Assembly: GCF_000143415.4 (NCBI RefSeq)
Contig: NW_003314281.1
Span: forward strand, 546,833 to 610,832
Reading direction: 5' to 3'
Origin: Selaginella moellendorffii
Taxonomy: Eukaryota; Plantae; Lycopodiophyta
Length of the DNA stretch: 64,000 nucleotides
Of this stretch, positions 1 to 64,000 are shown one piece after another (position 1 is the first letter of the stretch; each line of letters opens with the position of its first letter). The notes under the pieces are model-generated. The model saw nothing but the letters and a program-made list of their open reading frames with translations. It was not told the DNA's origin and made no database searches. The translations under genes were made by a program, and so were the position numbers.

Positions 1-1309
1 GAAAAGTTCACCTGGGATTGCGAGGATGGAGGATTTGTCGTGGCCTTTTGAGTTTCCAGGATGGAACTCAGGGAGTAGAGACCCATTCCAATCACAGCTA
101 CCAAGATCCCGGAAATATTTCTCCAGCTGAACGGAGTCTTCAGGACGACGTAGCCAAAAGTCAATATGAGGCAGGTCTTGAGGTGCCCCAGCACCTGGTA
201 GCTGACAGGAGAGGTTCTTCCGATCACCAAGAAGGTGCTAAAGTTGACGGACACAGCGATCAAGCAGGACAAAACTATAAACATCTACACACACCAGAAA
301 AAACAAAAAAAAGAAAAAAGAGTGTGGTCAGAGCACTCCAAAGTGACAGGAAATCACGTTTGTTTTACCACGACTTTGGGGTTGTACTCGAAGGCAAAAA
401 CGTTTTGCTTGGTGAGCGCAAAGTCGAAGATCGGACCCATGAGAATTAATGTCGTGACTTGATAGGGGCAGGACTGGAAGAGAAGCTGGGTGGAAGAGAC
501 CTTGTACCCCTTCTGGATCGTGTTCGTCATCTGGTAGAACAAGGTTATATAGAAGTTCGGAAGAACTGAAACATGTACACAAGCTTACAATTTGAGCAAT
601 GCAGGTTGTCAAAATCGCAAACAGCGACAAAACTGTTCCTTGAAAGTTAAGTTGCAGATCCGTGACTGTAGCCACGGCAACTCCGCCCAGGAGAATAACT
701 AGCGACAGCTGAATCCTGTGGCTGGAACACCACGAGGCATTGGATTTATACTAACTTAATAAGCACAAGAAGGTACCTGAAGTGTTTCCCTAGGAAGATT
801 GTCTCCAGTATAACTGTGCATGGGATAATCGCGAGCTTTGTCATCTGGAAAAGAAGATTAGCTTGTATAGTATGAGAACTTCAGCTTACCTGGTAGAAAC
901 CAACTGAGTTGTAGCCCAGGCTGAGGTTGAGGAAGGCAATGGAAGATGCATTGAGTACACCGAAAGCCATGACGACGCGCATGTTAATGTGCTTTTGCTG
1001 GAAAAAGTTGAGCCAGTTTGCGATCTGGAGCGAGCAGTACGTGATCACGAGGTGCCAGCTCGAAAGAGTTGTGGCTGCCAAGATCAAACAATGAAAACTT
1101 TGAAACTTTGCACTTTGGCATCTCTAGAAGCTAAAAGCGTTGGATTTCTCAATCTAGGGGGAACGAAGGATAGAAGTTGCAAACTTACCGAAGTTGAAGC
1201 CCAGGTTTGATATGAGGGCCTTGTTGCAGATGACAATGGCCACCGCCGAGACGACGGACAAAGCCAAAGCTCCGGCCGTGCTCCAGCAAGCGCTCGATTC
1301 CGCGGTCAT
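1..1309 (-). CDS. Nucleotide-sugar transporter, UDP-xylose transporter (UXT)-like; multi-exon, 3' end runs off the window
   Basis: Spliced reading: MTAESSACWSTAGALALSVVSAVAIVICNKAL..., TTLSSWHLVITYCSL, LNLSLGYNSVGFYQ, ATVTDLQLNFQG, MTNTIQKGYKVSSTQLLFQSCPYQ; ATG at 1309; GT-AG introns. Confidence 0.85.
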
Positions 1310-2336
1310 TGCTAGTCGCAAACTTCCCAAACTCTGGGAGCGACGAGGGAAAAGGAAAAAACACCACCACCAAAGAGCTCCACGTAGAGAGAGTGATGCG
1401 ACCTAATCGATCACAATGTGTGTGGCTACTCCAATGTCCGAAACGAATAAAAGGGACAAGCTTTATTTACGAAGAAAGGAACTGGGAGATATGAGATGAG
1501 ATTGAGATGAGATGCAAGAAAAAGGAATGCAAATTTAAACTGCTAGAAACTTACGTGAGATCTGGTATGAGTTGACTCGAATTGGGCGATGGAGAGGAGT
1601 TTCTTCCTCGCTGTGATCCCCGGAGAGATTGGAGAGAAGGCAAATTCTTTCTTCTCGCTCGCCCCAAGTGTGTGTTCTTGTGACAAAACCAACTGATGCT
1701 TGTTACACGGAGGTGGAGGACCACCAGCAAGTAAGCAACATGTCGCATTCGAGAAGTTGCTCCTCCCTATCAATCAAACACCCAAAACCAAAAAAATCTC
1801 GCAAAGGAACAAAAGAGAGGGAGAGGAAACACTAAGAAATGGATGAGAGAATGAGAGATTTGACAGCAAAGCAGTGCTCCAAACATGTCTTTCGGGCTGA
1901 TGGCCAGTAGTTTTCTCTTCGTAGAGCTGAAAGCGTGCATTCTAGCTAAGATTTCTATCATAATTTAAAGGAAAGAAAGAAAGAGAGAAAGAGAGGATGG
2001 AAATTCTTGATGGGTTTTTTGGTATCTGGATTGATCTGGCAGTGAGCTGATGTTTTCGCTTCCGTTGTGGGTTGTGTGTGATAGAATGCAAAAGCACCAA
2101 CCAACCATACCTACATTTCTTGATGATTTCTCAACTACACCCCCAAAAACAAGGGGAGGAATCGTGAAATCGTGCCCAAGGAATGCTGGATTGAAAGAAT
2201 TCTCCATTGATTTTATAATGTTTGGTGCGCTCGAGACAAGACAACACCACCACCACGACCCTAACAGAGCACTCTGGTTTTAGGTTAAATTTATATACTC
2301 TGTTTTAGGGTTCCTCGCAAACAGAGCACATTTCTC

Positions 2337-2907
2337 TCACGACCAGTCTATGTCACCCACTTCATCGCCATAATCCTCGATTTCTTCCGTGGAATCGACA
2401 CAGCTTCCCACTGAGGCCTGACCATCCACCGAAATCGGTCCCGTGACGTTGAAATCGACGAGATTCTTGTCGCTGGTCTGAATTCTCACTGCTCGCAGCA
2501 GCCAGTCTCCATCATCCGAGCTCGAGGAAGCCGAGCTTCCAAAGAAGCGTATCAATCGCATCTGGCAAATGCCCGCCAAGCATTTGCCGCCGCTCGCCAG
2601 CCGCAGCGTGGTCTCTCCGCACCGATCCTTTGTCTGCGGCAAATCGGACTGCCCCCACATCACGAATTCCTGCTCCTCGTTTCCCAGCTCCACCAGAACC
2701 GAGACTCGAGGGGAGCTGCTCCACCGATCCAAGCACTCGCTGCTCGGGAAGAATGTGAGATCGTAGCGACACTCCTGCAGCGAAAACCAAAGAACTTCGA
2801 TCTCCCTGTGAATCGAAAGAAAAAAAGAAAAAAAAGCTTGCCGCTGTGGTGAGAGCGATCATCCTTGCGTCGAGAAGCATGACGAGGAGCAGCCACCACC
2901 ACCACAT
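2337..2907 (-). CDS. Secreted ATS3/PLAT-like protein, 2 exons (2842-2907, 2337-2774)
   Basis: Hydrophobic leader MWWWWLLLVMLLDARMIALTTA joined in frame through a 67-nt GC-AG intron to ECRYDLTFFPSSEC...DRCGETTL...KCLAGICQMRL...GDWLLRAVRI; Cys spacing resembles embryo-specific protein 3. Confidence 0.55.
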
Positions 2908-3382
2908 CGTTACTTGACGAGCTTGCAAAGAAAACTTTCTTTCTCGTCGTGTAAGCAATGATCTTTCGCTCTCTCGAGCGCCTGGACGTTGGACGACGAT
3001 GGATTCTCTTGAAAGCCACCTTAACCTTTGGCTTGATAATTCGACAAGCTCGGGAATGTGGGTGGCACGACTTGTGTGCCTGTGCTTGCTTCCGCTGGCC
3101 GGGTTTGGTTTGAATCGCATCGTTTCAAACATGCCTGGCAGCATGAATCGGTCCTGGCCAGGGAAGAAAAACTCTGGAAAAAGCACAGCATGTTGTAGAC
3201 GTGCACCCATGATTTTAATGCCAAATTACCTGGAAAAGTCGAATTGAGCCCCACTGGATCGAGTGAGTATCTAGCGCAAAGTGAAAACTGTTAGAAAAAT
3301 CAAAACTCCGACTTTGTTCCCTAAGTAGTTTGATAACGAGCTCGTTAAAAACGTTAAACGCTTACAGCCGATGGACTTTGTG

Positions 3383-4420
3383 CTACCATCGTCTTACCAA
3401 CGATGTTAGAAGCTGAGGAGAAAGTGTTAAGGAGATTTGCACTAGAACTAGAATGGAAGTTACTTCACCTCGAAAAACTCCAGAATGCTTCCTTTCTTAA
3501 CGCTGGTGTCCCTGCTCGTGTCCTCATTTGGGAAGAGAGCCGTGAAAAGCGTTCGCCAGGAAACCAGAAGAACGAAAGTGCTCCCCATACTGATCAAAAT
3601 GAAAGTTTGCGGTGGAGTGTGACCCGTGATCAACGTTCGAATGACTAGGCCCAGCTGCTCACATACAACTATTAGCTACGTCTTTCGAGAGATCTTCGTA
3701 CTTACGGGAATGCTTACGCCCCATGACTTGATTGCTGAAAAGGTAGCACCACGCAAGCCGTAGAGTCCTTGACCCTCCGGGCCAAAGCCACCGAGAAAAT
3801 AAGCTCCCAGCAGCCACCCTGAACGGACAACTCGTCAGCGTAAAGCTCCAAAGTTTTATCACCTAGAAGAAAACGTTACCGGCAATGAAAGGATCAGCAG
3901 TCCTGAAAATGTCCCAGCTGAGCGGCGACGATCCATGGTTTGCTCGTCCAATCGACGCGAACGCGAGCAAAGCTAGCAAATCTCCTCCAGCTAGAACAAG
4001 TACTCTCCTGGAGAAAGAAAAAACCTTCAGTACACCACCGAAAGAGAGAGCTCATACATACCCCCACGATGGTCGAGCTGTTCTCTCCTTGTCCACCTTT
4101 ATCACGCCTTCCACCTCCACACCTTCGTCCTCCACCGCCAAAGTCTTGAAGCTGGGCTCTTGCTGCGTGTCCTGAGCTCTTCGAAGAACTGGGCGACGGA
4201 CGGATTGGACAAGCCTGGACCTGGAAAACGCACACTCGACCTCGGAGGTGGCTGCTCGGAGACCCAGATTGCGTCGCGACAGGGAGCTCAAAGAACACGA
4301 CTGAAGTGGCAATGAAGAAGACGATGCCACTCCAGAGCTATCCACGGAAGAACAAAGCGTGGAGCTGCTGCTACTGCCGCTACGAACAGAAGCTGGCTGG
4401 ATAACTCGAGCCGCCCCCAT
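3383..4420 (-). CDS. DUF3054-family membrane protein with plastid transit-like N-terminus, multi-exon
   Basis: Ser-rich N-terminus; spliced GRVLVLAGGDLLALLAFASIGRANHG...TADPFIAGWLLGAYFLGG...LVSWR...FFELLTSLVRRW*. Confidence 0.75.
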
Positions 4421-4542
4421 GGGAATTCAAAACGAGAAATAGAGAGAAGAGCTACAAACCCTGTCGGAGGATAGAATCGTTGAAAAAATCAATTTTCCGG
4501 ACAAATTAGAACAAAAAAATACTATGCGAAAGACAAACCCGA

Positions 4543-5583
4543 CTAGAAGATAGCCTTGGAACGCTTCTTGGCCTCACTGTAGAGGATCACTCCGAGAATG
4601 GTGATGGTGAATCCTGCCAGCCCGGTGAGCGTAACCGGGTTCCGGAAGATAAGAACCGAGATGACTGCAGCAACCGCGGCTTTGGCATTTCCCAGGACCT
4701 GGAGAGTGAGAGCGCTCGTGTGCTTGGTAACCAGGAAGTTGAAGAGGTTGACGGAGTAAGCGATCATCATGTTGGCGGCGAGAACCAGCAGAAACCACGG
4801 CTTCTTCTCGGCCTCGCTCGCTATAACGCCGAAAACGTTGCCTTCTATGAAGAGTGCCGCTGGAAGGAGGAGGCCGACCGCAATCGGAGCCATGTACATG
4901 AGGAGATTCATCGAGTGGAGCTTCTCCGCTTCTGAAGTGAGCAGCAGCCCCTGGACCACTGACTTGAGAGCTCTCGCTGCTGTGGACACAAGGCAAGCTA
5001 CAAATCCCACGACGTTGAAGAGCGGCTCGCCGTTGCTGGCTAGAGCTATTCCCAGGACCACCGGGACCAGCGCCATGTAAACTGTCCCTGTTTCCTTCTT
5101 GCAGGTGATAAGGAAGGCGAAGATGGCAGTGAAGAACGGCGTCGTCGCACCTATAGCCTGGTTGAAAGAAACTGGAAGGTACCTCAGCGACATGTTTCCA
5201 CTCACGACGGACAAGGAGAAGATGGAGCTGAGCGCCACGATCTTGAGAAGCTGGCTTCGGGATCCGATGTACTGGATGGGGACGATGTTAAGCCACCCAA
5301 CAGCAATGAAGCTGCTGATAGAGCAAGAACACATGTGTAGCATCGTCAGGAAGACCGGGTACCTGAATCCAAAGTAGCTCAGCAGGTACTTGTTGAGCAG
5401 GAGAACTCCAATGTTGGATGCGTACCAAGACAAAATGATGAGACTTGTAGCGAAGCCTGCCGAGCTCTGGTGCTTGGATGCTGCAGAAGGCTGGACCGTC
5501 GAAGGAATGTCGAGCACGGAGATGGATTCTAGCTTCGGGTTGCTATTCCGACGGACCCATGTCGTCTGGTGATGAGAATCCAT
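4543..5583 (-). CDS. Nucleotide-sugar/triose-phosphate translocator family transporter (UUAT/GONST5-like), intronless
   Basis: 346-aa ORF: [51 protein letters not shown]. Confidence 0.92.
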
Positions 5584-5760
5584 ACTGCCTTCTCGCCTGA
5601 GATTGACAGATACCTATCTTCTCGTGCTATCTCGGTCCGGAAATTCCCCGAATATTCAAGCTGCAAGCCGGAGTTCATTAGCTTCGGCGTCAAGGAAACG
5701 AAGACAGGCTTACTTCCCGAGAAAAATTTAGAATCGCGAGACCAAAGCGCGGTTTTGCTT

Positions 5761-7204
5761 CTACTCTCCAGCTTTCCAGTTTGGTATGTCAGCTGTTGCC
5801 TGGTTGATCATCTTGACAAGCATAGCCTGTAAGTGACGCGACGCAGCACGAACAATAAGACAAGAAGTATAATATGAGAGAAAAAACGTACCACACTTCC
5901 TGGGACATTTGCAGGTGGCAGTGTTAAATTTCGCGGAGGAGCACCTGCTGTAAACGATCTCTTATCGAAACGCCATTCTCCAACTTTCCCGTACGTCAAA
6001 ACACCCTGAGACGAGGAAGCTAACTTCATTTGGATGCGTAACAGTAAGTGTACTACCTCCAGAGTGTAATCGCAGCCGTATGTGTAATGGATGATATATT
6101 TGTCTCCCAGTGATGTATCCCAAGGAGGCTGCGAGAAACCATCAGCAAAATCAATCTCCACAGCAACTAGATTGAATCCAAACCTGAATCATAAAGTCCT
6201 TACGCAAAGTGTGCTTCACACCGTGAACAGCGGAAGCAATAGCATACGCGTACCTATGAACAACATGGTAGGATCAACAACACCATAGGAAAAAAGAGCT
6301 CTATACTTACATCTCCAAAACCCAGCCAAATGCTTTATCAGTCTCCTGGTCCTGCTTCATTTGAATCGAAAGATTGTGCCAAGTTGGAGCAATTCTTAGA
6401 AGCTGAGCCTGCAAAGTCCACCAAGCTGCGAGGAAGTCTTTCCCAAGCTCGAAAAACCTTGCGTACCTTGTGAATGATCGCAGGAGAATTTCCCACCGGA
6501 TCGATAGCTTGCACAGGTCCTTTGAAAAACTTTCCAACCTCGCGCTTGTATTTCTCAGGAGTGATGTAAAAGAATGGAAACGCCGCGGGCCGCAGCCTGG
6601 AAGCCAGATTTGGAAGAGGCTTCGTGATGAGATGGTCGGGCTCGGCCATGAAGATATAGCTGCGAAAGAGGTAACCAAAGTTCTCGAGCAACACGAAGAA
6701 AAGTAGAACAACGTACTCTTCCTCAATGGTAGCATTGCGAAGCCACTGGACGAAAGCCCAAGGTCGATGGAGTACTATGTATCCCTGCGAAGCAAAGAAA
6801 GAAAGAAAAAAAAAATTCTGGGAGAAAGAAAGAAGCAAAGATCACGCTACCTTGTCCAAACCGGAGGGAAGAGGATCGGCAACGAAGGTCGGGATCTCAT
6901 CCATGAGATCGTCCGGAGCTGCCGAGTGGAGAATTCTCGTGAATCCGCCCATCTCCGACCCTGGCTGGTCCTTGAACTTCTTAAACCAGTAGTACATGAT
7001 CCGGCATTGCCAGCGCGCGTAGGATCCCGAGGAGGAGGTCACTACCGTGTGGAAGAGCTTCTTCTTGCCGCCGGGATTGAAATCGAACTCCTCCCCGCCG
7101 CCGAGAGTGCTGTCGTTTGCGGCGATGAATCTAGCGGTGTTGTAGATCGCTGCAGTGAATGCCACAAAGAGGAGTACCAGAAAGAAGAAGCTGATCCTTC
7201 CCAT
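5761..7204 (-). CDS. HPAT: Hydroxyproline O-arabinosyltransferase (HPAT/RDN1, GT95), multi-exon
   Basis: WQCRIMYYWFKK, MGGFTRILHS, RPWAFVQWL, AEPDH, GNSPAII, FGWVLEM, IIHYTYGCDY, GEWRFDKRS. Confidence 0.92.
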
Positions 7205-7452
7205 TCCCGTGCGGCGCCGGAGAATCCTTCCGCCCTGACGGTAGATCGAAGCGAAAAAACTTTTAGGGTTCTATAGTGGAGGGCTACTTTTTTACCCTTT
7301 CCAAGTAAAGCCCATACTGCGCCAACCGAGATAGAAGACGATACTCTTTATTACAAAGGATGAGAACTTGAGAAGCGAAACCAGCTAAAGAAAGCTCCAC
7401 AAACGTCGTAGCAACTATAGATTAAATTCACGAAAGAGAAGACATGATTGAT

Positions 7453-8214
7453 CTAAAAGGATCGCCGCGAGACGTAGGATTTGAAGACGTCGTTGAGCAC
7501 AGTCTTTGAAACCAGCGACGCCTTGAGCAGAGACAAGGCCTGAAGTCAAAAGAAACATTGGAAGATCAGAGTGCGAGAGAGATCGGTTTAAACCTCGTGA
7601 GCGCCAACGCTGACCTCGATGCTCTCGAGATCGGCCATAGCTTTCACCTTGAGCTTGTTGAGCAGGACGATGCTCTTGATGGTCGAAGTCGGGTACACCT
7701 CGAGCTCGTCGGTGATCATGAAGATCACATTCTCCTTCACGTAGCCAGCAGTTTTGGTGGAGTTTTCTTCGTTGGGTAGCATCGTCAACTGTACAGGTTG
7801 ATAGCTGTAGGGATGGCATGAAAAGGATGCACTGCCAGCCCTCGCATTGTAGCAGCTACTGCACCCACACTTATAGTACACCGGGGAAGTAGTCGACTGC
7901 GGGTTTTCGATGGCGAGCATCTTTCCTCCACGGAACGCGGAAGCATCCGGCGCTGGATTGGTGAGAACACTCTTACTGACTTCCATGCTCGACTGATCCA
8001 TCTTCTCGATACTCTCAAACAGCCTCATGGCACCGGTCTCCATGCCGGAATCCACAGTTCGCAGGAGCTTGATCACAGACCCCACCGGAAGCACGAGAAA
8101 GCTCATGAGGAGATCGACGAAGTCCTTCTTTGCCTCGAGGAAAAGAACAGTGCCATCCGGCTTCTTGTAGAGGAGATTGACCTTCATCTCCACGGCAGAG
8201 CTAGCGCGCGGCAT
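7453..8214 (-). CDS. DUF674-family protein, copy A (2 exons)
   Basis: VLFLEAKKDFVDLLMSFLVLPVGSVIKLL, GYVKENVIFMITDELEV, exon 2 ALSLLKASLVSKTVLNDVF. Confidence 0.85.
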
Positions 8215-8399
8215 GACCGTTTTCGAAAAAAAACTGAGAGAGCTCGAAACTTTCTTGTTCCGGACAAGACACTCGCCATAAATACACGAATGCGAACCAC
8301 TTTGGTTTGATTGAATATACAGTCTCGCTTATTCCAAGGCCTTGCTTATGGTCTCAATCATCACATAAGATCTCCAAAATCACTATATGCCTTCAAACT

Positions 8400-8657
8400 T
8401 TAAAGCCTTGGAGCTTTTGATCAATGCCTCTCATCTTGAAACTCGCGTAGGAAGTCCTCGTCTTTGAAAGGAAAGCTCCCGTACTCCTACAACTCCAACC
8501 CCTTCTCTCGTGAAACACCTCTGCCAGTCGAGTCCTGGCTGCTAGCGATTGACAAGCTCTCAACATTTCCATCGCGACCATAAGCCTCGAGCAGCAAAAG
8601 CCATGAGGGATGGTTCCAGGCTTGTGGAGAAGATTTTCAAGAAAATGCCAAGCAGGG
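8400..8657 (-). pseudogene. 3'-end remnant of the PPR gene at 10748-12109 (inverted copy)
   Basis: Minus strand matches the PPR tail (ctcgaggcttatggtcgcgatg...ttcaagatgagaggcattgatcaaaagc) with indels. Confidence 0.8.
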
Positions 8658-9071
8658 CGGCGTTGTTATAATCATGTGATTAGTGTTAATCAATGTGGCT
8701 TAAAGTATGACTAAGTTAAATTTAGTCAGTTTATTTTACAGAGATTAATTCACGACTAATCAAGGTTTTTGGGGGACATGGTGGAAGTGGAGCATGCTCA
8801 CAGCTGTAAGCAGTGGAGCAGAGGGCTTGGGGGTGGCTGGGTGGCAATCTGCTTTGCATCAGCGTGGTAACTTTTCATTAGGTTCTAACAGATGTTCCAT
8901 GGAAAGCAAAAGAGCTCTAGGAAAACGATGATCTCTGAGTTGAAGATGTGCCAGGCCATTTCCAAATGCTAGGCAACCATGAGTACGAGCTAGAGTTTTA
9001 AACTCTTTTAACTTATTATTAAGGTTCCCTTTTAGGGTTCTAGCGAAAGCTTTTTAATCTAGCGAGCGACT

Positions 9072-10601
9072 ATGGTGGGTTTCAGGGATCGCAAGAAGAT
9101 GGAGCTGGAGGAGGCGCCGTCGGAGCTCGACGAGGACCGCAAGGAGATCAATCCTCACATTCCTCAATTCATGTCTGCCGCGCCGTGGCATGTCAATGAA
9201 GCCAAGGCGACGCTCAAGCACCAGCGCAACTGGAAATCCAAGCACAAATCCGGCTGCGCGGCCAAGCGGCACGATCGAGGACGCAAGACGCACCAGGCGA
9301 CCAAGTACCGAAAGGGCGCCTGCCAGAACTGCGGTGCCATGACGCACGATGCAAAGGCGTGCCTGGAGCGGCCGAGGACTGTGGGCGCGAAGTGGACCAA
9401 CAAGAGCATTGCGGCGGACGAGGAAGTCGAGAGCTTGGAGCTGGACTACGATGGCAAGAGGGACCGGTGGAATGGATATGATCCGGCCAGCTACTCGAGC
9501 GTGATCGAGCACTACGAGCGCCGGGGCAAGGCACGAAGCAAGTTTAGGAAGGTGGAGCAGCTCAAGAAGATGATGGAGCCTAGAGGTGGCGACGAGGAGG
9601 AATCCAAGACCAGTGACGAAGAGGATCACGATCACGACGAGGCCAAAGTTGACGAGAGCAAGCAGATGGATTTCGCGAGGGTGGAGAAGCGAGTGAAGAC
9701 TGCCGGGGGTGGGAGCACTGGGACTGTGAGGAACTTGCGGATCCGAGAGGACCAGGCCAAGTACTTGAAGAACCTCGATCCAAACTCGGCACACTTCGAT
9801 GCAAAGTCGCGATCGATGCGCGAGGACCCGCTGCCCGGCAGTGATCCTAGCGAGAAGTTCTACGCGGGAGACAACCAGGACAGGATGACCGGCGAGGCTC
9901 GCGACTTTCAGCTGCTAAACATCCACGCCATGGAAGCTTATGCGAAGGGAAAAGGCATCCATCCCCAGGCAGCGCCGTCGCAGGCCGAGCTTCACCACAG
10001 GGAGTTTAAGACGAAGAAGGAGAAGCTGAAGCAGGAAACTTCGGCCAGGATCAAGGACAAGTATGGGAACGCTGCTTGCGAGGAGAAGCTCCCCGTGGAG
10101 CTGCTTCTCGGCCAAACCGAGACGCAAGTCCAGTATGATAGAGCTGGAAGGGTGATCAAGGGAAGCGAGGGAGTGATCGTGGTCGCAGCTAGCAAGTATG
10201 AGGAGGACGTCTTCCTCGGCAACCATACCAGCGTGTGGGAATCGTTCTTTGCGAACGGGCAGTGGGGATTCAAGTGCTGCTGGCAATTTGTCAAGAACAG
10301 CTACTGCACTGGGGAGGCCGGGATCGCCGCTGCACAGGCCTCGGCTCAGAGTCTCTTGCGGGAGAATCGAAGAAGTCTTGAAGGTGGAGAAGAGATTATC
10401 GTCAAGCGGGTGTGTGATCTTGACGAGAAGAAACTCGAGCAGACTCTCGAGAGGATAGAGGAGGCCGAGAACGAAGAGAAGGACGAGAGGAAGAGGAAAT
10501 ACAATGCGGCGTCCTCGCACGACGTCTTCACTGCCGAAGATCTCGAAGCTTACAGGATCAAACGCGCCCATTCCGATGATCCAATGATAGATTTCTTGTA
10601 A
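9072..10601 (+). CDS. SLU7: Pre-mRNA splicing factor SLU7, intronless
   Basis: INPHIPQFMSAAPW, zinc knuckle CQNCGAMTHDAKACLERPR, DYDGKRDRWNGYD, TVRNLRIRED, NHTSVW, WGFKCC. Confidence 0.95.
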   Translation: MVGFRDRKKMELEEAPSELDEDRKEINPHIPQFMSAAPWHVNEAKATLKHQRNWKSKHKSGCAAKRHDRGRKTHQATKYRKGACQNCGAMTHDAKACLERPRTVGAKWTNKSIAADEEVESLELDYDGKRDRWNGYDPASYSSVIEHYERRGKARSKFRKVEQLKKMMEPRGGDEEESKTSDEEDHDHDEAKVDESKQMDFARVEKRVKTAGGGSTGTVRNLRIREDQAKYLKNLDPNSAHFDAKSRSMREDPLPGSDPSEKFYAGDNQDRMTGEARDFQLLNIHAMEAYAKGKGIHPQAAPSQAELHHREFKTKKEKLKQETSARIKDKYGNAACEEKLPVELLLGQTETQVQYDRAGRVIKGSEGVIVVAASKYEEDVFLGNHTSVWESFFANGQWGFKCCWQFVKNSYCTGEAGIAAAQASAQSLLRENRRSLEGGEEIIVKRVCDLDEKKLEQTLERIEEAENEEKDERKRKYNAASSHDVFTAEDLEAYRIKRAHSDDPMIDFL

Positions 10602-10726
10602 ACTTTGTATAGAAATGGATCGATCACTTGCTCCTTTGTGGACGATCCCAAGTGCGAGCGTTCTTGCAATAGTACGTAGAGCTCCTCTACACACAAAGTT
10701 GGCGAGCTTCCACTTCTAGTCGCGCT
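10602..10726 (-). pseudogene. Collapsed remnant of the GULLO-like gene
   Basis: Collinear short blocks match ~12576-12600, ~12640-12655, ~13397-13422, ~13468-13485 and ~13535-13545. Confidence 0.65.
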
Positions 10727-10747
10727 AAGATATGGAATATTCTAAAG

Positions 10748-12109
10748 ATGCTTCGTTCCAGAGGGGCCTATGCCCATCTCTTGAAGACGGCGGGGCGCGA
10801 CCTCGCCCTCGCGAGGACGATCGAGGAGTGGATAAAAAAGGATAGATTGGATGGCGATCTCTACATCGCCAATCTGCTGCTCCATTTCTACGGCCGGAGC
10901 GGCGGCGCCCACGACGCCCGGCGAGTCTTCCTCGAGATCCAGCGCCCCAATGTCTTCTCTTGGAACATCCTCTGCCAGGCGCTTGCCGAGAATGGGCATC
11001 AGTCTGACGCCACCGAGCTCTTCCACCAGATGCCGCGGCGCGATCCAGTGTCGTGGTCGTCAATCGTCGCCGCGCAAGTCGAGAGCAGCAATCTCGCGCT
11101 GGCCTTTGAGTTCTTCGCCAAGATCCCGCAGTGGAGCATCTACTGCGTCAACGAGATCGTTACAGCATTTGCCCGTGGGGGCTATCTGGAGCAAATGAAG
11201 GATCTGTTTGACAGGATGGTCGACCGCAGTGTGATCTCGTGGACGACAATTCTTACCGGCTATGGTGATCTCTGTTTGCTAGATCTTGCCGTGGAAGTGT
11301 TTGACAAGATCCCGCAGCGCAATATCGTTGCTTGGAACGCAATGCTTGCGGCATTTGCCTTAAATGGCCATTTGGAAAAGGCGAGGCGTTTGATGGATGA
11401 AATGCCCGAGGCGGATCTCATCTCTTGCGCGACAATGTTGGCGGCGCTGGGAGAGTTTGAGCAGCACGAAGAAGCGGAGTTTCTCTTTAGGAAGATGCCG
11501 GTGAGGAACTTGAGGATCTGGAACTCCATGGCAGCGGCGTATTCGCACAATGGTCTCGTCGATCAGGCCGAGATCTTCTTCGAGAGAATGCCACAGCATG
11601 ATCTCGTCTCGTGGAATTTGATTCTCAAGGCCTACTCGAGGGTGGGATTCATGGCCGAGGCACAGGAGATCTTTGAAAAGCTCCCGAGAAGAGACTCCAT
11701 CTCATGGAACACACTCATGGTTGCCTATGGAAGAGCAAAGCATTTGGAAATGGCCTGGCAGGTCTTCAAGCGTATGCCTCAGAGATCATCGGTGTCGTGG
11801 GCTGTGTTGCTGGAGCTCTTCGCTTTCCACGGAGCATCGTCTAGGCTTGTGGAGAAGATTTTCAAGAAAATGCCGAGCAGGGACCATCTTTCATGGCTGT
11901 TGCTGCTCGAGGCTTATGGTCGCGATGAAAAAGTTGGCGCGATGGAGAGTTTGTTTCAGGCGATGCCTCGGCAATCGCTAGCAGCCGGGACTCGTCTCGT
12001 AGAGGCGTTTCACGATAATGGTTTTGGAGAGAAGGGGTTGGAGTTGTACGAGAGCTTTTCTTTCAAAGATGAGGATTTCCTATGCGAGCTTCAAGATGAG
12101 AGGCATTGA
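10748..12109 (+). CDS. PLS/SS-type pentatricopeptide repeat protein
   Basis: 453 aa of ~31-aa repeats (F..MP.RD.VSWN.M...Y); no recognisable E/DYW tail. Confidence 0.9.
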   Translation: MLRSRGAYAHLLKTAGRDLALARTIEEWIKKDRLDGDLYIANLLLHFYGRSGGAHDARRVFLEIQRPNVFSWNILCQALAENGHQSDATELFHQMPRRDPVSWSSIVAAQVESSNLALAFEFFAKIPQWSIYCVNEIVTAFARGGYLEQMKDLFDRMVDRSVISWTTILTGYGDLCLLDLAVEVFDKIPQRNIVAWNAMLAAFALNGHLEKARRLMDEMPEADLISCATMLAALGEFEQHEEAEFLFRKMPVRNLRIWNSMAAAYSHNGLVDQAEIFFERMPQHDLVSWNLILKAYSRVGFMAEAQEIFEKLPRRDSISWNTLMVAYGRAKHLEMAWQVFKRMPQRSSVSWAVLLELFAFHGASSRLVEKIFKKMPSRDHLSWLLLLEAYGRDEKVGAMESLFQAMPRQSLAAGTRLVEAFHDNGFGEKGLELYESFSFKDEDFLCELQDERH

Positions 12110-12596
12110 TCAAAAGCTTCAAGGAATCAAGCGGATAGCTCTCCTTTTTTCTTCCCATACGTTTTAGATCATGCCTTGGTAGTATGCAAGGCCTTGGATT
12201 AAGCGAACCTGTCATATATCTCGCAAACCAAGGAATTAGAACTGAATTTCTTCTCAGAAAGTTTCGAGGCATTCGTGTCAATATAAGTGAGTCTCTAGAC
12301 GGAAAAGCTTGGAGCTCTCTCAGTTACTTGATCATGCCGCGTGCTAGCTCTTTACTCCCCTGACGTGGAGTAAATGTTCTCCAGCTCGTCATAGTTAAAG
12401 AATAAGGAAGCCATGAGGGTTTGAAGTCGCCATGGCAGCCAGCCTGAAGGTCGACCCTCGGAATCCAATACCATGTGATCATGTGAGAACGTCGACAACA
12501 TGATCGAGACTGCCATTTCGATGATCCAACGAAAGAGTAGTGCTTATTATTTATTAATCCAATTGATCTTGTCAATTTTGTATAGAAATAGATCGA

Positions 12597-14453
12597 TCAC
12601 TTCGCGGTAGAGTGGCTTGTCTTCGTACAAACGCGCGCTTCCTTGTAGACGATCCCCGGCTTGCACAGATATCCTTCCTCCGGAGCGCAGTGGCGATCTT
12701 CGCTGCAAACACACAGCCCTCCGGGCGCGCAGCCATCGCTGGAGCTCACCACACTCCCTCGGATCCCAAGCACAGCATCCGACCACTCGCTGGAAAACCA
12801 GCCGTCGGGATCCATCTTTCGTCTCACCTCGAGAAACTTTGCGAGGTTCCTCGTCTTGGATCTGATGTTCTTAAAAGTGTGAGGCCGGTTCTTCCCGAGG
12901 TGAGGCATGCCATCGTACTTGAACAGGAGGATTTGCTCCAGTTCTTCCATGATCGCCTCGTACGCTTGTGGACGAGCAGAGTCCCTGTGATTGAACGCGA
13001 AGAACTCGACGTGCGTCACGTCCCTCTTCTCGCCGAGATAAGCTCTGGAAGCTCTCACGTTTCGCAGCCACAGCCCTCCATAGGTATCGATCGCGCACAT
13101 CGCCGTGGGATCTCTCGCCAGGATGGCTTTCACGTCGCGGATGAAGCTGCTGACCTGTGACAAAGCTATGGAGATCGAGACGTCGAATCCGAAGAAGCCG
13201 TGAGCGTTGAAATCCCAAGCACAAACCAGCCTCTCGGCCTCCGGAAGCTCCAAGTTCGTGAGGTTCTCGTAAGTGTACTGACATCCTCCCGTTGTTTGGA
13301 GCTTGTGGTTGAATCCAACCACGGGGAAGCCTGTGAAGCTGCTACCATCGTTGAGATATCCACTGCCGGAGGACACCTTGCTCCTCATGGTAACGTGAGC
13401 GTTCTCACAATAGTACGTAGAGTTCACCGTAGCTTGAGCGCGCTCATCTACAAAGCACTCGTGAGTCACACAGAGTTGGCGAGTTCTCAGGAAGTTCCTC
13501 AGAAGTTCTCGGGAAGTTTTTCCTTACGTACCATCTAATCGCGCTCGCTTTGCTGCTGATGCCTTCACCGGCTTGAATCCCGCTAGCGTGAACACACCCT
13601 CGCCCGTACGAGTCACTGGAACTCGATCATCCCTCTTGAGCACAAACTTCTTCACGGATGGAAACCAGTACATGTCTCCAAACTCGTGCCTCCTCGCCAG
13701 ATCCACATACTCCTCCTCGAGCGACGCATCGTCCATCGCCACCGGAGCCACGGACCTCTTAAACATTGGCTCTACGGCAAACGTGACCTGTGACACCGCT
13801 CCAAGAACTCCCAGAGAGATCCTCGCGGCATTGAAGCTCTCTGGCTCCCGATCAGTGAGAGTGACCACTTTCGCGAATCCCTCCTCCTGGGACGCTGGAA
13901 CCACGATCCTCATCCCCACGAGATACTCGTGGGTGCCACCGCCAAGGCCCCACAGACTGCTACCATGGGCTCCAGTGCTCACCATCCCAGACACCGAAAC
14001 TCCATCCCAGAATGTGGTCTGCACGAGCGCAAATCCCTTGCTCGCTGCCTGATCGATCAATTCTCTCAGACCAACTCCAGCATCCGCGATCACGGTCATG
14101 GATTTCTCGTCCACAACTACAGTGGAATTGTACTTACTGGTGGAGATCAGGACTCCCGGGTTGGATCCGTCGTTGGGACAGGCGATCTTGTTGTGAGAGT
14201 GGACGTTCTTGCTTACCACTTTCACCTTGTGCTTGTGACGAACAGCAAACGCCACGGCCGCGACGAGCTCGGGCTCGCTGGTGGGGAAGAAAACCCTGGC
14301 GACTCTGCAGGGCTTGCGATCCGGCCATGGCCCACGGAAGTAATTGTGGAGCTCGCAGCTGCCGCCACTGATGCTGCTTGCGCACTCGATCGTCGCCTCC
14401 GCGCTGGAAATCTCTCCGGAGAGCGTCGCGAGGAGGAGCAGCGAGAGAAACAT
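12597..14453 (-). CDS. Secreted L-gulonolactone oxidase-like FAD oxidoreductase (GULLO family), 2 exons
   Basis: Signal peptide; WPDRKPC, VHSHNKIACP, STGAHGSSLWG, SLGVLGAVSQVT, EELEQILLFKY, PHLGKNR, DPDGWFSSEWSD, Cys-rich C-terminus. Confidence 0.88.
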
Positions 14454-14489
14454 TGCCAAACGAATAAGAAAAGTTATTACAAAAAACTG

Positions 14490-15738
14490 TTAGTAAAATA
14501 TTCGAAAGATGCTTCGTATCTCCTCGCGAGAACGATCGAGGAATGGATCAAGATGGATTGGATTGGATACATCGCCAATCTGCTGCTCCATCTCCACGGC
14601 CGGAACGGCAGCGCCCACGCGAGTCTTCCAAACATCCTCTGCGCCGAAAATGGGTATCTCCGACGCCACCGAGCTCTTCCACCAGATGCCGCGGCGCGAT
14701 CCAGTGTCGTGGTCGTCAATCTTCGCCGCGCATGTCGAGAGCAGAATCCTCGCCCTGGCGTTTGATTTCTTCGTCAAGATCCCGCAGTGGAGCATCTACT
14801 GCGTAAATGCGATTGTGACAGCATGCCTGTGGGGGGGTATACAGATCGAATGAAGGACCTCTTCGACAGTATGGTCGATCGTAGCGTTATTCCGTGGACG
14901 ACGATTCTTACCGGATATGGAGATTTCTTCTTGCTAGAAATTGCCGTGGAAACGTTCAAAAAGATCCCGCAGCGCAATATTGTTGCTTGGAACGCAATGC
15001 TTGCGGCTATTGCCTTTCATGGGCATTTCGACAAGGCGAGGCATTTGATGGATGAGATGCCCGAGGAGGATCTCATCTCTTGCGCGACAATGCTGGCGAC
15101 GCTGCGAGAGTTCGAAAAGCATGAAGAAGTAGAGTTTCTCGCTAGAAAGTTGCCGGTGAAGAACTTGAGATTCTGGAACTCCATGGCAGCGGCAATGGTC
15201 TCGTCGACCAGGCCGAGATCTTGTTCAAGAGAATGCCGCAGCATGATCTCGTCTCGTAGAATTTGATTCTCAAAGCCTACTCGATGGTGGGATTCATGGC
15301 CGAGGCACAGGAGATTTATGAAAAGCTCCCGGGAAGAGACACCATCTCGTAGAAGGTTGCCTATGGAAGAACAAAGCATTTGGAAATGGCTTGGCAGATC
15401 TTCAAACGTATGTCTCAGAGGTCATCGGTCTCGTGAGTTTTGCTCCTGGAGCTCTTCGCTTTCCATGGAGCATCGTCTAGGCTTTTGGAGAAAGATTTTC
15501 AAGAAAATGCCGAGCAGGGACCATCTTTCATGGCTTTTGCTGCTCGAGGCTTATGGCCTGGATGGAAAAGTTGACGCGGTGGAGAGCTTGTTCTGGGCAA
15601 TGCCTCGTAGCAGCCTGGACTCGTCTCACAGAGGCGTTTCACGATAATGGTTTTGGAGAGAAGGGGTTGGAGTTGTACGAGAGCTTTTCTTTCAAAGACG
15701 AGGATTTCCTATGCGAGCTTCAAGATGAGAGGCATTAG
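14490..15738 (+). pseudogene. Frameshifted duplicate of PPR 10748-12109
   Basis: Collinear peptides spread over several frames; identical C-terminus EAFHDNGFGEKGLELYESFSFKDEDFLCELQDERH. Confidence 0.88.
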
Positions 15739-15972
15739 TTTTCCATTACTCTCTCGGAGGAAGCGGAGATTCTGAGCTATAAAATCGGATAGTGATTCTG
15801 GAGATCTGATTCATGCGGTCCTGTGACATACGTTTACATCATGCCTTGGTATGAGCAAGGCCTTGGAAGAAGCGAGCCTGTCATATATCTCCAAGGAATT
15901 ATAAGTGATTCTCTTCTAGAACGTCATTCGTATACACGTTTCGAGCTCTCTCAGTTTTTTTCTTGAAGAATC

Positions 15973-16752
15973 ATGCGGCCCGCCAGCTCTTGCTCTCCTG
16001 CCGTGGGGATGAAGGTCAATCTCCTCTACAAGAAGCCGGATGGCACTGTTCTTTTCCTCGAGGCAAAGAAGGACTTCGTCGATCTCCTCATGAGCTTTCT
16101 CGTGCTTCCGGTGGGGTCTGTGATCAAGCTCCTGCGAACTGTTGATTCCGGCATGGAGACCGGTGCCACGAGGCTGTTTCAGAGCATCGAGAAGATGGAT
16201 CAGTCGAGCATGGAGGTTAGCAAGAGTGTTCTCACCAATCCAGCGCCGGATGCTTCCGCGTTTCGGGGAGGAAAGATGCTCGCCATCGAAGGCTCGCAGT
16301 CGATTACTTCCCCGGTGTACTATAAGTGTGGGCATCCTAGCTGCTACAATGCGAGGGCTGGCAATGCATCCTTTTCATGCCATCACAGCAGATATGAATC
16401 TGTGGAGCTGACGATGCTACCCAACGAAGAAAACTCCACCAAAACTGCTGGCTACGTGAAGGAGAATGTGATCTTCATGATCACCGACGAGCTCGAGGTA
16501 TACCCAACTTCGACCATCAAGAGCATCGTCCTGCTCAACAAGCTCAAGGTGAAAGCTATGGCCGATCTCGAGAGCATCGAGGTCAGCGTGGGCGCTCACG
16601 AGGTTTAAACCGATCTCTCTCGTACTCTGATCTTCCAATGTTTCTTTTGACTTCAGGCCTTGTCTCTGCTCAAGGCGTCGCTGGTTTCGAAGACTGTGCT
16701 CAACGACGTCTTCAAATCCTACGTCTCAAAGCGATCTTATTATCAGGCCTAG
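15973..16752 (+). CDS. DUF674-family protein, copy B (2 exons)
   Basis: Near-identical to 7453-8214 including the intron, opposite strand. Confidence 0.85.
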
Positions 16753-16932
16753 ATCAATCACAAAAATCATGTCATGATGTTAGATTTCTCGTGTAGTTTG
16801 TGCTAGTTACGTAAACACTAGAAAGAATGATGACAAAGTTTGTGGAGTCGAGCTTTCTTAATAAGTTGGGCGTGTTTTTGCGGGGTTTTCTTCCTGCTCT
16901 CGATTTCTCATCCTTAGTGAAAAGTACCGGCT

Positions 16933-17529
16933 ATGTCGCGTTCGACTCGAGCTGCTTTCCGCGGAGGTGATGCGAGTGAATCTCCTGTACAAGAAAGAGC
17001 AGTGGCAAGGTTCTTCCATCGGCGTTGGCGCCGCAAAGTTGTATGACAGCGTCGAGAAGATGGATGAGTCGAGCATGAATCCAGAGCCGGATTCTTCCGC
17101 GTTTCGTGAGGATCGAAGCGCCGGCTACTAAATGTGCTGATTATTTGGGTCTACGATATGATCAAGGCGAGGAAGCTGTCAAGCTCATGTCCTGTCATGG
17201 TTTCGGTGCCGGTGTTAGGAAGATGACCATTGTTTCTTCGGCCAAAGAAGAAGAAGAAGCCGCGATCGCGAAGGCAACCAAGTTCGGCTACGAGAATGTG
17301 ATCTTCATGATCACGGACGAGCTCGACGACATCCACGATCAAAAGCATTGTTTTGCTCAACAAGCTTAAGGTGAAGAGCATGGATGATCTCGAAGCATTG
17401 ATATGAAAGTGATCTTGGAAGTTTTTCTTTGACTTGATCCGATTTTATGAACAGGTTCTTCGCCTGCTCAAAGCGTCGCTGGTTTCCAACACTGTGCTCA
17501 ATGACGTCCTCAAAACTTACGTCCCGTGA
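16933..17529 (+). pseudogene. Older degenerate DUF674 copy
   Basis: MRVNLLYKK, VEKMDESSM, ENVIFMITDELD, LLKASLVSNTVLNDV, with deletions and frameshifts. Confidence 0.75.
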
Positions 17530-17615
17530 TTAGCAAGTGTAATGTGATTGTATTCCAAGAATCTTTGCTACTAGAGATGGAAAGTTAGATCTCCAATCTG
17601 TAAAACTATGCTAAG

Positions 17616-19639
17616 CTACTTATCTTTCAGTGTGTTGTCTCGAACTGACGGCAATGGTGATCGCCTTTCTGACCTTGGGAGGCTCTTGAGAACATCTCGC
17701 AAGGCGTAGTAGTGGCTGTCACATTTGTGATCGGATAGCATCGAGCCAGTGAGCACAATCCTGCTAAATCTCGCATCGCGATTGACCAGCCAGAGCGAGC
17801 ATCCTTGAGCAGCACTGTCACCCTGTTGATCTTTCGTCGAAGCTCGACCGCAAAGATGATAAAGAGTTCCTGGTGAGTATAGCTCCTCATGTTCCTTTAC
17901 GGTCTTTGTCGCCTCACTCTTTGAAGATTCATCCTTCTCCATGATTTGGTTTTTTGGATTTTGTGGAGTAGCTTCTTTTTCTGTATAGGCTGCAGTCAGT
18001 GCAAACTCTTCTTTTTTCTAACCAGAATGATGGAAACTCACTTGGTTCATCTGAAAGACCACGAAGCTTTGCATATATGGCGTACCTACGCGCTGCTTCC
18101 TGCACAGAAGAGATCGCTTGAAGTGTGCTGGCCACCATGTCGAGAAGGCCTGTGCGATTCTCCTCCTCCTTGAAGGCATTCATCCTGATACAAGAAGAAA
18201 AATCGCTGTAAGCTAGGAATGTTCTAAGCATCACTTACCAATCGAGCAGAAGTATCTCGTCTCGCAGTCTTTCCAATGCAGCAGCACTCATTCGTGGTAT
18301 TACGTCATACTGCTTGAAACTGTTCGAGATTATCTTTCCAGTTGACAAGCAAAGACAAAATACAAACCTGTAAAGCTAGCGTTGTCACGTAGCCTGCGCA
18401 TTCTACAGCCAGACTTTTGGAGACACAGGGTGGTGTTGCAATACCAATGGCCGCAACTTGTTCCGGAGGAATACCAAGAAGTTCCACCGATCGTTTGTGT
18501 AGCATCATCGCAAGCAAAGATGCTGTGGCACCCCCCAAAGAGTGGCCAACAATACGAAGTCCATACCCCTTTAAAACCACGAAAGAAGTTACTTCACAAA
18601 AACATGAAAAGCACAAGAACAAAGATAGGCTCACCATGTTTTCTTGCAAACATTTCCTTAAAGTTTGCACCTCGTTGTGAAAAAACCACCTTGCAGCTTG
18701 TGCTGTCCCAAAATGAGCATTGCCCTCGTTGAAAATTTCTTCCTCGCCGTGTGATGCCAAGTCCGTGATGAGATCATGAATCGACTGAGTCCCGCGGATT
18801 CCCAGGATCACAGTTTGCGCCCTATGATCCAACCCGATGTAATACGCAGGTCGCATCACGCTGGCCTTATCCACAAACTTAACGACGTTGCTCTCCTTGA
18901 GCATGGAAATCCGTGCGAGCGCTGCCTCGTTTTTCAAGTAGGCTCCTTTGGCAAGCTCCACGTAGTAGATAAAATCTTCCACCTTGTGATCAATCAAGAA
19001 GGCTTGTTAAAACTTTTCTCCTCCAAGAAAGAAACGAAGAACTCACCAGGACATCGGATTTAACTTGGACTCCTTCGACCACGTCCACAGCGCCTTCGGC
19101 AGCATGGTGAAGAGAAAGGAGATACAAGCCGAGCGTTAAATCTCCTAGTCCCCACTGCTGCATGCCATAGTTACTTCTGTGAAGACAAGCAGCGATGTCT
19201 ACGAGCGAGCGAGTGCTTGGAGGACCAGCGTTTCCTTCAGACTTTCCTTCACACATCCACGCAAACGAGAAAATAACTCAGCTCCATCTCTCTTTTGGTT
19301 CATTCAAGCAAAACTCTAGAAAGCAAAGAGAAGAAGATATCTCTCACCTGGTGGCAATGCCTTGTGATAGAGATTCAATGCCGGCTCGAGAATTCCACTA
19401 AGCCAAGCCAGCTGCTGCCCCCATCGCTTCTTTTCCCTCGCTGCATTGTTGCTGCCCTCCTCGGAGTCGCTCAGCTCTTCGGGGCGCCCTCGCATCGCCG
19501 GGTGCACGGCCGATTGCGAGGCATCGGGCTTGCTACTGTTGCTAGGGCCGCTACTGCTGTGTGGATCACCTGATGAGATAGATCGCCTCCTCCAGGCGTG
19601 GATCACGCCCCAGCTTCGCCGCGATGGCAGAGCCTTCAT
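17616..19639 (-). CDS. Lipase class 3 / diacylglycerol-lipase-like alpha/beta hydrolase, multi-exon
   Basis: WGLGDLTLGLYL, RPAYYIGLDH, GIRGT, AHFGT, nucleophile motif GHSLGG, LYSPGTLYH, SMLSDHKC. Confidence 0.88.
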
Positions 19640-19800
19640 AATTTAGGGCTCTCGCGCTTTTTAGGGCAGAAGAAGCCAAGTCAGCTTTTAGGGCATTTTC
19701 GAGATATTTTATTCAGTCATCGTTGACTAGCGCAAGTCAACAATTACGCCTGCCACGTATCTGCCACGTCTGATTCCCACGTTTTTCTCTTGTGGTGATA

Positions 19801-21625
19801 ATGGCGTTGCTCGTCGAGCGACCGAGCGCCTTCTGGATCGAGGTGCGCTCCCAGGCATGGATCGCGCTCCCCATGGTCGGCGTCACGCTCCTCCAATTCG
19901 CCGTCACGACCGTGGCGATCATGTTCGTGGGGCATCTCGGAGAGCTGGAGCTTGCGAGCGCCGCGATCGCTGGATCGCTGGCCAATGTCACGGGCTACAG
20001 CATCCTGGTGAGTGAAATCTTGCGAGAAAGATCGATTGGGGACTGATTCTTGGTGATATTTCGATCGATTTCTCTTCGGCAGCTGGGGCTGGGGAGCGCT
20101 CTCGAGACTCTTTGCGGCCAGGCCTATGGCGCCAAGCTCTACACGCGCCTTGGGGTCTACTTGCAAAGGGCCGTCTTCGTCGAGTTCCTTGCCGCCATTC
20201 CAATCGCGATTGTGTGGTTCTTCATGGAGCACGTCCTCTTGTTCTTTGGCCAAGACCCTGAGATCTCCAAAAACGCCGGGGTTTTCGCGAGATACTTGCT
20301 GCCGGAGCTCTTCGCGTTCGTGCTGCTCCAGCCGCTGGACAAGTTCCTCCAGTCGCAAAGCCAGGTCTACGTGATGCTCGGGGCCTCGTTCATGAATTTG
20401 CTGCTCAACGCTTTGTTCTGCTGGGTGTCGATCTACAAGCTGGGGATGGGAATCAAAGGGGCGGCATTGTCGGCGAGCCTGGCGAGCTGGATCAACGTAT
20501 CAGTTCTTTCCACGGTGGTGGCGTGCACACCCGCTTGTAGGCGTTGCTGGGGTGGACTCTCGATGGAAATGTTTCGAGACCTCAAACAGTTCATGGCTCT
20601 CGCCATTCCTTCTTTGCTCATGCTCTGGTAAGTTTTTGCTTGGTTTATTTTCCAGCTTTGTCAATGCGTGCATCGTTTATTGGATTCTTCCTTGCAGTTT
20701 GGAATGGTGGTCACTTGAGGCTCTTGTTTTACTCTCAGGGCTGCTGCCAGATCCTCAGCTCGAGACCTCGACCTTCACAATTGTGTGAGTGGCTGCTCTT
20801 TTCACTTTTTCCTCAATGGATAAACTTTCGTTTTCTTATTTTCTACTCCAGATTGAACACGATCCAAATTTTCTTCATGATCGCTTATGGCTTGAGTACT
20901 GCTGCAAGGTAAGTCGCATCTTGATTTTGTTTCACAGTGGAGTCAAATTTCGATTTTTATTCTAGTGTCCGTATAAGCAATGCGCTAGGAGCTGGAGAGG
21001 CGAATGCAGCGAAGCTGGCATTCAAAACATCCATATTCTTTGCAGCCATTGACGCTGTAATCGTGAGTACTACTCTGTTCCTGGCCAGGCACAAGCTGGG
21101 GCACTTGTTCAGCAACGAAGCCGAGGTTGTGAGCTCCGTTTCTAAGCTGATGCCGTTCGTGGTTACAATCAGTATTGTGGATGCGTTCCAAGGGGTTGTC
21201 TCAGGTTTGAAAATGGAAATGGCATACGGTGACATGGTTTAAGATTTTTCTGTCTGCTGTGAACAGGTGTTGCTCGCGGATGTGGATGGCAAGCTTTTGC
21301 CGCGTTTGCCAACCTTGGCTCTTATTACGCTGTTGGATTGCCCGTGGCTTACGTGCTGGCCTTCGTTCTACACATGAACGGAAAGGTGGGCCGAAAAGAC
21401 ACTGAGTTTCCTTGTCTGACTCACGTGATTTTTTCACTTTCAGGGCCTGATCATTGGGATTTTGTGTGGCCTTTCGACGCAAGCGATCTCACTGCTCACT
21501 ATTGCTGTAAGAACCAACTGGACCAAGCAGGTATGCCACCATTAGTTTTTAATCGCGGGTCATGTTTTTTATGTTTCGTATTTCTTTCATGCAGGCACAA
21601 AAGGCTTCGGAGCGAATGCAACTGA
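19801..21625 (+). CDS. MATE/DTX efflux transporter, multi-exon
   Basis: MFVGHLGELELASAAIA, GLGSALETLCGQAYGA, LEWWSLE, SVRISNALGAG, SGVARGCGWQ, NLGSYY. Confidence 0.92.
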
Positions 21626-21850
21626 TCACACCGTTACTGAGTTGATACTGCGTGCAACACTGTTACCTGCATTTTTACTCCCGCAGGGAAGAAAGAAATT
21701 CAATAGTTAGTTCTTCAAATATCTATCTGGATTGGTCTTTTATAGCTAACGTGCTTGTTTTGGTGATCTCACTATGTCTGCAAAGTCGAGATGAGGAGGA
21801 GAAAAATCATCACACCCAGGTAAATTTCCTTTATATGTAACTTATAATCT

Positions 21851-22990
21851 TTCAATCTTGACTTTGCAGTGCAGCTCAAGTAATTGAACACATCACCTTT
21901 AGCAGATGGAAGATTGCTGAGCACTTGCAATGGCCAGGAACCATCCTCGTTCTGCATCTTGAGGAGCAAGTCCACATCTATCGTGTTCCGGATTCCAAAA
22001 CGCCTGCTGGATCAAAGTCGGGAATCTCCCTCTTCACTCCGAAAGTCGCGAGGACCCTACCATACGTGAACAAGAAGTCCTCCTGGCTGAGGTAATAGCG
22101 AGTCCCGTATACTTAACAGATATCCGCCGCTTGACAGATATCTCTAGATCGGCGGACAATTGGGTGATCTTCCATGGAGAGCGCATACGCGAAATAGACA
22201 ACGTTGGCTATGACGACCGGATCCACGCGAGGCCGCTCCACGTCCAGGTACGTGAGAAGCTTGTTTTGATCGTTGACGTTCTCGAGACAAATCTCCAGGA
22301 AGTGCATGGCTTGACGTAGAGACACAAGTCGACATGGTGTCGATGTCCGGCGGATAGCGCGAGACGTCGGGATGGCCGCGCTCGATCAGTACCTGGAGAG
22401 ATTTCATCCAGCCAAGAGGAATGATCTCCCGAAGGCAGAGAGAAGATCTCCGAGACGAGCTCCTGCCCGCCGTTGTCAAACAGGTAGAGTGATTTGAGCT
22501 GCTTGGATCTCACATCCTACTTGACTCGATCCATCCCCAGCTCCACAGCTCGAGGCAGCAGGAACCGACGCTTCAAGAAGTCCTGGCAAGCTTTCTTGTT
22601 GGGCGAGGCATACTGGAGAGCGAGCAAGCTCTCGAATGCGTGTAGCGCGACCATCTCCACGCTTTTGTCGACGATCACAGCATGGGACTTGATATCTCCA
22701 AGGAGGGAATCTAGATCGCGGGAGATTGTATCGAAGTTCTTCCAGGGAAACTTGCTCCCACTCTTGTCGAGGAATTTCAATCCATCCGAGGAGCTAGTGA
22801 CAGTAGCTCCTCGCAGCGAAGCGGCCTCGAGCAGCTTGGAATCCGCGAGGGCTGGCTGCTTGAGCTTGAATTTGCCCGAGATTGCGGCAGCGCGATCGAG
22901 CTCCCCGCAAGCATAGGCGAGGAAGGAGTAGCCCTGCGGAGAAGATCTCGCCATCGTCTCCACATCCAAAGCAAGCAAATCATCTTCTGC
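21851..22990 (-). pseudogene. Broken copy 1 of the HAD-like/class II terpene cyclase gene
   Basis: Collinear with 30213-31622 (YPPDIDTMST, RPRVDPVVIANV, QNEDGSWP) but with many deletions and frameshifts. Confidence 0.85.
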
Positions 22991-23949
22991 TATGATCGAA
23001 TCTAACCCACGCTTAAGGTGCTCTTGCCATTTGGCATTTCTAGGTCCATCTGAACGCCTAAAAGTGTCCGGCATCTCCCAGATCGTCAACACAGAGCCAT
23101 GACCGAGACTGTCGAACAACCTCGGTGCAGCCGAGGCATAGAAGGCGACTCTGGGATCATTGCGTAATCAAAGTTTAAGACGCAAGCAGCAATTCATAAA
23201 GAATCATATAAAGAAATAGAAAAAAAAAAATCGCAAAGAATCTACTGGAACAGCAAATCCTGGCTGCTCACACCAGGATCTCCATGTCTTTGATCTTGAC
23301 ATGATAGCTTGTACTCTTGCCAGCTTTGCCAAGCCCTAATCAGAATGTTCCATTTGGACATGAAAGCTTGCGAGTTTCTTCAAAGCTCACGAAAGCCCGA
23401 GGCTTCGAAAAGGTGATGGCTCCGAATATTCAGTATCACAACTAATTTGAAAATAAACAAGCACGTTGTTAATAATCTCTAGTGTTTAAAAGGTAGATTA
23501 CTGAGGTAAACTTTTCTCTAATTCAAGATTTTCTTTAATTCTTCTTTCAAAGTGGAATACAATATTTGTTGCTTTGAAAATTACAAGATATCCCCAAAAG
23601 TAATTACAATAATTTTTGTATAGAACAATGCTCTAAAAGAGTTGAATATTTAGGGCATAAGTGCAATTGTGCCATCTTTGCACTCCGAATTGGGAAACTA
23701 AGAGATATATATGCACTGAAAGATTTGTGCATTGTTGATATATTAAATACAATAATTATCAGGAGATAAACATGAAAAAAATAATAGAATTCAAGATATT
23801 TTCATTATTTAGTTTTTATCGTGAGGTAGGAGACAATGTGCTAACTGTTAAGGGTAATGTCCTTAGCAAAGATGGTGCCAACTGCACTTGCAACCTGTGG
23901 GAGACAATGTGCTAACTTATGAGGTGGATCTCCCCTTTTAAGAACAAGT

Positions 23950-25300
23950 GGAAGGAAAAGGAGGACTAGAACAAATGACATAAGAAGGTGTGACATTAGA
24001 ATGAAGACAGATGATCAAGTTGAAGAAAATGGTAAAGATGAAGGATTGGGTTTATGAGGATAACAACCATGAAAAGATTCAACTTCATGAGAAAGTTCAA
24101 TCTTTTCACTGTTCAAGAAATATATCATGTCGAGAGAAAGGAAAAATTTCTCGAGAAATGGATTTTTGAGAGAAAAAGAATGAAAAAGAGAAGCACTCAA
24201 CTTTTCCCAATCCATAAGAAGTTCATGTAGCTGAAACCATGGTAATTCTAACACCACTAGAGAATGTATAGACTTGGTAATGTTGATAGAAACCTTAGTC
24301 AAGAAATTGCCACTAATGAAAACTTGAAGTGGTTGTGTTTCTTAAAGTCCTATAGAAGAAACAACATGCCCATTAATAGCTTCCTAACTTGAGAATGTAC
24401 AAAAATTGTACGTCAAAAAGTCTTTTTGTCAATGAAACAAGAGGTAGCGCTATAGTCCAGAAGCACCTCTTGGTGAAGGAAAAGGGATCCTAGCCAGGGT
24501 AAAGTGCCTGGAATGTAGAAATTCCTGACATTATCTGTAGCCAAGATTTGATGAATAGAACCTTGAAAATAACAAGATTCTCTTTATTGCAATCAAACCA
24601 TTGATTGGAGATCCCCGTTTAAAGACTCATAAATTAGTATGATCCTCTAAACTTGATGACTCAGGAATTGATATGGTCAAAACTCGAGTTGATGGCCAAA
24701 GCTCAAGTGCGAGCAAGAGGGGCATATCCTGCGGTACATAACCCTTTATCGAGATGACACTGACACTGTGCTAGAGAGGAGCTGGTACTAAGGCCAGAGT
24801 TGAAGAGGAAATATTCTTAGGAAAAGTACCAGAACAGCTAAATTCCTTATGACACGAAAAGACAATTGTCACAATAAACAACCTTAATAAGATCCATCGG
24901 ATCTTTGGCCCATCATTCTAAATTGATTAATCATGTTGATGTTGAACATGAACCTTGAGACATGATTGCAGTGATGCAAGCTCGGTTTGTGTCCCCAAAA
25001 CACACATTAAATAGCAGAAGGTCGTGAAGTTCATGAACAGGATGTTGAGGCAAATCACGCTTAAGCAAAGTGAAAGCCAAGAAAGCAAGAAGAGTTTCAA
25101 TGTTCAAGTAATCTTCAAGTATTGTTGTGGCTGCATCTTGAAGATATTCAGAAAACCATGAAGCTCGTGCCAGTGCCCTCCAAACTTTGCAGAAAATTTG
25201 ACTTTTGGGTTCTGTAGGGCGAGAAGCTTGATTACATGGTTGTTCGACCCTGCCATTTGATACTATAGTTGAAGGAACTTGCTGGTTCTCATTCTAGATT
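23950..25300 (-). mobile_element. Highly degenerate non-LTR (LINE-like) retrotransposon remnant
   Basis: Minus-strand peptide EFSCSGTFPKNISSSTLALVP at ~24783-24845 resembles the pre-RT 'F..G.LP..IN.S.I.LIPK' block; stop-riddled; boundaries uncertain. Confidence 0.3.
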
Positions 25301-26179
25301 GGGGTCATCACGAGACAAAGGGAGAAAGAAAAAATTACAAAGGATAAAACCACAAGAAACAAAACGAGATGAGAGATAGATGTAAATCAAACTATCAGAA
25401 CATCAAAGTAGACACCAAAGTAGACTACAAGATTTGAGATTGCTTACCAAGAATGGAACTCATGTCTAAAACTAATGTTGATTTGCATCTAAATTTTTAC
25501 AATGTGTGTTTAGTTTTTATACTAAACTTAGGAGAGCTAATGGAAGAAGAGCAATGGCCGTTGCTGCGCCACTAGGTCATCACCATTCATTTCTTTGCAC
25601 TCCACAGCTGCAGTGTCTCGCGCCATAATGTAGTGATAGTCGACTTCTTGGAGCTCCAGGTGATATTTCCTGCCTCGGATCAAATGAGTGATAGAATGAA
25701 GCTGTGGATTTGTTTGAGGAGCTCAAGGCGGGATTTAGAGCTCAAGCACTGGGAATTATTACTGTTTCAACACTGATATGTGAAGTAATCTGTTAAATCT
25801 TGTGCAGGGGTATCGAATAGTCTCTTCTTACTCAATGTTTTAGATTTTTCTGTAATTAATAGTTAACTAGTACTTTGCATACCCACAATTAACTAGTAGT
25901 TTGTATAGCCCACTTATATTTATATATCTTTACATATTCTTAATTTGATCCAAATGTGATCTCAAGTAATTTATGACAGTATTTGCTTATCATGGAAAGA
26001 GGAATAATCTTGGCCATCCTCTAGTGACCAGTAGAAGTTAGTGCCAAGATATAGACCACCAAGCAAGAGGCAAAAGACCTTATCACGAATCAAAAACTTC
26101 AAATTGTCTTACAAACTTAAACAACGTTTATACTATCAATAAAATAAATTTACCAATAAACCGTTCAGAGCCTTAAAAG

Positions 26180-26600
26180 AGAATATTCGTCTCTTGCGGC
26201 TTATAAGGAGAGCTATGTTCAGGTTAGCTCCACAGCCCCGAGAGTAGGGCTTTCTTCTACAGGGAGGGATTGAGGCAAGCGTCTTCGTCGCGGAAGAAGC
26301 AAGCGATTGCGCTGAGTGATAGCGCCGCCAAAAGCATACGGCATTTCCTAGACTTGTGGAACAAACATTACTTGCGCGTGGGATGCAATGGCTACTCCTA
26401 CACCATGGACTACGCGGGCAAGCTAGGATACAATCAATCCTTTGCTTCTCTTCCTTTTCTTGCGAGATAGAAAAGACTTATGGCGAATGCTTCCTTCCTC
26501 TGGCAGATCAAGCGGAGCGCCACGACGAGCTCGTGGAGGACAACGGCGGTCGACCCGCGAGCGCTGATGAGAAAATCATCGGATTCATCGAAGATCGCAT
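26180..26600 (+). pseudogene. 5' fragment of ISCA1, copy a
   Basis: RKKQAIALSDSAAK, GCNGYSYTM, QAERHDELVED match 35200-35780 with deletions. Confidence 0.85.
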
Positions 26601-26814
26601 AATTGGGAGGATGGCACCGATCCATGGGAGGACGAGCTCTTCTACAACGAGCGGATCAATAATCTGTCCAAGAGAGTGACGAAAGAGCATATCGATGCGC
26701 TCAGGGCCAATGCCAACCCAGATCACATACGCATTCGTCAAGAGTGTTACATGAAGTTCTTCCTCCATTTCATTCTTCGAGAGAAAAGTTCCAGCTCCAA
26801 TATAAGATCTCGAG

Positions 26815-27200
26815 AAGCTGATGCCGTTCGTTGTTGTGGATGCGTTCCTGGCAAGCTTTTGCCGCGTCTGCCAACCTTGGCTCTTATTACGCTGTTGGAT
26901 TGGTCGTGGCTTACGTACTGGCCTTCGTTCACATGAACGGGAAAGGTGGGCCGAAAAGATACAGTGTTTCCTTGTCTGATTCACGTGATTTTTTCGTTTT
27001 CAGGGCCTGATCATTGGGATTCTGTGTGGCCTTTCGACGCAAGCGATCTCACTGCTCACTATTTCTGTAAGAACCAACTGGAACAAGCAGGCATACGGTG
27101 GTCATGAGTTTTTAGTCGGTGGTCATGGTTTTAATGTTTCCTATTTCTTTCACGCAGAGCGAATGCAACTGGTCACACCGTTACTGAGTTGATACCGAGT
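26815..27200 (+). pseudogene. 3' fragment of the MATE gene
   Basis: Near-identical to 21144-21645 including introns, with deletions. Confidence 0.85.
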
Positions 27201-27367
27201 TAACATTCTGACCTGCATTTTTACTCGCTCACGGAAGTAGCAAATTCAAGAGAAGTCCTTTGAAAATCTATTATGATCTCACTATTGTCTGCAATGTCAA
27301 GATGAGGAGGAGAAAACTCATCGCATCCAGGTAGATTTTTTCTATATGCAACTTATAATCGACTCTT

Positions 27368-28700
27368 TCAATCTTGACTTTGCAGTGCTTTCACCGCAAA
27401 GCTCAAGTCCACCACCGAATTGAAGACACCACCTTTAGCAGATGGAAGATTGCTGAGCACTTGCAAAGGCCAGGAACCATCCTCGTTCTGCATCTTGAGC
27501 AGCAAGTCCACATCTATCGTGTTCCGGATTCCAAAACGCCTGCTGAGCAGAATCCTTTTGGCAACCTCGAGTGGCTTCGACTCGGTCTCGTTCCTGATCC
27601 GGTTGACGAGCACCGCCTCCATCGCTCGATAGACAAGATCAAAGTCGGGAATCTCCCTTCTCTCCAAACGTCGCGAGAACCCGGCCATACATGAACAAGA
27701 AGTCCTCCTGGCTGAGGTAATCGCGAGTCCCGATATCCGCCGCTTAACAGATATCTCTGGATCAGATTCTCGTTGTGGCGGACAACCGGGTGATCTTCCA
27801 TGGAGAGCGCATAGGCGAGATAGACAGCGTTGGCTATGACGACCGGATCCACGCGAGGCCTCCACGTCCAGGTACGTGAGAAGCTGGTTTTGATCGTTGA
27901 CGTTCTCGAGACAAATCTCCAGAAAGTGCATAGCTTGCGCGGAGGTGACGAGACTAAGATCAAAAAGTGTGGAGACACAAGTCGACATGGTGTCGATGTC
28001 CGGCGGATATCGCGAGACGTCGTCACCGGAAGGGATGGCCGCGCTCGATCAGTACCTGGAGAGATTTCATCCAGCCGAGAGGAATGATCTCTGGAAGGCA
28101 CCAGGCCGCCACGCAGGGAAAGAAGATCTCGGAGACAAGCTCCTGCCGGCCGTTGTCAAGCAGGTAGAGTGATTTGAGCTGCTTGGATCTCACCTCCTCC
28201 TTGACTCGATCCATCCCCAGCTTCACAGCTCGAGGCAGCAGGAACCGACGCTTCAAGAAGTCCTGGCAAGCTTTCTTGTTGGGCGAGGCATACGGGAGAG
28301 CGAGCAAGCTCTCGAAGGCATGTAGCGCGGCCATCTCCACGCTTTTATCGACAATCACAGCATGGGACCTTATATCTCCAAGGAGGGAATCTAGATCGCG
28401 GGAGATTGTAGCGAAGTTCTTCCAGAGCGACACGGTCCCACTCTTGTGGACGAATATCTATCCATCCGAGGAGCTGCCGCCTCGTTGACTGGAGCAGTGA
28501 CAGTAGCTCCTCGTCTACCTCGCAGCTGGAAGCGGCCTCGAGCAGCATGGATGGCTCCTTGAGCTTGAATTTGCGCAAGATTGTCGAGATTGCGGCAGTG
28601 CGATCGATCTCCCCGAAAGTATAGGCCAAGAAGGAGGAGTGCCTGCGGAGAAGATCTCCCTTGTCTCCACATCCAAGCAAGCAAAGCTAATAATCACCTT
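27368..28700 (-). pseudogene. Broken copy 2 of the HAD-like/class II terpene cyclase gene
   Basis: High identity to 30213-31622 but split across frames by short indels. Confidence 0.88.
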
Positions 28701-29709
28701 CTTAGCTGATCACCAATTTATAGTCTAAAGCGTTGTTAAGAAGAATTTTACTTCTTAATTTGTTTTAGTCAACACTACAGTGGTGGATGCTCGCTTTTAA
28801 TATGGTTTCAAGCTATACATGGTTTGGACATTGAGAATAAGGGGTATTTGTTTCGCTGACAAAATTGTTTAACATTTCACCACTATCCATCCCATGACTT
28901 ACACAGTTCAAGCTTGCTTCTGAATCATGAGCTTTTACCTAGAGAACAAGTTATCTACCACTGAACGAGGCACGCATTGGCAGCTGAAAGTATTCAGTAC
29001 AATACCGAAGTCCATAGAGATGATCAATATTCTACAGACGTCAGCTAGAAAGTGTGTTTGCTAGGTAATGGTTGATGTGTTCATCCCACAAAAACAACTG
29101 TGAGAGATATTTGGCTCGAGAGAGATGCTGCAACTTCCCAGTTCCTCGCTCCGACTGAGTAGGTTAACATTTTGCCACATTTTGTTTTTTGGAAATGTTA
29201 GGATATTCAAGCATATCCACTGTCCTAAGCAAATGTTTAATATAATTTATAAACATTCTTTCCGGATTCTCATAGCTGCTTGGAGGCAACCACTGTCTTG
29301 GTCATGGCTTCGTGTTGACATCCGGCGAGAAAAGAATGTTTATAGATTAAGAATTAAAGACCATTTAAAGAACAGTCTTAAAGAATCATTCTCGCCGCAC
29401 GAAGCCATGACCGAGACAGTGCTTGCTTCCAAGCAGGCGACTCTGCCAGCATCTTGTGGAACATAGACTTGGCATCCCAGGAGATCATTGCATAATCAAA
29501 GTTTATACCGACTCACAAGACCCAAGCAGCAGTTCACAAAGAACCACACGAAGAAATAGAAAAAGAAATCGCGCTGGAACAACAAATGCTGCTTCCTGGC
29601 TGCTTGCAGCAGCCAAAAGAATATTATTATTTAGATTTTGAATTGGTATAATATAATATTGTACCTGACATATTCGAAAACTTTTTCTATCTTTTCTAGA
29701 GGTAGCCCT

Positions 29710-30110
29710 AAAAAGGAATATTCGTCTGATGCGGAGGCTGAAGCGAGAGAGCCGACTCGCTGGGAAGACACCGCAGGTAATGACAGTGCATCCCGGAAGA
29801 AGCAAGCGATTGCGCTAAGAACTCCTACGTTATTGGCAAGCTAGGATACAACCAATCCTTTGCTTCTCTTCCTTTTCTTGCGAGATAGAGAAAGACTTAT
29901 GGCAAATGCTTCCTTCCTCTGGCAGATCAAGCGGAGCGCCACGACGAGGTTTTATCGACCCGCGAGCGCTGATGACAATCATCGGCACAAAGATGGGTTT
30001 CATCTGAAGATCGTCTCAAGTAAGTTTAAAGTTCTTCCTGTCCAAAAAGACACTGTGTTTCCTTGTCTGACTCACGTGATATTTTCGCTTTCAGGGCCTG
30101 ACCATTGGGG
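29710..30110 (+). pseudogene. Chimeric ISCA1 5' fragment (copy b) fused to a MATE intron/exon fragment
   Basis: ISCA1-like up to ...cgtctcaagtaagttt...ttcctg, then MATE-like aaagacactgtgtttccttgtctgactcacgtg...cagggcctgaccattggg. Confidence 0.8.
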
Positions 30111-30212
30111 TGCTAACGTGCTTGTTTTCACTATTGTCATGTCAAGATGAGGAGGAGAAAACTTATCGCATCCAGGTAGATTTTTTCTATATGCAACTTA
30201 TAATCGACTCTT

Positions 30213-31622
30213 TCAATCTTGACTTTGCAGTGCTCTCACCGCAAAGCTCAAGTCCACCACCGAATTGAAGACACCACCTTTAGCAGATGGAAGATTGCTG
30301 AGCACTTGCAAGGGCCAGGAACCATCCTCGTTCTGCATCTTGAGGAGCAAGTCCACATCTATCGTGTTCCGGATTCCAAAGTACCTGCTGAGCAGAATCC
30401 TTTTGGCAACGTCCAGTGGCTTCGACTCGGTCTCGTTCCCGATCCGGTTGACGAGAGCCGCCTCCATCGCTTGATACACGAGATCAAAGTTGGGAATCTC
30501 CCTCTTCTCTCCAAACGTCGCGAGGACCCGGCCATACATGAACAAGAAGTCCTCCTGGCTGAGGTAATAGCGAGTCCCGTATACGAATCCGCCGCTTAAC
30601 AGATATCTCTGGATCAGATTCTCGTTGTGGCGGACAACCGGGTGATCTTCCATGGAGAGCGCATAGGCGAAATAGACAACGTTGGCTATGACGACCGGAT
30701 CCACTCGAGGCCGCTCCAAGTCCAGGTACGTGAGAAGCTGGTTTTGATCGTTGACGTTCTCGAGACAAATCTCCAGAAAGTGCATAGCTTGCGCGGAGGT
30801 GACGAGGCTAAGATCAAAAAGTGTGGAGACACAAGTCGACATGGTGTCGATGTCCGGCGGATAGCGCGAGACGTCGGCACCGAAGTAACCGAAGGGATGG
30901 CCGCGCTCGATCAGTACCTGGAGAGATTCCATCCAGCCGAGAGGAATGATCTCAGGAAGGCACCAGGCCGCCACGCAGGGAAAGAAGATCTCGGAGACGA
31001 GCTCCTGCCGGCCGTTGTCAAGCAGGTAGAGTGATTTGAGCTGCTTGGATCTCACCTCCTCCTTGACTCGATCCATCCCCAGCTTCACAGCTCGAGGCAG
31101 CAGGAACCGACGCTTCAAGAAGTCCTGGCAAGCTTTCTTGTTGGGCGAGGCATACGGGAGAGCGAGCAAGCTCTCGAAGGCATGTAGCGCGGCCATCTCC
31201 ACGCTTTTATCGACAATCACAGCATGGAACCTGATATCTCCAAGGAGGGAATCTAGATCGCGGGAGATTGTAGCGAAGTTCTTCCAGAGCGACCACGGGA
31301 AGAGGTTGTAAACTCGCTCCCACTCTTGTGGAGGAATATCAATCCATCCCAGGAGCTGCTGCCTCGTTGACTGGAGCAGTGACAGTAGCTCCTCGTCCAC
31401 CTCGCAGCTGGAAGCGGCCTCGAGCAGCATGGAATCCAGGAGAGCTGGCTCCTTGAGCTTGAATTTGCGCGAGATTGTCGAGATTGCGGCAGCGCGATCG
31501 AGCTCCCCGCAAGAATAGGCCAAGAAGGAGGAGTGCTGGAGAGCCCTGCGGAGGAGATCTCCCCGGGGGCCACTGTCTCCACATCCGAACTTAAGCAAGC
31601 AAGCAAAACTAATGATTATCAT
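30213..31622 (-). CDS. Intact intronless HAD-like + class II terpene cyclase protein (AstC/DrtB-type drimane cyclase-like)
   Basis: 469 aa; C-terminal half YPPDIDTMS (DxDT[T/M]), LLTYLDLERPRVDPVVIANV, GTRYY, FLFMYGR, QW-like MQNEDGSW, N..V..SFAVRAL; N-terminal half follows a HAD core/cap layout. Confidence 0.78.
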   Translation of the reverse strand: MIIISFACLLKFGCGDSGPRGDLLRRALQHSSFLAYSCGELDRAAAISTISRKFKLKEPALLDSMLLEAASSCEVDEELLSLLQSTRQQLLGWIDIPPQEWERVYNLFPWSLWKNFATISRDLDSLLGDIRFHAVIVDKSVEMAALHAFESLLALPYASPNKKACQDFLKRRFLLPRAVKLGMDRVKEEVRSKQLKSLYLLDNGRQELVSEIFFPCVAAWCLPEIIPLGWMESLQVLIERGHPFGYFGADVSRYPPDIDTMSTCVSTLFDLSLVTSAQAMHFLEICLENVNDQNQLLTYLDLERPRVDPVVIANVVYFAYALSMEDHPVVRHNENLIQRYLLSGGFVYGTRYYLSQEDFLFMYGRVLATFGEKREIPNFDLVYQAMEAALVNRIGNETESKPLDVAKRILLSRYFGIRNTIDVDLLLKMQNEDGSWPLQVLSNLPSAKGGVFNSVVDLSFAVRALQSQD

Positions 31623-32255
31623 CTTCTCAGCTGATCACTTCATGCTATGCAAATTTATAAAGTCTATGACTGAAATTAATTATTTAATCAAAGTCTCATG
31701 CACCGAAGGTGTAAAGGTAATTGCCTGTGTAAGTGGGAGGAGTTTGACAATGTTTTGGATTATAACATTGGAATTTTTCTCCGCTTCTTGCTTTTTAAAC
31801 GGTTCATAATTTCTTGTCAACAAAAGGAGTCATTAAAAATAAAGTTTCTCCCTACAGTCACGGAACTCACTGCCACACATTGCGCTGTCGGTGGAAGGTC
31901 ACTTTTGGAACGTTAGATCGGGGACCTCAGTTCATCTCTCATTTCTGGCAATAGTTTTTGCAGCTATTTGGAGTGAAGGCCAACCTCGCGCGTTTTGGTG
32001 CTGTGGAGCTGTTTAGACTTGCCATCTTGAAAACAAGTTGTCTGCCACAACGAGGCATGCATTGGCAGCTGCATACAGTAGCAAAAACCATAAAAATTAG
32101 AGAAGCAGGTAATGGTTGATCAGTGTGTTTCTGTGGCCCATCCAAAAACACGATGCTTTTGAGTGTGTTCCCTTTAAGAGTTTTTAGTGTTGTGGAATAT
32201 CTTTATTTTAAATTTTATTTTTATAAATCTTAAAATAAAATTATAAAACTTAGTT

Positions 32256-34710
32256 TGTGAGTGCTTAGGATATGGAATGGATGGATTAGATTTAGTCCCA
32301 AATGAACGATTTATATGCTATAGTACTAATTACCAAGTATTACCTAGTTAGGTTTATATATATATATATATATTTTACACCATCCTCCTATTTGGAAGAT
32401 GAAAAGGTGATAACAATAAATTAGATGGAACAAAGTTGTGCAATTGTAAATTACTATAAAATTTTGAAACTCCCACAAAACTGCTAACAAAGTTGCTAAT
32501 AACCATGATTGAAATAAAACCCAAAACCATGGCGTAAACATCAATTGATTACAAAATCCCAATAAACCAATTATAACTTCATGTGCACTTGCCAAATGCT
32601 TAATCTAACCTCAAAGTTATAATTTTAAACCAAAGTAAAAAATTTTGAGAACCACTATAGTCTATGAAATGTTATTGCAACAAATAATATATCCCACATT
32701 TAAGTTTGCTAACCAATAATCCTTCGAGACCATTGTGAGTAAGACTTATGACCATAAGTAGAATTTGACTTTGCATCTTCCTTTCAATCAACATCCAAGG
32801 ATTATATTAACTTAAACTTATGACCTTTATATTTGTTTAGCACTGCACATGGGAGGTTGTATTCACTCCATTTATCTTTGACATCCTCTTTATCCCTTTA
32901 AAGGAAAAAAATGTTTTGAAACACTAGCTCCATTTAGACTCACTACATTCATTCTCACCTTATTATTTATATTTGACTTCACTTCACTATTGATTTTGTT
33001 TAGTCTCATTATATCAAAGTTGAATATTCCATTCAAACTCACTATGTTTGTCCTCATTCCACAATCCATATTATTTGTCTTTGCTCAATTACTGTATTTG
33101 TTTGTCCTCACTCTATTGTTGAGGCCAAACTCCCATCCATCCCCTCTACCCCCTCCTTCGAAAAAAATAAAATTGGAAAAGGAATTTATAGCAGCTAGCA
33201 ATGTAGAAGTAAGGAAATCAAAAGAAAGACATGTATTCAAAACTTAGAAAATAAAAACTTTTTATTATAAATTACTTTGGCAAGCATAATATAAGCAAAA
33301 TATTCATATCGCTCAACCTCGTCAACACATAATTCAACACTTGAGATAGGAAAATTAATAATAATATACATAAACTCTTCAACAGTAACAATAAAACAAA
33401 GGCTCTCAATAGCACTAACAAGTAGGAACACAATTTAAAATTCTTGCTAAAGTGACTCAACTGTTGGAATATAAAAATATTTAACACTAGAATTGATCAA
33501 AGACTCTGCTAACAAAAGTACAACTTCATGTACATACTTAACATCCAAATTAGTATAAGGAAGACATAAAACACTCAATTCAATATTGGGTTGAGAATGA
33601 AAATCATGAAAGTCACAAATAATCACCATGCTATGAAAAGAAAACACTACAGAGGAGGAAGAAATACTAAGAATATAAAAAGTTGGCTCAAGCCGAGAAA
33701 TAAAAAAAATGTTGAAAAAGAACTGAAAGTAAAGAGAAAAGATCAGATGACAAATTTAAGGATTGATACTACCTTCTGAAATCTCCACTATCAAAGCTAT
33801 CTTTATAATAATCAAGCTTGTCAAAATGATCTAGAATCCATTTGAGTTACACGAGTAACTTTGGTAGAGAGTCATTCGGGACATCTACTAACCCTTTAAA
33901 GGAAGCTCAGAAGTAACTTTGTTAAGATTTTTATTGACATAGGTGTTTCAGATAATTTTGTGGTTATAAACATAGTCCGGCAAGCTAAACTAATAGTGCA
34001 GTAGTTGGGTGAACAAAGGATTATAGAGTTTGTTCAAGATATATATTATCTTCCCATAAACTTGATTTTTAAACATTCTCCAAGAATTGGGTTACATTAT
34101 TTATAACTTGCCAATTGATATGACAATCATGCTTCATATCAATGAGAGATAGCAAAACACCAAGAACAGAATAAATCATATGATCACATCTTATGAAAGT
34201 TGGAGACATTAACACACTAAAGATGGTATAACACCAATATAATCACACCCTATAGTACCAAAAAATTTAATCTAACAAGCAGCATTAATAGCATCAAGTG
34301 ATATATTCCTTGATCAATCATGGCGTGACATGGTAGAAAAAAAGAATGCAATGATGGTCAAAAGAAAGAGTAGATCTAAGTATAGTGATAACTAGAGTTC
34401 TAGATCTTGCAAAAGTTAATACAAATTTAGATATAAAAAAGAATGAAGAAATAAAAAAAAAAGTATAATCCCAAACACTAAAGCAAAATATTGCCAAAAA
34501 AATTTTACCCTTTAGAAATAAATTGCAATACCCCTCATCTTCACTAATGTGAATGCTCAAGATATGGGAATAAATATATTAATTAGTGCTTATATACAAG
34601 AATTGATGGATTAGATTCAGTCTTAAATGGACAGTCTATATACTATAGTACTATAATTAATGTATTACCTAGCTAGTGTAATACATATATATACATACAT
34701 ATATTTACAA
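32256..34710 (+). mobile_element. Degenerate LTR-retrotransposon-like remnant
   Basis: Diverged direct repeats at ~32256-32378 and ~34548-34710 bracket AT-rich DNA containing a retroviral-protease-like peptide NFVKIFIDIGVSDNFV (~33915-33962). Confidence 0.4.
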
Positions 34711-35402
34711 ACTTTACAAGTTTAATTTTTTTTATGTTCTTTCTTTACCATTGTTTGTAGCTTTCAACCAATTTCTAGAGCAATTATAAATCTTGGTGAG
34801 CTTAGTTGTTTGCTCTCAAGATTAAGCCCTTGCAGCAAGTAATGACAAAGTTCAAACACATTCATTATTTAGTTGTTGAAGTATAAATCCCTAATCTTCA
34901 TTGATAAATGTGAAAAGACCTTTGAGCTGTCCTCTTGCCACTACACAAGAAGCCCCTGATTCACATTGATCCATTTTAAGGCAAAATGCCATAAAATATA
35001 AGCCCACTAAATGGTTATTAGATTAACCACCACAAAACCATGTGAGAGTTCATATTTGGGATTGAATTGTTTAGGGTTTAAGTTGAAAAAATGAAGATTA
35101 ATTCATTATAGATAATATAGGTATATTCAATGCTATCCAATATATGACCCAAGCATATTCCTCAATTGTAATCCAGATTAAAACATGTAGTTAGCAATAA
35201 AAGGGAATATTCGTCTCCTAGGGTTAGTGCGATTTTAGGGCTTGTGGGCGCGAGGGCGAGGATGATGCGGAGGCTATGTTCAGGTTAGCTCCACAACTCC
35301 CTTGAAATCTTGTGACCGATTCGACGTAGGAGAAGCGAGAGAGCGGCGATCTCGCGCTTGTGACTCACTGGGAAGGGCTTTCTTCTACAGCGCAGGTCAG
35401 GA

Positions 35403-35951
35403 ATGGCAGCAGCGTGCGCCGCCAGGGAGGGATTGAGGCAAGCCTCCTCGTCCCGGAAGAAGCAAGCGATTGCGCTGAGCGACAGCGCGGCCAAGAGGAT
35501 CCGGCAATTGCTAGACTTGCGGAACAAAGATTACTTGCGCGTGGGTGTCAAGGTCCGGGGATGCAATGGCTACTCCTACACCATGAACTACGCAGGCAAG
35601 CCTCAGTCCTTTGCTTCTCTTCCTTTTCTTGCGAGAGAGAGAAAAGCTTATCTTCCTCTTGCAGATCAAGCCGAGCGCCACGATGAGCTCGTGGAGGACA
35701 AAGGCGTCAAGGTTTTGATCGACCCGCGAGCGCTGATGAAGATCATCGGCACCAAGATGGATTTCATCGAAGATCGTCTCAAGTAAGTTTGAAGTTCTTC
35801 CTGGACGAGAGAAAAGTTCCAAAGTTGTCAAGAAATCCCAGCTCCAATTCTGAGATCTCTCAATCCTCGCAGGTCGGAATTCGTGTTTCTAAATCCCAAC
35901 GCTACCGGCACTTGCGGCTGCGGTGAATCCTTCACGGCAAAGGAGAAGTAA
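35403..35951 (+). CDS. ISCA1: Iron-sulfur assembly A-type carrier IscA-like 1 (mitochondrial type), 3 exons
   Basis: RGCNGYSYTMNY, GTKMDFIEDRLKSEFVFLNPNATGTCGCGESF. Confidence 0.93.
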
Positions 35952-36565
35952 AAAAACGAGAAAAAAGACAATAACCGGACTGCGGCGCAGTTAAACTTTT
36001 TCTCTGTAAAGCAGGCTTAAAAATAGAGTAATCCGGATAAGAGCGGATAATAAATCTGGATAATGGCGCCGTACGTGCGCCGTACGAATTTGTGACCACC
36101 GGCTAAGTTTGGGACGACGGCCCAATGTTTAAGGCAGTCAAGTCCGGGGATTGAGGGGCGGGTTTCCATGAGGTGGAAGCTTCTCTCCTCTCATTCGTTT
36201 CTTCCTCTCTAGGTTTTTCTTCCTCCTCGCGCGCACGGCGCTGGCGTCATGCCGCGCGATCCCCACTCCTCGTCGTCACGCTAGATCGCATCGATTAGCC
36301 CTGACTTGACCGCCACCGCATCGATTCTTGCCTTGTTCTTGGCGCCGCCGCGTTTGATCGATCACGAGGTGAGCTGCGCGATGCTTTTCTTGCCCCGCAA
36401 TGCCGAAATCTGTGGAAATCTGTGCCTGATTTTAGGTTTGTATGGTATTTCTTGCCGCCAGGGACTGGGGGGAGGAGCTCGTGACAGGGCGGGAGTGGAG
36501 GACGAGGAATATCGCCGGCCGGGATTGGAATTGTGGATAGATTGCGACGCTATCGATACCGGGGG

Positions 36566-38593
<2,028 letters not shown>

Positions 38594-38819
38594 AATGAGG
38601 AGAGAATGAAATAAAAGGAGGGGGGAGTGCGCGGACGAAGAGAGGCAAGTTTGCCGCGATAATGCTGATAAATATACCCAGATTGTGGTGTATGCGTTAG
38701 CAAGGATCCTTCTCTGGTTTAACCGTAAATCTCCAGGTACAAGGTTATAATATAAAAGTTTTTGATATCTGTTAGTAAGTGCATTATGCAAAGATTACTT
38801 CAATCCAAAACTAGAAAGC

Positions 38820-39865
38820 ATTGTCAATCAGAGAAACGACAAAGACCCAAAGATGGTTTCTGATTTGGAAACCCTTCACGTTCGCATTTTTCTTGTTCTT
38901 GTTCACAAATTTCCTGTATGTGGCTTATGATCTGTTCTGACAATGGAGCGTGATAAGCTTTGAAGTTGATGTTGAAGAATTGAAGAAATGTACACCGAAG
39001 GATGTCTGGGAGAAGGACTTAGACTAGTGCTCCTCAGTTACATCCACAGGCTCAAAAGAGATAGAGGAAGAAAAGGAAGACGAGCGCCAAAGAAGGTGCT
39101 GTTATATTCAAGCTCGCTGCTTCTGGCCGAAAGCCTGCTGCGAAGGCAAAAACTGCAGACAAGGACAATGCTGTGAAGCTTACCAAAAGTATCATCCTGC
39201 AGAAGCAACTGCCGCGACGAAAGTTTCGAATGCTTCCAGGAAGGCAGCTAAACCAGTGTTTTTGTTATTGGTAGGAACAGGATAGCAGGGCAGAATGCTT
39301 CAACACAAGCTTACAGGATCGCTTTGCTGCTTACGCGAAAGGAAAATGACCACTAACAGGTAATATGGCTTGTTTTCTCTTTCCCTGGGGTTAATAAGTC
39401 GCTAAGCCTGAAATAAGACTTATGGAGGTTGTAAATAAGACTCCTTTAAGTGTTTGGAGGTGGGCAATGCACTTAAACATTCTGTTCTCCAGAGGACAAC
39501 TCCATGGAAGACGCTGTCAAGGAAGTGTTGCCGCCAACAAAGCCTAATGCTCCTAAAGCTGCTCAGGTCGCAAAGAATACCAAACCCTCCAAAGCATCAA
39601 AGCCACTGGAGATGTTGTGGCCCATGTCTCCCCGGTAAGGAAGGTGCGGGCTTCTCCAATTCAACAAGAAGAGTGGTTCCGTCATTCCAGCTCTCCATTG
39701 AGGCAGAGAGCCGAAGAGATGAGCGGCTCGCCCAGCTGTGGACTACATTGAGAGCAACACGGAGGAAGACAAGGCCAGACATCTCCCAAAGTGGTTTTCT
39801 TATTCTGTTCGTTGCTAACGAGTTGCTCTTAACTTTCTTTGTTAAGGTGGAAGAAAGGTTGTAAT
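38820..39865 (+). pseudogene. Rearranged partial duplicate of TOP2
   Basis: 38820-38937 is a same-orientation copy of ~45319-45433; ~38945-39865 is an inverted, deletion-bearing copy of ~41220-42332. Confidence 0.85.
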
Positions 39866-39974
39866 GAATTTATAGTATGTTTTGTATACGTATCTTTCTC
39901 TCAAGAAACATGAACCCTAAACTACAGAAATGTCTCACTTAGGGCTAGTTAACAATCAACGAGGGTTTTAGCTA

Positions 39975-40865
39975 ATGGCTATGGGGACCGTCTTGGAGAG
40001 CTTCTACGGGGTTTTGGATTTCGCGCTGTGGAGGATGGACTATAGGATCAAACGCCTGCTCAGGTATGCCTGTAAGGAAGCACGTCTCAGGCCGATCAAT
40101 GCCGTAACAGCACTGGCACCCAAGCCACTGGTGTTTTTCGAAGGCCAGATCGAGGAACTGAGTTACGAGGGCTATGCAGAGCCCAATCTCACCTACAACA
40201 ATTTTCGCCACTGGACTTTAACGGGTGTCCCGGACCTGGACGCCATCCGCCAAGAGGTGAAGCAGCAGCGCCAATACTACCATTACTATCAGCGCTATCC
40301 TCCATGGCCCACGTTCGTCGAGCACGCAAAGAGTTTGATCTGCCATCCTTGGCCCTCCAACCCCATTCTTGGCCCGGGGGCTATAGAGCTTTGCGACCAG
40401 TTCGCGTCGTGGGCGGAAATGGATCTGTTCGGCAGAGTTGAGGATGAGGAGTTGCATGCGCGGCTGCTGCTGGACGCGCGGATGCTTGTGCACAAGTGGC
40501 CAGAGTTCGTCATGATACACTTGACGCCGTTTCATCTTCTCGTGGATCCAGACAAGCTTGAGGGGGAGGATGTTGCTGTGCCGTCGGAAAACTATTTCAG
40601 CGAAGACTGCGAGGACTATGTAAGGGCTCTGCGAGAGGCAAAACAAGTTGCGGCAAATGGCGGCTTTTTAGGGTCTGACTTCTACTGGCCGCCATCAGGT
40701 GCCTTGGATTTGTTCAACTTCGAGGTGGGGCATCTTGAAAGCTTAGTAGAGTCTTACCGATTAGGATTAAGGTATGTAATGTGTTTTTGATTTTCAGTTT
40801 CTTTTTTCCCACCTTTTTCCAATGTTTACAGGACCCAACAAAGCCAACGAATACAACCTCGCTAG
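39975..40865 (+). CDS. Orphan hypothetical protein (~270-280 aa, possible short second exon)
   Basis: 271-codon ATG ORF with coding-like GC in AT-rich flanks; possible GT-AG intron ~40772-40830; no motif recognised. Confidence 0.55.
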
Positions 40866-41335
40866 AGAACTTGAGTTACTTTGGTTTTCGTTTCCAATCC
40901 TCTTTTTGAGAATTGAATGTGATAAATTAGTACATGAAAAACTACTTCCTATGCAAATAATAAGGATTTATAAAAACTTTTAGTAATTATTTTTATATCA
41001 ATGACAGATTGTATCTTAAGTTTGTGGAGCTGCATTTCTAAATTCAGGCCTTTCAGCTTAAGAAAAAATTAGGCCATTCAGCTTAAGAAAAAATTTGATG
41101 TGTAGAGGAGCCTTTTACACAAGAAAAAGGTGAAAAACATTATATGATCAATGACATGAAACAATTGTCTGGAACAAAACAATGCAGATATTACACAATC
41201 CATACGAGTCACAGTACCATGACACGACCTTTCTTCTGGAGCCTCCACCTTAACATAGAAAGTTAAAGAGCAGTACAGCAAACTCGTTAGCACCAAACGA
41301 GCAGAATGAGAAAACCGGGGAGGGGGAACCAGACT

Positions 41336-44300
41336 TTACTCTGATCCTTCGTCCTCAAAGTCGGAGATGTCTTCGCTTGCGGCCTTGTCTTCCTCCGTGT
41401 CGCTCTCGATGTAGTGCACAGCCGGGCGAGCCGCTCGTCTCTTCGGCCTTGCTTGAGGAGCTGCTTCGACGTCGGAGTCGGCCTCTGCCTCGATGGACAG
41501 CTTTGCAAGCTGAGGAATGACGGAACCACTCTTCTTGTTGAATGGAGAAGCCCGCACCTTCCTTACTTTCGCATCAGGGGAGTCGTGGGCCGCAACATCT
41601 TCAGTGGCTTTTGATGCTTTGGAGGCTTTGGTATTCGCGCGCTTCTTTGCGACCGGAGCAGCTTTAGGAGCATTATGCTTTGTTGGCGGGGACACTTCCT
41701 TGACAGCGTCCTCCATGGAGTTGTCCTCTGGGGAACAGAATGTTTAAGTGCATTGCCAGGGAAAGAGAAAACAAAACATATTACCTGTTAGCGGTCCTTT
41801 TCCTTTCGCGTAAGCAGCAAGGCGATCCTGTAAGCTTGTGTTGAAGTATTCTTCCTCGCTGTCCAGTTCCTACCAATAACAAAAAACATTAAAGAAGGAA
41901 AAGAGCATTCTCGTGTCATACCACTGGTTTAGCTGCCTTCTTGGAAGCATTCGAAGCTTTCGTCGAGGCAGTCGCTTCTGCAGGATGATATTTTCAAGTT
42001 AGATTTCGCGCGTTCAATGACGGACTTACTTTTGGTAGGCTTCACGGCATTTTCCTTGTCTGCAGTTTTTGCCTTCGCAGCAGGCTTTCGGCCAGCAGCA
42101 GCGCGCTTGAATATAGCAGCACCTTCTTTGGCCATTTGCTTAAGTTCAAGCTCGTCTTCCTTTTCTTCCTCCATCTCTTGAGCCTGTGGATGCAACTGAT
42201 GAGCGTTTGCAACGAGGTGATTATAGCGTCATACCGTCAGTTGTTCGAGGAAGTTATCTAAGTCCTTCTCCCAGAGATCCTTCGGTGTACATTTCTTCAA
42301 TTCTTCAACATCACCTTCAAGCTTATCACGCTCGTTGCAGAGCTGCTGAACCTTCTCTAGAGTGAGCGTGCCAATTGGCATAGATAGAAGATACTCGTAA
42401 TCACCAGCACGAACTCCTTTATTCAGCTTTTCTTCGTCATCCGCTTCCACGTCAGAACCATCACCACCGACAACAGGCAAGTCCGAAGCTTTTGCCTTCT
42501 TAGGGAACGGAGTAAAGCCTTTGGTCTTTAGCTCGACTAGTAACTCGGCTCGCTTCCTGTTGTTTACAACAATTTCGCCTTTGACAACACCGAGAATAAA
42601 TCGGACTTTGTTGTCAAGCTTCAGTAGCTCGTATTGCAAATTCTCAACTTGCACTTCCTACAAAAGCTCGTCAATACACGATTACAAAGTTAAAAAATAT
42701 AAAAACCTTTCTTTTGACGTACAACTCCAAACGAATATGGTAGAAGTCTTCAAGAACTGTATCTTATGTCAAGGAAAAAGCAAATGCTAGAAACCATGCA
42801 TGCCAAAAGGATACTTTGTTCGGGCGTGTCATACTTTCGAATATGCCCGTCCTTATCAAAAAGATTCATGTTACTGGTGCTGATAGTGGTACTCAGCTTG
42901 AACTTTTTCGTGAGACCCTCTGCAAGAGCTTCAGCCATTTTTTCCTCGGATAAAGAAATTTCAAAGTGCACTCGCGTATCAGTGTTATGCTCCCTGTAGT
43001 CCTGAATGTTGAAAGCAAAACGTTAAAATACACTCGCGGGAGTTGAATGAGAGCATCACCTTAATAGAGGGTTCTTTGATTTTCTCTGTGCCACAAAGCA
43101 ACGCTTCAAGAAACTCCTTATAGTCTTGAGTCCACTTTCTAATGGGAAGCTCTAGCACACGTATAGTAGTCTCGTTGACTTGCTCTACGATGCCAGTCAC
43201 TGTATAGCTGACACCAGATTCTTTGCTTGCCGATTTCACTATCGTCCCCTGCACAAGAGGAAAAATGTAAGCACCACACGGTATTCTGCTGACGAAGACG
43301 ACCTTAAACCCCTTGTACCACGGATCCATTGGCTCCAGCGGCTCATCGCGCAAAAGATGCTTAAGGTTGGTAACGATATCTCGAGGATTGTAATTTGGCA
43401 CGAAAGTGCTCCACCCAGTGCCAATGCCTTCAGAGCCGTTGACAAGCACCATAGGAAGAATTGGTGCATACCTTTACAATTGATAGAAAATCTCAGCAAA
43501 ATATTTCAAAAGTCTAAAGAACTACGTACCAGAAGGGCTCGATCGACTGTCCATCCTCTCTCAGAAAATTCAGTAAAATGTCATCTGGTTTAGGAAATAT
43601 AGTACGTGTTAACGGAGTTAGAGACGTATAGATGTAACGCGCACTGGCATGGTCCTTTCCGCCCTGGATATGCATGCTTTCAATCAGTGCCAAACAAGAG
43701 AAAATAGGATTACCTGACTCCTTGTACCGAACTGTCCAATCGGAGCAAGGATATTGATGTTATTGCTACCGACGAAATTCTGAGCCATTCCTATGATAGT
43801 ACTCGCGAGACTTTGTTCTCCATGGTGATAAGCAGAATGCTCGGAGACATATCCAGAAAATTGCGCTACCTGCAAATATAAGGCAAAAGAATGCATTACA
43901 TCTTGAAACTAAATCATAACTTACCTTAGCTTGCGACGTAAAATTTCTTTTGAATGCAGCAAACAGAATCTTGCGCTGTCCGGGCTTCAATCCGTCCACC
44001 ATAGACGGGACAGACCTTGCCAAATCAGCCAACGAGAACAGGATTAATTCCTTATTGATGAAATCGCTGTACGTGATGACCCGCTGAGTTTGATCCAGAA
44101 ATGTCCCTGGCTGCATTCCCATGTCACAGAGTTAATAAATTATTCCTATATCATCAAGAATACGTACCTGGTACCCTCGCAGCCATATTTTTCTGGCTTC
44201 GGTTTTTTTCTTGCTAAATGCTAGCTCTATAGAGTCACCATCTTCATCATTGTCCCATGCGAAGTCCTTCTTGTGCTTGACCAGATCTCGAAAGTACTCC

Positions 44301-46544
44301 TTGCCTTCCTTTGCTGTACTCGTGCCCAGACCCTGTTGACAAGCCTTTAGTTTGTGCCTCGCTAATAGTACAGGGTGCAAACCTTGTAGTACTTGATACT
44401 CCAACCCTTGGTTTCTCCTCTCAGGGACTCTTTCCACGACTCGTATTCCGGCATAGTATAGAAGGATAGTACCTTTCCGTTCTTATGTGTTGCCTGCATG
44501 TGCAAGAAACATTCGATATAGTTTAGTCATCAAAAGACGAACCTTAACAATTGGCGTGATAAATTCCACCAAGAAACCGGGAACTTTCAAAAGTGATGGC
44601 CAAAACGTGTGAATGAAATTGATAATAAGACCTTTGATGTGTGACCCGTCGTGATCCTGGAGCAACAACTGCTAGGAACAAAGGAAACGATTCTAACAAA
44701 GCAATGTACCTGGTCGGTCATAATCATCAAATGACCGTAACGAAGAGACTTGGTATTTTCATAACCTTTTCCCTGCTGCAACCCCAGTATCTGCTTTATG
44801 CTGGTGATTTCAGCGTTATCCATTATTTGCTTGTGCGTTGCCTCTCGAACGTTTAAAAGCTTTCCCCTGAGAGGAAACACACCATAGTGGTTACGGCCAA
44901 CCACACTGATGCCACTCATCTGAAGACAACAAAAAGTTAAGAAGGCTGAAAGAGCAAAGACTGAGCTTACAGCAAGAGCTTTAGCTGAATCTCCTTCAGT
45001 CAAGATCAAAGTGCATGCTTCGGAGTTCTTGCCGCCGGCATCATTTGCATCGTCCAGCTTGGCTATTCCAGTTAGGCGCTGCCTCTTGGCACCGTCGTTC
45101 TTCTTTAGCTCCTTACTCTGCTTAAAGTCCGCCCACGACAGAACATTGTCAACTACCCCGCATTTAGAAACTGTTTGGATATCCGTTAGTAAGGAAGTGC
45201 ATTATGCGGAGACAAATATTACCTTTCTTCAGAAACTCTGGGGACAGCTCGCACTTCGATCCAAAACTAGTTTGACGAGTAGTCAATGTTTCCTTCGTCT
45301 GGGAATCGAAGGCAGGGTTGTCAATCAGAGAATTGACAAAGACCCAAAGATGGTTTCTGATTTGGAAACCCTTCACGTTCGCATTTTTGTTCTTCTTGTT
45401 CACAATTTCCTGTATGTGGCTTACGATCTGTTCCGAAACATGCTGGACGTGCGTGCCACCCCGGATTGTGGCGATGCTGTTCACAAAGCTAACCTGGGTG
45501 AACATCAACGTCAGCAAGCAGCAAACCAGAAAGAAGACAGTCTTACCTGTTGAAACTGTCCATCGCTTAAACTCACGCATACTTCCCACCGATCATTTGC
45601 ACGCTCATATATCCTGCAATTCAAACTGAGTTTAGCAAGTGAGGACTCAAAGAAATATAAAGAACCTTGGAAGCGTCTCTTCTTTGCCTTTCTGAGCGGA
45701 GGCAAGGTAAAGCCCCACGTAATCCGAAAACGTTTTAACTGGGAGCTTTTGGCCGTTCAGCTCCACCTTAACAGTCCTGCCAAGACAGCCCGCAATATCC
45801 AAAACACGTTTGGACATCAGGGCAACAACATCCTCCTCCAGATACGTCATGTGGAACTTGGCGAGGTCGGGCTTGAAAGTCACCTTAGTCCAATTTTCAT
45901 TGGACTTGCACGAGCTAATAGCTGGCTCAGACTTCGCACTCATGTTGTTAGAGAACACCTGATCAAATCGAAACGATAAGCAAGGTTATATAAAGCTCTG
46001 CTAAGAAGATGATGCCTACCTGCTTGTACTTTTTACCCCGCTTGCCATCCGCGGTTTCAATCACAAACTCGGTTGAGAAAATGTTCGCGAGCTTAGCACC
46101 GTATCCATTCCTCCCACCAGTCGTCTTCTTCTCATTGTCGTCGTAGTTGCTGCTTGTGAGGAGATGGCCAAAGATCATCTCCGGAACGTAGACGCCTTGC
46201 TCGTTGTGAACTTCCACAGGGACTCCGTCCCCGTTGTTGTAGACGGAGATGGTGTTTTGCTCCACGCTTATCGTGACTTTGACAGCGTCCATGATGGGAT
46301 CCCGCTGCTTGTTGTCGGCAGCATTCACCAAGATCTCGTCGAAAATCTTGTACAGCCCAGGGACGTAGGTCACCGCACGATTCACCAGCTGACCGCCCTC
46401 ATACACCCATAGCGTCTGCGTGTGCTTCTCAATGGAGCCAACGTACGTGTCCGGCCGCAGTAGAACGTGTTCCAGAGGGGTTTTCTTCTGGTAAATCTCC
46501 TCGATAGTCTTGCCGCCAGCAGCGGCAGCTCCCGGCCGCCCCAT
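41336..46544 (-). CDS. TOP2: DNA topoisomerase II (eukaryotic type IIA), many exons
   Basis: EHVLLRPDTYVGS, FDEILVNAADN, GGRNGYGAKL, TEGDSA, PLRGKLLNV, MTDQDHDGSHIKG, DGLKPGQRK, YHHGEQS, active-site ASARYIYT. Confidence 0.97.
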
Positions 46545-46774
46545 CGCCAAACCTGCCAGCCGCCAGAGATTTCAGCTCAGTCGAAGCTCGGAAACAAGCT
46601 CTAAAACCCTAGGCATACCTCGATCGAGCTCCTCACGCCGCGCGCCTTAGCCTCGCCTCTCCGCCCGCCAGCATTCGAAGCTCTGACTCAGATCTAAGAG
46701 AGAAAGCCCGCAGCGCTCGTCGTGCCCGGCGCGCTCTCCTCGTCCAAGATCAATCCCAACCTAGGAAATGGGAG

Positions 46775-46830
46775 GCAATTTGAATTTCCCCCCAAAAGTA
46801 TCAAAAAAGAATGTGCGCACCAACGGCCAT
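46775..46830. promoter_or_regulatory. Putative G2/M elements upstream of TOP2 (MSA-like CCAACGGCCA and CHR-like TTTGAA)
   Basis: ccaacggcca at ~46820 and tttgaa at ~46779; consistent with a mitotic gene, but short motifs. Confidence 0.35.
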
Positions 46831-47407
46831 GATAGATTTTACTGTTATTTAATCAATGGCTCCGATTCTTCTATGGAGCCGAGTAGATATTTTGGGTGAT
46901 CACACGGAGAAGAATATAAGATTGTTAGTACTAGTAGTCAATTGGTTCCAAGATGCTCGCCCTTGTCGTTGCTAACATGACAAGAACTTGCGTGATTCCA
47001 GGATCATGGTGGAGGAAAATGCTTGAATGGATTTTTTTTTTGCTAAAGTATTGTGTTGGGGCATCTTGATTTTGATCACAATCACAGTATTTATTTTAGA
47101 AACCACTTGAGAGAGACCACAATCTCAATGCTGACTGCTGTCTAGAAGGTACACCTGTCAAGCGAAAGTTGATTGTATGATTTATAACAACAGGAGTTTT
47201 TGGAGTTTATGCGAGATTATTCTCCGGGGAAAGATGCTTGAGCGAATATATTCGCGTTAAGAAAACAACACTAGACTCCAGGCTGGAATTTGATATATAG
47301 TGGACGAGCTTGGCCTCCATTTCTCCGCAAAGGGAAGCCGCATGGGTAGGAGTGCATCTTGGTTTTCTAAATTTCTTTAGTTTATCCTTGTAAATCCAGG
47401 CCGGATC

Positions 47408-49688
47408 ATGGAGAGTCTTGTGGTATCGTCCCAAGCAACCGGAGTTCATAACGGATTGCTACTCCATAGCGAATCGAAGCTAAAGAAGAGTCATGCTGCT
47501 GGTTTTCCTCGATCGGGTCCCTTGTTGCATGGTCGAAGCTGGAATCAGTCGACAAGGATCAAATCGATCGAAGTCAGGTCCATTTTAACACGAGAACCTG
47601 CAAAACAAGCAGGAGAATCATGCCAGCACGAAGAACTCAAGCCTGCATGGCTCAACGATAAGTACGCGGGTCTGGCAACCTGGAACTCGATTCGAAGAGA
47701 ATCATGGGAAGGAGAGCTGCCGGTTATCCAAGGCCAAATTCCTCTCTGGCTGGTAATATTTTCTTTCCTTATCATCGTTTAAGTTCCTCACATTCAAGGC
47801 TTGTCCTCTTGTCTCTTGGCTTTGAGCAGAAGGGAACATATTTGCGAAATGGACCTGGGAGATTTGAGATGGGAGAGCACCGATTTGGTCATCTCTTCGA
47901 CGGGTATATCATTGAGATTAAGCTGACAGAATTTCTTGTCTGGTTTTGTTCTGTTTCGCTAATTCCGAGTTCTGTTTTTTACTTTTCTTTTGTTCTTTTC
48001 CTATCGAACAGATATTCTTGCTTGCTTCGGCTCTACTTCGAGAATGGAAAACTTCATGTCAAGCACGCACAGCTTCAATCTGACGCTTACAAGAGTGCGA
48101 GAAAGAACCAGCAAGCATGTTTCAGGGAGTTTTCAGTGGTACCAAAGCACGAAAACGTTTGGTCTTTGCTGGAAGACGTGGTTGGAATGGCGATGGGAAC
48201 AACACTCACGGACAACGCCAATACGGGCGTCATATGGTAGCATCGCTCATAAGACTAGATGATATGATATGTTAAGAAGCTTCTCTTGAACTGACAGCTT
48301 GGGGGATGGGCGAGTGGTTTGCATCACCGAGACTGTGAAGTCGTCAACACAGATCGATCCATGGACTCTGGACACTATTGGAAGATTTACATACGACGAC
48401 AATCACAAGGTACAAACATGATTTCTCGCTTCGATTCATGCGAATTGTCCAAACTTTTGGCAGGGTCTTCTCCACTCAGGTCATCCTTATGTTACAGACA
48501 AGGAATTCATCACCGCCCTTCCAGACTTGATCAAACCCGGATATGATATCGTGAGGATGGAACCAGGAACAAACACAAGAAAACATCTTGGCAGGGTTAG
48601 TAATTCCAAAGCTCTACATATTGTCACCTTACAAAAGCTTCGTAACGTCTTCAGGTGAATTGCAAAGGTCCGGCTCCCGGATGGATCCATTCCTTCGCTC
48701 TTACGGAGAATTACATTGTCATCCCAGAAATGGCGCTGAGATACTCGACCAAAAATCTCCTCAAGGCGGAGCCATGTCCGTACTACAAATTCGAGTATAT
48801 GCCCGAGCACGGATCGTATTTGCATGTCATGGACAGGAAATCGGGAAAAGTGGTACGTGCTTTTGATATTAGAATCTTCTTACAAGCTTGGATTTTCTCA
48901 AGGTAAACGTTGTGGAGGTTCCAAACTTTCTCATGTTTCACTTCATCAATGCCTACGAGGAAACTGGCGAAGATGGGAAGCCAAGAATTGTGGCCGACTG
49001 CTGCGAACACTTGTCAAATCCTATCATTCTCCGGAGAATGGAGCTGGCAGAGCTTCGATCGAAGGGGAAAGAAATGCCATACGCAAGGTGTGTTGAAGTT
49101 TTTCCTTCCAGTTTCGCTCTAGCTAAGGAAGTTACAGGCTTGGGAGATTTAAGATACCAATCTCTGGAGGGGGCAAAGGAACTCTAGAGAATGCTGTGCC
49201 TCCGCAAGTTCATGGGCACGGACTAGACATGAACACCATGAATCCTCATTATTATTCTCGTGACTATCGCTACGTCTACGCAAATGGGGCTCATAGGCCT
49301 TGTCACTTTCCAAATTCTCTGGTCAAAGTAAGTAGTTTCCTCCAGGCCATACGAAACAACACCAATGAATTGCTCTTGTTTGCTAGATTGACATCAAGGG
49401 CCAGAGTGCTAAGGAGTGGTACGAGCACGGGAGCATTCCAACGGAGCCAATGTTTGTTCCACGACCCGGCGCCACTGAAGAAGACGATGGTAAAGTTTCA
49501 AGTTTCTTGTACATCATCGTGTAAACCTCTTACTGACTGTAGGTGTGGCGATATCTATTGTCAATGATGATAAAGGTGACGGATACGTGCTCCTCTTGGA
49601 CGGGAAGAGCTTTGAAGAAGTTGCTCGAGCACCACTTCCCTATGGACTCCCATATGGGATCCATGGAGCGTGGTTGGACCAAAGGTGA
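47408..49688 (+). CDS. CCD8: Carotenoid cleavage dioxygenase 8 (MAX4/D10-like), multi-exon
   Basis: WEGEL, GTYLRNGPG, HLFDGY, TDNANTGV, PDLIKPGY, PGWIHSF, FHFINAYEE, DCCEH, PYGLPYGIHGAW. Confidence 0.9.
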
Positions 49689-49789
49689 TACATGTCTATC
49701 GTATCTACTTTGTTATTGCATTGATATATATTTTTTCTGTATTGAGTTAATACTGATATTTAGTAGCACATCACATGCTGCATAAACCA

Positions 49790-50265
49790 ATGCAAAACTT
49801 TGGTCAATTCTTGGTCAGACTTTGCAGGCTGCTTACATGGCCAACAAACACCTCCGTGATCCCGTCCTTCCTGCGATGCCCGAATGAATCGGCGCCGGGA
49901 ACTCCTCCACCATCCTCCTCTTTGATCGTTGAGATCTCTGCCGCCGTTGCGCTTGTCTACTGCATCCAGGGAGCTCTCGTCGTGCTCTCTTCGTGGAGGC
50001 GACACTGACGTAGAATGATGATGATTATCTCCGCAGGGTGATCCTCGACTTCGTCATCGCCGGAAGGAACAGCATTTGGTTTATCCTTCGTCGTTTGTTG
50101 CCCGAGAGCTCGCGTCCTTCCTGAGGTGGTCCTTGCTGACTCGCCCCACGAACTCGAGGTAGATCGAGAACCGATATCAATCCCGCCTTGATCAGAGTCT
50201 GGAGCATTGGAGTAGAAGAGGACGATTGGCATATGGCCAATCTGACAAACATCTAGAGGAGTCAA
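49790..50265 (-). pseudogene. Possible collapsed BAHD acyltransferase remnant
   Basis: LTPLDVCQIGHMPIVLFYS resembles BAHD N-termini and KDGITEVFVG a BAHD C-terminus; HxxxD and DFGWG not seen. Confidence 0.25.
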
Positions 50266-50750
50266 GAGGACGCGTGCATGGAATATTGACTCTAGACTCT
50301 ATTACCTCCATGGGGATTGACTCTATTACCTCCATGCCAACTATTTAAGTTATAAAGCCACAATTGTTCTTATTTGATTCTAATCATAGGGGTTACTAAA
50401 TTCTAACAATGGAGCTATCAGGGCAGCTTCCTCATGCCTGCTGCTATAACACCATGTAAACGGTATATAAATGAGGATAGTCACAGCACTATGAGGCAAA
50501 ACTTATGAATGAATGAGATTGATATACTGAATTTGTCTCTGGTTGCATTAAAAGCAAGAAAGCTGCGGCCAAATGAGAATGCTTTCTCCTGATGAAAACC
50601 GCCGAGTTTTTCCTTTCTTCTTCTACTTCGATTGGCTGGAGCGTCACACTGGCAGCATTTAACTGGGAAGAAAAACTGAACTTGCAAGCTTGAATGCTCG
50701 TACATGCTCTTGTAGAAATTTGGGGACGATGGAGCAAATGCTAAGAACAG

Positions 50751-51425
50751 TCAGATGAAACAATAATGGAAGCTCGCAGCAGCCGCGGCGGCAGTGGCAG
50801 CGTTCATCACAGTGCTGGAGCTGGCGGCCGCTGAGGAAGAAGAGCTCGAATGCTGCACCACAAGTTGCTGCTGCTGCCGGTCATCTAGAAGCTGCTGCTG
50901 GTGATGCCGGGCCCCGAGATGATCGTTGCTGTGACCACCATTTCCAAAATCCTCGCCGCCACTACCATCAACGTTGGTGCTGCTCATCAGGTTGATCAGG
51001 CCGTGATGATCGATCACTCCTGGAACCTCTTGCTGCTGCTGCTGCTGCTGGTGACGAAGATGGTGATTGTGGTTGTGTTGCTGTTGCTGTTCTTGGGCCT
51101 GGAAGAAGCGGAGCTGCTCTCTCACCACCGCTAACTCTCGCCGCAGCTTGTCCAGCTGCTGCTCCAGCATGCAGATGATCCCCATGCAGCCGTGGACGGG
51201 GTCCTGCTCGCGAACGTCCGCCTCGAACATGAGCGATTGCATAGTCTCGTCTCGATCCTTGACCAACACCTGGTTGAGCAGCCGGAGCATATTGCTCACC
51301 CCAAACAGCTTCTTGCAGTTCATGAAGCGCTGGTTCTCGCTCGCTGGGAAATACTTTGCCAGCGGGCACGCAGGGCTGCATCGCCGCCGCTGGAACCGGC
51401 AGGCCGCGCAAGCTTGGACCTCCAT
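50751..51425 (-). CDS. LOB-domain (LBD) transcription factor with polyQ/H tail
   Basis: CAACRFQRRRCSPAC (CX2CX6CX3C), KLFGVSN, EADVREQDPVHGC, leucine zipper. Confidence 0.92.
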   Translation of the reverse strand: MEVQACAACRFQRRRCSPACPLAKYFPASENQRFMNCKKLFGVSNMLRLLNQVLVKDRDETMQSLMFEADVREQDPVHGCMGIICMLEQQLDKLRRELAVVREQLRFFQAQEQQQQHNHNHHLRHQQQQQQQEVPGVIDHHGLINLMSSTNVDGSGGEDFGNGGHSNDHLGARHHQQQLLDDRQQQQLVVQHSSSSSSAAASSSTVMNAATAAAAAASFHYCFI

Positions 51426-51650
51426 ACTCACAAAAAGGCGGAGCTGATCACGATTTGACCGGGCGAAGAACTCCCAAAACTACACAAACACACTTAAAGA
51501 CTTACAAGTGAGAAGGATTGATGTCTTTCTTTCCTCCGTGAGATCCGAGCGGCTACAAACAAGCCCAGGAGCTTCCCACCACCGAGTTTTCCTCAAAACC
51601 AAAACCACACCTTCTATCTTGGTACCCAACTTCCAGAAAAGAAACATGTA

Positions 51651-53510
51651 TTACTTTCCATGTATGAACAAGCTTCCGAACTGGTGGTACAACGTATTTG
51701 AAGCGTCCATCTCTCCGTACGTACCAGGTGACGGCAACGCGGCCTGCATCTCAACGAGCAGCTTCTTTGCTTTCGAAGAATGCCCGGCTTTGGCATATGC
51801 CCAAACCATGGCAGTATAGGCTACTGGGTTCTTAACAGGGATCTTCTCAAACGTTTCTTTGGCCAGTTTCAGCTTGCCACCTTTACCGTAGGCTGTTACC
51901 ATCGTGGTCAAGGTGAAAATGTCGTGGTGAAAAGGCATCGCGGCAAGTAGCCTTTCACATTCTCGAATATACCCGCATTGGGTATATGCAGCGAGCATGA
52001 TATTCCACGAGACGGGATCTTTCTTTTTTTGTACGGAAAAGATCTTTGCGGCCTTCTCGAGCCTCCTGCTGTGACCGTACGCATGGAGCAATGCGTTCCA
52101 AGTCACTGCACAAGCCTTGTGCTCCTCTCTGAGCCCATCAAAGATAATCTGGGCTTCAACAATCTGCCCAGCTCGTCCGTACGCGGCGATCAATGTGGTT
52201 TTCGTGAATTCATCGTCTTTCGCTGGCATGATCTCGAAAAACTCCAGAGCTTCTCTCAAAGTTCTTTGGTTGGCATATCCCGAGAAGATTACATTCCACG
52301 AAACTGAATCCCTTGCAGGCATTCTCGAGAAAAGCTTCTCTGCCTCTTCAAGTTTTCCGCCTTCCACAAAAGCTTGGATCATACAGTTCCACGAAACCAC
52401 ATTACGATTCGGCATTCGATCAAACAGATCCTTTGCAGCAGAGAAATTCCCCGTCCGCGCATAAGCGGCAACTAAAATCGTCCATGACACCACGTCCCGG
52501 TGGATCATCCTCTCAAACAAATCCCTGGCTTCTTTGAGATACCCGTTCTGAGCATAAGCAGAAAGCATCAAGTTCCACGATCCAGCATCTCTAAACTCCA
52601 TCCTATCAAACAGCTCTTTTGCTCGATCTACATCCCCTCTCTCGCCATAAGCTTGGATCATCACATTCCACGACACAGCATTACGGTCCGGCATCTTCTC
52701 AAACAGGCTCTTTGCTTCCTTCAAGTCTCCGGATTTCACATAAGCCGCGACCATTTGTGTCCACGACACCACATCTCGATCTGGCATAGCATCAAACAGC
52801 TTCCGAGATTCATCAAGATGCCCATTCTCGGCATACGCATGACACATAGCATTCCACGAAGAAGTGTTCTTCCGGGGAATCAGATCAAAAACTTTCTTTG
52901 CAAAACCAACCTTCCCATTACGAGAATACCCAACAAGCAATGCATTCCAGGTTACCACATTGCGTTGCGGCATTGTATCAAACACCGCTTTGGCCTCCTC
53001 CAAATGCCCTGTAATGGCATATGCTGTTAGCATCGTCGTCCACGCTATCACATCTTTGGTTGGCAGAGCATCAAACATGGACTTCACTTCATCAAGCTCG
53101 CCATAATCGACGTAAGCTTGCATCATTGTTGCAAAGGTGACGCTATCTTTGTCGGGAATCACAAGAAAAAGACTCCTCGCGTCTCGCAGATGCCCGTTAC
53201 GGGCATATGCCTGAAGCATTATATTCCACGAGAAGACATTCGGGTGCGCGATCGAATCGAAGGTTGCCACCGCCTCCTTGATGGATCCACACTTTCCATA
53301 CATCTCCACGATGAGATTCGCCAAGAATATGTTGTGCGAATGGCGGGAGGACGAGACAAGGGCGTGAATGCGTCTAGCCTGGGCCAAATCTCCCCTGGAC
53401 GATCGCACCAAGGATGCAAGATGCTCGATTGAGACCTCGTCCCTGCAATTCCGGGAGGAGGAGGAGGAGGAGGATGATACCAAGTTCCACCAAACAACAA
53501 GAACAACCAT
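51651..53510 (-). CDS. PLS/SS-type PPR protein
   Basis: 619 aa; MYGKCGS start motif followed by tandem ~31-aa repeats; no E/DYW recognised. Confidence 0.9.
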   Translation of the reverse strand: MVVLVVWWNLVSSSSSSSSRNCRDEVSIEHLASLVRSSRGDLAQARRIHALVSSSRHSHNIFLANLIVEMYGKCGSIKEAVATFDSIAHPNVFSWNIMLQAYARNGHLRDARSLFLVIPDKDSVTFATMMQAYVDYGELDEVKSMFDALPTKDVIAWTTMLTAYAITGHLEEAKAVFDTMPQRNVVTWNALLVGYSRNGKVGFAKKVFDLIPRKNTSSWNAMCHAYAENGHLDESRKLFDAMPDRDVVSWTQMVAAYVKSGDLKEAKSLFEKMPDRNAVSWNVMIQAYGERGDVDRAKELFDRMEFRDAGSWNLMLSAYAQNGYLKEARDLFERMIHRDVVSWTILVAAYARTGNFSAAKDLFDRMPNRNVVSWNCMIQAFVEGGKLEEAEKLFSRMPARDSVSWNVIFSGYANQRTLREALEFFEIMPAKDDEFTKTTLIAAYGRAGQIVEAQIIFDGLREEHKACAVTWNALLHAYGHSRRLEKAAKIFSVQKKKDPVSWNIMLAAYTQCGYIRECERLLAAMPFHHDIFTLTTMVTAYGKGGKLKLAKETFEKIPVKNPVAYTAMVWAYAKAGHSSKAKKLLVEMQAALPSPGTYGEMDASNTLYHQFGSLFIHGK

Positions 53511-53518
53511 AGTTCTTT

Positions 53519-54403
53519 CTACTCTTTGTTCTTGTCCTTGTTCTTCCAGATCACAGTCCCTGGCTCATCGTTCCGGAAAATCCTGCTCGACCCATCACTC
53601 CCGAGGATGAGCTGCGTCGGCCCAAGGCTCGAATTGCTCGTCCCGGACGCCCACTTCGCGCTGTGGCGCTCGTCGTAGATCACCAAGTTCATGTCCTCTT
53701 GGAGAACAAGGTAGCAGCCACTTTCAGCGAGGTAAGTGTCGCTCGCCCACAAAACCACGTTGGAATCGGTGTCGGTGAGCACGAGGTTGCAGTCGCTTTG
53801 CATCTGGAGGAGGAACTTGTGATTGGGCGATCGAAGCGAGCACTGCGAGTAGAGATGGTTCCACGGAGTGTGGCTCTGGAGGACGCTGCGGTAGCCAAAG
53901 CAGTAGTCGAGAGAATTGTTGTAGCTCATCGAGAGCTTGGTGCAATTGTCCGCTCCTCCCACGAGCCTGGAGCCTTGCATCGTGTAGCCGACCTGGAACT
54001 GGCCGAGGATCACCACTCCGGAGCCATAGCCGGAGCCTGCCGCGAGCTCGAGCACCTCTCTGGCGACCGGAGCGAACTTGTCGAGCAGGGAGCTTCCGGG
54101 AGCCGCGGGGACGGTGGCGACGAAGGAAGGATCGCACAGAGCCTCGTCGTAGAAGTGGAAGTTGACGAGGATGGCGTCATCGCTGCTCGAGTTCCTGGGG
54201 AGTACGGAGCCGTAGAAGGACTTACCTGCCTTGTAAGTCGAGTTGGGAAGAATTGTGGCCGAGATCTCCGAGAACTTGGCTCGCAGTGCGTCGCTGGAGG
54301 ATCTGTCGAGACGGCCTGGCTCGGAGAAGATTACCATCTTCCCGACAGCCGAAGTTCGCAGTAGATTTAGCAGCAAGATCCATTTGAGGAGTGGAAGCTC
54401 CAT
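53519..54403 (-). CDS. Secreted protein with C-terminal bulb-type (GNA-like) mannose-binding lectin domain
   Basis: Signal peptide; MQSDCNLVL..VLWASDT, LQEDMNLVIY..WASGT (QxDxNxVxY). Confidence 0.8.
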   Translation of the reverse strand: MELPLLKWILLLNLLRTSAVGKMVIFSEPGRLDRSSSDALRAKFSEISATILPNSTYKAGKSFYGSVLPRNSSSDDAILVNFHFYDEALCDPSFVATVPAAPGSSLLDKFAPVAREVLELAAGSGYGSGVVILGQFQVGYTMQGSRLVGGADNCTKLSMSYNNSLDYCFGYRSVLQSHTPWNHLYSQCSLRSPNHKFLLQMQSDCNLVLTDTDSNVVLWASDTYLAESGCYLVLQEDMNLVIYDERHSAKWASGTSNSSLGPTQLILGSDGSSRIFRNDEPGTVIWKNKDKNKE

Positions 54404-54593
54404 GCTGCGCTAAGTGAGGTGAGTGCGTTGTGGAATAAAAAGTACCTCATATAGTGATGAAGAGATAAGACAAAGGAGCAGAAGGATGAGAGTGTCTTCA
54501 AGCTAAACGCTGAAAACAGCAGACGGTGGAAACAACAACATAACAACATGGAGAAAGCAAATGGAAATTTGCAACTTAGCTCTGCTTTGGATC

Positions 54594-56292
54594 TTAGATG
54601 TGGATCTTCGCACCGCTGTGAGCCTGATGCTCCGCAAGCTTGTTCTGGCTCTGGCATATCAGGAAGCCACAAAGGACGCTGCTTCGAAAGACTTGCTCCT
54701 GGATTTTTTTCAGCTTCTCGTCACCAATGAGAGTCCTCACCCGTTTCAGAAATTCCTCGCGGGAGATCTTAGCATTCTACAAGAGGATAAATTCACTTTA
54801 GACTTGGCCGACAAGAAAACAGCGAACTACCTTGAGCTCCAAGTAATCCTGGACTACTATATTCATCTCCGACGAGGAAAGCTCGGGCTTGAGCACCGAG
54901 AACAGCATGGGCACCGTCACACTTGACTGCTAAACAAAGAAAATTGGACTACGTTACTCCTAAAGCATTAAGGAAAAAGAAATGAAAAAGAAAAACACCT
55001 TCGGTGGGATTACTTTCTCCTTGATCTCGGAAGAGTTGCTGCACTTGGCTGATGCCTCCATAATACCTGCGAGGGAAAGAAAATACAAGAGCCAAGGTGT
55101 AAAAGATGAAAGTGGGAAAAAAAGAGCTTCTACTAACCGTGCCACTTGCGTGGAAACTTGAAGCTGGCAACGTAGAGCGGCAGAATATGCGTGTTCATGC
55201 GTGTGCTCCACACAATGAAGCGTTTCGGATTCGCCAGATCGTCAACACCGGTGTCAACCAAATCACTGGATGGATGGAACTGCTTGCTCCCTGCTCGCAC
55301 AAGCTCAGCTTTGCCAAGAATCGCACGGCACAGCAAGACATGCTGCTCGCCATTTTCGTCAATATCCGCGCCTCTGCAACTGCACAAGAACGAAAGACAA
55401 TCACGTCTCGCCGCGTCGCAAAACAAAGCATAAGCACTTACCTCAGGCGAGAGAGACTCTCTGGACTAAGATATATCCCCACACCGTAGGTGGAGTCCAC
55501 CGACGGACGTCCAAAACCATGCTTGATGACACTCAGAAGCTCGTTTCGAGAACACCCGTACCAAGCCTGCTGCAAATTCGCATCCCCGCCTCGCACCTTG
55601 GCCGTGAGATCGCTGAGCGTCTCAAACGCTTCTCGGCGAGCCAGACCGCCAGGACAGTCGTAACGAACTTTGCACACCGAAGTAACATCGGCCACCGCCG
55701 AGAGTCGCCCGAGCCCCGCTAGAAACGCTGCTTTGACGTCGACGAGTTTTGGATCGCCAGCCTCGAGCTTCGCGAGCCTGCCACCGCTGGAAACCACGAG
55801 ATTGGCGAGCTTGCTGCGGCTAGAAGTCACGTCTTCCACTTCGCCACCCTCGTCTTCCACGGTGGAACAAGCCCCGGCCGTGTCGGTGGTAGAGATCGAG
55901 CTTCCTTGCCGTGCACTCAAGGAAGCCTTTCCACCGCCAAGGAGCTTCTCCACATCGTCGAGCGATCCAGGGCCCTCGAATGGCTGGATCGGGCTGGAAA
56001 ACTCTCCATCGCTGTCAAACCAACCGATCGAGTTCCTGTATCCAGTCCCGGTGTTTAGCTGGATCATATGCGCGAAGAACACCGCCAGATGACAGCTCGC
56101 AAAGAAAATCTCCGCGATTTCCCTGCCGCCGCGGTAGGCCTCGCACAGAGCAGCGCTAATTTCCACGGGGAAATCCTTCCAAATCCCTGCCGCGAAGAAT
56201 ACGAACCTGGAAGGCCTCCTTCCATCGATCAATCGCTGCCTCTTGCCCGCGGCTCCGCTACCTCCGCCATTGCCACTCCTTTTCTTGTCCAT
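54594..56292 (-). CDS. RCD1/SRO protein (WWE, PARP-like and RST domains), multi-exon
   Basis: PSRFVFFAAGIWKDFP (WWE); AWYG, YGVGIYLSP, LLCRAILGK, TGVDDLANPKRFIVWSTRMNTHILPLYVASFK; RST PMLFSVL..KISREEFLKRVRTLIGD; 3' end approximate. Confidence 0.85.
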
Positions 56293-56593
56293 TGCTTGCT
56301 TCAAATCCACCGATGGAGAGCACCGCTACACCAACAGTGGATCCAAGTAGCGATACAGAGCGGGGACAGTGCAGCCGTAATCGATCGCAGCACTGGAGCG
56401 AGGATCCATACCTCTGATCGATCCGCGGGGAGGAAGTCAAAAACCACCTAGGGTTCCTTCTCCCTAAAACGAAAACGATTTAAACCCCGGAGTTACTTCA
56501 AATAAAAGAAAAGGTCCCCCTTTTTTTCCATTCTTTCTTTCCCAAAAAACACAATGGCGGCGGCAAACGTTATAGACTATTTCCTCTTTTTTT

Positions 56594-57393
56594 TTAGTGG
56601 CTCTTGACATACTCTTGGATCACATTTAGCCCTTCAGTCTCCTCGCCATAGTCCTGGAGAACCAAAACTTTCGTAAGCAAAACCCCGGAGAATCCAAGAC
56701 TCTAGTTCTTCGGAGCAATCCTAGTTCTTCGATGAAAGAAGAGAGCAATCCAAGTGACACGAGACATACCCGGATCACCACGCAGGAGCAGCCGACGACC
56801 TTTCGAGCCTTGCCTTCGGAGTCGATCTTGCAAAGCTGCAAGATCAAAGCGAAAAGTTTGAGAGAACTTGGAGAAGGAAAAGGGAAGCTTACCCCGGCCC
56901 ATTCACCCAGCTTCTTGGCGCTGGGAACGGAGATCAAGTTGACGTCGTGCTCGGCGCACAAGGCCTGGACGAGCTTCGTGTAGTCGGCCTGGTTGCAGTC
57001 CTCGGCAAGGACGCAGAGCTGCGCAGCGTGCTTCTCGATCGACTTGGCGGCCTCGTGGAGACCCCGGGCGAGACCGTCGTGAGCGAGAGATTTCTTGAGC
57101 ACCAGTTGGAGTGCCGTCAAGATATCCATGGGCTCTCCAAGCACGGGAGTCGTCTTCTCGGCGGCAGCCTCACCTATGGGTTCGTCGCTACAGCATCACC
57201 AAAGAAAGAAAGATCAGACTCCCTTTGAATAGATCCACGAAGAAACACAAGAACTATGCAAAGTTTCGTCGTTGAGAAGCAGGAAGATCCACAAGATCAA
57301 CACAAGAACTATGCGAAGTTTCGAAGTTGAGATATCCACAATATCAATCAAAGAAACACAAAAACTATGCAAAAATACTTACGCGTCCGACAT
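56594..57393 (-). CDS. RPS12: 40S ribosomal protein S12 (eS12), multi-exon
   Basis: [54 protein letters not shown]. Confidence 0.96.
57231..57375. repeat. Three diverged ~50-bp tandem repeats in an RPS12 intron
   Basis: atccac...aacacaagaactatgc(a/g)aagtttcg..gttgaga starting at ~57231, ~57285 and ~57332. Confidence 0.75.
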
Positions 57394-57478
57394 CGTTGCT
57401 TTCGATCGATTACTTCCCCGCACGAATCACTGCGAGAACGAGAAGGGGCAAAAGTTAGAATTTCCCCTGCCGCAGCAA

Positions 57479-57610
57479 GCGTGTCGGGGGAGGCTTTATG
57501 GGCGCTGCGAGCTCTCGTAGCGCGCCCACCTAAAGATCCCCCACAGCCACAATCTATGTCCATATTTACAGCGGGAGCGCTCTCCAAGCGCGCCGCCAAG
57601 AATTAGGACA
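57479..57610 (-). ncRNA. Candidate intronic H/ACA-type snoRNA in the RPS12 5'UTR intron
   Basis: Two GC-rich hairpins; ACA box 14 nt after the upper stem of hairpin 2; H box imperfect. Confidence 0.5.
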
Positions 57611-59055
57611 CGCGCATTGCATCCTTACCTTGTCTCTCGCCCCGGACGAACTCGCCGCCGCCCGCCAAGAACCCTAAATTTCTAGGGTTTAACCTGGAAT
57701 CCAATGGACGGCGACGATATGAGCATGCTCTCGAATATTCTCCCTACTTAAAAAGCTCGATTCCCGCCGAGAAATAGTTATCTACTAGGTATCCCCCACT
57801 CTCTCTTGAATCTAGCCATAGCTACTAACCACCTGGAGGTTGGAGGTGTGAATCGCCTACCTAGGGGGCTCACCTTAGCTTTTTCCATTTTCTTCTTTGC
57901 CAAATGCGTCCTGTGCACAAACACTGGAAGCTTGGAATATTGGCTAGCTTTGGAAACGAAGAAAAGGACTGTAGGAGTATACGTCCACGTCAATCGGGCC
58001 AAAGTGGGAAGTTAGTGTCGCACGGCCTCATTCGGCACGTGGCCGATTCGGATTGAATCTGTACCCTAATTGCTCGCCACCTTCTTCCCAACTTATAAGC
58101 TCCGTGGATAGGCCGCTGTCTTGACGATCAAGTAAAAGTAATGTGACCCTTTTTGCCGCGCTGCCGGGGGGCGTAGAATATTCCGCGAATCGTTTCGTTC
58201 CGATGAGAGGCCTGTGTTGCGACCGTAGGATTGCCGCACACCCATGGAATAAATTGACTTGCATTGGCTTTTTTCTTTTCCAAGCTGGAAAGAACAATCG
58301 TGCTTCATTGGAACTTTTCCTTTTTTATCTCTCTTCTTATTACAATCTCCTTTAGGATAGGCTTTAGGTTTAGGGTTTCCCAATCCAGACACCATATATA
58401 TATATATATAGCATAACAAAATCAGCCCAAACAACCATGAACTAAGTCTCTCGCATGACAAAAATCCATGGCCCCAGCTCTATTTCTCAAGCATTCAAAA
58501 GTAAAAGTGAGCTCAAGTTTTAAGGGTCCCTTGTCTGACTCTTTACCAAACTAGAGAATATATGACAAGCATAGGGTTTATGTTTTCTTGGAGATTTATT
58601 TACTGTGATAGTAAGTTTTTAGTTTTACATCTTGGAGTTGAAACTTGAGTTTCTTATTTTTCTCAGTAGGCGTTGCTAACAGTGTCACTTTGGAAAGAAT
58701 CAACATTTTAACATGGAATGGTTAAGAGTGAGAAAAAGCAACTTTTTTTTGTGAATTTAACATTTTTTTTTTCTTTTTTTTTGAAGGCAGCGATAGAAAG
58801 GTAAGAAGCCTTTGCTCGCTCTTGATTCGTTATCCCGTATAATTCCACCTCCCTATAAATATTTCTCGGTCTTTTGCCTGGCTTCTTACCTCTCGATCGC
58901 GGCAATTGGTTTCGCTCTTTTGGCCACTTGTCTTGCAATTTGCAGTCGCTACCCCTTTGCCGAGCGATTGGCTTTCCGATTCGCCGCAAGCCGCAAATTT
59001 TAATCTTGGAGCAGCCAAGATGATCTGATCGACAAAATTGGAAGATTACTCGCCT

Positions 59056-59120
59056 CTGTCTCTCTGCTCGCTCCCTCTCTCTCTCTCTGCTCGCTCCCTC
59101 CCTCTCTCTCTCTCTCTCTC
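59056..59120. repeat. (CT)n-rich microsatellite; a similar tract lies at ~59590-59630
   Basis: Direct inspection. Confidence 0.8.
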
Positions 59121-59912
59121 TTATCGCATCCTCTCTTCCTCTCCTCTAAAGAACACAAGAAGAAAAAAGAGGAGGAGAAAGTGATTCTAGCCAGATAGTG
59201 CTGTTTGATTTCGGCTGCTTGCTCCATACTTTGCGACCGGGACGGAACAGCGCCACCACTTACGACGAAACGAACCGAAAGATATTTCCTCAGGTATAAC
59301 ATCATGCTGAGAGCAGCTCTTTCTTGAGTGGTGATCTCTTGTCCTGGAGAGCTTCTGATGTGAGCGAGAGACCCACACTATTTCTTCGAAGTGCCAGTGT
59401 TTGAATGTGTTTGTGACACTGAAAGTGATACGACGCCCCACGACAAAAGCGTCCATCCGTGGAACGAAAGATCGAAAGAGACGGCCGCCCCCCTCACGAT
59501 TTCTTCGATCCACAACTTGAAATCCATCTCTAGCTCGCCGAGAAGTTCCTCCCCGCTAATTGGATCGAGAGAGAAGAGATCATCTCAGAGCTCTCCTCTC
59601 TCGCTCGCTCGCTCGCTCTCTCTCTCTCTCCTCCGTGCCATACCTGTTTTCCATAATCCCCACCTTTTGTCAGCGTGCCCGGATCGATCGCCTCATGTTA
59701 CATGCAAGGCCTTCTTTCCTCTTCCCCGCGCTCTCTTTTTCTGTACAAAGTGGCTGATTGGTGGCAGTGAAATATTCCTTGCAGGAGGTGAGGGTACTCT
59801 CACACGCACAATCACGACACCCACACGCACGCTCCTTCGTCACCAAGCTTATATTCCATCCCACAAGTTGATTAACACGGTACCATAATCATCCTGCACC
59901 TCCTCCTTCCAT

Positions 59913-60581
59913 ATGCCAGTTTTTGATGACGACGAATCTCTCAGGCTCACGCTGTCTCCACCCAGCAGGACTAGAAGCCCCCGCGAGCTTGGAGCATCAT
60001 CTCTAACCCCAGCGCCGCCAGCTTCATCGTCACACTCCGCCGCCACCCCCGCCACCGCCACCGCCACCGCCACCGCCACCGCCACCATGCCTAAGTCGGA
60101 GAGAATCCCCGCTCCATTCCCGTGGGCCACCGAGTACCGCGCCCATGTCCACTCGCTCGACTACCTCTGGAGCTCGGCCATCACTCGCATCCGCGGCGAG
60201 GTGATCTGCAAGCGCTGCGACGGCTCCCAGATGGTGGACCTCGACGTCCGGGACGCCTTCATGCAGGTAAACAACTATTTCATCAGCTACCGCGACTCCA
60301 TGCACGACCGCGCTCCCAAGTGCTGGACTTCCCCCCGGCTGCTCGACTGCTCGCTGTGCCGCCAGTGCGACTGCGTCAAGCCCGTCATCGACGCCAAGAA
60401 GCGCAACATCAACTGGCTCTTCCTGCTGCTCACCCAGACGCTCGGCCTCTGCACGCTCGACCAGCTCAAGTACTTCTGCAAGCACACCCGCCGCCACCGC
60501 ACCGGGGCCAAGGACCGGGTTCTCTATCTCACGTACGTTGGCCTTCTCAAGCAGCTCAATCCCAACGGGCCTTACGACTGA
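59913..60581 (+). CDS. Plant DUF7086-type Cys/His-rich protein, intronless
   Basis: PFPWAT, GEVICKRC, DCSLC, INWLFLLL, CTLDQLKYFCKHT, HRTGAKDRVLYLTY; (GCCACC)n encodes an Ala-Thr run. Confidence 0.85.
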   Translation: MPVFDDDESLRLTLSPPSRTRSPRELGASSLTPAPPASSSHSAATPATATATATATATMPKSERIPAPFPWATEYRAHVHSLDYLWSSAITRIRGEVICKRCDGSQMVDLDVRDAFMQVNNYFISYRDSMHDRAPKCWTSPRLLDCSLCRQCDCVKPVIDAKKRNINWLFLLLTQTLGLCTLDQLKYFCKHTRRHRTGAKDRVLYLTYVGLLKQLNPNGPYD

Positions 60582-61048
60582 GCGAGCGAGCGAGCGAGCG
60601 AGCCTCCGGATCGACCTGTGCTCTTTATGCTGCGGTTGATCTTTGTTTTAACTGTTGTTTCCTCTGTTACTTACGATGCGTTTCCAAACTGAGACCGACC
60701 TTTGATCCTTGTTTCCAGTTATGTGTGACCACCCCATATAGCGTGAAAGTGAGATTTGCTGGTGTGAGATTTCCTGTACAAACATGCTTTAATTAAAATT
60801 TATATAATAGTAAGAGAAGACGAAAGCGAGAGAAAAAAAATTAAGAGAGAGAGAGTACCAAGTTTCGATGCGCTGCCGTTTTTCTGTCCAAGTCACAAAC
60901 TGACAAAGATAGTTAGATCAGCCAACAGAAATGTGGGCTGGGCTAGGACGCAAGTTTCACAAGGAAACCAAAAAAAAAAAAGGAGTGACATTTCTTGTTA
61001 AGCAACAAATATTAAAACATCTGCAGTGAAACTGGAGCTTTTGGGTAC

Positions 61049-62001
61049 CTATGAAGCACGATTACCCAGCGCAAGAAGAATTTTTTTCCTTGGTCCCTAC
61101 CAATCCAGGAAAAAGGATGAGATGTGTCTCAAAAGTGAAGAAAGAATCAGTGGGTGGGTTCTTACCATGGGAACATTCAGTTCCTTGAGATCTTCATCTT
61201 TCATATGCCTCAATGCTGTCATATCGACCTGCAAAACCCATCATTTAGCCCCGGAATTTCCAAAGTGGATTCTATCACTCACCTCTTCCGCTTGGAACGT
61301 TAGTAAGTACTTTTCCAATCCTAGAGACGTCAAAAACGAAGCAACACTTTCCAAGGCCTGCACAAAAAAGTGATGAGCGTCGAGCATGGATATGTGTGGC
61401 TTTGCTACTTACTGGCTGGATTTTCGGAGGTGGTGGATTGCTGCGCGGAATCACAGGCCTCGGCGGCGCCACTGACGCCGAGGCAGCGGTGCTACCGCGG
61501 ACAATGGTCGAGGGCAGCCTGTGACGAGGCTTCTCGGGTTGAGCCACTGGAGGTGGGATTGGTCCCGACAGCTTCTCACGTAGATCTTTCATGGGTGGAC
61601 CGCCTCCTCCTCCTCCTCCACTGGAGCTCCGCAAGGGATTCTTTCTCGTCAATCGCAAGCGAAGATCTTGAGTACCGCTCTGGCCTTCTACGAGACAATG
61701 CAGCAAACTGACGTATGGAGGGAGCCCAGGAAAAAATAAGAAACGAAACGACCATACCAAGTCCAGAGTCATCTCCATCTTCGTCGGCGTAGAGATCATG
61801 CTTCCACTTGCCATCCTCCTGCCTTTGCCTTCACAGAATCACGCTAGTTAAGCTCAACACCGAAAGCCCACGAAGAAAAAAAATCAACCTTTTGTTCACG
61901 CTCTGTCGTCCCACGGAAGCAATCCCGTCAGAAATCCCGTGCAATCGCTCGCGCACGGGCCTCTTCCGGCTGCCTGCTACGCCTATCTGATCGGAATACA
62001 T
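61049..62001 (-). CDS. SAM (sterile alpha motif) domain protein, multi-exon
   Basis: MYSDQ..RKRPVRERL; DLREKLSG; spliced C-terminus KYLLTFQAEEVDMTALRHMKDEDLKELNVPMGPRKKILLAL; an in-frame upstream ATG near 62197 is possible. Confidence 0.8.
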
Positions 62002-62536
62002 CCCGTTGCTGCTGTGCTCGGCCTGCGCGCCATCGGATTTGGCAAGAACAAGAAAACCCTAACGTCACCGAGAGCCTCCAAGCAAGCCGCCATACCTGTG
62101 GATTACGCTGCGAAGCCGCCGCCCTAGCCGCTGGGATCTTCCTCACCGTGCCCTGTTTCCTCCCGCCACTCCGGACACCGCTGCTACTGCGATGCATGGA
62201 TTGATCCAGCGTAGCATCTGTAGCGGTAGAATCCCGGCAGTGCCTTGCCCTCCTCCTCCACTCTCCCCTGTGTGACAGTGTTCTTCCCACCTTGCCCTAA
62301 ACCCGCTTAACCACGTCAGTTTAATTAGCTTAACTGTCCAGCCTTTAAACTTTTAAGCCGCAGTTTTTAACCTGCGCTGGAAAGGGTTCGAAACGGCGAC
62401 CATTTGCTGGTCTCGAATTTGCGAGGCAATTAGGGTTTATGGCAGCGCCAAGGATCTACGCGCTTGCAAGGCGCTCCACGCGCGGCTGGAGCGCCTCCTC
62501 GGGGATAGCTACCGCGGCAATCGCGTTCTCCACACG

Positions 62537-64000
62537 ATGCTCGTCCAGATGTATGGCAAATGCGGCAGCATCGCCGACGCTAGGGCCGTGTTCGATGGGA
62601 TCCAGCAGCAGGCGCTTACGCCGTCGTGGAATGTGATGATCGCAGCATACGCCCAGAATGGGGATTTTCTCGAGGCGCGCCGGCTCTTCGATCGCGCGCC
62701 GCGCAGGGATGTCTTCACCTGGACGACGCTGATGCACGGCGCCGCGCAGCACGAAGGGATCGCTAGCGCCAGGGGGATCTTTCGCCTCATGCCCGGGAGA
62801 ACGGCCGTGTCATGGAATTCCATGATTGCTGCAAATGCCGTGAATGGGGATCTTTCCGAGGCGGCTGCGTGCTTCAAGAACTCGCCCGAGCGATCGCTCT
62901 CGTCCTGGAATTCCATCTTCCAGGCCTATCTCCACAGCGGCGAGCTGGATCGAGCAAAGCCCACATTCGATCGATCGCCCGGGCACGATTGCCTCTCGTG
63001 GAACGCGCTCCTGGCAGGGCTTATACGGCAAGGCCACACTGCCGAGGCGCGGAACGTGTACGGCGCCATGCCCGAGACGAACGTGGTGTCCTGTGCGGCG
63101 ATCATCCAAGGCTACTCCCAAGACGGAGCTCCCGAGCTCGCGAAGAGAGTGTTCGATGAGTTCTCTGGGCGAGACGTGGTGCTGTGGACTTCGATGTTCT
63201 TGGCGTATGCCGAGAATGGGTATTTGGAAGTGGCCAGAGCGATGTATGACCGGATTCCTCTCTGGGACGTGATCTCTTCGACTGCCATGGTTGGGATCTT
63301 TGCTCACGGTGGCCAGCTCGAGGAGGCAAAGCTTGTCTTTGATCAGATGCCTCGGCATAGCGTGGTATCGTGGAACTCGATGATGGCCGCATATGCCCAG
63401 AAGGGTCATACTGAAAAGGCAGTGGAGATCTTCCATGCCATGCCCGTGCGTGATGTTTCGTCTTACAATGGGCTCATTGCGGCGTATGCGCAGAACAGAG
63501 ACGTCGAGAACGTCCAGGCGGTGTTTGACAAGATGGTGACACGGGATATTGTTTCGTGGGATGCGCTTCTGGGAGCTTTTATGCAGGACAAGGAGCTGGA
63601 GAAAGCAAGCTCTACGTTCAAGCTCTTGCCGAAACGAAGTGTTTCCTCGTGGAACGCTGTTTTCATGGCTTTCGCGCAGAATGGGACGCTGGAAGAGGCT
63701 AGAAGTCTCTTCATTTTGATGCCGCAGAAGGATGTAGTGACTTGGAACGCGATGATCACTGCGAGCTCGCATCACGGGGAGCTCTCGGAGGCGGAGCTCT
63801 TGTTCCGGAGGTGTCCCGAGAGAGATTCGGTCACTTGGAGCTCGATGATAGCGGCATTTTCACAGAACAAGTTTCTCGACAAGGCGGTCGAGGCTTACGA
63901 AGCCATGCCAGAGAAGACGGTCCACGCTTGCAACTCGATGCTGGGGGCCTTCATGCAGCACGGGAAGCTGCAAGAAACCAAGGACGCATTCGACCGCTTG
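62537..64000 (+). CDS. PLS/SS-type PPR protein, runs off the window end
   Basis: MLVQMYGKCGSIADARAVFD followed by repeats such as FDQMPRHSVVSWNSMMAAYAQ; absent from the ORF track, presumably because no stop falls inside the window. Confidence 0.88.
   Translation, partial: MLVQMYGKCGSIADARAVFDGIQQQALTPSWNVMIAAYAQNGDFLEARRLFDRAPRRDVFTWTTLMHGAAQHEGIASARGIFRLMPGRTAVSWNSMIAANAVNGDLSEAAACFKNSPERSLSSWNSIFQAYLHSGELDRAKPTFDRSPGHDCLSWNALLAGLIRQGHTAEARNVYGAMPETNVVSCAAIIQGYSQDGAPELAKRVFDEFSGRDVVLWTSMFLAYAENGYLEVARAMYDRIPLWDVISSTAMVGIFAHGGQLEEAKLVFDQMPRHSVVSWNSMMAAYAQKGHTEKAVEIFHAMPVRDVSSYNGLIAAYAQNRDVENVQAVFDKMVTRDIVSWDALLGAFMQDKELEKASSTFKLLPKRSVSSWNAVFMAFAQNGTLEEARSLFILMPQKDVVTWNAMITASSHHGELSEAELLFRRCPERDSVTWSSMIAAFSQNKFLDKAVEAYEAMPEKTVHACNSMLGAFMQHGKLQETKDAFDRL

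Follow-up and report, generated by a model that had tools for sequence, protein, structure and literature searches.

An AstC-like terpene cyclase gene with a degenerate HAD-like domain in the genome of the lycophyte Selaginella moellendorffii

The analysed window, a stretch of 64,000 nucleotides of Selaginella moellendorffii contig NW_003314281.1, contains 3 tandem copies of a terpene cyclase gene on the minus strand, of which copy A is intact and copies B and C are frameshifted pseudogenes. Copy A (positions 30213–31622, minus strand; taken from the ORF list) is an intronless ORF of 469 amino acids with an ATG start, and the S. moellendorffii protein SELMODRAFT_426804 is its 97% identical allele. 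An earlier reading made from the letters alone (the sequence-only reading) had described this intronless ORF and an ordered series of motifs, every one of which is present: PPDIDTMS (residues 255–262), TYLDLERPRVDPVVIANV (residues 298–315), GTRYY..FLF (residues 349–361), NRIG (residues 393–396), and QNEDGSW (residues 430–436). The codons of the general acid motif, D257-I-D259-T260, lie at 30843–30854 (minus strand) and are followed by M261. Copy B (27279–28713, minus strand), which is 96% identical to copy A at the nucleotide level, was recovered as tblastn pieces in different frames and carries frame-breaking deletions of 10, 20, 8, 2, 5, and 2 nt. Copy C (21745–22978, minus strand), delimited by tblastn and an indel list, is an older pseudogene with approximately 93% identity and many frame-breaking deletions, one of them of 91 nt. 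Within these extents of homology, the broken copies were placed at approximately 27371–28683 and 21883–22954, and both are pseudogenes on both haplotypes. The homology among the copies stops 16 nt upstream of the ATG; thus, the duplicates never had the upstream region of copy A.

Contamination or misassembly was rejected on 4 grounds: (i) plant-type ORFs, encoding a TPT transporter, Slu7, PPR proteins, a GULLO-like oxidase, DUF674, a class 3 lipase, MATE, and B-lectin, flank the locus on both sides, in line with the earlier description of an ORF among ordinary plant genes; (ii) the copies are arranged in tandem; (iii) the locus is present on both haplotypes; and (iv) the GC3 of copy A (0.69) is host-like. 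A scan of 20 large ORFs in the window revealed no P450 or phosphatase gene, and a biosynthetic cluster around copy A is therefore not supported. In its plant host and its lack of an adjoining cluster, copy A differs from AstC, the drim-8-ene-11-yl diphosphate synthase of Aspergillus oryzae (PDB 22TZ/22TY).

By sequence, fold, and catalytic residues, copy A is an AstC-like HAD-terpene cyclase (HAD-TC-beta, PF28380). In phmmer searches against the PDB, residues 252–465 matched the Aquimarina spongiae drimenol synthase AsDMS (PDB 9MHS, 9M7D-F) with an E-value of 1.5e-21, and the protein matched AstC with an E-value of 2.6e-16. For the 97% identical allele, PF28380 (AstC-like_C) is a precomputed family assignment. 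Scans of copy A against a local Pfam copy (E up to 1) and NCBIfam returned no matches; the Pfam release did not contain the PF28380 model, so the empty Pfam scan is no evidence against family membership. The AlphaFold (AF2) model of copy A (pLDDT 94.4, pTM 0.88) has the single beta-domain alpha/alpha-barrel fold of class II cyclases. Foldseek comparison of this model placed AsDMS at the top (approximately 510 columns, E approximately 1e-23), with both domains overlaid, followed by MstE and other single-beta class II cyclases. AsDMS is the best solved match of copy A in both sequence and structure. The C-terminal class II terpene cyclase beta domain comprises residues 172–469 (30216–31109, minus strand; HMM envelope 172–469), and the structure matches in the ESM Atlas extend from approximately residue 173 to residue 465. 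The phmmer E-values, the AF2 fold, and the catalytic residues agree with the HAD-like class II assignment of the sequence-only reading, and the overlay on AsDMS in both domains bears out the structure prediction that it had proposed as a check.

The role of the DxDT acid motif has been described previously (PMC13244436, PMC12365925), and the general acid/base motif is defined as DxDT (PMC13244436, PMC12232559), which the DIDT of copy A matches completely. The sequence-only reading had taken the motif as DxDTT and the copy A form, DxDTM, as a variant; the motif itself stands in full, but the Met at the fifth position, where AstC has Thr, is no peculiarity of copy A because it also occurs in its environmental sister sequence L002. 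Across 50 homologues, D259 does not vary and D257, N314, Y352, and Y353 are nearly invariant. The roles of the copy A residues were assigned by aligning them with positions tested by mutagenesis in AsDMS and AstC. Residues N314, Y353, Y299, R304, R306, and Y352 align with N324/Y361/K314/R316 of AstC, and the same Asn/Tyr/Arg set aligns with Y427/Y373/R378/R380/Y426 of AsDMS; the equivalents of these 5 AsDMS residues and of AsDMS D331 and D333 are all kept in copy A. AstC resembles copy A in its acid/base pair (DxDT), in the Asn and Tyr through which the acid is activated, and in having a basic ligand for the diphosphate. By contrast, the product-steering AsDMS residues F509, A511, and F518 are replaced by S442, L444, and V451, and the pocket residues of copy A are unlike those of both AsDMS and AncC. 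The substrate and product of copy A are therefore not predictable. Judged from the residues, the smaller Ser/Leu/Val pocket could accommodate a substrate chain length, or yield a product, that is new among the characterised drimane synthases.

Copy A has no Pfam match to Terpene_synth, Terpene_synth_C, or Terpene_syn_C_2, and its fold in the Foldseek comparison is a beta-domain rather than an alpha-domain, which upholds the earlier distinction from canonical plant terpene synthases and class I MTPSL enzymes. Selaginella and further non-seed plants have MTPSL genes, a precedent for microbe-type terpene enzymes that came to reside in lycophyte genomes by horizontal transfer. However, MTPSLs belong to class I and ionise the diphosphate with an alpha-domain, whereas copy A has a class II beta-domain and no class I motif. 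The bacterial SsDMS-type drimenyl diphosphate synthases (PDB 7XQ4) also protonate FPP by the class II mechanism and were matched by Foldseek (E approximately 1e-5), but, unlike copy A, they are beta-gamma didomain enzymes that use DxDD as their motif, depend on Mg to bind the diphosphate, and lack a HAD domain.

The N-terminal region of copy A (approximately residues 1–170; 31113–31622, minus strand) is a degenerate HAD-like domain according to alignment A2 and the AF2 model. Foldseek also matched the copy A model to soluble epoxide hydrolase chains over approximately 215 columns, and the HAD-like region of soluble epoxide hydrolase is the nearest HAD structural neighbour of AstC (PMC13244436). 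The fused N-terminal HAD-like fold is kept, and the HAD-like plus TC-beta architecture is that of AstC, although the HAD domain is shorter than that of AstC. AsDMS is an active HAD phosphatase (D43, N139, K171, and D195/D196) that makes a free alcohol. Comparison with these positions in alignment A2 revealed that (i) Phe stands in place of the nucleophile Asp of motif I; (ii) the motif II Ser-Asn is replaced by Ile-Asp; (iii) the motif III Lys falls inside a 13-residue deletion, which is also a deletion relative to AstC; and (iv) the motif IV Asp-Asp is replaced by Asp-Lys. In addition, residues 1–15 include no acidic residue. An upstream exon supplying motif I was rejected because residue 1 already aligns with the β1 strand of the relatives (residues 2–5 in the AF2 model) and an in-frame stop lies 5 codons upstream of copy A. 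The protein has no N-terminal extension, so the cytosolic location suggested by the sequence-only reading is plausible.

The intact HAD motifs I–IV of the bifunctional cyclase-phosphatases (AsDMS, DrtB, and AacA type) are thus not found in copy A, and a built-in phosphatase is not expected because the HAD domain lacks the catalytic residues. AstC provides the precedent of a cyclase without phosphatase activity (PMC13244436). The HAD-like domains of AstC and copy A both lack the canonical metal and nucleophile residues, which implies that the product stays phosphorylated, and the predicted product of copy A is a bicyclic prenyl diphosphate rather than an alcohol.

HMMER, run exhaustively against 1.84 billion representatives, returned 326 hits, among which the only close matches to copy A were Selaginella paralogues and no other plant protein was close. 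Horizontal transfer is therefore the best reading. In the maximum-likelihood tree, copy A pairs with L002, P0006 joins the pair with support of 98/90, and the group clusters with a Streptomyces clade at 99/93, outside the fungal clade; all named members of the bacterial clade around copy A are Streptomyces. AstC shares approximately 23–25% identity with copy A. The AstC/DrtB type proposed by the sequence-only reading hence holds as a family assignment but not as a statement of nearest relatives, which are this bacterial clade and L002 rather than AstC, DrtB, or AsDMS. Its expectation for the phylogeny was borne out for nesting among bacterial sequences, while the AU test did not reject a grouping of copy A with the fungal clade (p 0.14). 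L002 (JGI sample 3300030548, contig Ga0210252_10618831) has 35–38% identity to copy A, the same DIDTM motif, and the same N-terminus; it is an AT-rich environmental transcript that resembles a eukaryotic mRNA, with an AATAAA near the 3′ end, and its GC content of 33.5% compares with 46–58% in the host coding ORFs of the window. Such a GC content is also unlike land-plant coding sequence in general. The matches listed by word-indexed protein searches were Selaginella proteins, Aspergillus P0004, the JGI protein P0033, which the query alignment already included as a row, and, weakly, the JGI protein P0153. Genome contigs scanned with alignment A3 yielded no relative of copy A, and a metagenome scan yielded a single weak match (L004). 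The literature searched contained nothing linking HAD-like terpene cyclases with ferns, liverworts, Selaginella, or its locus tags, and the related fern enzymes mentioned in the sequence-only reading did not appear in these protein, contig, metagenome, and literature searches. Its proposal of horizontal acquisition fits the intronless ORF, its place in a plant chromosome, and the patchy distribution, and copy A was probably acquired from bacteria, as the tree topology suggests.

The nearest named relatives of copy A are 3 uncharacterised Streptomyces AstC-like proteins (WP_400006577, WP_133900367, and WP_362890005). They align with copy A over the full length at 23–24% identity, and their fused HAD-like domain likewise lacks the nucleophile Asp, but they have DxDD where copy A has DxDT. 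In the 2 genomic contexts examined, those of WP_400006577 and WP_133900367, a separate and intact gene for a HAD hydrolase lies immediately upstream of the AstC-like gene, and in one of the 2 strains transposases adjoin the HAD/AstC-like pair. By contrast, no such partner HAD hydrolase gene is present in the window of copy A.

Between the haplotypes, copy A has no indel in its 1410 nt, whereas copy B has 10, copy C has 12, and the flanks have many, corresponding to approximately 1 indel per 130 nt in the pseudogenes and flanks. This absence of indels argues for constraint on the copy A ORF. The ratio of synonymous to nonsynonymous fixed changes is 3:1 in the copy A lineage and 14:32 in copy C. 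Over the whole of copy A, the allelic dN/dS is 0.60, with 0.86 for the N-terminal half and 0.29 for the cyclase half; with just 27 allelic differences, it does not differ significantly from neutral. At 1.9%, the ORF is no less diverged by substitution than parts of the flank. A five- to nine-fold lower ORF divergence in blastn was rejected as an effect of the gapped flanks; global alignment gave flank substitution rates of approximately 2–5%, so the indel contrast alone stands.

The RNA detected over the ORF is a spliced antisense transcript (29754–31635, plus strand), reconstructed from contig joints in 4 runs of 4 studies, that covers the whole ORF. Its introns lie at 29840–29925 (GC..AG), 30020–30094, 30176–30230, 30564–30617, 30726–30776, and 31026–31082 (all GT..AG, the last often retained). 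All 6 splice joints in the contigs of the 4 RNA-like runs are on the plus strand, and minus-strand introns were rejected because no equivalent cut on that strand allows GT..AG. A sense mRNA of copy A must contain 30564–30617 and 30726–30776, which are spliced from the antisense RNA, and no contig in the 4 runs covers either segment. However, the evidence consists of assembled Logan contigs, which hold no strand information and drop minor variants, so the missing sense path is weak evidence. The additional route to terpenoids that the sequence-only reading had envisaged is putative only: 2 of the 3 copies have decayed, and the RNA contigs represent spliced antisense RNA rather than sense mRNA. 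A TATAAAT box (31653–31659, minus strand) lies 24–27 nt upstream of RNA contig ends at 31632 and 31635; the box and the contig ends could mark the sense promoter and transcription start.

These features could also be those of a relic, that is, an acquired and once functional gene whose sense strand is now silent, with only the antisense strand transcribed and the ORF still intact because silencing was recent. The exclusively antisense RNA assembled from the 4 runs, the 2 pseudogene copies on both haplotypes, the overall and N-terminal allelic dN/dS, and the upstream region that the duplicates never had all favor it, but we consider it doubtful given the indel-free ORF, the intact catalytic residues, the low dN/dS of the cyclase half, the TATA box properly spaced from the contig ends, and the loss of minor variants from Logan contigs. 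That the functional product is instead the plus-strand RNA, as a regulatory antisense RNA or lncRNA or as an overprinted protein, with the cyclase ORF incidental, is suggested by the six-intron transcript seen in 4 studies, by an overlapping opposite-strand gene model of 314 amino acids in the GenBank annotation of the other haplotype, and by 3 splice-site pairs wholly inside the ORF that are the same in both haplotypes. However, the long antisense reading frame has its first Met only near its end, its dN/dS (0.55) is no better than that of the sense frame, and the homology and confident two-domain fold of the cyclase ORF cannot be incidental. The antisense introns within the ORF show no haplotype differences where approximately 3.6 are expected, which weakly fits coding constraint of the sense strand, and we regard a plus-strand product as highly improbable. 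Least probable of all, to the point of being barely credible, is vertical inheritance from an ancient ancestor among green plants or eukaryotes with loss nearly everywhere else: although the closest relative, L002, resembles a eukaryotic mRNA, the HMMER hits include no other close plant protein, copy A and L002 are nested in bacterial sequences with the support given above, copy A is intronless, and the GC content of L002 is far below that of the host ORFs.

We therefore favor, with somewhat better than even confidence, a joint explanation in which copy A is an AstC-like cyclase of bacterial origin with a dead HAD cap, retained while its tandem duplicates decayed. Copy A would be a gene of bacterial origin in the nuclear genome of S. 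moellendorffii. The beta domain of its protein has the fold of a protonation-initiated (class II) cyclase and all of the known catalytic residues: the D259/D257 acid/base pair, T260, N314 and Y353 as activating residues, and Y299, R304, R306, and Y352 as ligands of the diphosphate. Farnesyl diphosphate would be bound, its terminal double bond protonated, and 2 rings closed to give a drimane-type bicyclic diphosphate. The copy A protein would not dephosphorylate this product, its dead HAD domain serving as a structural cap only, as in AstC, and release of the alcohol would need an unlinked phosphatase. After tandem duplication, 2 copies decayed while copy A stayed free of indels, and the dominant RNA over copy A, spliced antisense, may repress it. 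The further proposal that a vascular plant makes cytosolic bicyclic prenyl diphosphates through a bacterium-derived, dead-HAD-cap cyclase that is separate from all canonical plant terpene synthases and gated by antisense RNA is speculative, and we advance it only tentatively.

In the literature searched, HAD-like class II terpene cyclases are reported from bacteria and fungi only, and plant drimane synthases are, according to the HAD-like cyclase literature, unrelated class I enzymes. An intact lycophyte member would represent a second, mechanistically different entry of microbial terpene enzymes into early vascular plants, beside the MTPSLs. Copy A further draws attention to an uncharacterised clade of fused dead-HAD cyclases, paired with a separate HAD gene in the 2 Streptomyces genomes examined and including one eukaryote-like environmental member, L002. 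The sense/antisense arrangement of copy A makes it tractable to test if a transferred gene is used or silenced.

The cyclase gene, which we designate copy A, is a 469-aa ORF with an ATG start on the minus strand (30213–31622). Its protein contains PPDIDTMS (residues 255–262), TYLDLERPRVDPVVIANV (residues 298–315), GTRYY (residues 349–353), NRIG (residues 393–396), and QNEDGSW (residues 430–436), that is to say, all five motifs listed by the sequence-only reading, in the order given there. Scans of Pfam (a set without PF28380) and NCBIfam returned no match to the protein. A phmmer search of the PDB matched residues 252–465 to Aquimarina spongiae drimenol synthase (AsDMS; E 1.5e-21) and to Aspergillus oryzae drim-8-ene-11-yl diphosphate synthase (AstC; E 2.6e-16), and PF28380 (AstC-like_C) is present in the public record of SELMODRAFT_426804, a database protein 97% identical to copy A (allele). 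The AlphaFold2 model, built from a 50-sequence alignment, was very confident (mean pLDDT 94.4, pTM 0.88). Its best ten Foldseek matches in the PDB were AsDMS chains (~510 columns, E ~1e-23), followed by single-β-domain class II cyclases (MstE), β-γ drimenyl diphosphate synthases, and soluble epoxide hydrolase, the HAD-like region of which is a structural neighbor of the AstC HAD domain (PMC13244436). Together with the catalytic residues, these matches bear out the AstC-type membership that had been proposed. The copy A protein shows every testable feature of the AstC-like HAD-TC-β family, lacks the features that define its bifunctional cyclase-phosphatase subtype, and has no relationship to the canonical terpene synthases of plants or to the class I microbial terpene synthase-like (MTPSL) enzymes of non-seed plants.

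Published mutagenesis of AsDMS and AstC was transferred onto copy A through alignments. The acid/base pair (D331/D333 in AsDMS, D271/D273 in AstC) corresponds to D257/D259, the essential Thr (AstC T274) to T260, and the acid-activating residues to N314 (AstC N324) and Y353 (AsDMS Y427, AstC Y361); the diphosphate ligands of AsDMS (Y373, R378, R380, and Y426) correspond to Y299, R304, R306, and Y352. Across 50 homologs, D259 is invariant and D257, N314, Y352, Y353, and W436 are nearly so. The sequence-only reading had pointed to a "DxDTM variant"; because the acid motif is DxDT as defined in structural papers (PMC13244436, PMC12232559), the Met, which copy A has in common with its closest relative (P0005, described below), lies outside the motif. 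At the product-steering positions of AsDMS (F509, A511, and F518), copy A has Ser442, Leu444, and Val451, and its exact product is not predictable.

Comparison of the HAD-like half with the HAD motifs revealed that (i) the nucleophile Asp of motif I (AsDMS D43) is a Phe, and residues 1–15 include no acidic residue; (ii) the Ser-Asn of motif II is Ile-Asp; (iii) the Lys of motif III falls inside a 13-residue deletion; and (iv) the Asp-Asp of motif IV is Asp-Lys. Judged from these residues, the HAD-like half of copy A is catalytically dead. AstC, which has non-canonical HAD residues, lacks phosphatase activity, and releases a diphosphate (PMC13244436), is an experimental precedent for this reading; its HAD domain acts as a cap in a dimer arranged head to tail (PMC13244436). 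Copy A would perform class II cyclization of FPP to a bicyclic diphosphate, and any dephosphorylation of the product would be carried out by a separate enzyme. In the alignment (A2), residue 1 of the ORF falls at the β1 strand of the HAD fold, and the AlphaFold2 model places a strand at residues 2–5. Because residue 1 coincides with the β1 strand and the frame meets a stop five codons upstream of the ATG, the ORF is complete, with no exon missing. The absence of an N-terminal extension would fit a cytosolic location.

Relatives were sought by exhaustive HMMER among 1.84 billion representative proteins (E up to 0.001). The close ones among the 326 matches were Selaginella paralogs only. The next match, P0005, is 35% identical across copy A residues 7–379, with the same N-terminus and DIDTMS motif. 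It comes from an AT-rich JGI metagenome contig (L002, 1474 nt, 33.5% GC, sample 3300030548) with one frameshift near nt 1110–1130 and an AATAAA near the 3′ end; this contig (1–1474), the closest non-Selaginella relative, resembles a eukaryotic mRNA. P0006 (25% identity, full length, motif DIDTS) is encoded on a gene-dense bacterial contig of 48% GC (L003, 3–3560). The genes on either side of it, on the same strand and with ~72-nt gaps, encode a class I terpene synthase (PF19086; motif NDxxSxxxE) and a SAM methyltransferase, a neighborhood that looks like a terpene operon. Streptomyces proteins followed. In a maximum-likelihood tree of 61 cyclase domains (LG+C20+F+G4), Selaginella groups with L002 (support 100/99), this pair with P0006 (98/90), and these with a five-row clade, the named members of which are all Streptomyces (99/93); both named fungal (Aspergillus) sequences fall in a separate 37-row clade (100/97). 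A tree constrained to put the plant pair with the fungal sequences was 13.6 log-likelihood units worse, a cost that was not significant in the AU test (p 0.14), and a bacterial donor is therefore favored but not proven.

The earlier reading had placed copy A among ordinary plant genes, and the larger ORFs elsewhere in the window do fall into plant families of an ordinary kind (TPT transporter, Slu7, PPR, GULLO-like oxidase, DUF674, class 3 lipase, MATE, B-lectin, and a carotenoid-cleavage-like fragment). Copy A has no introns, and its GC3 of 0.69 is inside the host range of 0.49–0.76. Since the gene lacks a close plant homolog among the representative proteins searched, is intronless, is nested among bacteria, and has a host-like composition, horizontal acquisition is the best reading, as had been proposed; of the predicted nesting among fungal or bacterial proteins, the tree favors the bacterial part. 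In the papers searched, HAD-like class II cyclases are described from no organisms other than bacteria and fungi, and the drimane synthases of plants are regarded as class I enzymes unrelated to them; our literature search found no report linking Selaginella, its locus tags, ferns, or liverworts with such cyclases. Judged from the literature searched, copy A is the first plant-resident AstC-like member, in an uncharacterized dead-HAD clade. In the two Streptomyces genomes examined, the nearest named relatives are part of a conserved two-gene cassette, in which an independent gene for a HAD hydrolase, its FDLDGTL motif intact, immediately precedes the gene for the dead-HAD cyclase (L005, 7104–9482; L006/L007, 7159–9545). 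The overlap between them is 4 nt in strain KS 21, where the cassette, present on two contigs, adjoins IS110 and Mu-type transposase genes. This arrangement fits a mobile two-gene module with the phosphatase acting in trans; no separate HAD hydrolase gene of the Streptomyces type was found within the window.

Two tandem pseudogenes, both found by tblastn on the minus strand, accompany copy A: copy B (27279–28713; 96% nt identity; deletions of 10, 20, 8, 2, 5, and 2 nt) and copy C (21745–22978; ~93% identity; many frame-breaking deletions). All three copies recur on the other haplotype (GL377651), where B and C are likewise broken. The homology that A and B share ends 16 nt upstream of the ATG (31638 and 28713, respectively), so the duplicates never shared the upstream region of copy A, and its absence from the duplicated unit may account for their decay. 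Between haplotypes, copy A (1410 nt) differs by 27 substitutions and no indel event, copy B by 64 and 10, and copy C by 102 and 12, respectively. Because ~11 indels would be expected in copy A at the flank density (~1 per 130 nt) and none was observed, its reading frame appears to be maintained. The substitution data are weak: 9 synonymous against 18 nonsynonymous changes between the alleles yield a dN/dS of 0.60 for the whole ORF (N-terminal half, 0.86; cyclase half, 0.29), and polarized fixed changes are 3S:1N in the A lineage, 5S:7N in B, and 14S:32N in C. Substitution rates are ~2–5% in the flanks versus 1.9% in the ORF; an apparently far lower divergence of the ORF was rejected as an artifact of gapped blastn alignments. 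A MATE transporter gene (20050–21242, plus strand) lies tail-to-tail with copy C, and short segments downstream of it recur beside copies B and A and again near 35.6 kb (repeats at 21391–21458, 26417–26582, 26951–27018, 29835–30109, and 35604–35803).

Contigs from four runs of four studies (X1, X3, X5, and X10; 21–31 Mb of contigs each, with splice joints, and presumed to be RNA) were placed on 27000–32400. They outline a spliced RNA (29754–31635) with six recurrent joints (29840–29925, 30020–30094, 30176–30230, 30564–30617, 30726–30776, and 31026–31082). Every equivalent cut was considered for both strands: read as plus-strand introns, the six have sites of good consensus (GT..AG, in one case GC..AG), and minus-strand introns were rejected, GT..AG being impossible there at any cut. 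Since all six joints are plus-strand only, the RNA is antisense to the cyclase ORF. Bin depth equals spliced-contig depth multiplied by covered fraction (in X5, 82.6 × 127/181 = 58.0). A sense mRNA must include 30564–30617 and 30726–30776; by this reckoning, no contig covers the former in any of the four runs or the latter in X5 and X10, and in X1 and X3 the contig in the latter bin exits the ORF at the donor site 30726 into copy-C-like letters. Because Logan contigs carry no strand information and lose minor variants, sense expression of copy A is neither shown nor excluded.

The intron 31026–31082 is often retained, and the contigs carry letters of the other allele (e.g., 30381–30383 GTA>ACC, Y414G). 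Some contigs link copy A exons to copy B or, at identical splice positions, show copy-C-like letters (27764–28399; joints 30561>27764, 30720>27918, and 30726>30826), which suggests that plus-strand transcription and splicing extend to the pseudogenes, or that the assembler merged paralogs. For the other haplotype, GenBank holds an overlapping opposite-strand model of 314 aa. The long antisense frame has its first Met only near its end and a dN/dS of 0.55, and we interpret the plus-strand RNA as non-coding, a natural antisense transcript. In two runs, contigs end at 31632 and 31635, and a minus-strand TATAAAT box (31653–31659; 31–37 nt upstream of the ATG) is situated 24–27 nt upstream of these points. 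Such ends would fit a sense transcription start, with TATAAAT as the promoter, and, just as well, the antisense RNA's 3′ end. The three antisense introns wholly within the ORF (54, 51, and 57 nt) are all multiples of three; when the 18 bases of a fourth that lie in the ORF are included, they show 0 haplotype differences in 180 nt versus ~3.6 expected at the ORF rate. Exons 1–3 of the antisense RNA fall within the repeated MATE-downstream segments. In addition, a 1218-nt contig of very high depth (893 in X1) ends at 27002–27093 and runs on outside the region, suggesting a highly expressed transcript immediately below copy B. Of the words sampled from this stretch, 23% occur in a further run, labeled as a different organism (X14), which may represent a close relative carrying the locus or a labeling issue.
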